From NCBI RefSeq assembly GCF_000299365.1, contig NC_018655.1:1560001-1592000 (forward strand): a DNA stretch of 32,000 bases, written 5' to 3'. Shown piece by piece: positions 1 through 32,000 of the stretch (the first letter of the stretch is position 1; every line of letters begins with the position of its first letter). This stretch comes from Candidatus Nitrosopumilus koreensis AR1 (GTDB lineage: Archaea > Thermoproteota > Nitrososphaeria > Nitrososphaerales > Nitrosopumilaceae). The position numbers were made by a program, and so were the translations under genes. The notes beneath the pieces were generated by a model. The model saw nothing but the letters and a program-made list of their open reading frames with translations. It was not told where the DNA came from and ran no database searches.

Positions 1-1
1 A

Positions 2-286
2 ATTATTGATTCGTTTAATGGCATCTACAACATGTTTGATGATTTAGAATCAGCCATATTCATTAATTCGTGTATCATGTTACTTTCATCATTAGGAAAA
101 GATACGAGTTCGTCTATTGTCATTACTGCAATGGCTAGGAAAAAAGAAAAGGAGGGTTGGATTCTTACTCCAGGGGGAAAGCAGATCATAAAATCTGCTA
201 AAACAGGGGTTTACTTTCTAAAGAAGATTGAAAATAACTTGAGTATGCGTTCCATAGATGAAGATTCAAAAAATTTCAAGACATAG
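2..286 (+). CDS. hypothetical protein, 5'-partial (continues off the left edge)
   Basis: The frame of ORF 32..286 has no stop codon back to nt 2. The stop is TAG at 284-286. No recognisable motif. Confidence 0.3.
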   Translation: MIDSFNGIYNMFDDLESAIFINSCIMLLSSLGKDTSSSIVITAMARKKEKEGWILTPGGKQIIKSAKTGVYFLKKIENNLSMRSIDEDSKNFKT

Positions 287-300
287 AAGTGGAAAAAACT

Positions 301-312
301 GGTTTTTGTTTG
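301..312 (+). terminator. oligo-T tract, possible archaeal terminator of the upstream partial gene
   Basis: GGTTTTTGTTTG begins 15 nt after the TAG stop. Archaeal termination typically occurs at T-tracts. Confidence 0.3.
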
Positions 313-327
313 AAAGGCGATCAAAAA

Positions 328-363
328 TCAAACGCCGTTATAAAATTTCAAACGCCGTTATAA
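328..363. promoter_or_regulatory. tandem 16-bp direct repeat TCAAACGCCGTTATAA x2 with a 20-bp period; candidate transcription-factor site
   Basis: Perfect copies at 328-343 and 348-363. Each contains the palindromic core AACG-C-CGTT. The repeat is a GC-rich island in an AT-rich spacer, just upstream of the TATA-like box of the ferredoxin gene. Confidence 0.5.
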
Positions 364-379
364 CGTGATATTTTTAGGC

Positions 380-392
380 AAATTATATTAAT
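380..392 (+). promoter_or_regulatory. TATA-like box for the ferredoxin gene
   Basis: AAATTATATTAAT is centred about 31 nt upstream of ATG 417. Confidence 0.3.
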
Positions 393-416
393 GACAAATC
401 AAGATTTTATTTTGTT

Positions 417-716
417 ATGCCAGTAGGAATTATTCCAGACATAAGCGAACAAATGTGTATCGGATGCGCACTATGTGTAGAAATCTGTACAACACTTGGT
501 CCAGATGTCCTTAGAGTAAAACCAGTTGAAGGCTGGAAGAGAGGTAAAGCATTTGTCTTTTACCCAGAAAGATGTATTTCTGATGGTGCATGCATCGGTG
601 TATGCCCAACAAAAGCAATCTTTTGGATGAGACCAATGGACTTTACTGTTGGACAACCAGTTCCACTCCACAAAGATTCAGTCTTCGTAAAAGGTTGGAC
701 CGAATTAATCGATTAG
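417..716 (+). CDS. dicluster ferredoxin-type iron-sulfur protein
   Basis: Motif 1 is C14-x2-C17-x2-C20-x3-C24. Motif 2 is C53-x2-D56-x2-C59-x3-C63-P, with Asp in place of the second Cys. Confidence 0.85.
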   Translation: MPVGIIPDISEQMCIGCALCVEICTTLGPDVLRVKPVEGWKRGKAFVFYPERCISDGACIGVCPTKAIFWMRPMDFTVGQPVPLHKDSVFVKGWTELID

Positions 717-748
717 ATTAGTTCAACTTTTAATTTCTTTTTCTTATT

Positions 749-1744
749 TTAGACTTTAACAGCCCCAGGTTTGGTTTTTGATACATCAGGTTTCTTCTTC
801 AACCAAAATAATACCGCAATAAACATTACAGCTGGAATAAGAATAATGACAATCATCAACTCGTAATATGTTGTCAATCTTTGTGCAGGTTTAATATGAA
901 AAGTTTCATGAGTAGTCTTTTCTGGATTATCATAAACTGCTGCAGTGAAATCCACTGATCTTTGTTCTTTAGATTCTACACCACCAAACACAGTAACACT
1001 TTCCTCAGCTAAAAGCGATGGAGAGTGAATTCCTTCTATTCTAACTATGATTGAACCAGAATCAGTAAAAACAAAATTTCTGTAATCACCACCAATCTGA
1101 CTTAATCCTTCATCACGGAAAATTTCTTGACCATTTTGAAAAATAACAAAATCATATTTCATTTCTGCAAGATTGGAATTTGTTTGTGGATCATAGAATT
1201 GATATACAAATTGAATTTTTTCATGTGTTTTAATTACCGGAGGATCCCACGACAGATTCACTTCAAGATCTAAATCTGGAGTATATTGTAATAAAGGAAA
1301 TTCAACTTTTTGGCCTGTTGCATCATGTGGATAATCAGGAATCTCCTTTTCAACAACTACAATTCCTTCCATCCAAGGATGAATTGTGCAGAAATAAGAA
1401 AAAGTTCCTGATTCTTCAAATTTGTATGACCAAGAGTCTCCTGGTGAAAACTCTCCACTATCAAATATCCCATCAGGTTTTCCAAAATTTTTATTGTCCA
1501 TCCAACCAAATCGCCCTGGTCCATCACCACTAGTAACTGTATGAGTCTCTCTGTCATCATTATACCAAGTTATTGTATCTCCAACAATGACGTTAATCAA
1601 AGGAGGGTCATACCAAACTTCTGCAGGAGTATTTAGTTCGGGATTGTACGCACCAAACGGGATATCAACTATGTATTCATCTGCAAAAGCAAAAGGAATC
1701 GAGCCTGAGAATAGGATTATTGAAAGTATGAAGAAATAATGCAT
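749..1744 (-). CDS. membrane-anchored blue (type 1) copper protein, cupredoxin/amicyanin-like, with an extra C-terminal domain
   Basis: N-terminal signal peptide (…SIPFAFA/DE). Ligand set H68…C119-x2-H122-x2-M125 within YFCTIHPWMEG. About 160 aa of unassigned beta-rich domain follows, then a C-terminal TM helix and a Lys-rich tail. Confidence 0.8.
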   Translation of the reverse strand: MHYFFILSIILFSGSIPFAFADEYIVDIPFGAYNPELNTPAEVWYDPPLINVIVGDTITWYNDDRETHTVTSGDGPGRFGWMDNKNFGKPDGIFDSGEFSPGDSWSYKFEESGTFSYFCTIHPWMEGIVVVEKEIPDYPHDATGQKVEFPLLQYTPDLDLEVNLSWDPPVIKTHEKIQFVYQFYDPQTNSNLAEMKYDFVIFQNGQEIFRDEGLSQIGGDYRNFVFTDSGSIIVRIEGIHSPSLLAEESVTVFGGVESKEQRSVDFTAAVYDNPEKTTHETFHIKPAQRLTTYYELMIVIILIPAVMFIAVLFWLKKKPDVSKTKPGAVKV

Positions 1745-1891
1745 AAATTAAGAACGTTAAATTTTATAATAAATCTATCAGGTTATTCTCAAAATCGAAA
1801 GTAATTATCAGATGAAAGAATTATTGGAGATGAAATATACTTGGAAATACTAGAAGCCTTGATATTTACATAAAAACAACAAAGAATAAAA

Positions 1892-3667
1892 TTGACAATC
1901 TCAGTAAATCTTGGTAAAAAACTTGTTTTGCTTGTCATGCTTGTAACAATGACTGCTTTAGGAGTCATATCTTACATGAGCATAGATTATTCCACTGAGA
2001 CTCTTAAAGAGAGGGGAGGGGAGTTGCTACACGGTGAATCAGATATCAGAGGAGAATCTCTAAGATTACTTTTTGAGACAAGAATAGAACAAAACAAGAT
2101 TCTTGCAAATGATCCTATGATTCGATTTTTGGTTTCAGAGATGGATGGGGTTTCAGAACTAGAATTAAAATCTATGAAAGAAGAAAAACGTAGAGATTTT
2201 CTAATTCAAGTACAAGCATTTCAAGAACTTGTCGGATTTTCAATTGGATTTGAAGATACTAAAATAATTGGGAATAATGGAAATGTGTTCTTTTCACTAG
2301 TAGGAATATCTGATGAGGATTACTCTCAAAACGAGTATTTTCAGAGAGGGTTAAAGGAGTCATTTGTTGATTTTGAACCTTCAGGAACGGGTAAAAAAAT
2401 GATTGTTGTTACTCCTGTTTATGCCATAGATAGTAAAATTGGAGATGAAGCTATTGGGGTCATCATTTCTAGAATGAGAACTGCTGCAATTGACAATATT
2501 TTGCTTAACAGAAGTGGATTGGGTGAAACGGGTGAAGTCTACATTGTTAATAGTGACTTTGTAATGTTGTCTGAATCTAGATTTTTTGAAAATGCAGTAT
2601 TTGAACAACGAGTAGATACAGTTGGTGTTCAAGAATGTTTTACCAATAACATGGAATATGTTGGAGTTTATCCTGATTATAGAGGAATTTCGATATATGG
2701 ATCATCTTATTGCATGCCAGAATTTGGTATTGTCTTGCTTGCAGAAATGGACGAGAAAGAATTAGTTGAACCAATAAAAATTCTACAGACCAGAATTGTC
2801 CTTACTAGTTTACTCATAACGATGGCAATGGGATTAGTTGCATTTTTTGCTGCTGAGTCATTGTCACATCCACTACGTGCACTCAAAAAAGCTGCAAATA
2901 AAATTGCAGATGGTAATTTTGATGTTAGAACCAATATCAAGACAAGAGATGAGATTGCAGAATTATCTAATGCATTTGATTTAATGGCACAAAAATTACA
3001 AGAATCATTAATCGAGATTAAACAAAAAGACGAAGTCATCAAACAGCTTGAAGGTGATACGTTGTTGAAGTTCTCACAACGTGAAGAAAATGATTGTGTC
3101 GGAGTAATTGACATGGCAGATTCTACTAGAATATCATCAAAATTATCTGATCAGGATATTTCTAAGCTATATGAAATATTTTTGAATTTTATGGCAAAGA
3201 TTGTTATCAATCACAAAGGAGAAGTCATAAAAAATATTGGGGATGCATTGATGTTTAGATTTGCAAACGTAGATACCAACAATGATGAAAACATGAAAAA
3301 TATTCTAGAATGTTGCTTGTGTATGGTTGAATCACATAGAAAGTTACAAGAAGAACTTAAAAAAGAAAATATGCCCATAGTAGATTATAAAATTAGTTTA
3401 ACATATGGTCCTGTCAAAGTAGCTGAAAGTACTACTTCAAAAATTAGTGATGTTTTTGGTCCTACTGTAAATCGATGTTTTAAAATAAATTCACTTTGTC
3501 CTAAAAACAGCTTAGTTGTTGGTGAAAATGTAGAAAAGATCTTTAGGGATTTTTCAGAATATGAATTTACAGAATTATGTATAATTGAATTAAAACAAAA
3601 ATACGGTTACAATATTTTTGAAGTCAGAAGAAAAAGGCCAGAGTATTTTAATAAAAAATCTGATTAA
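1892..3667 (+). CDS. membrane sensor adenylate cyclase (extracytoplasmic Cache-like domain - HAMP - class III cyclase)
   Basis: TM1 lies at about aa 10-30, followed by a loop of about 270 aa and TM2 at about aa 300-322. HAMP-like segment: PLRALKKAANKIADGNFDVR…DEIAELSNAFDLMAQKL. Cyclase motifs: IDMADSTR, KNIGDALMF, SDVFGPTVNRCFK. The start is TTG and is needed to keep TM1 intact. Confidence 0.75.
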   Translation: MTISVNLGKKLVLLVMLVTMTALGVISYMSIDYSTETLKERGGELLHGESDIRGESLRLLFETRIEQNKILANDPMIRFLVSEMDGVSELELKSMKEEKRRDFLIQVQAFQELVGFSIGFEDTKIIGNNGNVFFSLVGISDEDYSQNEYFQRGLKESFVDFEPSGTGKKMIVVTPVYAIDSKIGDEAIGVIISRMRTAAIDNILLNRSGLGETGEVYIVNSDFVMLSESRFFENAVFEQRVDTVGVQECFTNNMEYVGVYPDYRGISIYGSSYCMPEFGIVLLAEMDEKELVEPIKILQTRIVLTSLLITMAMGLVAFFAAESLSHPLRALKKAANKIADGNFDVRTNIKTRDEIAELSNAFDLMAQKLQESLIEIKQKDEVIKQLEGDTLLKFSQREENDCVGVIDMADSTRISSKLSDQDISKLYEIFLNFMAKIVINHKGEVIKNIGDALMFRFANVDTNNDENMKNILECCLCMVESHRKLQEELKKENMPIVDYKISLTYGPVKVAESTTSKISDVFGPTVNRCFKINSLCPKNSLVVGENVEKIFRDFSEYEFTELCIIELKQKYGYNIFEVRRKRPEYFNKKSD

Positions 3668-4818
3668 TTTCTAGAAAAACCAAACTTTGATGCCCAACCT
3701 GATTTTTGTTTTTTTGTGGGTTTTTTTGATAGATTGTTGAGCATGTCATATGTAATTGTAAATCCATGTCCTACCATGGTTGCATCATTTGCATAGTTTG
3801 CCTTGTTAGGAACAAATTCATCAGATAAATCTTTGATTTTCTTTGTTTTGAGATCAAATAATCTAATTTTCTTACCGTTTTCTAATTCAATTTTTGCATC
3901 ACCACTCAATCCTTGAATTGAGAAATTTTCAAAAAATCTAATTGAGCCTCCTTCTTTTAGTTTGATAACAGAATCATACGTAAATTTTCCTCCATAAAAC
4001 AAGACCTCACGTGCAGAGATTGTTACATCATCTTCTACATTTAGAACAATAACTGTGTCAGCGTCTAAAGACACGGTGTTTACTACATTTTCAGCAATAA
4101 TCTTACCATTTGGAGCCGAAACTTGAGTTCTGTGTTCCAGTATTTTATAGACGCCAACCTTTCCATCAGGATCTTCAACTCTAAATTTTCTGCCAAAAAT
4201 ATTTCCTACTACAACGTTTCCATTATCTACAATAATTTTAGCACCATTTTCAATTTTGTATTTATTTTCCACAGGATCAACAAATTTGAAGTCTCCTTTT
4301 GTTAGATGAATATTTGTTTGAAATTCTTTAGTCCAAGATGGACTGGTAATACTTCCCTGCATAGTAATTGGGCCATCATAAGTTAAACTTCCAGCCATAA
4401 AATTTCCTTTAATAGATAAAGCACCATTGGCTTTTCTTTCCAATTCAATTTCACCAAGAGTTTTTGAACCAAATAATCTTGAGGCAGTTGAATTTGCTCG
4501 ATTTAATGCTGCTGCCCACTCTTCAGCTGTTTTCATTTCTTTAGACAACTGTTGTCCCAGAATCTGATTTTTTCTTTTTACATCTGCTTCAGATTCATCA
4601 GAATATACTCTTGAGTTTTTTATTTTTTCAATATCTGTTTCAGGATATTTTTTGCCAATTTTTAGATCCTCATATGCTTGTTTAATTTTTATGAATTGTT
4701 CATTTTCTCCACCACGATCAGAATGATACTGTAAGGCTAGTCTTCTGAATGCATCACGAATTTCTTTATCACTAGTTCCTTCGACAATTCCTAAAATATC
4801 ATAATTACTTTCAACCAT
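3664..4818 (-). CDS. J-domain protein with variant HSD tripeptide and uncharacterised beta-rich C-terminal region
   Basis: N-terminus YDILGIVEGTSDKEIRDAFRRLALQYHSDRGG…FIKIKQAYEDL fits a J domain. The C-terminal ~250 aa is rich in short G/N/V/I beta-strand-like repeats. Confidence 0.7.
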   Translation of the reverse strand: MVESNYDILGIVEGTSDKEIRDAFRRLALQYHSDRGGENEQFIKIKQAYEDLKIGKKYPETDIEKIKNSRVYSDESEADVKRKNQILGQQLSKEMKTAEEWAAALNRANSTASRLFGSKTLGEIELERKANGALSIKGNFMAGSLTYDGPITMQGSITSPSWTKEFQTNIHLTKGDFKFVDPVENKYKIENGAKIIVDNGNVVVGNIFGRKFRVEDPDGKVGVYKILEHRTQVSAPNGKIIAENVVNTVSLDADTVIVLNVEDDVTISAREVLFYGGKFTYDSVIKLKEGGSIRFFENFSIQGLSGDAKIELENGKKIRLFDLKTKKIKDLSDEFVPNKANYANDATMVGHGFTITYDMLNNLSKKPTKKQKSGWASKFGFSRN

Positions 4819-4918
4819 ATCCAGTACTGTCCAAATAATTTTTCATAATTCCTATACTTTTAGGTTATTACATTTACAAAATATCAAGGATTTGAAAATA
4901 AAAAATTAGAAAGGGGCA

Positions 4919-5350
4919 CTATTTGACAACTAATACAGGTATCTTGGTTTTGTGCATTACATAATTTGATGTGCTTCCAAGAAATGCTTCTTTTGCACCA
5001 CCCACACCTCTTGCACCAATTACAATCATGTCAAATTTGCCCTTTTGAGCGTATTTGACAATTTCAGAACCAGTGTGACCACCGCCTGTTTGATATTTGA
5101 ATTTAGCACCAGCATTTTGTGCTTTCTTCATTGCAGGACCAATAGCTTTTACGGCTTTTTTTTGTGCATCATCTTTCATTTTTTGTGTATACTTTATTCC
5201 TGCTGTCAGAGGCAAATGAAATACATAGAATCCAGTAATTTCAGCACCACTGCCTTTCGCAATCTCGATTGCTCTATCCAAACCACGATTGGCATTTGCA
5301 GAACCATCAAGAGGGACAAGAATTTTTGAAAACTTTGCCATGTCTGACAT
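4919..5350 (-). CDS. universal stress protein (UspA family)
   Basis: ILVPLDGS…, GARGVGGAKEAFLGSTSNYVMHKTKIPVLVV; 143 aa. Confidence 0.85.
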   Translation of the reverse strand: MSDMAKFSKILVPLDGSANANRGLDRAIEIAKGSGAEITGFYVFHLPLTAGIKYTQKMKDDAQKKAVKAIGPAMKKAQNAGAKFKYQTGGGHTGSEIVKYAQKGKFDMIVIGARGVGGAKEAFLGSTSNYVMHKTKIPVLVVK

Positions 5351-5434
5351 CTGAATTCAACCAATATAAGAATAATTAGTATTTCCAAAGATGAAACTGG
5401 AAATTATAATCAGAATTGAAAATTATATCTGCAG

Positions 5435-5443
5435 TTTTTATAC
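5435..5443 (+). promoter_or_regulatory. TATA-like box of the CBS/VIT/permease operon
   Basis: TTTTTATAC is centred about 26 nt upstream of ATG 5465, a leaderless geometry. Confidence 0.35.
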
Positions 5444-5464
5444 AAAAAATATTGTAAATTAAGA

Positions 5465-6289
5465 ATGATAATTACTGAAATTTCAAACAAGCCAATCTCT
5501 ATTATCAAAAATTCTACAATTTCAGATGCAATCAAAATGTTACTAAATACAAAGATCAGCAGATTAATTGTAAATGATGGTGGAAAACATATTGGCATAA
5601 TTACTGAAAAAGACATAGGGCTGTTTTTGTTTTCAGAAACAACAAAGAGAGGGTTGGAAGAAATTCCCATTACAGACATTATGAATCCAATTGAATTTGT
5701 TAAACAAGATATTACACCAGAAGATGCTGCAAAGATAATGATTGAGAGAAAAGTTAGCTCATTAGCTATAGGTGAAAAGCAAGAAGTTAAAGCAATAATT
5801 ACTAAAAGTGATCTTGTGAGATATTTTGCTGAAAAACCATCAGAAAAAAGTAAAGTTGTAGATTTTATGACTCATGATTATGAATATACACATACTGCTG
5901 CACCATTGTATAAAGTTGTAAGAAAAATGTTAGAAAAGAAAATTTCAAGAATTATAGTAAAAAATCAACAAGAAGAACCAGTAGGAGTTATTTCATTTAG
6001 AGATTTGTTTAGGATATCAATTGAGCTTGGCAGTGAAGATGATTTTTCGGGCACAAATTTTGACAATGTTAGACGTGGATTTCTCTCTACAGAAGGATTT
6101 GGGGATATTTCATTAGCTAGAGATGTAATGAGTAAGGGGCTAATCACTATCAAATTCAATGAAGATTTAGTAGAAGCATGTAATGTGTTATTAGAGAATA
6201 ATGTAAGCGGTCTAGTTGTTCTTGATGGGAATAATAGTATTGCAGGGATAATTAGTAAAAGTGATGTAGCAAAGGCACTGTCATCATAA
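5465..6289 (+). CDS. CBS-domain protein (about four CBS repeats)
   Basis: Repeated CBS-like units: …ISRLIVNDGGKHIGIITEKDI, VSSLAIGEKQEVKAIITKSDL, ISRIIVKNQQEEPVGVISFRDL, VSGLVVLDGNNSIAGIISKSDV. Confidence 0.8.
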   Translation: MIITEISNKPISIIKNSTISDAIKMLLNTKISRLIVNDGGKHIGIITEKDIGLFLFSETTKRGLEEIPITDIMNPIEFVKQDITPEDAAKIMIERKVSSLAIGEKQEVKAIITKSDLVRYFAEKPSEKSKVVDFMTHDYEYTHTAAPLYKVVRKMLEKKISRIIVKNQQEEPVGVISFRDLFRISIELGSEDDFSGTNFDNVRRGFLSTEGFGDISLARDVMSKGLITIKFNEDLVEACNVLLENNVSGLVVLDGNNSIAGIISKSDVAKALSS

Positions 6290-6290
6290 C

Positions 6291-6974
6291 ATGAAATGGC
6301 ATTTTGATGATTTTGTTTATGGCTCTATTGATGGAGCAGTAACAACTTTTGCAATTGTTGCAGGAGTTGTAGGAGCTGGTTTATCACCTGGAATTATTTT
6401 GATTTTAGGATTTGCAAATCTTTTTGCAGACGGATTTTCAATGGCAGCTGCAAATTATCAGGCATCAAAAGCCAAAAATGAGTTTATCCAAATGAAACGA
6501 AAACAAGAAGAATGGGAAATTGACAATTTAGCAGAACAAGAAAGAGATGAAATCAGAGATATTTACAAGGAAAAAGGATTCAAAGATGAATTATTAGAAG
6601 AAGTTGTTAGGATCATTACATCCAGAAGAAAAGTTTGGGTGGATACTATGATGAAAGAAGAATTAGGATTAATTGAAGATGAAAAAAATCCTTTAGATAG
6701 TTCTTTTAGTACTTTTATTGGATTTAATCTAATTGGCTTAATTCCATTAATACCATTTATGATCTTCATAATGATTGGAGTTGAACCAAATTCGGAGGCA
6801 TTTAGTTATTCTATAATTGCAGTAAGTGTAGCATTCCTTCTTGTAGGTATGATCAAAGGAAAAATTGTAAAAAAATCAAAAATTCGTTCAGGAATAAATA
6901 CACTAATCATAGGAGGAGTAGCAGCATTTGTTGCATATTTTGTAGGATATGGATTAAATTTTCTAGTAAATTAG
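6291..6974 (+). CDS. VIT1/CCC1-family iron/manganese transporter
   Basis: N-terminus DGAVTTFAIVAGVVGAGLS, an acidic cytoplasmic helix bundle region and C-terminal TM helices. ATG lies 1 nt after the CBS gene stop. Confidence 0.75.
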   Translation: MKWHFDDFVYGSIDGAVTTFAIVAGVVGAGLSPGIILILGFANLFADGFSMAAANYQASKAKNEFIQMKRKQEEWEIDNLAEQERDEIRDIYKEKGFKDELLEEVVRIITSRRKVWVDTMMKEELGLIEDEKNPLDSSFSTFIGFNLIGLIPLIPFMIFIMIGVEPNSEAFSYSIIAVSVAFLLVGMIKGKIVKKSKIRSGINTLIIGGVAAFVAYFVGYGLNFLVN

Positions 6975-6984
6975 GAAAGCGTAA

Positions 6985-8286
6985 ATGTCTGAACTAAAGC
7001 GACACATGGGACTTTTTCATCTCATCATGTATGGTGTTGGATTAATTCTTGGTGCAGGAATTTATGTATTAATTGGTGAAGCTGCAGGATTTGCTGGAAA
7101 TTCAATGTGGATTTCTTTTTTGTTAGGTGCAATAGTTGCAATTTTTGCAGGGTTAAGTTATGCAGAGTTATCTGCACTATATCCAAAAGCTGCTGCAGAA
7201 TACACATTTGTAAAAAATGCATTCAAGAATAATTTCTTTGGTTTTATTATAGGATGGTTAACAGCAATTACATCGATTATAGTTGCTGCAACTGTTTCAT
7301 TAGGATTTGGAGGTTATCTTACTCAGTTTGTTGATTTACCAATTACGATTGGAGCAATATTTTTGATTATAGTTTTATCGATTGTAAATTTTATTGGGAT
7401 AAAAGAATCTGCATGGGCAAATACTATTTTCGCATTAATCACTGCAGCAGGCTTAATTCTAATTATTGTTATTGGTTTTAGTGCAGAACCAGTTGAACCA
7501 ATAGACTATTTAGAAGCACCAAATGGAATTACTGGGATAATTCTAGCATTTGTTTTGATTTTCTTTGCATTTATCGGATTTGAGGATATGGCAAATGTTG
7601 CTGAAGAAGTTAGAAGACCTCACAAAACAATTCCAAGAGCAATAATAATATCAATAGTCATCACGGGTATAATTTACGTTCTAGTTTCATTATCAGCAGT
7701 AAGAATTCTAAATTGGGAAGAATTGGCATTATCCTCTGCGCCATTGGCAGATGTAGCACATTCAGTTTTGGGTACAAATGGCAGTATTACCTTGTCATTA
7801 ATTGCGCTATTTGCAACTGCAAGTACTGTTCTGATAACATTGGTTGCTGGTGCAAGAATTCTGTATGGAATGGCAAAAAGCAATTCATTGCCTCAATTTT
7901 TAGCCAGAGTTCATCCTAAGACAAATACACCATGGATTGCAGTTGTTGGAATTTTGATAGCATCAATTGGATTTGCCTTTGTTGGAGACATTGTAATTAT
8001 AGCAAATATTGTAGTTTTTGCAGTAGTTATCACATTTGCAGCAATTAATTTGGCAGTAATTGTCTTGCGATATACAGAACCAGTATTGGAAAGACCATTT
8101 AGAGTCCCAGTCAATATTGGAAAATTTCCAATTTTACCATTGTTTGGATTCGGAACAACTATCTATATGGCATTACAATTTGATATTCAAGTTGTTTTTG
8201 TAGGGCTAGGCATTATGGGAATTGGAGTAGTTTTGTATTTGGTTTTAAAAAGAAGAAATTATTTTGTAGAGTCTAATTCTTTTTAG
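6985..8286 (+). CDS. APC-superfamily amino acid/polyamine permease
   Basis: About 12 predicted TM segments. N-terminal GAGIYVLIGEAAG and FIGFEDMANVAEEV motifs are typical of APC transporters. Confidence 0.8.
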   Translation: MSELKRHMGLFHLIMYGVGLILGAGIYVLIGEAAGFAGNSMWISFLLGAIVAIFAGLSYAELSALYPKAAAEYTFVKNAFKNNFFGFIIGWLTAITSIIVAATVSLGFGGYLTQFVDLPITIGAIFLIIVLSIVNFIGIKESAWANTIFALITAAGLILIIVIGFSAEPVEPIDYLEAPNGITGIILAFVLIFFAFIGFEDMANVAEEVRRPHKTIPRAIIISIVITGIIYVLVSLSAVRILNWEELALSSAPLADVAHSVLGTNGSITLSLIALFATASTVLITLVAGARILYGMAKSNSLPQFLARVHPKTNTPWIAVVGILIASIGFAFVGDIVIIANIVVFAVVITFAAINLAVIVLRYTEPVLERPFRVPVNIGKFPILPLFGFGTTIYMALQFDIQVVFVGLGIMGIGVVLYLVLKRRNYFVESNSF

Positions 8287-8929
8287 ATTTTGTAAGTGCA
8301 ACAACTGCAATTGCTATACCTATTAGTCCAACAGCTGTTCCTGCATAGCCCATATCCATTTGTTGTTTAGTCTCTTCTAAATCATTTACAGATTCTTTTA
8401 GTTCACCAATATCCTCAATTAATGCAGTATGTCCATCAATCATTTGTTGTATTGTAATATCAGATGGTTCAGGAAATTCAATGTATGCTCGTTCTTCAAC
8501 TTTGGGAGGATGCATTGATAAACTAATTGGAGTATCTGTTATAGTTCCCAACACATTAGCCTGATAAAATCCAGATACAGTAGGATTAACAAATGCATAA
8601 TATTTTCCAGGAATGTCATGGTCTGGTGAAAGTGGAAGCATTATGTTTTCATCTTTGAAAATTAATTGTATTTTTACTGTTTTTTTTAAACCTTCAATTC
8701 CGTTTTGAAATTCTTGAGATTCTGCACATTTTATGGGTTTTGAAATTTCAGGACATGGAATTAATGGACTAACATAGAATTCAATCGCATTTGTTTCTCC
8801 TGAAACAACTGGTTCATTCATCCATCCAATTTCTACTCTATATTCACCAACAGCATCTATAGTATGTCCATATACGATTCCAATTGAGCTTGGAATCAAC
8901 AATAAAAGAAATAAAATTTCAAGTTTCAT
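8273..8929 (-). CDS. secreted, C-terminally membrane-anchored protein of unknown function (mature N-terminus predicted to be His)
   Basis: Start moved to the internal ATG at 8929, which gives the signal peptide [27 protein letters not shown]-terminal TM AVGLIGIAIAVVALT followed by KSKKN. A TATA-like ACATTTTTAAAATC lies upstream. Confidence 0.55.
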   Translation of the reverse strand: MKLEILFLLLLIPSSIGIVYGHTIDAVGEYRVEIGWMNEPVVSGETNAIEFYVSPLIPCPEISKPIKCAESQEFQNGIEGLKKTVKIQLIFKDENIMLPLSPDHDIPGKYYAFVNPTVSGFYQANVLGTITDTPISLSMHPPKVEERAYIEFPEPSDITIQQMIDGHTALIEDIGELKESVNDLEETKQQMDMGYAGTAVGLIGIAIAVVALTKSKKN

Positions 8930-9001
8930 GCTAAAAAAACTAGATTTGATTTTAAAAATGTTATATTGTTTGAAATTAGTTATACTATGAATTTGTACCA
9001 A

Positions 9002-10447
9002 TTATGCATCAGCATACATTGAAACTTCCCATGCTGTTGGGGTTTGAGCAAACGCAACATATTCTTTGTATTTTAATTCAGAATACACATCAAGAAAGTC
9101 TTTTGTGAACACTTCTTCAAGGAATTTTGAATCAGAGGATAAGGAATCAAGGGCACCTTTTAGCGATACAGGTAATGAACCAATTTTATATTCCCTTTTC
9201 TTTTCTGAAGAAAGTTTGTAAATATTTTCTTCAATTGGATCTCCAGGATCAATTTTATTTTTAATTCCGTCTAAACCCGCAAGTAATAATGCAGCTTCTA
9301 AGAGATAGATGTTTGCAGTAGGATCAGGGACTCTATATTCAATCCTCTTGCTTTTTTCTTGATTTCTATTATACATTGGAACTCTTATTGCAGCTGATCT
9401 GTTTCCCAATCCCCAGCAAACATTGACTGGTGCCTCAAATCCAGGAACCAAACGTTTGTAAGAATTTGTTGTAGGATTTGAAATTGCACATAACGCTGAG
9501 GCATGGCTCAAAATTCCTCCAATGTAATATCGTCCAGTCTGACTCATTTGTGCTTGTTCATCATCTTTATCATACATTACATTTGATTTATCATTCCATA
9601 AACTTTGGTGAGTATGCATTGCTGAAGCATTATCACCAAAAATTGGTTTTGGCATAAATGTTGCAACTTTGTTTTTTCGTTTAGCTTTGACTTTAACTAA
9701 ATTTTTCACTCCAATTACATGATCAGCCATCTGGATCATTTCATCATATTCAAGATTAATTTCACATTGACCAGAAGTTGCAACTTCATGATGTTCTGCT
9801 TCTATTCTAATTCCAAAGAAATTATACAAGTCATCACATACATCCTTTCTAAACCCCTCAAGAGTATCCTTAGGTTGAGATGGATAATATCCTTCTTTCA
9901 GATTAATTGCAGTACTAACATTTCCTTTAGCCCAAGGTGATTCTTTAGATTCAATAGAGTAACCTGAACCACCATATGATTGAGTTGCAGCGTATGGAGA
10001 TGGATAAACATTGATAGTGTCAAAAACAAAAAATTCTATTTCAGGTCCCCAATTTGTATGAGTGAATCCGAATTCTTTGAGTTTCTTTGTTGCTTTATGT
10101 GCAATTCCTCTTGAATCTCTGTTGTATCTTGAACTTTCATCAGTACTCCCATCATACAAATCACAGAAAATTCGAGCATTTCTCCTATTACCAGGATCAT
10201 AATCAGGTGGAAGAATTTTAAATGAAGTTGGATCTGGCATTAAAATCATATCAGAATGATTTACAGCTTTGAATCCAACAATTGAGCTTGCATCCAATTT
10301 TTCAAGACCATTTACAAAACTATTTTCATCAATTGCATAGCTTGGCATACCAACGTTATGCAATTCACCAAAAATATCTACAAACCAAAAATCGAGAAAT
10401 GATATTTTTTCAGCTTTTATGGTTTGGAGCACTTGTTCTGCGTTCAA
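9002..10447 (-). CDS. glnA: glutamine synthetase type I, paralog 1
   Basis: NWGPEIEFFVFD, HHEVATSGQCEINLEY, KPIFGDNASAMHTHQSLW, NSYKRLVPGFEAP, GNRSAAIRVP, RIEYRVPDP. The only possible start upstream of the conserved N-terminal domain is TTG 10447. Confidence 0.9.
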   Translation of the reverse strand: MNAEQVLQTIKAEKISFLDFWFVDIFGELHNVGMPSYAIDENSFVNGLEKLDASSIVGFKAVNHSDMILMPDPTSFKILPPDYDPGNRRNARIFCDLYDGSTDESSRYNRDSRGIAHKATKKLKEFGFTHTNWGPEIEFFVFDTINVYPSPYAATQSYGGSGYSIESKESPWAKGNVSTAINLKEGYYPSQPKDTLEGFRKDVCDDLYNFFGIRIEAEHHEVATSGQCEINLEYDEMIQMADHVIGVKNLVKVKAKRKNKVATFMPKPIFGDNASAMHTHQSLWNDKSNVMYDKDDEQAQMSQTGRYYIGGILSHASALCAISNPTTNSYKRLVPGFEAPVNVCWGLGNRSAAIRVPMYNRNQEKSKRIEYRVPDPTANIYLLEAALLLAGLDGIKNKIDPGDPIEENIYKLSSEKKREYKIGSLPVSLKGALDSLSSDSKFLEEVFTKDFLDVYSELKYKEYVAFAQTPTAWEVSMYADA

Positions 10448-10526
10448 TTGATAATTTTAGAAAATCAATTTACTAATGTTATCATGTAAGATAGATTTGT
10501 CAAGATGGTCAGGTAAATTATGAAAA

Positions 10527-11873
10527 TTAACTGCTTTTTGATGCCTTAATTGCATTTAATTCGTCTTCAAAGAAGAATTTATCACCAAATGCAGGCTTTA
10601 AATCATCTAACCAAATCGCATTTTCATCATATTTTGCAAAAAATGGTTTTTTGACCCAATCTGGGTTTCGTCCCTGCAAAAATCTCAAAACCAGTAATTT
10701 CTGGCCGTTAAATTCTGTAGTTCCAACGACCTGAACTTTTCCAGGAGTTGCTGACATACTAGGTCCGCGTACAGTTCTTGCCAACCCACTAACAGTAGAA
10801 TATGCTTGGCCAAAGGTTTGATATGCTTTAACCAAAGGAACTCCAAAATAATGCTGAGCGCCTGTATCTCTTACAACAAACATGTAATATGGAATACATC
10901 CAAGTTGGACCTGTTTTGTCCACATTTTTGACCACATTTCTGCATCATCATTGATATGAGCTAAAAGTGGCGATTGAGTTCTAATTTGAGCGCCTGTTTG
11001 CCTTACTTCTTTGATTGCAGACTTTACGGCATCAGTTGATAGCTCGTTTAGATGGTTAAAGTGAGCCATAAATGCAAGATGTAATCCATTATCAGTGATC
11101 TTTCTAAAAACATCCAACATTTCTTGTGAATCTGAATCAGTCAAAAACTTGTATGGCCAATAAGAAAGTGCTTTTGTTCCAATTCTAATTGTTTTAAGAT
11201 TAGGCAGTTTCGCTTCAATTAAAGCATCAACATATTTGGAGAACATTTTTGCTTTCATTATCATTGGATCACCACCGGTAAAGAGAACATCTGAAATTTC
11301 AGGATGTTCTGAAACATATTGAACAAGTTGTTCTCCTTCTTGCATTGCAAATTTCATTTCATCCATACCAACAAATTGAGGCCATCTAAAACAAAAACTA
11401 CAATATGCATGACAAGTCTGACTTTGACTTGGAAAAAACAGACAAGTTTCCTTGTATTTGTGTTGCATGCCATACAATTTTGTTCCATCATTCAAAGTTG
11501 GGACATTTAGCTCCATTTGTCCTGCTGGATGAGGATTAAGTTGTAAACGAATTTCATTTGCAACATTTGCTATCTCTTTTTTATCAGAAGTATTTTTTAG
11601 AGTATTTTCCATTTTTGAGTAATGTTCAGGCTTTAGCATTCCTTTTTGAGGAAATGTCAAAACATACATCGGATCGGTTGGTATGTTATCCCAATTGATC
11701 AATTGTTCAACCACATAGTTATTTGCCTTAAATGGCAAAACATTTCCTACAACTTCCATCTCAAACTGTTTTTCTTCAGAAAGATTCTGAATTTGTGGAA
11801 GATCACGAAAATTTGATAATGTGTATGATTTGAGTGAAGGAGAATCATCCCAAACTGATTCTTGATAGGTCAC
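10527..11873 (-). CDS. KamA-family radical-SAM/PLP amino acid 2,3-aminomutase, probably not lysine-specific
   Basis: C154-x3-C158-x2-C161 (CHAYCSFC), LFTGGDPM, PYYMFVVRD, and the putative PLP lysine in ATPGK379. GTG start directly after an in-frame stop. Confidence 0.8.
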   Translation of the reverse strand: MTYQESVWDDSPSLKSYTLSNFRDLPQIQNLSEEKQFEMEVVGNVLPFKANNYVVEQLINWDNIPTDPMYVLTFPQKGMLKPEHYSKMENTLKNTSDKKEIANVANEIRLQLNPHPAGQMELNVPTLNDGTKLYGMQHKYKETCLFFPSQSQTCHAYCSFCFRWPQFVGMDEMKFAMQEGEQLVQYVSEHPEISDVLFTGGDPMIMKAKMFSKYVDALIEAKLPNLKTIRIGTKALSYWPYKFLTDSDSQEMLDVFRKITDNGLHLAFMAHFNHLNELSTDAVKSAIKEVRQTGAQIRTQSPLLAHINDDAEMWSKMWTKQVQLGCIPYYMFVVRDTGAQHYFGVPLVKAYQTFGQAYSTVSGLARTVRGPSMSATPGKVQVVGTTEFNGQKLLVLRFLQGRNPDWVKKPFFAKYDENAIWLDDLKPAFGDKFFFEDELNAIKASKSS

Positions 11874-12031
11874 TTAGTAATTAGCACGCTAACCCTTGTT
11901 AAAGGTTACAAATTTTTTACGCATAAAACTGTTCAAATTTAATAAAAAATTAGCAAAAATTTTAAAAAATATGAGAATATTCCTTAACATTTTATTCTAG
12001 ACTATGAATGTGATTAGAATAGGGAATCATT

Positions 12032-13771
12032 TTGGCAGAAGAAGACATTTCACAAATTTCAGTAGGAGAATTTGAGACTGTTTCACAGCTTCTAGCATCT
12101 TCAGAATCACTCCAGTTGGCATTTATCATCATGATAGTTGGAATTATTGGAATTGCCATAGGATATAGAAAATTTTCATCTTGGGTAAGTTCACAAAAAT
12201 TCTATTATCAGAGACCACATGTCTCAAGATTTCTTAGAAGAGCTGTTTTGCCTTTTTTTGCAATTGCTCTAATTACAACCATTAACATCTATACTCAGAC
12301 AGGTATCTTACTAGAAGAGGATTTTAATGCAGTTAAAGATGGAGAAATGGCTCCTCAAAAAATATTTGCAAAAATTCTCAATACTTTCAACATACTTGTA
12401 ATAGGATATACTGTTTCACATCTTATTCCAATAGCTCTTACTAAACGTGATAAATCAATTTTAGAGAGAGAAGACTTTGATGCTTGGTTTGAAATGCGTG
12501 GGTTTGTTGATGATAATGGTGATCTATTTCACAAGTTGTACAAATGGGTACCTCCAAAAATCACACCTGAAGATATTGAAGAAGATGAATTCAAAGAATT
12601 GTTAAAATCCAAAGAAGGAATGCAAAAATTAGAACAGTTCAGAACAACAAAAGGTAATCCCATTGGAGGATATGAAAAATTAGTGGAAGATCCATTTGAA
12701 GACTGGAAAAAATCAGAACGGGCAAAATATGAAAAATATTTTCAAAATTGTGTTTCAGGAAACAACCAATCCGGAAGAAAATTAACACCAGGTGCAAAAC
12801 CAGAGGAAATTTATCCCATTGATGTTTGGCGAGAAGAAAAACGCACACATGGTTATGAACCAATTATTCCAAGTTCTCGTCCTCCAGGATATGCTGAAAA
12901 GAAAAGAGAGGGAATTCCAAAGTCTGCAAAACAAGTTCTACCGATAGGGATTTTTGCTGCTACCATTTTGGGAGTTATTGCATGGTGGGGAGTAGATTTG
13001 ATAGTTCTTGCTACAGCAACTGGTGGTTTCTCAATTGGTTTAGGTTTAGCATTACAAGAAACGATGCAGAATTATTTTGCATATATCATGATTAGAAAAG
13101 ACAAGATTGTAGTAGAAGGAGACAGAGTACAATTAGAGACAGGGTATAACGGATATGTACACAAAATAACTCCCAGAGTTACATACATTAGAGATGCATT
13201 ACACGAATCAATTGCAATCATTCCAACAAGACAACTTGTTTCAGCACAGATTATCAATTATACAAAAGAAAACAAACTTGTTCCAGCAATAGTCAAAGTT
13301 GGTGTTTCATATCTTAACAACCCTCGTCAGGTTGCATCTATTTTAGTAAAAGTTGGAAAACGAGGTATGAAGGAGATTGTTGATGGTAAAGGAAGACATC
13401 TAGTAAGACAGAACAGATGTCCATATCTAGATGAAAATAAACCAAGTTGTGGTTGTGACAGAGATATTCATGTAGAAGTTGTTCAACCAGTAATTAGATT
13501 TAATGATTTTAATGATTCCTCACTTGACTTTTCAATGTGGCTGTATGTAAGAGATTACGGTGCACAATTCAAAACAAAAACTGATTTGAGGATGATAATG
13601 TATGAAGAGTTTAAGAGATACGACATCAGAATTCCATGGCCAATTAGAACCATCTATCAAGGTGATGAAAAGAAAGAATTTGAAGAAATCAGTAAAGGAG
13701 ATCAGGATAGAAAAAGAGTGCTGGATGAATATGGTACGGGCGATATTGGACGTGGTGGCGGAGAAGACTAA
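12032..13771 (+). CDS. MscS-family mechanosensitive channel with a large charged insertion
   Basis: Pore-helix and beta-domain signature GGFSIGLGLALQETMQNYFAYIMIRKDKIVVEGDRV. N-terminal TM helices, with a ~165-aa Lys/Glu-rich segment between them and the pore helix. Confidence 0.75.
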   Translation: MAEEDISQISVGEFETVSQLLASSESLQLAFIIMIVGIIGIAIGYRKFSSWVSSQKFYYQRPHVSRFLRRAVLPFFAIALITTINIYTQTGILLEEDFNAVKDGEMAPQKIFAKILNTFNILVIGYTVSHLIPIALTKRDKSILEREDFDAWFEMRGFVDDNGDLFHKLYKWVPPKITPEDIEEDEFKELLKSKEGMQKLEQFRTTKGNPIGGYEKLVEDPFEDWKKSERAKYEKYFQNCVSGNNQSGRKLTPGAKPEEIYPIDVWREEKRTHGYEPIIPSSRPPGYAEKKREGIPKSAKQVLPIGIFAATILGVIAWWGVDLIVLATATGGFSIGLGLALQETMQNYFAYIMIRKDKIVVEGDRVQLETGYNGYVHKITPRVTYIRDALHESIAIIPTRQLVSAQIINYTKENKLVPAIVKVGVSYLNNPRQVASILVKVGKRGMKEIVDGKGRHLVRQNRCPYLDENKPSCGCDRDIHVEVVQPVIRFNDFNDSSLDFSMWLYVRDYGAQFKTKTDLRMIMYEEFKRYDIRIPWPIRTIYQGDEKKEFEEISKGDQDRKRVLDEYGTGDIGRGGGED

Positions 13772-13815
13772 TCTCGTTTTCTCAAAACTTAAGAATCCCA
13801 TCAATTCACATTTGC

Positions 13816-14694
13816 TTGTTGACAAAACTATCAGTAATTTGTGGAAAAGCTTCTGAAGATTTGGGTAAGAAATTAGCTAGAAAAGTTAAGGCAAATCTGG
13901 TAAGAGCAGATGTTAGGATTTTTCCTGATGGAGAAAGTAAGATCACATTAGATGGAGAGATATCAAAAAAAAAGTCAATTGTAATACAATCAACATACCC
14001 ACCTGTTGATACGAATCTAATACAGATATTATCCATGATTTCAAAAGCTAAAGAAACATCATCTGAGGTAGTTACTGTAATTCCGTATATGGGATATGCA
14101 AGGCAAGATAGAGAATTTCTACCAGGCGAGATTGTTACAATGAAAGTTTTAGCAAAATTGTTCAAAGGAGCAGGCGCATCAGAAATAATTGCAGTAGACA
14201 TTCACAGTTTAATTGGACTCAAATATTTTACAATAAAATCAAAAAATATTTCAGCAATTCCAGATCTTGTCAAGTTTTTTAAGAAATTGAGCCTGAAAAA
14301 TCCATTAATTGTTTCACCAGATCAAGGTGGAAAAGGAAGGGCAAAAGAGTTTGCAAAAAAAATGGGAATAGAATACATCGCTCTAGAAAAAAACAGAGAC
14401 AGGAAAACAGGCAAAGTAAAGATTAAAACAAAAAAAGTAGATGTTGTTGGAAGAGATCTAATTTTAGTAGACGATATGATAAGCACTGGTGGTAGCATAA
14501 TTAATGCAACAAAATTTCTGAAAAAAGAAAAATGCAACAAAATATTTGTTGCATGCACTCATGCTCTTTTGATGAATAATGCTGAAAAGAAAATTAAAAA
14601 ATCAGGAGTTACAAAAATTGTAAGTACAAATACAATTCCTGGTAAAACATCAATAGTTGATGTATCAGATACAATAGCAAAGGCAATAGTATAA
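13816..14694 (+). CDS. prs: ribose-phosphate pyrophosphokinase
   Basis: FPDGES, YMGYARQDR, AVDIHS, LVDDMISTGGS. TTG start. Confidence 0.9.
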   Translation: MLTKLSVICGKASEDLGKKLARKVKANLVRADVRIFPDGESKITLDGEISKKKSIVIQSTYPPVDTNLIQILSMISKAKETSSEVVTVIPYMGYARQDREFLPGEIVTMKVLAKLFKGAGASEIIAVDIHSLIGLKYFTIKSKNISAIPDLVKFFKKLSLKNPLIVSPDQGGKGRAKEFAKKMGIEYIALEKNRDRKTGKVKIKTKKVDVVGRDLILVDDMISTGGSIINATKFLKKEKCNKIFVACTHALLMNNAEKKIKKSGVTKIVSTNTIPGKTSIVDVSDTIAKAIV

Positions 14695-15641
14695 TGCCAG
14701 AAAGTTTTTTTGTATTATCCAAAGATCAGTTAAAAATTGCAGTGGATGAAATTATTGCTATATCAAAATCTTTTGATAGATTTTCCAAAGTTAAAGTTAT
14801 TTCAAATTTAGTGATTATTCAATCAAAAACTAATTGGTATGAAATTTCAAAACGAGCATCATTTGTTAAAACATCAGGACAAATATTACGAAAAATGTCA
14901 GGATTGTTTCTTGATGAAGAGCATTTTGAAATATTAAAAAATGCAAAAACCTTTGTTTGTAGAATTATTAATCTATCATCAAATCAGTTTAACATACCAG
15001 AATTAGAAAATTCTATGGGTGATATGATATCAAAATTTTCTAATGCAAAAGTTAAGCTTGAAAATCCAGACATTACAGTATACCTAATTTTTACAGATAA
15101 AGAGAATTTTTTTGGATTCTCCAAAAAAATCGAAGATCAAAAAAGGCCAAAAAAAGTAATAACTCAACCACATGAGTTAGATTGGAAATTAACAAGAACA
15201 ATGATTAATCTCATTGGATTAAAAGAAGGAGAAACAGTATGTGATCCTTTTTGTGGTACAGGTACAACACTCTTAGAAGCAGAATCAATGGGAATTCATG
15301 CAATTGGATTAGATTTTGATAAAAAAATGGTAGAAATTACGAAAAAAAATCTCAAAGAAAATGGCTATAAATCAAAAATAATTCATGCAGATTTTCAAGA
15401 GATCAAGAATTTATCTGACAAGTTTGATGGAATTGTTACTGATTTCCCATATGGAAAAACCTCAAAGACATCAGAAAAACCAGAAGAAATCATAAAGAAA
15501 TTTGTTGCCATAATGCCAAAAAGAAAGAAAATGGCCATAATGTACAAAAAAGAATTGGGAGACAATCTAAAACTAAAAGGATCAAAAAAATATCAAATCT
15601 ATAGGCATAAAAGCTTGACAAGGACAATTTTGATAAAATGA
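14694..15641 (+). CDS. THUMP-domain tRNA (guanine-N2) methyltransferase, Trm11/Trm-G10-like
   Basis: N-terminal THUMP-like half. SAM motif [18 protein letters not shown] and catalytic DFPYG. TAATG overlap with prs. Confidence 0.7.
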
Positions 15642-16537
15642 AGCTTGTATTTCTAGGAACATCAGCTGCTCAGCCCACTGAAAACAGGGGTTTATCATGC
15701 ATTTGCCTTGAGAGAGAAGGAGAAATTCTTATGTTTGATGCAGGAGAATCTGCCCAAATCTCCTACATGAAATCAAAATTAGGATGGAATAAAAAAATGA
15801 AAATTTTTGTTACTCATCTTCACGGAGATCATTGTGTAGGAATTTTAGGGTTGCTGCAAACAATGTCTATGCAAAATAGAACAGAAACATTAGAGATTTT
15901 TGGACCAAGTGGAATTGAGGAATTTATTGCTGCAAATATCAAAATTTTAAATTTTGGATTATCATTTCCTATTTTAATTAACACAATTAAAGATGAAAAA
16001 ATTTTTGAAAATGAAAAATTTACAATACGAACATGTAAGGCTAATCACTCAATTGTTGCATTTTCATATTTGTTTGAAGAAAAAGACAAACCAGGAAGAT
16101 TCAATGTTGAGAAAGCTAAGGAATTAGGAATACCAGAAGGGGAGTTATGGAATAAACTACAAAATGGAAATGAGGTTACAATTAATGAAAAAATAATAAA
16201 ACCTGAACAGGTTCTAGGAGAAAAACGTCCAGGTATAAAAATAGGAATTTCAGGTGATACAATGCCTACAAAAGAATTAGAAGAATTTTTTGAGGAATGT
16301 GACTATCTTGTATTTGATTCTACATTTCTTGATGAAGAAAAACAAAAGGCTCAAGATACATGTCATTCAACTGCAAAACAGGCTGCAACACTAGGAAAAA
16401 ATGCCAAGGTTAAGAATTTAATCTTGACACATTTTTCAGCTAGATACAAAGATGAGTCTAATCATTTGAGAGAAGCAAAAGAAATTCATGATTCAGTGAT
16501 TACTGCAAGAGATCTTTTAGAAATAGAAATTAAATGA
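15638..16537 (+). CDS. rnz: ribonuclease Z (tRNA 3' endonuclease)
   Basis: Metallo-beta-lactamase [15 protein letters not shown]; 299 aa. ATGA overlap with the upstream gene. Confidence 0.9.
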
Positions 16538-16538
16538 A

Positions 16539-17261
16539 ATGTTTGAGTCAATAAAAGACCAAATTAAGAATGTAAAGAAAATTGTTTTTGTTACAGGTGC
16601 TGGCATTTCACAAGAAAGCGGAATTCCTACATTTAGGGGCAAAGATGGTCTATGGAGAAACTATGATGCGATGAAATTAGCTACAATTGATGCATTTTAT
16701 GAGAATCCAAGATTAGTTTGGGAATGGTATAACGAACGAAGAAAAAATATTTTTTCAGCACATCCAAATAATGGACATAAAGCAATTGCAGAACTGGAAA
16801 AATTAAGAGATGTTGTAGTTTTAACGCAAAATATTGATGGATTACATCAGAAAGCTGGTAGTAGCAAAGTTCTAGAATTACATGGAAGTATTGTAAAAAT
16901 AAAATGCACTGTTTGTGATTTTATAGATGAGATGATGACAGATTTTTCTGAAAGTCCTCCTTTATGTAAATGTGGAAATATTTTAAGGCCAGATGTTGTT
17001 TGGTTTGGAGAAGCCCTACCACAAGATGTTTGGCAAAAGGCAATAATTCATGCAAATCAATGTGATTTGATGATAATTGCAGGTACATCTCTTGCAGTAT
17101 CCCCTGCTAATACATTACCAATGTATGCAAAACAAAATAATGCATTGTTAATAGAAATTAATCCAGAAAATACTGAAATGTCATCAGAAATGGATCTGAT
17201 CATAAGAAACACCAGTGCAAACATACTACCAGAATTTATTTCACTGTTTAAAGAAAATTAG
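16539..17261 (+). CDS. cobB: NAD-dependent protein deacylase, Sir2 family
   Basis: GAGISQESGIPTFRG, TQNIDGLH, Zn ribbon CTVC…CKCG, GTSLAV. Confidence 0.9.
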   Translation: MFESIKDQIKNVKKIVFVTGAGISQESGIPTFRGKDGLWRNYDAMKLATIDAFYENPRLVWEWYNERRKNIFSAHPNNGHKAIAELEKLRDVVVLTQNIDGLHQKAGSSKVLELHGSIVKIKCTVCDFIDEMMTDFSESPPLCKCGNILRPDVVWFGEALPQDVWQKAIIHANQCDLMIIAGTSLAVSPANTLPMYAKQNNALLIEINPENTEMSSEMDLIIRNTSANILPEFISLFKEN

Positions 17262-17262
17262 A

Positions 17263-17985
17263 TCATTTAAGTGAGAATATTCCATTAATTTGTGAATCTG
17301 AAGAATCTCCAGGATTAAACACAGACGATGTAACAGTACCATAATCTTCATGCTCTACCACCATATCTACGTAATATGGAATACCAGATATGTCATGTAC
17401 AGTTGTTTCAAAATTTGAAGTAAAGAATGTTCCAGAAAAAATCTCTTTTTCGTTAGTTCTAATTATGACATCAACGCTTTGGGTTTTTTCACTTGAGTCA
17501 GAATATTGAAGAAGAATTTCATCATTTGATTTGTGTGTAGTGGATAATGACAATGTTTCATGAATTAATGGAGACTGATTATTTGGAATGATTGTTTCAG
17601 ATTGAGAAGACTGTGTAGTTTCAGGTTCAGAATTATCTGAAAAAATATTTTTTATGGATTCAATAGGATTAAGATTTAAAATTTCTTCACTAATAATTTT
17701 TTGAGAAGATTCTTTAGTTTCGATTATTTCATTAGTAATTTTATCTCCAGTCTCACTAATTTCTTTTGTTACAGCATTATTTGTAGAATCAACAATTTTA
17801 TCAACAGATTGATCAATCCGTTTTTCAACAGAATCAGATGCTTGAGTGCCAAAATTTGAGACGTCATTCTTTATAGAATCAACGACAGCTGCAGATGTTG
17901 ATGGAAATATAGTGTAAATCTCATTTGAGAATATCATCCCACCTAGAACAACTATTCCTATAATTATGCCTAATTTTATGAACAT
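17263..17985 (-). CDS. N-terminally membrane-anchored Ser/Thr/Glu-rich protein, unknown function
   Basis: TM IIIGIVVLGGMIF, a low-complexity linker, and a ~100-aa C-terminal globular region. No motif recognised. Confidence 0.45.
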   Translation of the reverse strand: MFIKLGIIIGIVVLGGMIFSNEIYTIFPSTSAAVVDSIKNDVSNFGTQASDSVEKRIDQSVDKIVDSTNNAVTKEISETGDKITNEIIETKESSQKIISEEILNLNPIESIKNIFSDNSEPETTQSSQSETIIPNNQSPLIHETLSLSTTHKSNDEILLQYSDSSEKTQSVDVIIRTNEKEIFSGTFFTSNFETTVHDISGIPYYVDMVVEHEDYGTVTSSVFNPGDSSDSQINGIFSLK

Positions 17986-18064
17986 CCGTTAATAATTCAA
18001 AAAAATGGATTTTAGATTCATACTGAAAAAAATAGTCAAAAATGATTGAATTTTCTTAGCTAAT

Positions 18065-18463
18065 TTACATCTCATACACAAACCAATCAATAATTTCATC
18101 AATTTTTGACGAAGTAAGTACTACTTTGATTGGTCCAAGAGGAGATTCTTCAGATTCATCACAAATGACTATTTTTTCTACAAATGCAGCTTGTTTATTT
18201 AGATAAAACCAAGTTGAATCATTTTTTAGATTTTTTTGTAGATTTCGCCTATAGGTTTTTTGAAATTGTTTTGAATGAACTGCTTCATATATTTTTTCTA
18301 GAGAGGTCAAATCTTTGGATTCTGCTGAAATTGAAAAATTTTCAATTTTGATTGCAGAGTATGGAAAAATGTTTGATATTGATTTTTGTGTTTTTTCTGG
18401 ATCTTCTGAAGGATTTATTGCACAAAACATCTCAATTTTACAATTTAGATTTGGAATTTTCAT
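18065..18463 (-). CDS. UPF0201/COG1931-like predicted RNA-binding protein
   Basis: AINPSEDPEKTQKSISNIFP, LNKQAAF, PLGPIKVVL and IIDWF resemble the archaeal UPF0201 pattern. ATG 18463 forms an ATGA overlap with the upstream gene stop; the track start of 18472 is a GTG. Confidence 0.6.
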   Translation of the reverse strand: MKIPNLNCKIEMFCAINPSEDPEKTQKSISNIFPYSAIKIENFSISAESKDLTSLEKIYEAVHSKQFQKTYRRNLQKNLKNDSTWFYLNKQAAFVEKIVICDESEESPLGPIKVVLTSSKIDEIIDWFVYEM

Positions 18464-19008
18464 TCTACCCACCTTTGGATAATTTCATATGCTGATTCTA
18501 TTAGTTCGTCTTTTGTCAATCCGATATTAGATATTGCATAATCAGATAATGCAATTGAGTTGCTAATTCCAACACCTAATTCACGATTATCTCTTTCTTC
18601 AAAATGTTCTTTGGTTTGAGGATCATCAGATCTTCCTCTCTTTTGCAAGAAATCAAATCTAGTGTCAGTTGATGCATGAATAGCTAATAATTTTACATTT
18701 CCAATTTTTCTTAAAACCTCAATTTCATCATTTGAGCGAACACCGTCAATCAAAATTACATTAGAAGTGGATGATTCAATTTGGGGTTTTATCAATTCAG
18801 CTACTGCGCCAGGTCCATTTTTTTCTCTAAGTTCAAGCATTAACTTTCCAAGATTTGATCTTGATGGTTCCAAGTTTCTTTTTTTGGCCTCATCTCTTAC
18901 AGCATTTCCCATATTGATAATATCATAGCCTTTAGGTTTTAGTCCTTCAGCAATAGTAGATTTTCCAGCACCTGGCATGCCTGTTAAACACACAATCAGT
19001 TTTGTCAT
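18460..19008 (-). CDS. UPF0200-like P-loop nucleotide kinase-fold protein
   Basis: Walker A GMPGAGKST. C-terminal RGRSDDP…ERDNRELGVGI…SDYAISN is typical of the archaeal UPF0200 family. Confidence 0.65.
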   Translation of the reverse strand: MTKLIVCLTGMPGAGKSTIAEGLKPKGYDIINMGNAVRDEAKKRNLEPSRSNLGKLMLELREKNGPGAVAELIKPQIESSTSNVILIDGVRSNDEIEVLRKIGNVKLLAIHASTDTRFDFLQKRGRSDDPQTKEHFEERDNRELGVGISNSIALSDYAISNIGLTKDELIESAYEIIQRWVE

Positions 19009-19080
19009 TGCATATCAAAAACTAAACTCGTCTATGAAGCTACCGGAAATTATTATAAAGATACGTCAAAGAAAGTTGTA

Positions 19081-19623
19081 ATGCGAACTTTTGTTGCAAT
19101 TGAAATTTCAAATAATGATGTAAAAAATTTTATAAAAAATTTTCAAAGTAATTTGAAAATTAATGCAAAACCAATAGATCCAGAACAATTACATTTTACA
19201 CTACAATTTTTGGGTGAAATTTCAGAAGAAACGGGGCAAAGAGTGATTGAAGCACTACAAACTATCATGTTTTCTGAATTTACTATAAACTTGAAAGGCG
19301 TAGGAGCATTTCCTAAACCTAAATTTCCACGAGTGGTTTGGATCGGAACAGATGAAAAAGGAGGAAGAGATCTGATTGAGTTGGCAAAAAAAGTAGAAAA
19401 CGTGTTAAAACCATTAGGATTGGTTTCAGACAAACCATTCAAGCCACACATTACAATATTTAGGATTAAAAAGAAGATCGGAGATATAACAAAAGAATTG
19501 AATGAAAGAAAACATATGGATTTTGGAATGCAGAAAGTTTTCAGTATAAAATTAAAAAAAAGTGAACTTACATCTAGTGGACCAATCTATTCCGATTTAG
19601 AGGAGGTAATTGCAGTAAAATGA
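19081..19623 (+). CDS. thpR: RNA 2',3'-cyclic phosphodiesterase / 2'-5' RNA ligase (2H family)
   Basis: Two HxT/S motifs: HFTLQFLG and HITIFRI; 180 aa. Confidence 0.85.
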   Translation: MRTFVAIEISNNDVKNFIKNFQSNLKINAKPIDPEQLHFTLQFLGEISEETGQRVIEALQTIMFSEFTINLKGVGAFPKPKFPRVVWIGTDEKGGRDLIELAKKVENVLKPLGLVSDKPFKPHITIFRIKKKIGDITKELNERKHMDFGMQKVFSIKLKKSELTSSGPIYSDLEEVIAVK

Positions 19624-20951
19624 AGAAAATCATTTCCAATGTGATGAAGAATGTCATCCCTACAAAAACAGTAGAAAAATCAAAAAAAGAAATTGCAGAC
19701 TCAGCATTAGAATTGGTTAAAAAAGAAATTGAAAAGTTCCCTGAAATCATTGGATTAGAGTTTGGTGGTTCATTTGCTAAAGGCACATGGCTATCAAAAG
19801 ATGCTGATGTAGATATTTTTGTAAGATTCAAAAAGTCTACATCAGAAGAGAAGTTTGAAAGAATTTCAAAAAAAATTGGTTTTGATTCATTGAAAAAATT
19901 TTCTCCATATGTAAGATATTCTGAACATCCATATGTTGAGGCTAAAATGAAGGATACTAAGATCAATGTAGTACCATTTTATGATGTTAAAGTTGGAGAA
20001 TGGAAAAGTGCTGCAGATAGATCACCGTTTCATACAAAATTCATGTTAAAATCATTAACACCAAAAATGAGAAACGAGGTTAGAGTTTTGAAAACATTTC
20101 TAAAAGCAAATAGAATTTATGGTGCAGAAATTGCAAAGCAAGGTTTTAGTGGATATGTTTCAGAAGTGTTGGTTTTACATTTTGGAAGTTTTGAGAATAT
20201 TATAAAATCAATTTCTAAAATTGAAGAAAATTCAATCATAGGAAAAACTTCAAAGAAATTTGATACCTCTTTGATAATAGTTGATCCAATAGATACCAAT
20301 AGGAACTTAGCTGCAGCAATTTCTAATGAGAATATTGGGAAATTCGTTCTTGTCTGTAGAGCCTTTAAAGAAAATCCCAAATTAGAATTTTTTAAAAATA
20401 AAAAATTAAAAATATCAAAAAAATATTGGGAAAATTTGCTATCAATAAAATTCAGTTTTAAAATCAGGAGTCCAGATATAATTTGGGGGCAGATAAAAAG
20501 GGCCACCTCATCATTGAGTACACAGTTAGAATTGGCAGGTTTTACAGTTATACGAAGTAAAGCTTACACAGACCAACAAAAAGAAGCATATCTCTTTTTC
20601 TTTTTAGAATCGGCAAAAATTTCCGATATTCATGTAAAAAATGGGCCTGATTTTTTCAGGGAAGGTAGTTCCAAGAGCTTTATTTCTAAAAATCTTTCAA
20701 ATACAGAATTAGTATGGGTAGGTAAAAATAAAAAAATAATCTCTCTAGGAAACAGGCAGTACACAAATGCTGATAAATTCATGACTAAATTTTTAAAAAA
20801 TAATCTTCAAACAGGCATACCAAAAGGCCTTCAAAATGACTTTAAACGTGGTTTCAAAGTGGGTGTTGGAGAAAAAGGATTAAGCAAATCAATTAAAGAG
20901 GTTGCAAGTGAGTTGATCTCAACAGATGGCATATTCCTTCATTTCAATTAA
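19620..20951 (+). CDS. cca: archaeal class I CCA-adding tRNA nucleotidyltransferase
   Basis: GGSFAKGTWLSKDADVDIF, RSPFHTKF, GAEIAKQGFSGY. ATGA overlap with thpR. A GAGGAGGT Shine-Dalgarno-like element lies upstream. Confidence 0.85.
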   Translation: MKKIISNVMKNVIPTKTVEKSKKEIADSALELVKKEIEKFPEIIGLEFGGSFAKGTWLSKDADVDIFVRFKKSTSEEKFERISKKIGFDSLKKFSPYVRYSEHPYVEAKMKDTKINVVPFYDVKVGEWKSAADRSPFHTKFMLKSLTPKMRNEVRVLKTFLKANRIYGAEIAKQGFSGYVSEVLVLHFGSFENIIKSISKIEENSIIGKTSKKFDTSLIIVDPIDTNRNLAAAISNENIGKFVLVCRAFKENPKLEFFKNKKLKISKKYWENLLSIKFSFKIRSPDIIWGQIKRATSSLSTQLELAGFTVIRSKAYTDQQKEAYLFFFLESAKISDIHVKNGPDFFREGSSKSFISKNLSNTELVWVGKNKKIISLGNRQYTNADKFMTKFLKNNLQTGIPKGLQNDFKRGFKVGVGEKGLSKSIKEVASELISTDGIFLHFN

Positions 20952-21687
20952 GAAATTTGGAAAAGAGCCATACTCAACAATTCTTGGGTATCCAAAGGCA
21001 ACATCACGTCAGATAAAATCTCGAATTAATGAATTAGAAAAATTAAAAATTAAATCGATTTCATTAATTGGTCCGACAACATTGGGAAAGTTGGAGATTC
21101 TTGGAAAAGGATACGCAGGTGTAGTTGTTCTTGCAAAAAAAGGAAGAAAAGAAATTGCGTTAAAAATTAGAAGAACAGATTCTCAAAGAAAAGAAATGAA
21201 AAATGAAGCAGAATTATTGAAATTTGCAAATTCTGTAAATGTTGGACCAAAAATGTTTGATGTAAGTAAGAATTTTTTGATAATGGAATACATAGAAGGG
21301 AATAAAATTATTGATTGGATAAATTCGTTAAAAGGAGTAGGTAGTGCAAAAAAATTAAAATCAACAATAAGAAAAATTCTTGAAGATTGTTTTAATTTAG
21401 ATCAAATCGGTTTTGATCATGGTGAATTAAGTAATATCTCAAAACATGTCATTGTTGGAAAAACAAAATCTACTCTGATTGATTTTGAGAGCTCTAGTGT
21501 TAAAAGAAGACCATCAAACGTAACATCAGTTACTCAGGCAATCTTTATTGGTTCAGGAATTGCAAAAAAAGTGCAGAAAATTTACAAAAATCCACCTAAA
21601 GAAAAGATTATTGATGCTCTAAAGCAGTATAAACAAGAAAAGTCTCCTGAAAATTTTGAAAATCTCTTGAAAATTTTGAAATTGTAA
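20926..21687 (+). CDS. predicted Ser/Thr protein kinase-like protein (small archaeal RIO/COG2112-like)
   Basis: Gly-loop-like LGKGYAGVV, the Lys in IALKIRR, and a catalytic-loop-like FDHGELSNISKHVIV. Overlaps the cca end by 26 nt. Confidence 0.55.
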   Translation: MAYSFISIKKFGKEPYSTILGYPKATSRQIKSRINELEKLKIKSISLIGPTTLGKLEILGKGYAGVVVLAKKGRKEIALKIRRTDSQRKEMKNEAELLKFANSVNVGPKMFDVSKNFLIMEYIEGNKIIDWINSLKGVGSAKKLKSTIRKILEDCFNLDQIGFDHGELSNISKHVIVGKTKSTLIDFESSSVKRRPSNVTSVTQAIFIGSGIAKKVQKIYKNPPKEKIIDALKQYKQEKSPENFENLLKILKL

Positions 21688-21761
21688 TGGGACCGGCAGG
21701 ATTTGAACCTGCGACCACTAGTCCCCCAGACTAGTATCATACCAAGCTAGACGACGATCCC
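21688..21761 (-). tRNA. tRNA-Pro (anticodon GGG), no encoded CCA
   Basis: The reverse complement folds as a cloverleaf: acceptor GGGATCG/CGGTCCC, anticodon stem CTAGT/ACTAG with loop CTGGGGG, T arm GCAGG-TTCAAAT-CCTGC, discriminator A. Confidence 0.9.
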
Positions 21762-21782
21762 TTGTCACAGAGGCATAAAATG

Positions 21783-21794
21783 AAATTATTAAAT
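21783..21794. promoter_or_regulatory. AT-rich TATA-like element shared by the divergent tRNA-Pro and small-protein genes
   Basis: AAATTATTAAAT is centred about 27 nt from the tRNA 5' end and about 30 nt from GTG 21818. Confidence 0.3.
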
Positions 21795-21817
21795 CGTCGT
21801 ATTAACAAATAAAAATT

Positions 21818-22027
21818 GTGAAAATTTGTAATATTTGTCACAAGATTTCTGCTACCGGTGAAGATCATACAGATTGTGTTCAAAAAAGGAATATAGAGTT
21901 AGAGGCTGAGGATTTTAAAAACAGCATTGCTGAAAAACTAAATCTTTCTAAAAATGATCAAGATTTGGGTGTTGAGATGAGAGCTGTTTTAGAACATCTG
22001 GCAAGAGAGAAAGAAAATCCTGATTGA
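21818..22027 (+). CDS. small hypothetical protein with N-terminal CxxC…HxxC metal-binding-like motif
   Basis: CNICHKISATGEDHTDC. GTG start; 69 aa. Confidence 0.4.
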   Translation: MKICNICHKISATGEDHTDCVQKRNIELEAEDFKNSIAEKLNLSKNDQDLGVEMRAVLEHLAREKENPD

Positions 22028-23176
22028 TTAAAACCATCTCGAGAGTCTTTCTTTTTCAAATTCTAGTTTGTTTGAAAGATTTTTTGAAGTTTGTGCAGAA
22101 ATACTGGTGGAAGGCTTTGGTTGTGAAAACATATCTACTTCAATAACCGAAGCTGTATCTCTCCCCGATTCAATAAAACAGCCTCCTTTTCCATCAAATA
22201 ATTCAGATTCTTCTTTTGACTGAAGTATTGAGACAATATTTTTGGCAACAGTTATTCCCTCACCTTCTGCAAATATTCCGGCTTTTGGTACTGCCATGTT
22301 TTCTGTAACTACTAAACTGGTTACATCACCTATTGCAAATACATTTTCAAAAGGAGTTTTGCAGTCCCTATCTATTGGAATAAATCCAGGTTCTTTAGCC
22401 AATCCAGAATCATAAATTACTTTTGGAGCAATATGAGGTGGAACAGCTAAAAGCAAATCAAATTCAGCTTCACTATTTTCAAAAATCAATTTGTTTGATT
22501 CAACTGATTTTATTTTAGATGAATTATGAAAAACAATTTTTTCAGAATTTACTAGTTTAAGAATTTCTTTACTAACTTCAGGACCAGCAGCAGGCAATGT
22601 AATTGGAGCTGGGCTGTAAAAGTCAATTTGAACAGAATCACGGACTCTACGTTTTCTAAGCATAGAATCTATCAATAAACTAGCCTCAAATGGTGCTGGA
22701 GGGCACTTATATGGCATTCCCATTATAGAAATAGCAATTTTTCCAGAATCAATATTTTGAAGTCTATTATGAATTTCTGAAAGTTGATTATGATCATACA
22801 AATTGAATCCGTTTTCTGTTAATCCGGGAATTTTTTGTGGAGCTAAAACGGCACCTAATGAGATTACAAGAAAATTATACGGTATGTTTTGTTGTTTGGT
22901 CTGAATGTTTTTGTTTTGAATGTCAATTGATAGAATTTCATCTTGTATGAAGTTTATTTCTTTTTTTTCTAATTCACGCAAATGTCCAATAGAATTTTCA
23001 AATGTTCGTGTTCCATTAATTATCCATAGTTTAGCAAACCCTACCATAAACCAGTCTTTTTTATCAATTATGGTAATTTTTACTTGTGATGAAGATAATG
23101 AATTCCTAATTTCATTTGCAGTAGAAAGTCCACCAAAACCCCCTCCTAAAATAACAACGTATGGAATATCTGTCAA
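22028..23176 (-). CDS. FAD-dependent pyridine nucleotide-disulfide oxidoreductase, sulfide:quinone oxidoreductase-like
   Basis: N-terminal Rossmann VVILGGGFGGLSTA, a second GD motif FAIGDV, and candidate redox cysteines in PYKCPPAPFE and GKGGCFIESG. Confidence 0.7.
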   Translation of the reverse strand: MTDIPYVVILGGGFGGLSTANEIRNSLSSSQVKITIIDKKDWFMVGFAKLWIINGTRTFENSIGHLRELEKKEINFIQDEILSIDIQNKNIQTKQQNIPYNFLVISLGAVLAPQKIPGLTENGFNLYDHNQLSEIHNRLQNIDSGKIAISIMGMPYKCPPAPFEASLLIDSMLRKRRVRDSVQIDFYSPAPITLPAAGPEVSKEILKLVNSEKIVFHNSSKIKSVESNKLIFENSEAEFDLLLAVPPHIAPKVIYDSGLAKEPGFIPIDRDCKTPFENVFAIGDVTSLVVTENMAVPKAGIFAEGEGITVAKNIVSILQSKEESELFDGKGGCFIESGRDTASVIEVDMFSQPKPSTSISAQTSKNLSNKLEFEKERLSRWF

Positions 23177-23177
23177 G

Positions 23178-23918
23178 TTAACGTTCTTGGGTTGTAGGTC
23201 TTATCAAAATTTCATTAACATTAACGTAAGAGGGAGAATCTACTGCAAATAAAATGGCATTTGCTATATCCTCAGATTGTAATGCTTCCATTTTTTTTGC
23301 ATTCTCAACAAATCCTTTTAATGATTCGTCAGTAATTGTATTGTTAAGTTCTGTATCTACAACTCCAGGTTCAATACTTGTTACTCTAATGTTTGAACGA
23401 ACGCTAAATTCTTGTCTTAGTCCCTCACTAAATGCTGCAACTGCATGTTTTGTTGCACAGTATACACTACCAGCTGGAAAGACAATTCTTCCTGCTACTG
23501 ATGAAAGATTAACAATATGACCCGATTTTTTTTCTTTCATGTGAGTGATTACGGACGCAGTGGAATACAACACTCCTTTGATGTTCACATCAACCATTTT
23601 GTCCCATTCGTCTACCTTAAGATTTTTGAAGAAGCTCAAAGGCATTAGTCCCGCATTATTTACTAGAATATCAATAGAATTCCATTTATCTAAAACAGCT
23701 TTTGCAAAATTATCACATTCTGATTTTTGTGTGACATCTAGTTTTTGATAAAAAACTTCTCCTCCGTTTTCAGTTATTGTTTTTGCAAGTTGTTCTAATC
23801 GATCGACTCTTCTGGCACCAAGAGCAACTTTAGCACCTGCTTTTGATAATGCTAGAACAGTTGCAAAACCAATACCACTACTAGCTCCAGTTATTATTGC
23901 TACTTTGCCTTTAATCAA
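23178..23918 (-). CDS. short-chain dehydrogenase/reductase (SDR)
   Basis: TGASSGIG, NNAG, S…YCATK catalytic triad. The stop is 1 nt from the downstream gene start. Confidence 0.85.
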   Translation of the reverse strand: MIKGKVAIITGASSGIGFATVLALSKAGAKVALGARRVDRLEQLAKTITENGGEVFYQKLDVTQKSECDNFAKAVLDKWNSIDILVNNAGLMPLSFFKNLKVDEWDKMVDVNIKGVLYSTASVITHMKEKKSGHIVNLSSVAGRIVFPAGSVYCATKHAVAAFSEGLRQEFSVRSNIRVTSIEPGVVDTELNNTITDESLKGFVENAKKMEALQSEDIANAILFAVDSPSYVNVNEILIRPTTQER

Positions 23919-24017
23919 TTAACTAAATTGAATTTTAACATCGTAAAAATGTTTAGACAATGGAAAATTTAGTAAAATACTGGCAACTTTATTAGAAGAA
24001 AAATAGTAAATGAAATT

Positions 24018-24239
24018 GTGAAATCTGAAAAATGTGCATATTGTGGGGATTTAACAGACTTACCATTTCAATGTAATTACTGCAAGGATCCATTTTGTTC
24101 AGAGCACAGACTTCCTGAGGAACATAGATGTGTTAAACTAAGTCAAATTAGAGCAAAACGATTTGGTGAGAAAAAAGTTATCAGAGATGGTGGAAGAGAT
24201 AGACCAAATATTTTTAGAAGGATTTTTGGACGATTTTAA
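24018..24239 (+). CDS. AN1-type zinc-finger protein
   Basis: CAYC…CNYCKDPFCSEHRLPEEHRC. GTG start forced, as there is no in-frame ATG before the first Cys. Confidence 0.7.
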   Translation: MKSEKCAYCGDLTDLPFQCNYCKDPFCSEHRLPEEHRCVKLSQIRAKRFGEKKVIRDGGRDRPNIFRRIFGRF

Positions 24240-24524
24240 TCAATAAGGACTTTTTTCAGGAGATATTTTTGCACGTCTTCCTTGATAAATTAGCGCAATA
24301 GCAAGCGCAAACATTACCAATGCAGTTAATGGGAAATTTTGAGGTGCAGGCAAAATAAACCAGTAATAAACTCCAAAACCAATAGATACGGCAGCTTGTG
24401 TCCATAACTTTATCCATTTAGGAGCTTTTATTGCTCTACTAATACCCTCAACAATAAAAATTCCAATTACAGGATAAATTGTATAAAAAAGAAAATCAAT
24501 TACATCAACACCAGTATGAGACAT
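24240..24524 (-). CDS. small integral membrane protein (about 3 TM), unknown function
   Basis: 94-aa hydrophobic ORF fitting exactly between neighbouring genes. Confidence 0.45.
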   Translation of the reverse strand: MSHTGVDVIDFLFYTIYPVIGIFIVEGISRAIKAPKWIKLWTQAAVSIGFGVYYWFILPAPQNFPLTALVMFALAIALIYQGRRAKISPEKSPY

Positions 24525-24557
24525 CTAATTAGAAAACAACTTAGGTATAATTTCTAT

Positions 24558-25115
24558 CTAATCTTCTAAGCGAACTTTTGTTGCAGCATTTTTGGCAATT
24601 AGTGCCTGAGCATTCTCATATGGGATAGTAGCAATATCCTCAGCTTTGAAGGGACCGTATTTTTCAAGATCAGCTCCTACAATTTCACCTATCTCCTGTA
24701 GAAATCTTACTGCAATTCTCTTTGTTTTGTGATTTTGAGACAAGGACTCAAGGAATTTTGATTTTCCATTAATTGTTGCTGAAAAGATCATTTCTTTTCT
24801 ATCTTTTTTCTCCTCTTGTGAATCTAGAATGAATTTTTCTTCATCAAGAAGAAAGCTAATTTCCAAATCTTTTAATTTTGAAATTTTTTCCAGTCTAATA
24901 TTTATCAACAAAGATGTAAGTTCTGTAGCCATTTCTATCATAGCTTCTTTGATTTTACTTTCAACACCATCAAACTCCTGTTTTTTCAAATTTCCTATAA
25001 AATCAGATAAATTTCTGTAAAAGTTTGGATTAATTTCTAATAAAGAATCATCTTCAATTTCTCGCAATACTATATGGTGAAGATAATTGATATCAATTTG
25101 ATTTGTTTCAGACAT
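24558..25115 (-). CDS. GINS-like replication factor (Gins51/Gins15-type), tentative
   Basis: The size (185 aa), helical N-terminal half and C-terminal RIAVRFLQEIGEIVGADLEKYGPFKAEDIATIPYENAQALIAKNAA resemble the archaeal GINS A+B domain pattern. Confidence 0.5.
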   Translation of the reverse strand: MSETNQIDINYLHHIVLREIEDDSLLEINPNFYRNLSDFIGNLKKQEFDGVESKIKEAMIEMATELTSLLINIRLEKISKLKDLEISFLLDEEKFILDSQEEKKDRKEMIFSATINGKSKFLESLSQNHKTKRIAVRFLQEIGEIVGADLEKYGPFKAEDIATIPYENAQALIAKNAATKVRLED

Positions 25116-25156
25116 TTCTTACCTAATCCTTAAATGCTGGATGTATTTGTGTTTGA

Positions 25157-26629
25157 TTGAAGTATAAATTGCCCTATAAAGTCAGTCACGGAAAAGCAAT
25201 CCAAGTAACATATTCACCTGACGAGGTTTTTTCAAGAATTCAACATGAGGGAATTCAATTTATCGATCTTCAATTTACTGGTTTAACTGGTCATTTTCAT
25301 CATACCACAATTTCAGCAGACACATTTACTCCTGAACAGATGAGAGACGGGCTACCAAAATTGGATGGTTCATCCATTGTGGGTTTTACTAGTATTGATG
25401 ATTCAGATTTACTTCTAAAACCCGACCCAAATACATTTGCAATAATTCCATGGATGACAGAAAACAAAACAGCTAGAATGCTTTGTGATGTATATTGGGG
25501 AGAAGGTAGAGGCAGATTATCAAGAGATCCTCGTGGAATTTCTCAAAAAGCTGAAGAGTACATCAAAACACAAGGATTTGATTTTAGTACATGGGGTCCA
25601 GAGGTAGAATTTTTTGTTTTTGATAAAGTACATTGGGATGTTTTAACACCATACAAAGGACAATCATATTCAATTGAATCTAAAGAAGCACCATGGAGTC
25701 AAGAGGGAGATGGATATCCAATGGGATTACAGGAAGGATACTATCCCAGTACACCATCAGATACGCTTACACCATACAGAAATGAATGTGTAAATATTCT
25801 AAAGAATAATTTTGGGATTTTATGTGATAATCATCATCATGAAGTTGCAACAGCTGGCCAATGTGAGATTGATATCAAATATGATTATATGACAAATGCG
25901 GCTGATGCTGCACAATCTTACAAATATGTAATTAGAAATGTTGCTCAAAAATATGGCAAGGTTGCAACAATGATGCCAAAGCCAATTGCAATGGATTCAG
26001 GTTCAGGAATGCATGTTAATGTTAGTTTATGGAAAGGAAAGGAAAATACATTCTTTGATCCAGATGATGAAGACGAACTAAGTCAGACTGCAAGATACTT
26101 TTGTGGTGGAATAATTAATCACGCAAAAGCGTTATCAGCAATTTGTAATCCAACCACTAACTCATATCATAGATTAGTGCCAGGTTATGAGGCTCCAGCA
26201 TACATTGCATGGAGTTCTGGAAACCGTTCGGCAATTGTCAGAGTTCCAAAACATCTCAAAGGAAAAGAATATTCCAATCTAAAGAGATTAGAATTTAGAG
26301 CACCTGATCCTTCATCAAACCCATATCTTGTATTTGCTGCAGTTACTGCAGCTGGTATGGATGGACTCAAAAAGAAGACGGATCCTGGTGATCAGGTTCG
26401 TGATGATATTTTCAAAATGACAAAATCAGATAGATCAAAGAGAGGAATTGGCGTTCTTCCAAAGAGTTTAGGAGAAGCGTTAGATGAGTTAGAAAGTGAT
26501 AGAAAATTCCTTAATCCAATTTATACAAATGATGTAATTGATAAAATTATAGAATTAGAAAGAAGAGATCAACGTGAAATTGCCATTAGGCCCCACCCAC
26601 ACGAATTTTATCTGTACTTTGATGTTTAG
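25157..26629 (+). CDS. glnA: glutamine synthetase type I, paralog 2
   Basis: TWGPEVEFFVFD, HHEVATAGQCEIDIKY, KPIAMDSGSGMHVNVSLW, NSYHRLVPGYEAP, GNRSAIVRVP, RLEFRAPDP. TTG start immediately after an in-frame TGA. Confidence 0.9.
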   Translation: MKYKLPYKVSHGKAIQVTYSPDEVFSRIQHEGIQFIDLQFTGLTGHFHHTTISADTFTPEQMRDGLPKLDGSSIVGFTSIDDSDLLLKPDPNTFAIIPWMTENKTARMLCDVYWGEGRGRLSRDPRGISQKAEEYIKTQGFDFSTWGPEVEFFVFDKVHWDVLTPYKGQSYSIESKEAPWSQEGDGYPMGLQEGYYPSTPSDTLTPYRNECVNILKNNFGILCDNHHHEVATAGQCEIDIKYDYMTNAADAAQSYKYVIRNVAQKYGKVATMMPKPIAMDSGSGMHVNVSLWKGKENTFFDPDDEDELSQTARYFCGGIINHAKALSAICNPTTNSYHRLVPGYEAPAYIAWSSGNRSAIVRVPKHLKGKEYSNLKRLEFRAPDPSSNPYLVFAAVTAAGMDGLKKKTDPGDQVRDDIFKMTKSDRSKRGIGVLPKSLGEALDELESDRKFLNPIYTNDVIDKIIELERRDQREIAIRPHPHEFYLYFDV

Positions 26630-26634
26630 ACTCT

Positions 26635-26904
26635 TCAACTAATCTGAAAAATATAGTACAATGAAATTGCCATTAGTGCAAATCCACTTCCAAGAAATAT
26701 TTCTCTTCTTTTTTCTGATGTTGCAGACTTGTACAACAAAACACCACCTGCCAAACCTACAAACAATACCAAAACACCTACAACAACACTATCAAAACTA
26801 GTGTTGGTGATTAATGGATGGAAAAATCCTGCCAGTAATGTAAAAAAAGCAATCAAGTAAACATACTTGAAACCAGTAAGGAATTTTGATGAAGTTTTAT
26901 TCAA
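26635..26904 (-). CDS. small integral membrane protein (about 3 TM), unknown function
   Basis: 89-aa hydrophobic ORF. TTG start. Confidence 0.4.
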   Translation of the reverse strand: MNKTSSKFLTGFKYVYLIAFFTLLAGFFHPLITNTSFDSVVVGVLVLFVGLAGGVLLYKSATSEKRREIFLGSGFALMAISLYYIFQIS

Positions 26905-26935
26905 TGTTGTTCGTAAAAGCAGTTATCAAATAAAC

Positions 26936-26953
26936 TTTTGAAAATTTTCAAAA
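26936..26953. repeat. perfect 18-bp palindrome TTTTGAAAATTTTCAAAA
   Basis: Self-complementary. It lies 6 nt downstream of the thermosome stop and about 40 nt upstream of the small membrane-protein start. It could act as a terminator hairpin/T-tract or as an operator. Confidence 0.4.
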
Positions 26954-26958
26954 ATAAT

Positions 26959-28662
26959 CTACATCATTCCGCCCATGTCAGGCATTCCACCCATTCCAGG
27001 GGGCATTCCACCCATTCCACCCATTCCAGGGGGCATTCCGCCTTCACCGCCGCCAGGTGGACCGCCGGCAGATTTTTGGGTTGCAATTACATCATCAATT
27101 CTCAGAATCATACATGCAGCTTCGGCAGCTGCAGAAACAATTTGGAGTTTCACTGCAAGAGGTTCAATAATATCACTAGATTTCATATTTCCAATCTTTC
27201 CTTTCATTACATCAATACCTGTCCATTTCTCACCTTTCTGTTGTTTTGAACGTAATAATGTAAGAGTGTCAATTGGATCCATACCAGCATTTTCTGCGAG
27301 TGTTAATGGAATTGATTCTAAGGCATCAGCAAATTTTTCTGCAGCTAGTTGTTCTCTTCCTTCAAGAGATTTAGCCCAATTTCTGAGTTTTGTAGCAGCA
27401 TATGTTTCAGGAGCTCCTCCACCTGCCACAATCTCTGGTTTTTCAATTACATCTTTTACAACCATCAGTGCGTCATGAACAGAACGTTCTACTTCATCAA
27501 CTACTCTTTGTGAACCTCCACGGAGAAGTAAAGTAACAGATTTTGGATGTTTGCATCCCTCAACAAATACCCACTTGTCTTCCTCAATCTTCCTTTCCTC
27601 AACAAGGTCAGCACTTCCAAGGTCTTTTTCAAAGAGATCATCAAGATTTGTAACGATTCTTGCACCTGTTGCTTTTGCTAGTTTTGTCAAGTCACTTTCT
27701 TTAATTCTTCTAACAGCAATAATTCCTGCCTTTGCAAGATAATGTTGTGCCATATCATCGATTCCTTTTTGGCACAATACTACATTTGCACCAGAACCAA
27801 TGACTTTGTCAACCATTGTTTTTAGCATTCTGTTTTCCTCATCTAGAAATGATTTCAATTGTTGTGGATTTGAAATGTTAATTTTAGCATCAGTTTCAGT
27901 TTTGTTTATTTCTAATGCTGTATTAATTAAAGCAATTTTAGCATCATTGATTTTTCTTGGCATGCCTCCATGAACAATTTCTTTGTCAAGAACTATGCCC
28001 TGAACAATCATTGAATCCTTAATTGAACCACCAGCTTTCTTTTCAACTTTAATATCATCAATATCGACACCATATTTTTCAGAGTCTTTTTCTGCAACAG
28101 CAAGTACTGATTTTACAATAATATCGGCAAGTAGATCAGAATCTTTTCTAACAAGTTTAGTTTGCATAGAAGTTTTTGCAATTTTATTAAGAATATTTTT
28201 ATCATTTGCAGAAATTGTATCTGCAATACTTTCAAGGAATTGTTTGGCTTTTTTTGCAGCTTTTCTATAGCCGTCAACAATAATTGTTGGATGGACATCT
28301 TGATCAATCAAGGATTCAGCATTTTCAAGTAGTGCTCCTGCTAAGACTACAGCAGAAGTTGTTCCATCGCCAACTTCATTGTCAGTTGTTTTAGAGATTT
28401 CAACTAGCATTTTTGCTGCTGGGTGTTGAACATCAATTTCTTTGAGAATTGTTGCACCGTCATTTGTAATAGTAACATCGCCTAATGAATCAACTAGCAT
28501 TTTATCCATGCCTCTAGGACCTAGGCTGGTATGAACAATTTCAGCAACTATTTTTGATGCGGCAATATTGTTCTTTTGTGCATCTCTACCTTTAGTTTCT
28601 GAACCGCCTTCTTTGAGCAAGACGACAGGCATATTTCCTTTGGAAGTAGCTTGCATACCCAT
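26959..28662 (-). CDS. ths: thermosome subunit (group II chaperonin)
   Basis: [38 protein letters not shown]-terminal [10 protein letters not shown] tail. Start moved to ATG 28662 ([10 protein letters not shown]…), which sits about 28 nt from a TATA box and matches the usual thermosome N-terminus. Confidence 0.9.
26962..27042 (-). repeat. in-frame tandem repeat encoding the thermosome Gly-Gly-Met/Pro tail
   Basis: GGCATTCCACCCATTCCAGGG-type units reiterated at 26981-27001, 27002-27031 and 27032 onward. Confidence 0.8.
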
Positions 28663-28685
28663 TGATGCAAAAACTCCAGATTCCC

Positions 28686-28695
28686 CTTTTATACC
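28686..28695 (-). promoter_or_regulatory. TATA box of the thermosome gene
   Basis: The minus strand reads GGTATAAAAG, centred about 28 nt upstream of ATG 28662. Confidence 0.4.
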
Positions 28696-28733
28696 TTCCA
28701 GATCAAGAGTGGATGGTTTACAAACTATCGGTG

Positions 28734-28743
28734 TTTTTAAATT
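28734..28743 (+). promoter_or_regulatory. TATA box of glyA
   Basis: TTTTTAAATT is centred about 27 nt upstream of ATG 28765. Confidence 0.4.
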
Positions 28744-28764
28744 GGGAAAATCAAGTTGCAAAAT

Positions 28765-30087
28765 ATGGTTAAATCACAAAATAAAGAATCTTACAATAAA
28801 ATTTTTACAAAATTAAAGGAGCATCATAAATGGTTTGAAAACTCAATCCCATTAATTGCCAGCGAGAACATCCCAAGTCCTGCAGTTAGAGAAGCCATAA
28901 TTTCAGATTTTGGCAATAGATACGCCGAGGGTTGGCCTGGAGAAAGAGTCTATGCGGGTTGTATCTACATTGATGATGTAGAATTTGAATGCATGAAACT
29001 GGCTAAAAAATTATACAAAGCAAAGTTTGCAGATGTTAGACCAATTTCAGGTGTTGTAGCAAATCTTGCAGTGTATTCTGCTTTTTCAAATCCAGGAGAT
29101 GTTATGCTAGCCCCATCTATTCCAGCTGGGGGCCATATTTCACATGGTAAAAAGGAGCATTCTGGAACTGCAGGATTGGTTCATGGTTTAGAAATTGAGT
29201 TTTATCCATTTGATGCAGAAGAGATGACAATTGATGTAGACAAAACAAAACAGAAAGTAAAGGAGTTAAAGAAAAGTAATCGGCTTCCAAAAATAGCAAT
29301 GTTTGGAGGCTCATTATTCTTGTTTCCACATCCTGTCAAAGAGCTTTCAGATTTTCTAAAGAGTTATGATATGCACATCAATTATGATGCAGCTCATGTT
29401 GCAGGATTAATTGCAGGTGGAAAATTTCAAGACCCACTTCGTGAGGGAGCAGATACAATGACAATGAGTACTCATAAGACTTTGTTTGGACCTCAGGGGG
29501 GATTAGTTCTAGGTTCTGAGAAACATGGGGAACCAATCAAAAAAGCTACATTCCCAGGTCTCACAAGTAGTCACCACATCAACAATATGGCAGGAAAAGC
29601 AGTAGCATTTGCTGAGGCTTTAGAGTTTGGTAAAGATTATGCCTCACAAGTTATAAAAAATGCAAAATCACTTGCAGACGCATTAAGTGATGCAGGATTC
29701 AAAGTCTTAGGTGAGACCAGAGGATTTACCCAATCACATCAAATTGCTGTCAATGTTTTAGATTATTCTGATGGCGGAAAAGTTGAAGCCGACTTGGAGA
29801 AAGCAAACATAATTGTAAACAGACAATTAATTCCGGGAGACATCAAAGCAGGAAGGAATTATTTCCATCCAGGCGGAATCAGATTAGGGGTTTCCGAGAT
29901 CACCAGACTTGGAATGAAAAAGAATGAGATGCAAGAGATTGCATCATTCATCAAACAAGTAGTAATAGATAAGAAAGATCCAAAGAAATTACTGTCCAAA
30001 GTAAAGTCATTTAGAAAGAATTACCAAAAGGTGAAATTCTGTTTTGACAATAAATTAGGCGCATATGAATATGTCAAATTGCGATAA
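28765..30087 (+). CDS. glyA: serine hydroxymethyltransferase
   Basis: LIASEN, the PLP-lysine motif STHKTLFGPQGG, SSHH. ATG 28765 is preferred over the track's TTG 28756 on promoter geometry. Confidence 0.9.
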   Translation: MVKSQNKESYNKIFTKLKEHHKWFENSIPLIASENIPSPAVREAIISDFGNRYAEGWPGERVYAGCIYIDDVEFECMKLAKKLYKAKFADVRPISGVVANLAVYSAFSNPGDVMLAPSIPAGGHISHGKKEHSGTAGLVHGLEIEFYPFDAEEMTIDVDKTKQKVKELKKSNRLPKIAMFGGSLFLFPHPVKELSDFLKSYDMHINYDAAHVAGLIAGGKFQDPLREGADTMTMSTHKTLFGPQGGLVLGSEKHGEPIKKATFPGLTSSHHINNMAGKAVAFAEALEFGKDYASQVIKNAKSLADALSDAGFKVLGETRGFTQSHQIAVNVLDYSDGGKVEADLEKANIIVNRQLIPGDIKAGRNYFHPGGIRLGVSEITRLGMKKNEMQEIASFIKQVVIDKKDPKKLLSKVKSFRKNYQKVKFCFDNKLGAYEYVKLR

Positions 30088-30088
30088 T

Positions 30089-32000
30089 TCAGGCATAGTC
30101 TGTAAGAAGTGATTGGTCGCCTGGACTTTTTCCAAATACTAATTCAATTTCATCAGCAAGTGCATGAATCCTTCCCCGTTGATATTCACTAACATCATAT
30201 TTGTCAACAAGTCTTTTTGCAAGTTTCAAATATTTTTCTACAGAGCCACGAGTTATTGTAGGAATTAGTTTATGGCCACATACACAAGTTTGGATTAGTG
30301 GCATACGTCGATAAGATTTACCACATCCAGTACACCTAAAGTTTTGTCTAGCATATGCTCTTAGATTTCCCATAATGTCTGGTACAAGATGAGTTGAAAT
30401 GACATCTGAAACAATTTCTGAAGTATTTACAGCATCAATCAATTCTGCATTTTTAACTTGCATATCAAATTTGTCTAGCATCGATCCAAGAGTCGAATAT
30501 GCACTGCGTGATTTTGAAGTTGTAAGAGATGATGTTGAGTGAGTGAAATAATAGTCATAAAACTGTCTTTCTGTTTCAAGTCTAGATTTGATAATTTCAA
30601 CTGATGAAATATCTGGGGCTTTGACTTGTTGAATTGTTGATTCAAAAAATTCCAAAGGAAATGATTTTGTGACCTCAAGATTATGTGCTTGTGGTTGGGA
30701 TTCATGTGGTAAAACAAGAGGTTGAACAAGCAGTGGCGCATCCATCAATCCACCTATAGCATCTGAAAGGAATTGTCTTGAAAAATTCAAAAGACTATCC
30801 ATCAATAACATTATTGAGTCAGCATCGCCGTCTGCGTCCCTTCTTTTTGCTGAATGCCAGTTGGGAGTTGCAAAACAGACATGGGTTTCAGAATATCCAA
30901 TGATTCTACCTACTATGCCAACTGATGTATGAGGAGCAAGACCAATTACCAAATGTCCAATCAGTTCTTTTGAGTTGTGTACATTGTAAAATGGAGTTTT
31001 ACCATAGAATTTTTCTAAAAGCGTATCAATGTATTTGCAGATAGAAACAAGATATCTTCCACTTTCATAGGGGATTACCACATCTTGCATACGGAGTTCA
31101 ACTATCTGTTCAGGATTTTCAAGGGGGTTGCCATCAATATCATGCGTATAACCTAATTCTTTGAGTTTTTCAATTGAGGTTCCAATCCAAGACGGTTTGA
31201 ATTGTGTGAGAGGTGAGTTTGTCGCATCAAATCTGACAGTTCCATCTTTGAACACTGTAAGTCCAAAGTTTTGTCGGGCAAGTCCTTTTTCCAAAGGTTC
31301 GGCAATCTTATCTTGACTGATTAATTCCTTTACTCCCTTGAATGGTTCTTGTGCACGTAAACGGATTTTTTCTTGAGCTTCAAGGAGTTTTGATTTTAAT
31401 GGAAATTCTTTATGTGAATACGCTAAAGCGGTTCGTTTGCATTTATCACAAAAAGGTTCTTCAAGTGTATCTCTACAATAAGGACACCTATAAGAAACGG
31501 TAGTTTTTGTACCACATTTTGAGCATTTTATTCCAATTGATGGTTGGTTACATTGTGTACAATGTCGATTGTAAATGTTAGTGAAAAAGTGTTCATTTCT
31601 AGATGCCTTTAACAGATCCCGTGTAGGCCCACCTTTGTCACTTATAGGAAACAACACATGTGTTGGCGGTTTCATCTGTCTAGGTGCAGCCTTTTCTGGT
31701 CTTCCAATCCTAACCCCAATAGATGTAGAAAACTTGTTTCTAATTTTAATTCCAGAGGATTTTGAAATTAATTGAGGAACGGATGAATCATTGATTTTAA
31801 TTTGCTCTCGAAATAATAAATTAAAGAAAATTTTTGCTTCAAGGTTTTCAAGGAGGATGTTATCATTTTCAACTATATGTGGAACTCCTAATGTTTCAAG
31901 GATTTTTTTTACTTGTATAGAATATTCAATTGAGGTTTCATTGATTTTTTCAGGTTGTAAAAGTAGGTTGAGTTCTTCGGAGGATATTTTATCCCAAAAA
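30089..32000 (-). CDS. polC: DNA polymerase II (PolD) large subunit DP2, C-terminal ~635 aa; 5' part lies beyond the right edge
   Basis: GVRIGRPEKA, MKPPTHVLFPI, Zn clusters CTQC…CSKC…CPYC…CDKC and CTGC…CVCG, catalytic HSAKRRDADGDADS. I translated the frame by hand from 31675 to 32000 and found no stop. Confidence 0.85.
   Translation of the reverse strand, partial: FWDKISSEELNLLLQPEKINETSIEYSIQVKKILETLGVPHIVENDNILLENLEAKIFFNLLFREQIKINDSSVPQLISKSSGIKIRNKFSTSIGVRIGRPEKAAPRQMKPPTHVLFPISDKGGPTRDLLKASRNEHFFTNIYNRHCTQCNQPSIGIKCSKCGTKTTVSYRCPYCRDTLEEPFCDKCKRTALAYSHKEFPLKSKLLEAQEKIRLRAQEPFKGVKELISQDKIAEPLEKGLARQNFGLTVFKDGTVRFDATNSPLTQFKPSWIGTSIEKLKELGYTHDIDGNPLENPEQIVELRMQDVVIPYESGRYLVSICKYIDTLLEKFYGKTPFYNVHNSKELIGHLVIGLAPHTSVGIVGRIIGYSETHVCFATPNWHSAKRRDADGDADSIMLLMDSLLNFSRQFLSDAIGGLMDAPLLVQPLVLPHESQPQAHNLEVTKSFPLEFFESTIQQVKAPDISSVEIIKSRLETERQFYDYYFTHSTSSLTTSKSRSAYSTLGSMLDKFDMQVKNAELIDAVNTSEIVSDVISTHLVPDIMGNLRAYARQNFRCTGCGKSYRRMPLIQTCVCGHKLIPTITRGSVEKYLKLAKRLVDKYDVSEYQRGRIHALADEIELVFGKSPGDQSLLTDYA

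Follow-up and report, generated by a model that had tools for sequence, protein, structure and literature searches.

Among the described systems closest to the locus reported here, lysine 2,3-aminomutase (LAM; KamA/AblA) of C. subterminale, whose structure is 2A5H, binds the epsilon-amino group of lysine through D293 and D330 and carries a C-terminal CxCxxC zinc site, and in osmolyte operons the AblB acetyltransferase is adjacent to it. The ablA gene provides a precedent for riboswitch control of an osmolyte aminomutase, through a tandem Na+/c-di-AMP arrangement (White et al., 2022, PMC9337991). For methanogens, a glutamate 2,3-aminomutase for osmolyte synthesis (MmarC7_1783) was reported in 2022 (Tunckanat et al., 2022, Biochemistry 61:1077); older NMR labelling work had spoken against beta-glutamate being formed by an aminomutase in these organisms (PMC1224877). 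Further, a methanogen glutamine synthetase (GS), from Methanohalophilus portucalensis, has been reported to amidate beta-glutamate (Robinson et al., 2001, via PMC1224877).

Beta-glutamate is an anionic compatible solute that reaches near-molar levels in marine ammonia-oxidizing archaea (AOA), which are abundant ocean microbes; in published metabolomics of N. maritimus it was the most abundant identified metabolite, at 730 mM. A first-pass annotation of the DNA studied here had presented a beta-amino-acid osmolyte module as undescribed for AOA, with ectoine as the known osmolyte; the solute itself is not new, as beta-glutamate was already known in these organisms, and the new part is the gene assignment only, and in this work we propose the likely synthase gene.

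Gene layout and transcription elements

The window, i.e., the whole stretch of DNA analyzed, comprises 32,000 nucleotides of Candidatus Nitrosopumilus koreensis AR1 (NC_018655.1:1560001-1592000), to which it is 100% identical. On its minus strand, a gene for a KamA-like radical-SAM/PLP 2,3-aminomutase of 448 aa with a GTG start (10527-11873), predicted to act on glutamate, is followed after a spacer of 79 bp (10448-10526) by GS1 (481 aa, TTG start; 9002-10447), one of two paralogous type I glutamine synthetases in the window. An MscS-family mechanosensitive channel of 579 aa (12032-13771, plus strand) is divergent from the aminomutase across 158 bp (11874-12031), and a second type I enzyme, GS2 (490 aa; 25157-26629, plus strand), lies 15 kb away, outside the module, and is considered here as context only. 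The first-pass annotation had the gene coordinates, both spacers, the divergent channel and the distance to GS2 exactly right, and its family assignments (GS, MscS and KamA-like) were confirmed by profile scores, that of KamA lying under the cutoff of its model; the APC permease that it had noted nearby (6985-8286, plus strand) was not consistently linked to the locus. The annotated start codons are supported by relatives, in which ATG, GTG or TTG are conserved at the same positions.

The aminomutase, GS1 and MscS genes each have a promoter-like element of their own, thus they do not appear to constitute one operon. For the aminomutase, a BRE (GTAACC) and a TATA box (TTTAACAA) are located at 11896-11909 on the minus strand, 30 nt 5' of the start codon, and an alignment of 15 Nitrosopumilaceae spacers showed that they are kept even in GC-rich genomes; their position implies that the gene has its own, putatively leaderless or near-leaderless, transcript. 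The MscS element (TCCTTAACATTTTATTCTAGA; 11981-12001, plus strand), located in the same 158-bp spacer, is conserved mainly in Nitrosopumilus and close relatives. A conserved TATA-like sequence (ATTAGTAAA; 10469-10477, minus strand) is found 30 nt 5' of the GS1 start, which suggests that GS1 may be transcribed independently of the aminomutase.

Enzyme class, substrate pocket and predicted reaction

Profile searches matched the aminomutase to Radical_SAM and to the generic KamA model TIGR00238. For the latter the score was 127.2 bits, short of the cutoff of 199.2, so that its clade falls outside the family in its curated form. Identity to LAM is ~17-20% in the alignment to 2A5H, the LAM reference, whose sequence was checked and found 100% identical. 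The protein shares with LAM the cluster motif CxxxCxxC (C154/C158/C161, corresponding to LAM C125/C129/C132), the SAM-site residues including the GGD motif (G200-G201-D202, H271 and Q300 for LAM G170-G171-D172, H230 and Q258), the PLP lysine (K379 for K337) and the alpha-carboxylate arginine (R163 for R134), the last two being invariant among 76 homologues. Furthermore, its AF2 model (pLDDT 80.8, pTM 0.83) had LAM 2A5H as the top Foldseek match in the PDB (E=1e-17, TM 0.61-0.66), the next radical-SAM structure reaching only E=1e-5. Unlike LAM, it lacks the C-terminal zinc site (LAM C375/C377/C380), with zero cysteines in the aligned C-terminal region. As judged from its cofactor motifs and LAM-like predicted fold, the gene product is a radical-SAM, PLP-dependent enzyme of the KamA type. 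Across metagenome relatives its identity is 80-91%, whereas MscS reaches 59-83% and the gene of unknown function downstream 46-85%, values from which strong purifying selection on the aminomutase is apparent. A role as EpmB, i.e., in EF-P beta-lysylation, was rejected (TIGR03821, 100 bits vs a cutoff of 369; no EpmA-like neighbour); as far as is known, archaea use aIF5A with hypusine.

In the substrate pocket, the alignment places R335 at the position of LAM D293 and S372 at that of D330, so the two residue substitutions invoked by the first-pass annotation are real. R369 represents an extra arginine, and invariant arginines stand at the LAM D293 and F327 positions; R163, R335, R/K369, S374 and K379 were kept in 76/76 homologues (57-88% identity), and the same signature was kept in Methanomicrobiales homologues at 31-33% identity. 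In Methanomicrobiales with both paralogues, AblA keeps D293/D330 and the neighbouring Arg-type paralogue displays R/R, like the AOA protein. Lysine 2,3-aminomutase was rejected as the identity of the enzyme, given R335/S372 in place of the Asp pair and a TIGR03820 score of 105.5 against a cutoff of 525.4; unlike in LAM osmolyte operons, neither AblB nor a GNAT gene was found beside the aminomutase gene in the window, 17 AOA loci or 59 non-AOA loci.

The predicted reaction is that of the glutamate 2,3-aminomutase Eam from Clostridioides difficile (Ruzicka and Frey, 2007), and the protein is not a member of the Eam equivalog (NCBIfam TIGR04368, 86 bits vs a cutoff of 650); since the Eam score is far below its cutoff and the KamA score also below its own, glutamate specificity would have arisen separately from that of clostridial Eam or be only very remotely related to it. 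In Eam, the two Asp of LAM reportedly give way to Lys and Asn, i.e., one basic and one neutral residue, where the AOA enzyme has Arg and Ser, and Eam acts in glutamate fermentation by an anaerobe, as opposed to the bulk-osmolyte biosynthesis proposed here for an aerobe. The methanogen enzyme MmarC7_1783 is likewise an archaeal radical-SAM aminomutase; it is reported to make beta-glutamate for salt tolerance and to carry an N-terminal extension of ~160 aa, which is absent from the AOA protein.

Taken together, R335/S372 and the invariant arginine signature support the earlier suggestion of a non-lysine, most plausibly glutamate-acting enzyme, and our best reading, with a probability of roughly 0.6, is that of a glutamate 2,3-aminomutase making beta-glutamate, in a clade that the curated Eam model does not cover; this clade occurs in Nitrosopumilaceae and many marine bacteria, with more distant members in Methanomicrobiales. 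Aminomutases of this radical-SAM type are usually oxygen-labile, whereas AOA are aerobes, which counts against it. The gene was found in all sampled Nitrosopumilaceae; the beta-glutamate measurement comes from N. maritimus SCM1, which lies outside that check. By homology to LAM, a [4Fe-4S] cluster on C154/C158/C161 would reductively cleave SAM, the 5'-deoxyadenosyl radical would take the C3 hydrogen from glutamate bound as an aldimine to PLP, which K379 would carry in the resting enzyme, and the amino group would shift from C2 to C3, giving beta-glutamate. R163 would hold the alpha-carboxylate of glutamate, and we infer that R335, at the LAM D293 site, and R369 would hold the gamma-carboxylate, with Ser372 at the D330 site. 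Among the 59 non-AOA loci, no recurrent acetyltransferase, ligase or ATP-grasp gene was found beside the aminomutase, therefore its product looks like an end product.

Alternatively, the enzyme could be an aminomutase, or a related radical-SAM/PLP enzyme, for an acidic or polar amino acid other than glutamate or for a peptide- or carrier-bound substrate; AOA would then obtain beta-glutamate in some other way, for instance by amination of glutaconyl-CoA, a pathway that has been proposed for methanogens. We consider this unlikely, even though the aminomutase, as well as the tested members of the wider clade, fails all curated equivalog models including Eam, and the labelling data once spoke against an aminomutase route in methanogens. 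In addition, a 42%-identical relative (P0128) is fused to an N-hydroxylating monooxygenase, a type of enzyme typical of natural-product pathways, so substrates may vary in the wider clade; and the one partner that recurs across phyla, a class I/II aminotransferase of the AspAT-like type (immediate neighbour in 9/59 and within ~5 genes in 13/59 non-AOA loci, and present also at one AOA locus, L004), could indicate a different substrate derived from a 2-oxo acid. Conversely, the two invariant arginines together with the kept equivalent of R134 fit a dicarboxylic amino acid; among these, an aspartate reaction would be degenerate, and glutamate is the only one with a beta-isomer known to accumulate in these organisms. 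Moreover, the osmotic contexts described below fit a bulk solute and not a secondary metabolite, and for methanogens a route through glutamate 2,3-aminomutase was reported after the labelling work (Tunckanat et al., 2022).

The MscS channel and osmotic contexts of the clade

The channel was recognized by PF00924 (MscS; 31.9 vs a cutoff of 20.2) and PF21082 (21.9 vs 21), and among PDB entries MscK (7uw5, E=1.8e-10) and MscS (2oau, 1.7e-5) matched its residues 300-445, which approximately delimit the pore and beta-domain; a long charged insert is located N-terminal to them. It adjoins the aminomutase in 16/16 evaluable Nitrosopumilaceae species and in every metagenome locus reaching far enough, thus the link drawn by the first-pass annotation proved robust. 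The two genes stay together in lineages that have lost the PRPP-synthase and methyltransferase genes flanking them elsewhere, and their adjacency outlasts an inversion (locus L009) and an insertion (L004), hence it exceeds background synteny. On osmotic downshift, the divergent channel would probably act as an emergency valve for the anionic solute pool. In N. maritimus, the ectABCD-mscS cluster (Widderich et al., 2016) reportedly follows the same logic, the genes for a compatible solute being joined to that for an MscS-type safety valve and co-transcribed with it; there the solute is zwitterionic and the channel shares the transcript, whereas at the aminomutase locus the solute would be anionic and the channel gene points the other way, under a promoter-like element of its own.

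It could also be argued that the aminomutase, GS1 and MscS act independently in Nitrosopumilaceae, their order being inherited with no functional coupling. The three separate promoter-like elements would agree with this, as would the generally high synteny of the family, in which the PRPP-synthase and methyltransferase genes are often kept nearby too, and the presence of MscS within two genes of the aminomutase in only 1/59 non-AOA loci; conserved adjacency in such a family is weaker evidence than co-regulation. We regard this explanation as somewhat unlikely, considering that the MscS adjacency survives the rearrangements mentioned above, that the ectoine genes are said to offer a precedent, and that a salt-related role of the aminomutase is likely in view of the independent osmotic links found in Chloroflexota and in Methanomicrobiales.

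In Chloroflexota, a c-di-AMP riboswitch (RF00379) was identified upstream of the aminomutase in 8/10 loci, at 70-220 nt and on the same strand, scoring 60-97 bits where the gathering score is 38. This arrangement, directly 5' of the gene, resembles that of ablA with its tandem riboswitch (PMC9337991), although it concerns another aminomutase clade with another predicted substrate, the search detected only the c-di-AMP type and no Na+ riboswitch, and the AOA aminomutase locus was devoid of riboswitches. The Arg-type paralogue directly adjoins the ablA-ablB osmolyte genes in 4/5 Methanomicrobiales genomes, and neighbours of the Arg-type loci in this order include Na+/H+ exchanger, ClC, Kup and SNF genes. 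Three independent contexts, namely the MscS channel, the c-di-AMP riboswitch and ablA-ablB, therefore link the clade to osmoadaptation. Besides, at one marine gammaproteobacterial aminomutase locus a canonical MscS is accompanied by two Na+/H+ exchangers. The five cultured bacterial carriers belong to Marinobacter, Marinifilum, Carboxylicivirga, Ancylomarina and Rapidithrix, all of them marine genera.

GS1 and the proposed beta-glutamine step

With a TIGR00653 score of 517 bits (cutoff 429), the domains PF00120 and PF03951, and the E-E, H-E, R, E-flap and E-x-R motifs conserved among 11 orthologues, GS1 scores as a standard GlnA and is predicted to be catalytically complete. It is 44% identical to GS2 and carries an atypical active-site loop: residues 271-278 read GDNASAMH in 90/90 intact copies (the window, 10 species loci and 79 metagenome loci), with N-A-S-A-M-H instead of the canonical N-G-S-G-M-H, which was present in the five solved GS among the alignments listed, and GS2 keeps both glycines (S-G-S-G-M-H). 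The loop is located beside the metal-ligand His and the glutamate site.

GS1 directly follows the aminomutase in 10/17 Nitrosopumilaceae species, being deleted in 6/17 and reduced to a 250-aa pseudogene in 1/17, and the aminomutase and MscS are kept in these seven. The adjacency expected by the first-pass annotation across relatives thus stands for MscS and in part for GS1. GS1 is present after the aminomutase in 8/9 more divergent lineages of the family, and the aminomutase-GS1-MscS trio is probably ancestral to Nitrosopumilaceae. In metagenome loci centred on GS1, the aminomutase is directly upstream in 60/68, the remaining 8/68 corresponding to unrelated contexts, one of them beside gatCAB, a glutamine consumer. 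Outside AOA, GS1 was found beside the aminomutase in 0/59 loci with a called KamA-like ORF and in none of the Methanomicrobiales. From these data, GS1 is best regarded as a genuine GS isozyme and a facultative neighbour, non-obligatory to the system, with glutamate as a predicted common substrate with the aminomutase and an ancestral neighbourhood.

The two-step pathway of the first-pass annotation, from glutamate to beta-glutamate and then to beta-glutamine, is supported in its first step, while GS1 is only loosely tied to the aminomutase and its contribution, which we infer from context, makes for a weak second step. For a full three-gene module, in which GS1 would convert beta-glutamate into zwitterionic beta-glutamine and MscS would vent the pool, the probable ancestry of the trio, the 60/68 metagenome loci and the invariant loop of GS1 speak in favor, together with the M. 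portucalensis precedent, a type I GS from a beta-glutamate-containing organism (PMC1224877). GS1, in comparison, is known from its sequence, and its linkage to the aminomutase is facultative. We find such a module very unlikely: GS1 is lost or decayed where the other two genes persist, has its own promoter-like element, is unlinked to the aminomutase outside AOA, retains all catalytic residues of an ordinary GS, a role that the gatCAB neighbour would also fit, and no report of beta-glutamine in AOA was found in the accessible literature. Some of the genomes without GS1 are MAGs whose names refer to the Black Sea and the Caspian, a distribution that would fit a solute needed only at high salinity and that we record as a lead only.

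The aminomutase and its substrate pocket

The KamA-like radical-SAM/PLP enzyme of Ca. Nitrosopumilus koreensis AR1 is encoded by an ORF of 448 amino acids (10527-11873, minus strand), and its product is 100% identical to an NCBI entry labelled 'L-lysine 2,3-aminomutase'. Against the generic KamA model it scores 127 bits, with a curated cutoff of 199, and its scores for the specific models are 105 bits for AblA (cutoff 525), 100 for EpmB (369), 95 for arginine aminomutase (600) and 86 for the glutamate 2,3-aminomutase Eam, TIGR04368 (650). A sequence search gave a single relative with a solved structure, lysine 2,3-aminomutase (LAM, structure 2A5H; E=8e-19), whose sequence, checked as 416/416 identical, was used as the alignment reference; residue roles were thus assigned by homology and not from coordinates. 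The cluster cysteines C125/129/132 of LAM correspond to C154/158/161, the alpha-carboxylate arginine R134 to R163 and the PLP lysine K337 to K379, and the GGD motif, H230 and Q258 are kept, whereas the C-terminal zinc-site cysteines of LAM are missing. An AlphaFold2 model (pLDDT 80.8, pTM 0.83) found 2A5H as its best PDB match over the full length (E=1e-17, TM 0.61-0.66), ahead of other radical-SAM enzymes by twelve orders of magnitude. The conserved cofactor and catalytic positions, together with the LAM-like fold, identify the protein as a predicted true 2,3-aminomutase-type enzyme.

The substrate pocket differs from that of LAM. The first-pass annotation had described a non-lysine enzyme with two residue substitutions, and both are real in the 2A5H alignment: R335 and S372 take the places of D293 and D330, with which LAM binds lysine's epsilon-ammonium group. 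With both aspartates replaced, the enzyme is predicted to be unable to bind lysine in the LAM manner. A further invariant arginine, R369, occupies the position of F327, and the two arginines would face the distal end of the substrate, an arrangement that fits a dicarboxylic amino acid.

The enzyme belongs to a broad clade, with 326 clusters at E<=1e-30 in a search of 1.84 billion representatives and at least 80 loci in a scan of species-representative genomes. The latter comprised at least 17 Nitrosopumilaceae loci (70-88% identity), the gene being near-universal in the sampled members of this family, and at least 63 loci in other organisms (58-70%), namely Chloroflexota/Dehalococcoidia, Bacteroidota, Balneolales, Ignavibacteria, Gammaproteobacteria including Marinobacter, Persephonella and Thermoplasmatota. 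Among the matches listed, all five cultured isolates carrying the gene belong to marine genera, namely Marinobacter (M. flavimaris), Ancylomarina (A. longa), Marinifilum, Carboxylicivirga and Rapidithrix, habitats being assigned from organism names. The signature R163, R335, R/K369, S374 and K379 was kept in 76/76 full-length homologues among the matches listed, R335 being lost in more distant representatives, and no member of the wider clade scored above any NCBIfam equivalog cutoff.

The metagenomic protein P0128 (882 aa) carries an N-hydroxylating flavin monooxygenase (PF13434; histamine N-monooxygenase-like, 259 bits) fused to an Arg-type KamA-like domain 42% identical to the aminomutase; it looks like an enzyme of a natural-product pathway, so substrates may differ in the outer clade. 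The N-terminally extended relatives P0229, P0196 and P0203 have a composition other than that of Methanococcus. A 79%-identical copy lies on a 6-kb IMG/VR UViG contig (L161, 3454-4782), which is probably a misclassified host fragment.

Neighbourhoods and regulatory elements

All coordinates proposed for the locus at first pass proved exact when the ORFs of the window were re-checked. A gene for a 579-aa channel (12032-13771, plus strand), placed in the MscS family by Pfam and NCBIfam, is divergent from the aminomutase gene across 158 bp, and GS1, a glutamine synthetase (GS) of 481 aa (9002-10447, minus strand), lies 79 bp downstream of the aminomutase. The adjacency of the three genes, offered in the first-pass annotation as a point to be checked across relatives, held throughout only on the MscS side: among the matches listed, the MscS gene adjoins the aminomutase in 16/16 evaluable Nitrosopumilaceae species, and GS1 follows it directly in 10/17. 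The MscS neighbourhood is retained in lineages whose other flanking genes have changed; in one locus (L009) it persists with the channel gene inverted, and in a Nitrosopumilus MAG (L004) an aminotransferase lies between the two genes. In N. maritimus, a 2016 study by Widderich reportedly found an MscS gene transcribed together with the ectoine genes, a direct precedent in these archaea for the pairing of solute synthesis with a release valve. Ahead of the pore helix of the channel lies an insert of ~160 aa (residues ~140-300) that is strongly charged, with many E, K and D, and has no match in solved MscS-family structures, which align to residues 300-445 only.

In AOA (ammonia-oxidising archaea), a BRE/TATA-like element 'GTAACC TTTAACAA' is located 30 nt upstream of the aminomutase start and is kept in 15/15 aligned spacers, including those of GC-rich genomes. 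The MscS side of the divergent spacer has its own conserved element, and a conserved 'ATTAGTAAA' precedes the GS1 start by 30 nt. With separate promoter-like elements, the aminomutase, MscS and GS1 genes look like three transcription units as read from these motifs, and a single operon of the three was rejected.

Outside AOA, the KamA-like gene is mostly solitary: among the matches listed, none of the 59 loci with a called KamA-like ORF had a GS, an acetyltransferase or an ATP-grasp enzyme beside it. Its sole recurrent partner across phyla, among the matches listed, is an AspAT-like class I/II aminotransferase that scores under all NCBIfam equivalog cutoffs and is an immediate neighbour in 9/59 non-AOA loci and within ~5 genes in 13/59 (occurrences include L022, L024, L027, L030, L036, L039, L058, L072 and L079). 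The same enzyme is the one intercalated in the Nitrosopumilus MAG (L004, 8528-9886, minus strand), and this copy groups with the bacterial ones, a sign that the pair may have been transferred. Non-AOA loci sporadically have ClC channels with CBS domains or Na+/H+ exchangers nearby, a canonical MscS occurs in one marine gammaproteobacterial locus, and a Pfam census of second neighbours in bacteria returned lineage-specific synteny only (e.g., PBP2/RodA, peptidases).

In Chloroflexota, 8 of the 10 loci among the matches listed have a c-di-AMP riboswitch (RF00379, 60-97 bits, gathering score 38) on the same strand, 70-220 nt ahead of the KamA-like start codon (L018, 3824-3962; L020, 9499-9643; L021, 9641-9785; L044, 4719-4859; L060, 4090-4237; L064, 9639-9803; L068, 9666-9804; L071, 9743-9887). 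RF00379 was absent in all other lineages scanned, no Rfam family was matched at the AOA locus or upstream of the gene in ~50 non-Chloroflexota loci, and the two Chloroflexota loci checked for an intrinsic terminator between riboswitch and gene had none. Riboswitches of this type are part of the regulon for osmotic homeostasis. For ablA, a tandem Na+/c-di-AMP riboswitch is on record as the control of an 'osmotic stress response gene' (PMC9337991). In L044, a second c-di-AMP riboswitch (4465-4599, minus strand) lies upstream of, and would drive, a class III aminotransferase gene (PF00202; 3126-4400, minus strand) divergent from the riboswitch-controlled KamA-like gene, and the same aminotransferase cluster is found a few genes away in Ignavibacteria (L072, L079).

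A distant Arg-type group (31-34% identity), with R335, R369 and K379, occurs in Methanospirillum, Methanosphaerula, Methanocorpusculum and Methanoregula, and a search seeded with the Methanospirillum protein returned Methanomicrobiales matches only. In 4 of the 5 genomes examined, its gene directly adjoins ablA and ablB on the same strand (L162/L163, 5001-8408; L165, 4001-7500; L166, 1555-5107; L167, 4001-7409); these two are the salt-induced genes behind N-epsilon-acetyl-beta-lysine. Genes for Na+/H+ exchangers, ClC, Kup, SNF transporters or PAS sensors lie near these ablAB loci. In the same genomes, AblA retains D293/D330 and the neighbouring paralogue has R/R, such that the locus may encode two distinct beta-amino-acid osmolyte enzymes. 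The clade is tied to osmoadaptation by three independent lines, from AOA (the MscS linkage), Chloroflexota (c-di-AMP riboswitches) and Methanomicrobiales (the ablAB neighbourhood).

The neighbouring glutamine synthetase

GS1 is a complete, standard type I enzyme (TIGR00653, 517 bits vs 429; Pfam and NCBIfam) and, at 83-94% identity, ranks with the region's best conserved genes. A second GS 15 kb away had been noted at first pass and is indeed present (GS2, 25157-26629, plus strand; 44% identity to GS1). Among the matches listed, GS1 is cleanly deleted in 6/17 Nitrosopumilaceae species, the aminomutase then abutting the next conserved gene, and in L006 it is reduced to a 250-aa remnant. These losses are concentrated in Nitrosopumilus proper; GS1 is kept in 8 of the 9 more divergent lineages listed, and the aminomutase-GS1-MscS trio is therefore probably ancestral. 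With GS1 as bait, the aminomutase was found directly upstream in 60/68 evaluable metagenome loci, the remaining 8 having GS1 in mutually different, unrelated contexts; in L121 (119-5302), GS1, there too with the NASAMH loop described below, is divergent from gatC-gatA-gatB, which encode a glutamine-consuming enzyme, without an adjacent aminomutase. No GS1 relatives were found in viral contigs, and a virus-borne GS1 was rejected.

The loop NASAMH (residues 273-278; 9614-9631, minus strand), in which both canonical glycines are changed to alanine, is a constant trait of GS1: the motif GDNASAMH was present in 90/90 intact copies (the window, 10 species loci and 79 metagenome loci), in contrast to GS2 and the five displayed solved GS alignments, which keep both glycines (G-S-G-M-H). 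By homology, a histidine that binds metal sits in this loop, which also borders the glutamate site, and the substitutions leave room for a changed substrate preference or regulation. In methanogens, the beta-glutamine of Methanohalophilus is made by GS (Roberts 2005, PMC1224877). With this invariant loop, GS1 might be a dedicated beta-glutamate:ammonia ligase, which would give Nitrosopumilaceae a genetically defined pathway of two steps, L-Glu to beta-Glu and then to beta-Gln, a proposal that we consider quite unlikely. If true, the anionic solute could be exchanged for a zwitterionic one when salinity is higher, and the repeated losses of GS1 would label lineages that had shifted to brackish water. 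The names of several GS1-less genomes, such as L002 (BS17), L005 (casp-thauma3) and L007 (13_July_SF), point to brackish sources (Black Sea, Caspian and possibly San Francisco Bay); the comparison genomes are the window, L003 and L008.

The complete module of the first-pass annotation, in which the aminomutase is followed by GS1 as the source of beta-glutamine, with MscS as the valve, is likewise unlikely. It is supported in part: a non-lysine, likely glutamate, aminomutase does lie beside MscS. An obligatory beta-glutamine step is disfavoured, as GS1 has been lost repeatedly, has its own promoter-like element, is missing from every non-AOA locus among the matches listed and occasionally lies beside gatCAB.

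Beta-glutamate in marine ammonia-oxidising archaea and other features of the window

The preferred reading, to which we assign a probability of roughly 0.6, takes the gene product for a glutamate 2,3-aminomutase whose clade falls outside the curated Eam family and which supplies marine AOA with their beta-glutamate pool; what doubt there is about the glutamate-aminomutase assignment is entirely about the substrate. Beta-glutamate, the predicted product of the aminomutase, would itself be the solute, in keeping with the finding that no conserved modifying enzyme recurs; beta-lysine, by contrast, needs AblB. The AspAT-like partner would supply glutamate or drain to it. Persephonella, which carries a homologue (L037), may contain beta-glutamate, although our literature search found no report of it.

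Among the metabolites identified in N. maritimus, beta-glutamic acid is the most abundant, at 730 mM intracellularly in strain SCM1, the gene being read here in AR1 and the sampled Nitrosopumilaceae, and in seawater particles it rises with ocean depth (Heal et al. 2021, PMC8269262; echoed in PMC8281238). The earlier statement that ectoine is the only known AOA osmolyte is thus out of date. The accompanying view that the pathway was undescribed in AOA survives in part: beta-glutamate and the general enzyme type were known, and no paper naming the AOA beta-glutamate gene, or tying an aminomutase to AOA, was found in the searchable literature, where neither the clade nor its AOA assignment nor its regulatory and genomic settings seem to have been described. 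For methanogens, early labelling data spoke against the formation of beta-glutamate by an aminomutase (Roberts 2005, PMC1224877), and a glutamate 2,3-aminomutase with a role in salt tolerance is attributed to Tunckanat et al. (2022) in a 2026 preprint.

The locus provides a specific candidate gene for beta-glutamate synthesis in marine AOA. If the assignment is correct, it would serve as a metagenome marker for beta-glutamate production and explain a large nitrogen- and carbon-containing pool of the dark ocean, and a radical-SAM enzyme would be shown to maintain a solute pool of nearly molar size in an aerobe. The enzyme would further constitute a second, sequence-distinct solution to glutamate specificity within the KamA family, connected to known osmotic control circuits by the MscS linkage and the c-di-AMP riboswitches. 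Marine AOA are among the most abundant cells of the ocean.

Several other features were observed in the window. A 242-aa protein (8273-9001, minus strand) with an N-terminal signal or transmembrane segment and a C-terminal transmembrane anchor, without a match in Pfam or NCBIfam, is conserved in many Nitrosopumilaceae directly downstream of GS1 or, in loci with a GS1 deletion, of the aminomutase. Beyond it, a four-CBS-domain protein, a VIT1 iron/manganese transporter and an APC amino-acid permease (5465-8286, plus strand) are separated by gaps of 1 and 10 bp, a possible operon that several Nitrosopumilus loci retain. The permease, mentioned at first pass as nearby, does end at 8286; its membership in the module was rejected, as it occurs only in some Nitrosopumilus loci and is separated by the 242-aa gene. 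The DP2 polymerase gene seemed to be split at the end of the window, which was dismissed as an artefact of ORF listing. Finally, a membrane sensor with dCache, HAMP and adenylate/guanylate cyclase domains (1892-3667, plus strand) represents, in an archaeon, a cyclic-nucleotide signalling component near the osmolyte locus.

Follow-up and report, generated by a model that had tools for sequence, protein, structure and literature searches.

A predicted IdnL4-type glutamate 2,3-aminomutase in Nitrosopumilus, candidate for synthesis of the osmolyte beta-glutamate

Lysine 2,3-aminomutase (LAM; KamA or AblA) holds the epsilon-ammonium group of its substrate with two acidic residues, Asp293 and Asp330, and binds the substrate alpha-carboxylate with Arg134. 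The only related solved structure is that of the Clostridium subterminale enzyme (2A5H). For the clostridial glutamate 2,3-aminomutase, Eam (Clostridioides difficile), Ruzicka and Frey are said to have pointed in 2007 to a basic residue at the position of Asp293 and an Asn at that of Asp330; we take these to be Lys332 and Asn369. Beta-glutamate is also an intermediate in the assembly of the macrolactam polyketide incednine by Streptomyces. Its 3-aminobutyrate starter derives from L-Glu via beta-Glu, and the role of IdnL4, a radical-SAM aminomutase, was confirmed by disruption of idnL4 (PMC11284099, PMC9230918, PMC9169493); activity of IdnL4 in vitro was not observed (PMC11284099). A glutamate 2,3-aminomutase has been described from a methanogen too (MmarC7_1783; Tunckanat et al. 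2022), where it reportedly supplies beta-glutamate as an osmolyte, as is proposed below for Nitrosopumilus.

The gene considered here is within a 32,000-nt stretch of the Candidatus Nitrosopumilus koreensis AR1 genome (NC_018655.1, positions 1,560,001 to 1,592,000; this is the window, and coordinates refer to it unless stated otherwise). It encodes a KamA-type radical-SAM/PLP aminomutase of 448 amino acids with a GTG start (10527-11873, minus strand), for which glutamate 2,3-aminomutase activity, in an IdnL4-like family, is proposed. The Nitrosopumilaceae, to which its host belongs, are among the most abundant microbes of the ocean, and to our knowledge ectoine synthesis is the only osmolyte pathway that has been studied in archaea of the Nitrosopumilus type. 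Of all metabolites identified in N. maritimus SCM1, beta-glutamic acid is the most abundant (about 730 mM), and it rises with depth in marine particulate metabolomes, the gene not being named by the authors (Heal et al. 2021, PMC8269262); N. maritimus beta-glutamate is mentioned also in PMC8281238. Literature searches found no paper tying a Nitrosopumilus aminomutase to it. The metabolite was measured in strain SCM1, and the gene is read here in another Nitrosopumilus genome. With a probability that we put at about 0.7, the protein is an IdnL4-type glutamate 2,3-aminomutase that makes beta-glutamate as an osmolyte, and its gene is the best candidate for the one responsible for beta-glutamate production in N. 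maritimus. Most likely the enzyme is of a kind already known, met here in a physiological setting that is new, and its public name is wrong.

The original prediction, made from the DNA letters, was of a KamA-family enzyme in which both lysine-binding aspartates are replaced, and the codon coordinates and residues that it named proved exact on translation. Its cluster motif, Cys154-x3-Cys158-x2-Cys161 (11391-11414, minus strand), which would hold the [4Fe-4S]/SAM cluster, is paired by phmmer with Cys125, Cys129 and Cys132 of 2A5H. The same alignment places Arg163 (11385-11387, minus strand) opposite Arg134, an arginine kept alike in the canonical enzymes and in the new family. At the first specificity position, Arg335 (AGA, 10869-10871, minus strand) stands where LAM has Asp293. 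Four independent alignments give this pairing: phmmer and hmmsearch with a 51-sequence profile, both against 2A5H, a MAFFT alignment that includes Bacillus AblA as well as E. coli EpmB, and profile-profile comparison by hhalign. The Bacillus reference is a true AblA, its gene adjoining ablB. Asp occupies this column in all six canonical cationic-substrate enzymes fetched (two AblA, Deinococcus KamA, the arginine 2,3-aminomutase BlsG, AblA-like-2 and EpmB).

The second replacement, Ser372 (AGT, 10758-10760, minus strand) for Asp330, and the assignment of Lys379 (AAA, 10737-10739, minus strand) as the PLP lysine equivalent to Lys337 are likely, and less secure than that of Arg335. The HMMER and hhalign alignments end at residue 355-365, short of the stretch with Asp330 and Lys337, and so both assignments rest on MAFFT and on gapless spacing: the distance from the last confidently aligned column to the invariant Lys is 14 residues in both families. 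None of the 55 rows in the alignment of the family with its references departs from Lys379. Position 372 is Ser throughout the Nitrosopumilaceae and Ser, Val, Cys or Ile across the wider family, where Met373-Ser374 is conserved. In E. coli EpmB, Asp and Glu are found where the aminomutase has Arg and Ser. Arg335, Ser372, Lys379, Arg163 and the three cysteines are invariant in 200 Nitrosopumilaceae orthologues, and the change of specificity residues is for that reason not due to chance. Set against the residues presumed for Eam (the alignment holds no Eam sequence), the basic residue is present as Arg335, and Ser372 replaces Asn.

The fold is that of LAM. An AlphaFold2 model built from the family alignment has a mean pLDDT of 93.3 and a pTM of 0.91, and its top Foldseek match is 2A5H (E 2e-18, TM 0.63-0.68); the remaining radical-SAM matches are at E 9e-6 or worse. 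Common to the archaeal enzyme and to the LAM of C. subterminale and Bacillus are this fold, CxxxCxxC, a GGD motif and the residues for PLP (Lys) and the alpha-carboxylate (Arg). Identity, however, is only ~20%, both side-chain-binding Asp residues are replaced, and there are inserts of ~35 residues before the cluster motif (residues about 92-125) and of 8 residues near residue 245. The C-terminus is beta-rich and appears to lack the cysteines of the LAM Zn site, as listing the Cys positions of the 448-aa protein gave none after residue 326, from which absence of that site is inferred. The original description of a KamA-type C-terminal half needs correcting for the last ~70 residues, which are not LAM-like. 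The methanogen aminomutase of Tunckanat and colleagues is said to have a long N-terminal extension; the Nitrosopumilus protein has none.

Comparison with curated models, which had been suggested at the outset, leaves the protein outside all of the named groups. Only weak radical-SAM matches are given by Pfam. The KamA superfamily model TIGR00238 gives 127.2 bits (E 6.5e-37) against a cut-off of 199.2, so that the protein is a clear homologue outside the curated family; the features of that superfamily (CxxxCxxC motif, PLP-binding Lys, LAM fold) are all found in it. Scores are far below cut-off for AblA (TIGR03820, 105.5 bits against 525.4), EpmB (TIGR03821, 100.2 against 369.3), BlsG (TIGR04468, 94.9 against 600; BlsG has Asp at the 293-equivalent) and clostridial Eam (TIGR04368, 86 bits, or 81.7 in the genome search, against 650). 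By the last score it is outside the curated clostridial Eam family. The reaction proposed is nevertheless the same, and the position of Asp293 is basic in both, though here by Arg rather than the presumed Lys, with Ser rather than the presumed Asn at the second site. The host genome, a single 1.64-Mb contig that is 99.5% complete, has the aminomutase as its sole KamA-family gene; a canonical Eam was absent from it in the TIGR04368 search, whose cut-off no control genome passes either. It was claimed at the outset that no GNAT gene of the ablB kind is adjacent. This is so, and the absence is wider: no AblB-family match is found anywhere in the complete genome, so that the AblB partner of LAM is lacking.

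A search of 1.8 billion representative sequences gave 326 relatives at E < 1e-30. The nearest are all from Nitrosopumilus or other Nitrosopumilaceae, and public names are generic only, 'lysine 2,3-aminomutase' or 'KamA family'. A translated search of plasmids brought up homologues that match over their full length at 44-51% identity, from Mycetohabitans, Nonomuraea (51.5%), Burkholderia, Nocardia, Amycolatopsis, Streptomyces and Rhodococcus. In a 55-row tree, in which Eam was not included, the family splits from the canonical enzymes LAM, EpmB and BlsG with SH-aLRT 99-100. It is a separate, long-branched lineage and, to judge by the TIGR04368 score, distinct from clostridial Eam.

Arg335 is present in 34 of the 47 family rows and missing from one 13-row subclade (SH-aLRT 99; P0146, P0157, P0158, P0163, P0165, P0169, P0172, P0174, P0176, P0177, P0181, P0182 and P0214). 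There it is replaced by Ser, Phe, Gly, Ala or Asp, and the Met-Ser motif is lost. Members of this subclade probably act on a different substrate, to judge by these residues.

The link of the family to glutamate comes from a Streptomyces homologue, that of strain NBC_00334, which is 44% identical over its full length (MAFFT). Its gene lies between those for type I PKSs, a hydrolase of the proline-iminopeptidase type, a PLP enzyme and an AMP-binding enzyme; the best PDB match of the last is 5JJQ (E 6.5e-185). We take 5JJQ to be IdnL1, the 3-aminobutyrate adenylating enzyme, and the AMP-binding enzyme presumably keeps the Leu of IdnL1 Leu220 (a 20-residue tag offset being assumed). The locus is an incednine-type 3-aminobutyrate starter cassette, and its aminomutase stands in here for IdnL4. 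In the tree the archaeal enzyme groups with those encoded in cassettes and apart from LAM, EpmB and BlsG, and the residue table shows the same pocket motif. All tabulated pocket-motif residues except that at position 372 are identical between the archaeal and NBC_00334 enzymes (Arg335-Asp336-Thr337, Arg366 and Arg369, Met373-Ser374, Lys379). They belong to the same sequence family and have in common the ~35-residue insert before the cluster motif, a C-terminus unlike that of LAM, and aerobic hosts. The settings differ: the archaeal gene adjoins genes for an MscS channel and a glutamine synthetase, not for a beta-glutamate decarboxylase, an adenylating enzyme or a PKS, and on the reading proposed here what it makes is itself the final osmolyte rather than the precursor of a polyketide starter.

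Two further bacterial loci may be mentioned. On a plasmid of Amycolatopsis sp. AA4 (L113, 6014-18218 of that locus) the homologue is amid genes for a dehydrogenase of the Glu/Leu/Phe/Val type, two CoA ester lyases, two MaoC dehydratases, a PLP aminotransferase and a CoA transferase; this looks like a pathway of C5-dicarboxylate (beta-glutamate?) metabolism and not a polyketide cassette. On the megaplasmid of Mycetohabitans rhizoxinica, a fungal endosymbiont, the homologue (L112, 7974-9353 of that locus; ~50% identical, among the closest of the named bacterial ones) is solitary, adjoining a small HTH regulator with an MFS transporter near.

In the window, the aminomutase gene is separated by an AT-rich spacer of 158 bp (11874-12031), presumed to be a shared promoter region, from a divergent gene for a 579-aa MscS-family mechanosensitive channel with Pfam MS_channel domains (12032-13771, plus strand), the proposed solute release valve. 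Downstream by 79 bp on the same strand is a gene for a type I glutamine synthetase paralogue of 481 aa, GS1 (9002-10447, minus strand), an accessory part of the putative module. Among 80 named related loci, mostly from one family of related and so non-independent genomes, the MscS gene is adjacent and divergent in 78 and a GS paralogue directly downstream in 60.

The phyletic pattern was read from 401 Nitrososphaeria genomes, 231 of them Nitrosopumilaceae. The aminomutase is present in 178 of the 231, including 83 of the 86 of the host genus, and the other 20 Nitrososphaeria families gave no comparable match (three genomes give weak KamA-type matches, E 1e-14 to 1e-22). Orthologues of MscS (158/231) and GS1 (135/231) are both nested within the aminomutase-positive set; GS1 or MscS without the aminomutase occurs only in two fragmented assemblies (G288 and G302). 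In one genus (g4) all three genes occur together in the same seven of 16 genomes, and in another (g14) aminomutase and GS1 are in the same 12 of 32. The flanking genes differ between genera. The counts include four unpublished genomes (G213, G265, G309 and G393), whose exclusion lowers each by 4 at most and leaves the pattern unchanged. By comparison ectC, which the host genome itself carries (genome positions 1005121-1005492), is in only 11 of the 231; rarity of ect genes in ammonia-oxidising archaea has been reported (PMC5924519), consistent with this count.

The mechanism proposed is that Arg335 would pair with the gamma-carboxylate of L-glutamate, that a 5'-deoxyadenosyl radical would take a C3 hydrogen from the PLP-bound substrate, and that the PLP-bound amino group would then shift from C2 to C3, with beta-glutamate as the product. 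Together with K+ this would accumulate and serve marine Nitrosopumilaceae as their chief organic osmolyte. The divergent MscS channel could let solute out upon osmotic down-shock and, where present, the GS paralogue might form beta-glutamine from part of the pool or aid the flow of nitrogen into glutamate.

Several facts bear on whether glutamate is the substrate. The host is obligately aerobic, and oxygen lability is usual among enzymes of this class, which counts against the glutamate reading. So do the low TIGR04368 score, the Ser (Val in relatives) at position 372 in place of the presumed Asn, and the failure to observe IdnL4 activity in vitro. The substrate is moreover deduced from no more than a single charged residue plus the surroundings of distant homologues (44-50% identical), and the 13-member subclade without Arg implies that specificity drifts inside the family. 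The enzyme could then be a 2,3-aminomutase for another amino acid, anionic or polar (for instance 2-aminoadipate, glutamine or some modified form of glutamate), with beta-glutamate made by another route. Against this, Arg335, Asp336, Met373 and Ser374 are identical in the archaeal and Streptomyces cassette enzymes, the genome has no second aminomutase candidate, and beta-glutamate is the dominant solute known in N. maritimus (PMC8269262); a different substrate is accordingly judged unlikely. That it should be lysine, as the public annotation as 'lysine 2,3-aminomutase' or 'KamA family' has it and as the LAM-like fold and cofactor motifs might suggest, with the product feeding N-epsilon-acetyl-beta-lysine synthesis or lysine catabolism, is barely credible: Arg335 and Ser372 replace both lysine-binding Asp residues, the AblA model gives 105 bits against the 525 needed, the AblB acetyltransferase was not found in the genome, and the Zn-site cysteines, with no Cys after residue 326, are inferred to be absent. 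The original view, that lysine is an unlikely substrate and an acidic amino acid a possible one, is supported by the invariant charge reversal, the curated models that it misses, its IdnL4-type relatives and the dominance of beta-glutamate, and in none of the alignments does Asp appear at its specificity positions.

The EpmB fold does serve protein modification, and the synteny comes mostly from one family of non-independent genomes, which together would fit a KamA-fold radical-SAM enzyme that modifies protein or is otherwise not an aminomutase, in a neighbourhood of MscS and GS genes that is merely inherited order devoid of functional meaning. This we hold to be very improbable, as the enzyme retains the lysine for PLP and the Arg for the alpha-carboxylate, the EpmB model (100 bits against 369) is missed, and bacterial relatives are in small-molecule biosynthetic clusters. 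The three genes are also gained and lost together within genera, for which inherited order alone is an insufficient explanation. Synthesis of beta-glutamate by an IdnL4-type enzyme is the reading preferred.

If it is right, naming the gene gives meta-omics a marker of beta-glutamate production, and corrects a widespread annotation as 'lysine 2,3-aminomutase'. The aminomutase is far commoner than ectoine genes, 178 against 11 of 231 genomes. An aminomutase lineage that works in aerobes is also of interest for biocatalysis, where oxygen-tolerant glutamate aminomutases are being sought (bioRxiv 10.1101/2025.11.21.689712).

A more speculative extension, on balance doubtful, is that aminomutase, MscS and GS1 are a dedicated three-gene osmolyte module, in which GS1 would amidate beta-glutamate, so that marine ammonia-oxidising archaea could adjust two solute pools, beta-glutamate (anionic) and beta-glutamine (neutral), and in which solute would be released through a channel belonging to the module itself. 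If true, it would be the first gene-level account of beta-glutamate/beta-glutamine metabolism in an aerobic archaeon. GS1 passes the GlnA equivalog cut-off (TIGR00653), as does a second GS in the window (25157-26629) to which it is 44% identical. It keeps all canonical GS-I catalytic residues except for Ala at what we take to be Gly265 in E. coli numbering, a change found in all 57 orthologues checked. These active-site residues, taken by themselves, would neither support nor exclude beta-glutamine synthesis; a role for GS1 in it is possible. The dependence of GS1 on the aminomutase is phyletic only. The second GS has Asn264Ser and His271Asn instead.

Beyond GS1 there is a 242-aa ORF (8273-9001, minus strand) that matches nothing in Pfam or NCBIfam. 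Conservation extends to 54 of the 80 related loci, and where GS1 is missing this ORF directly follows the aminomutase gene. Convergent on the module is a gene for an APC-family amino-acid permease (6985-8286, plus strand), which is probably outside it since it is in only 29 of the 80. Outside the window, a paralogue of the MscS channel (55% identical; G000:C1:1016397-1018067) is ~11 kb from ectC, and in a relative (G130) a 59%-identical paralogue is ~1 kb from ectC; this type of channel therefore seems to travel with osmolyte genes.
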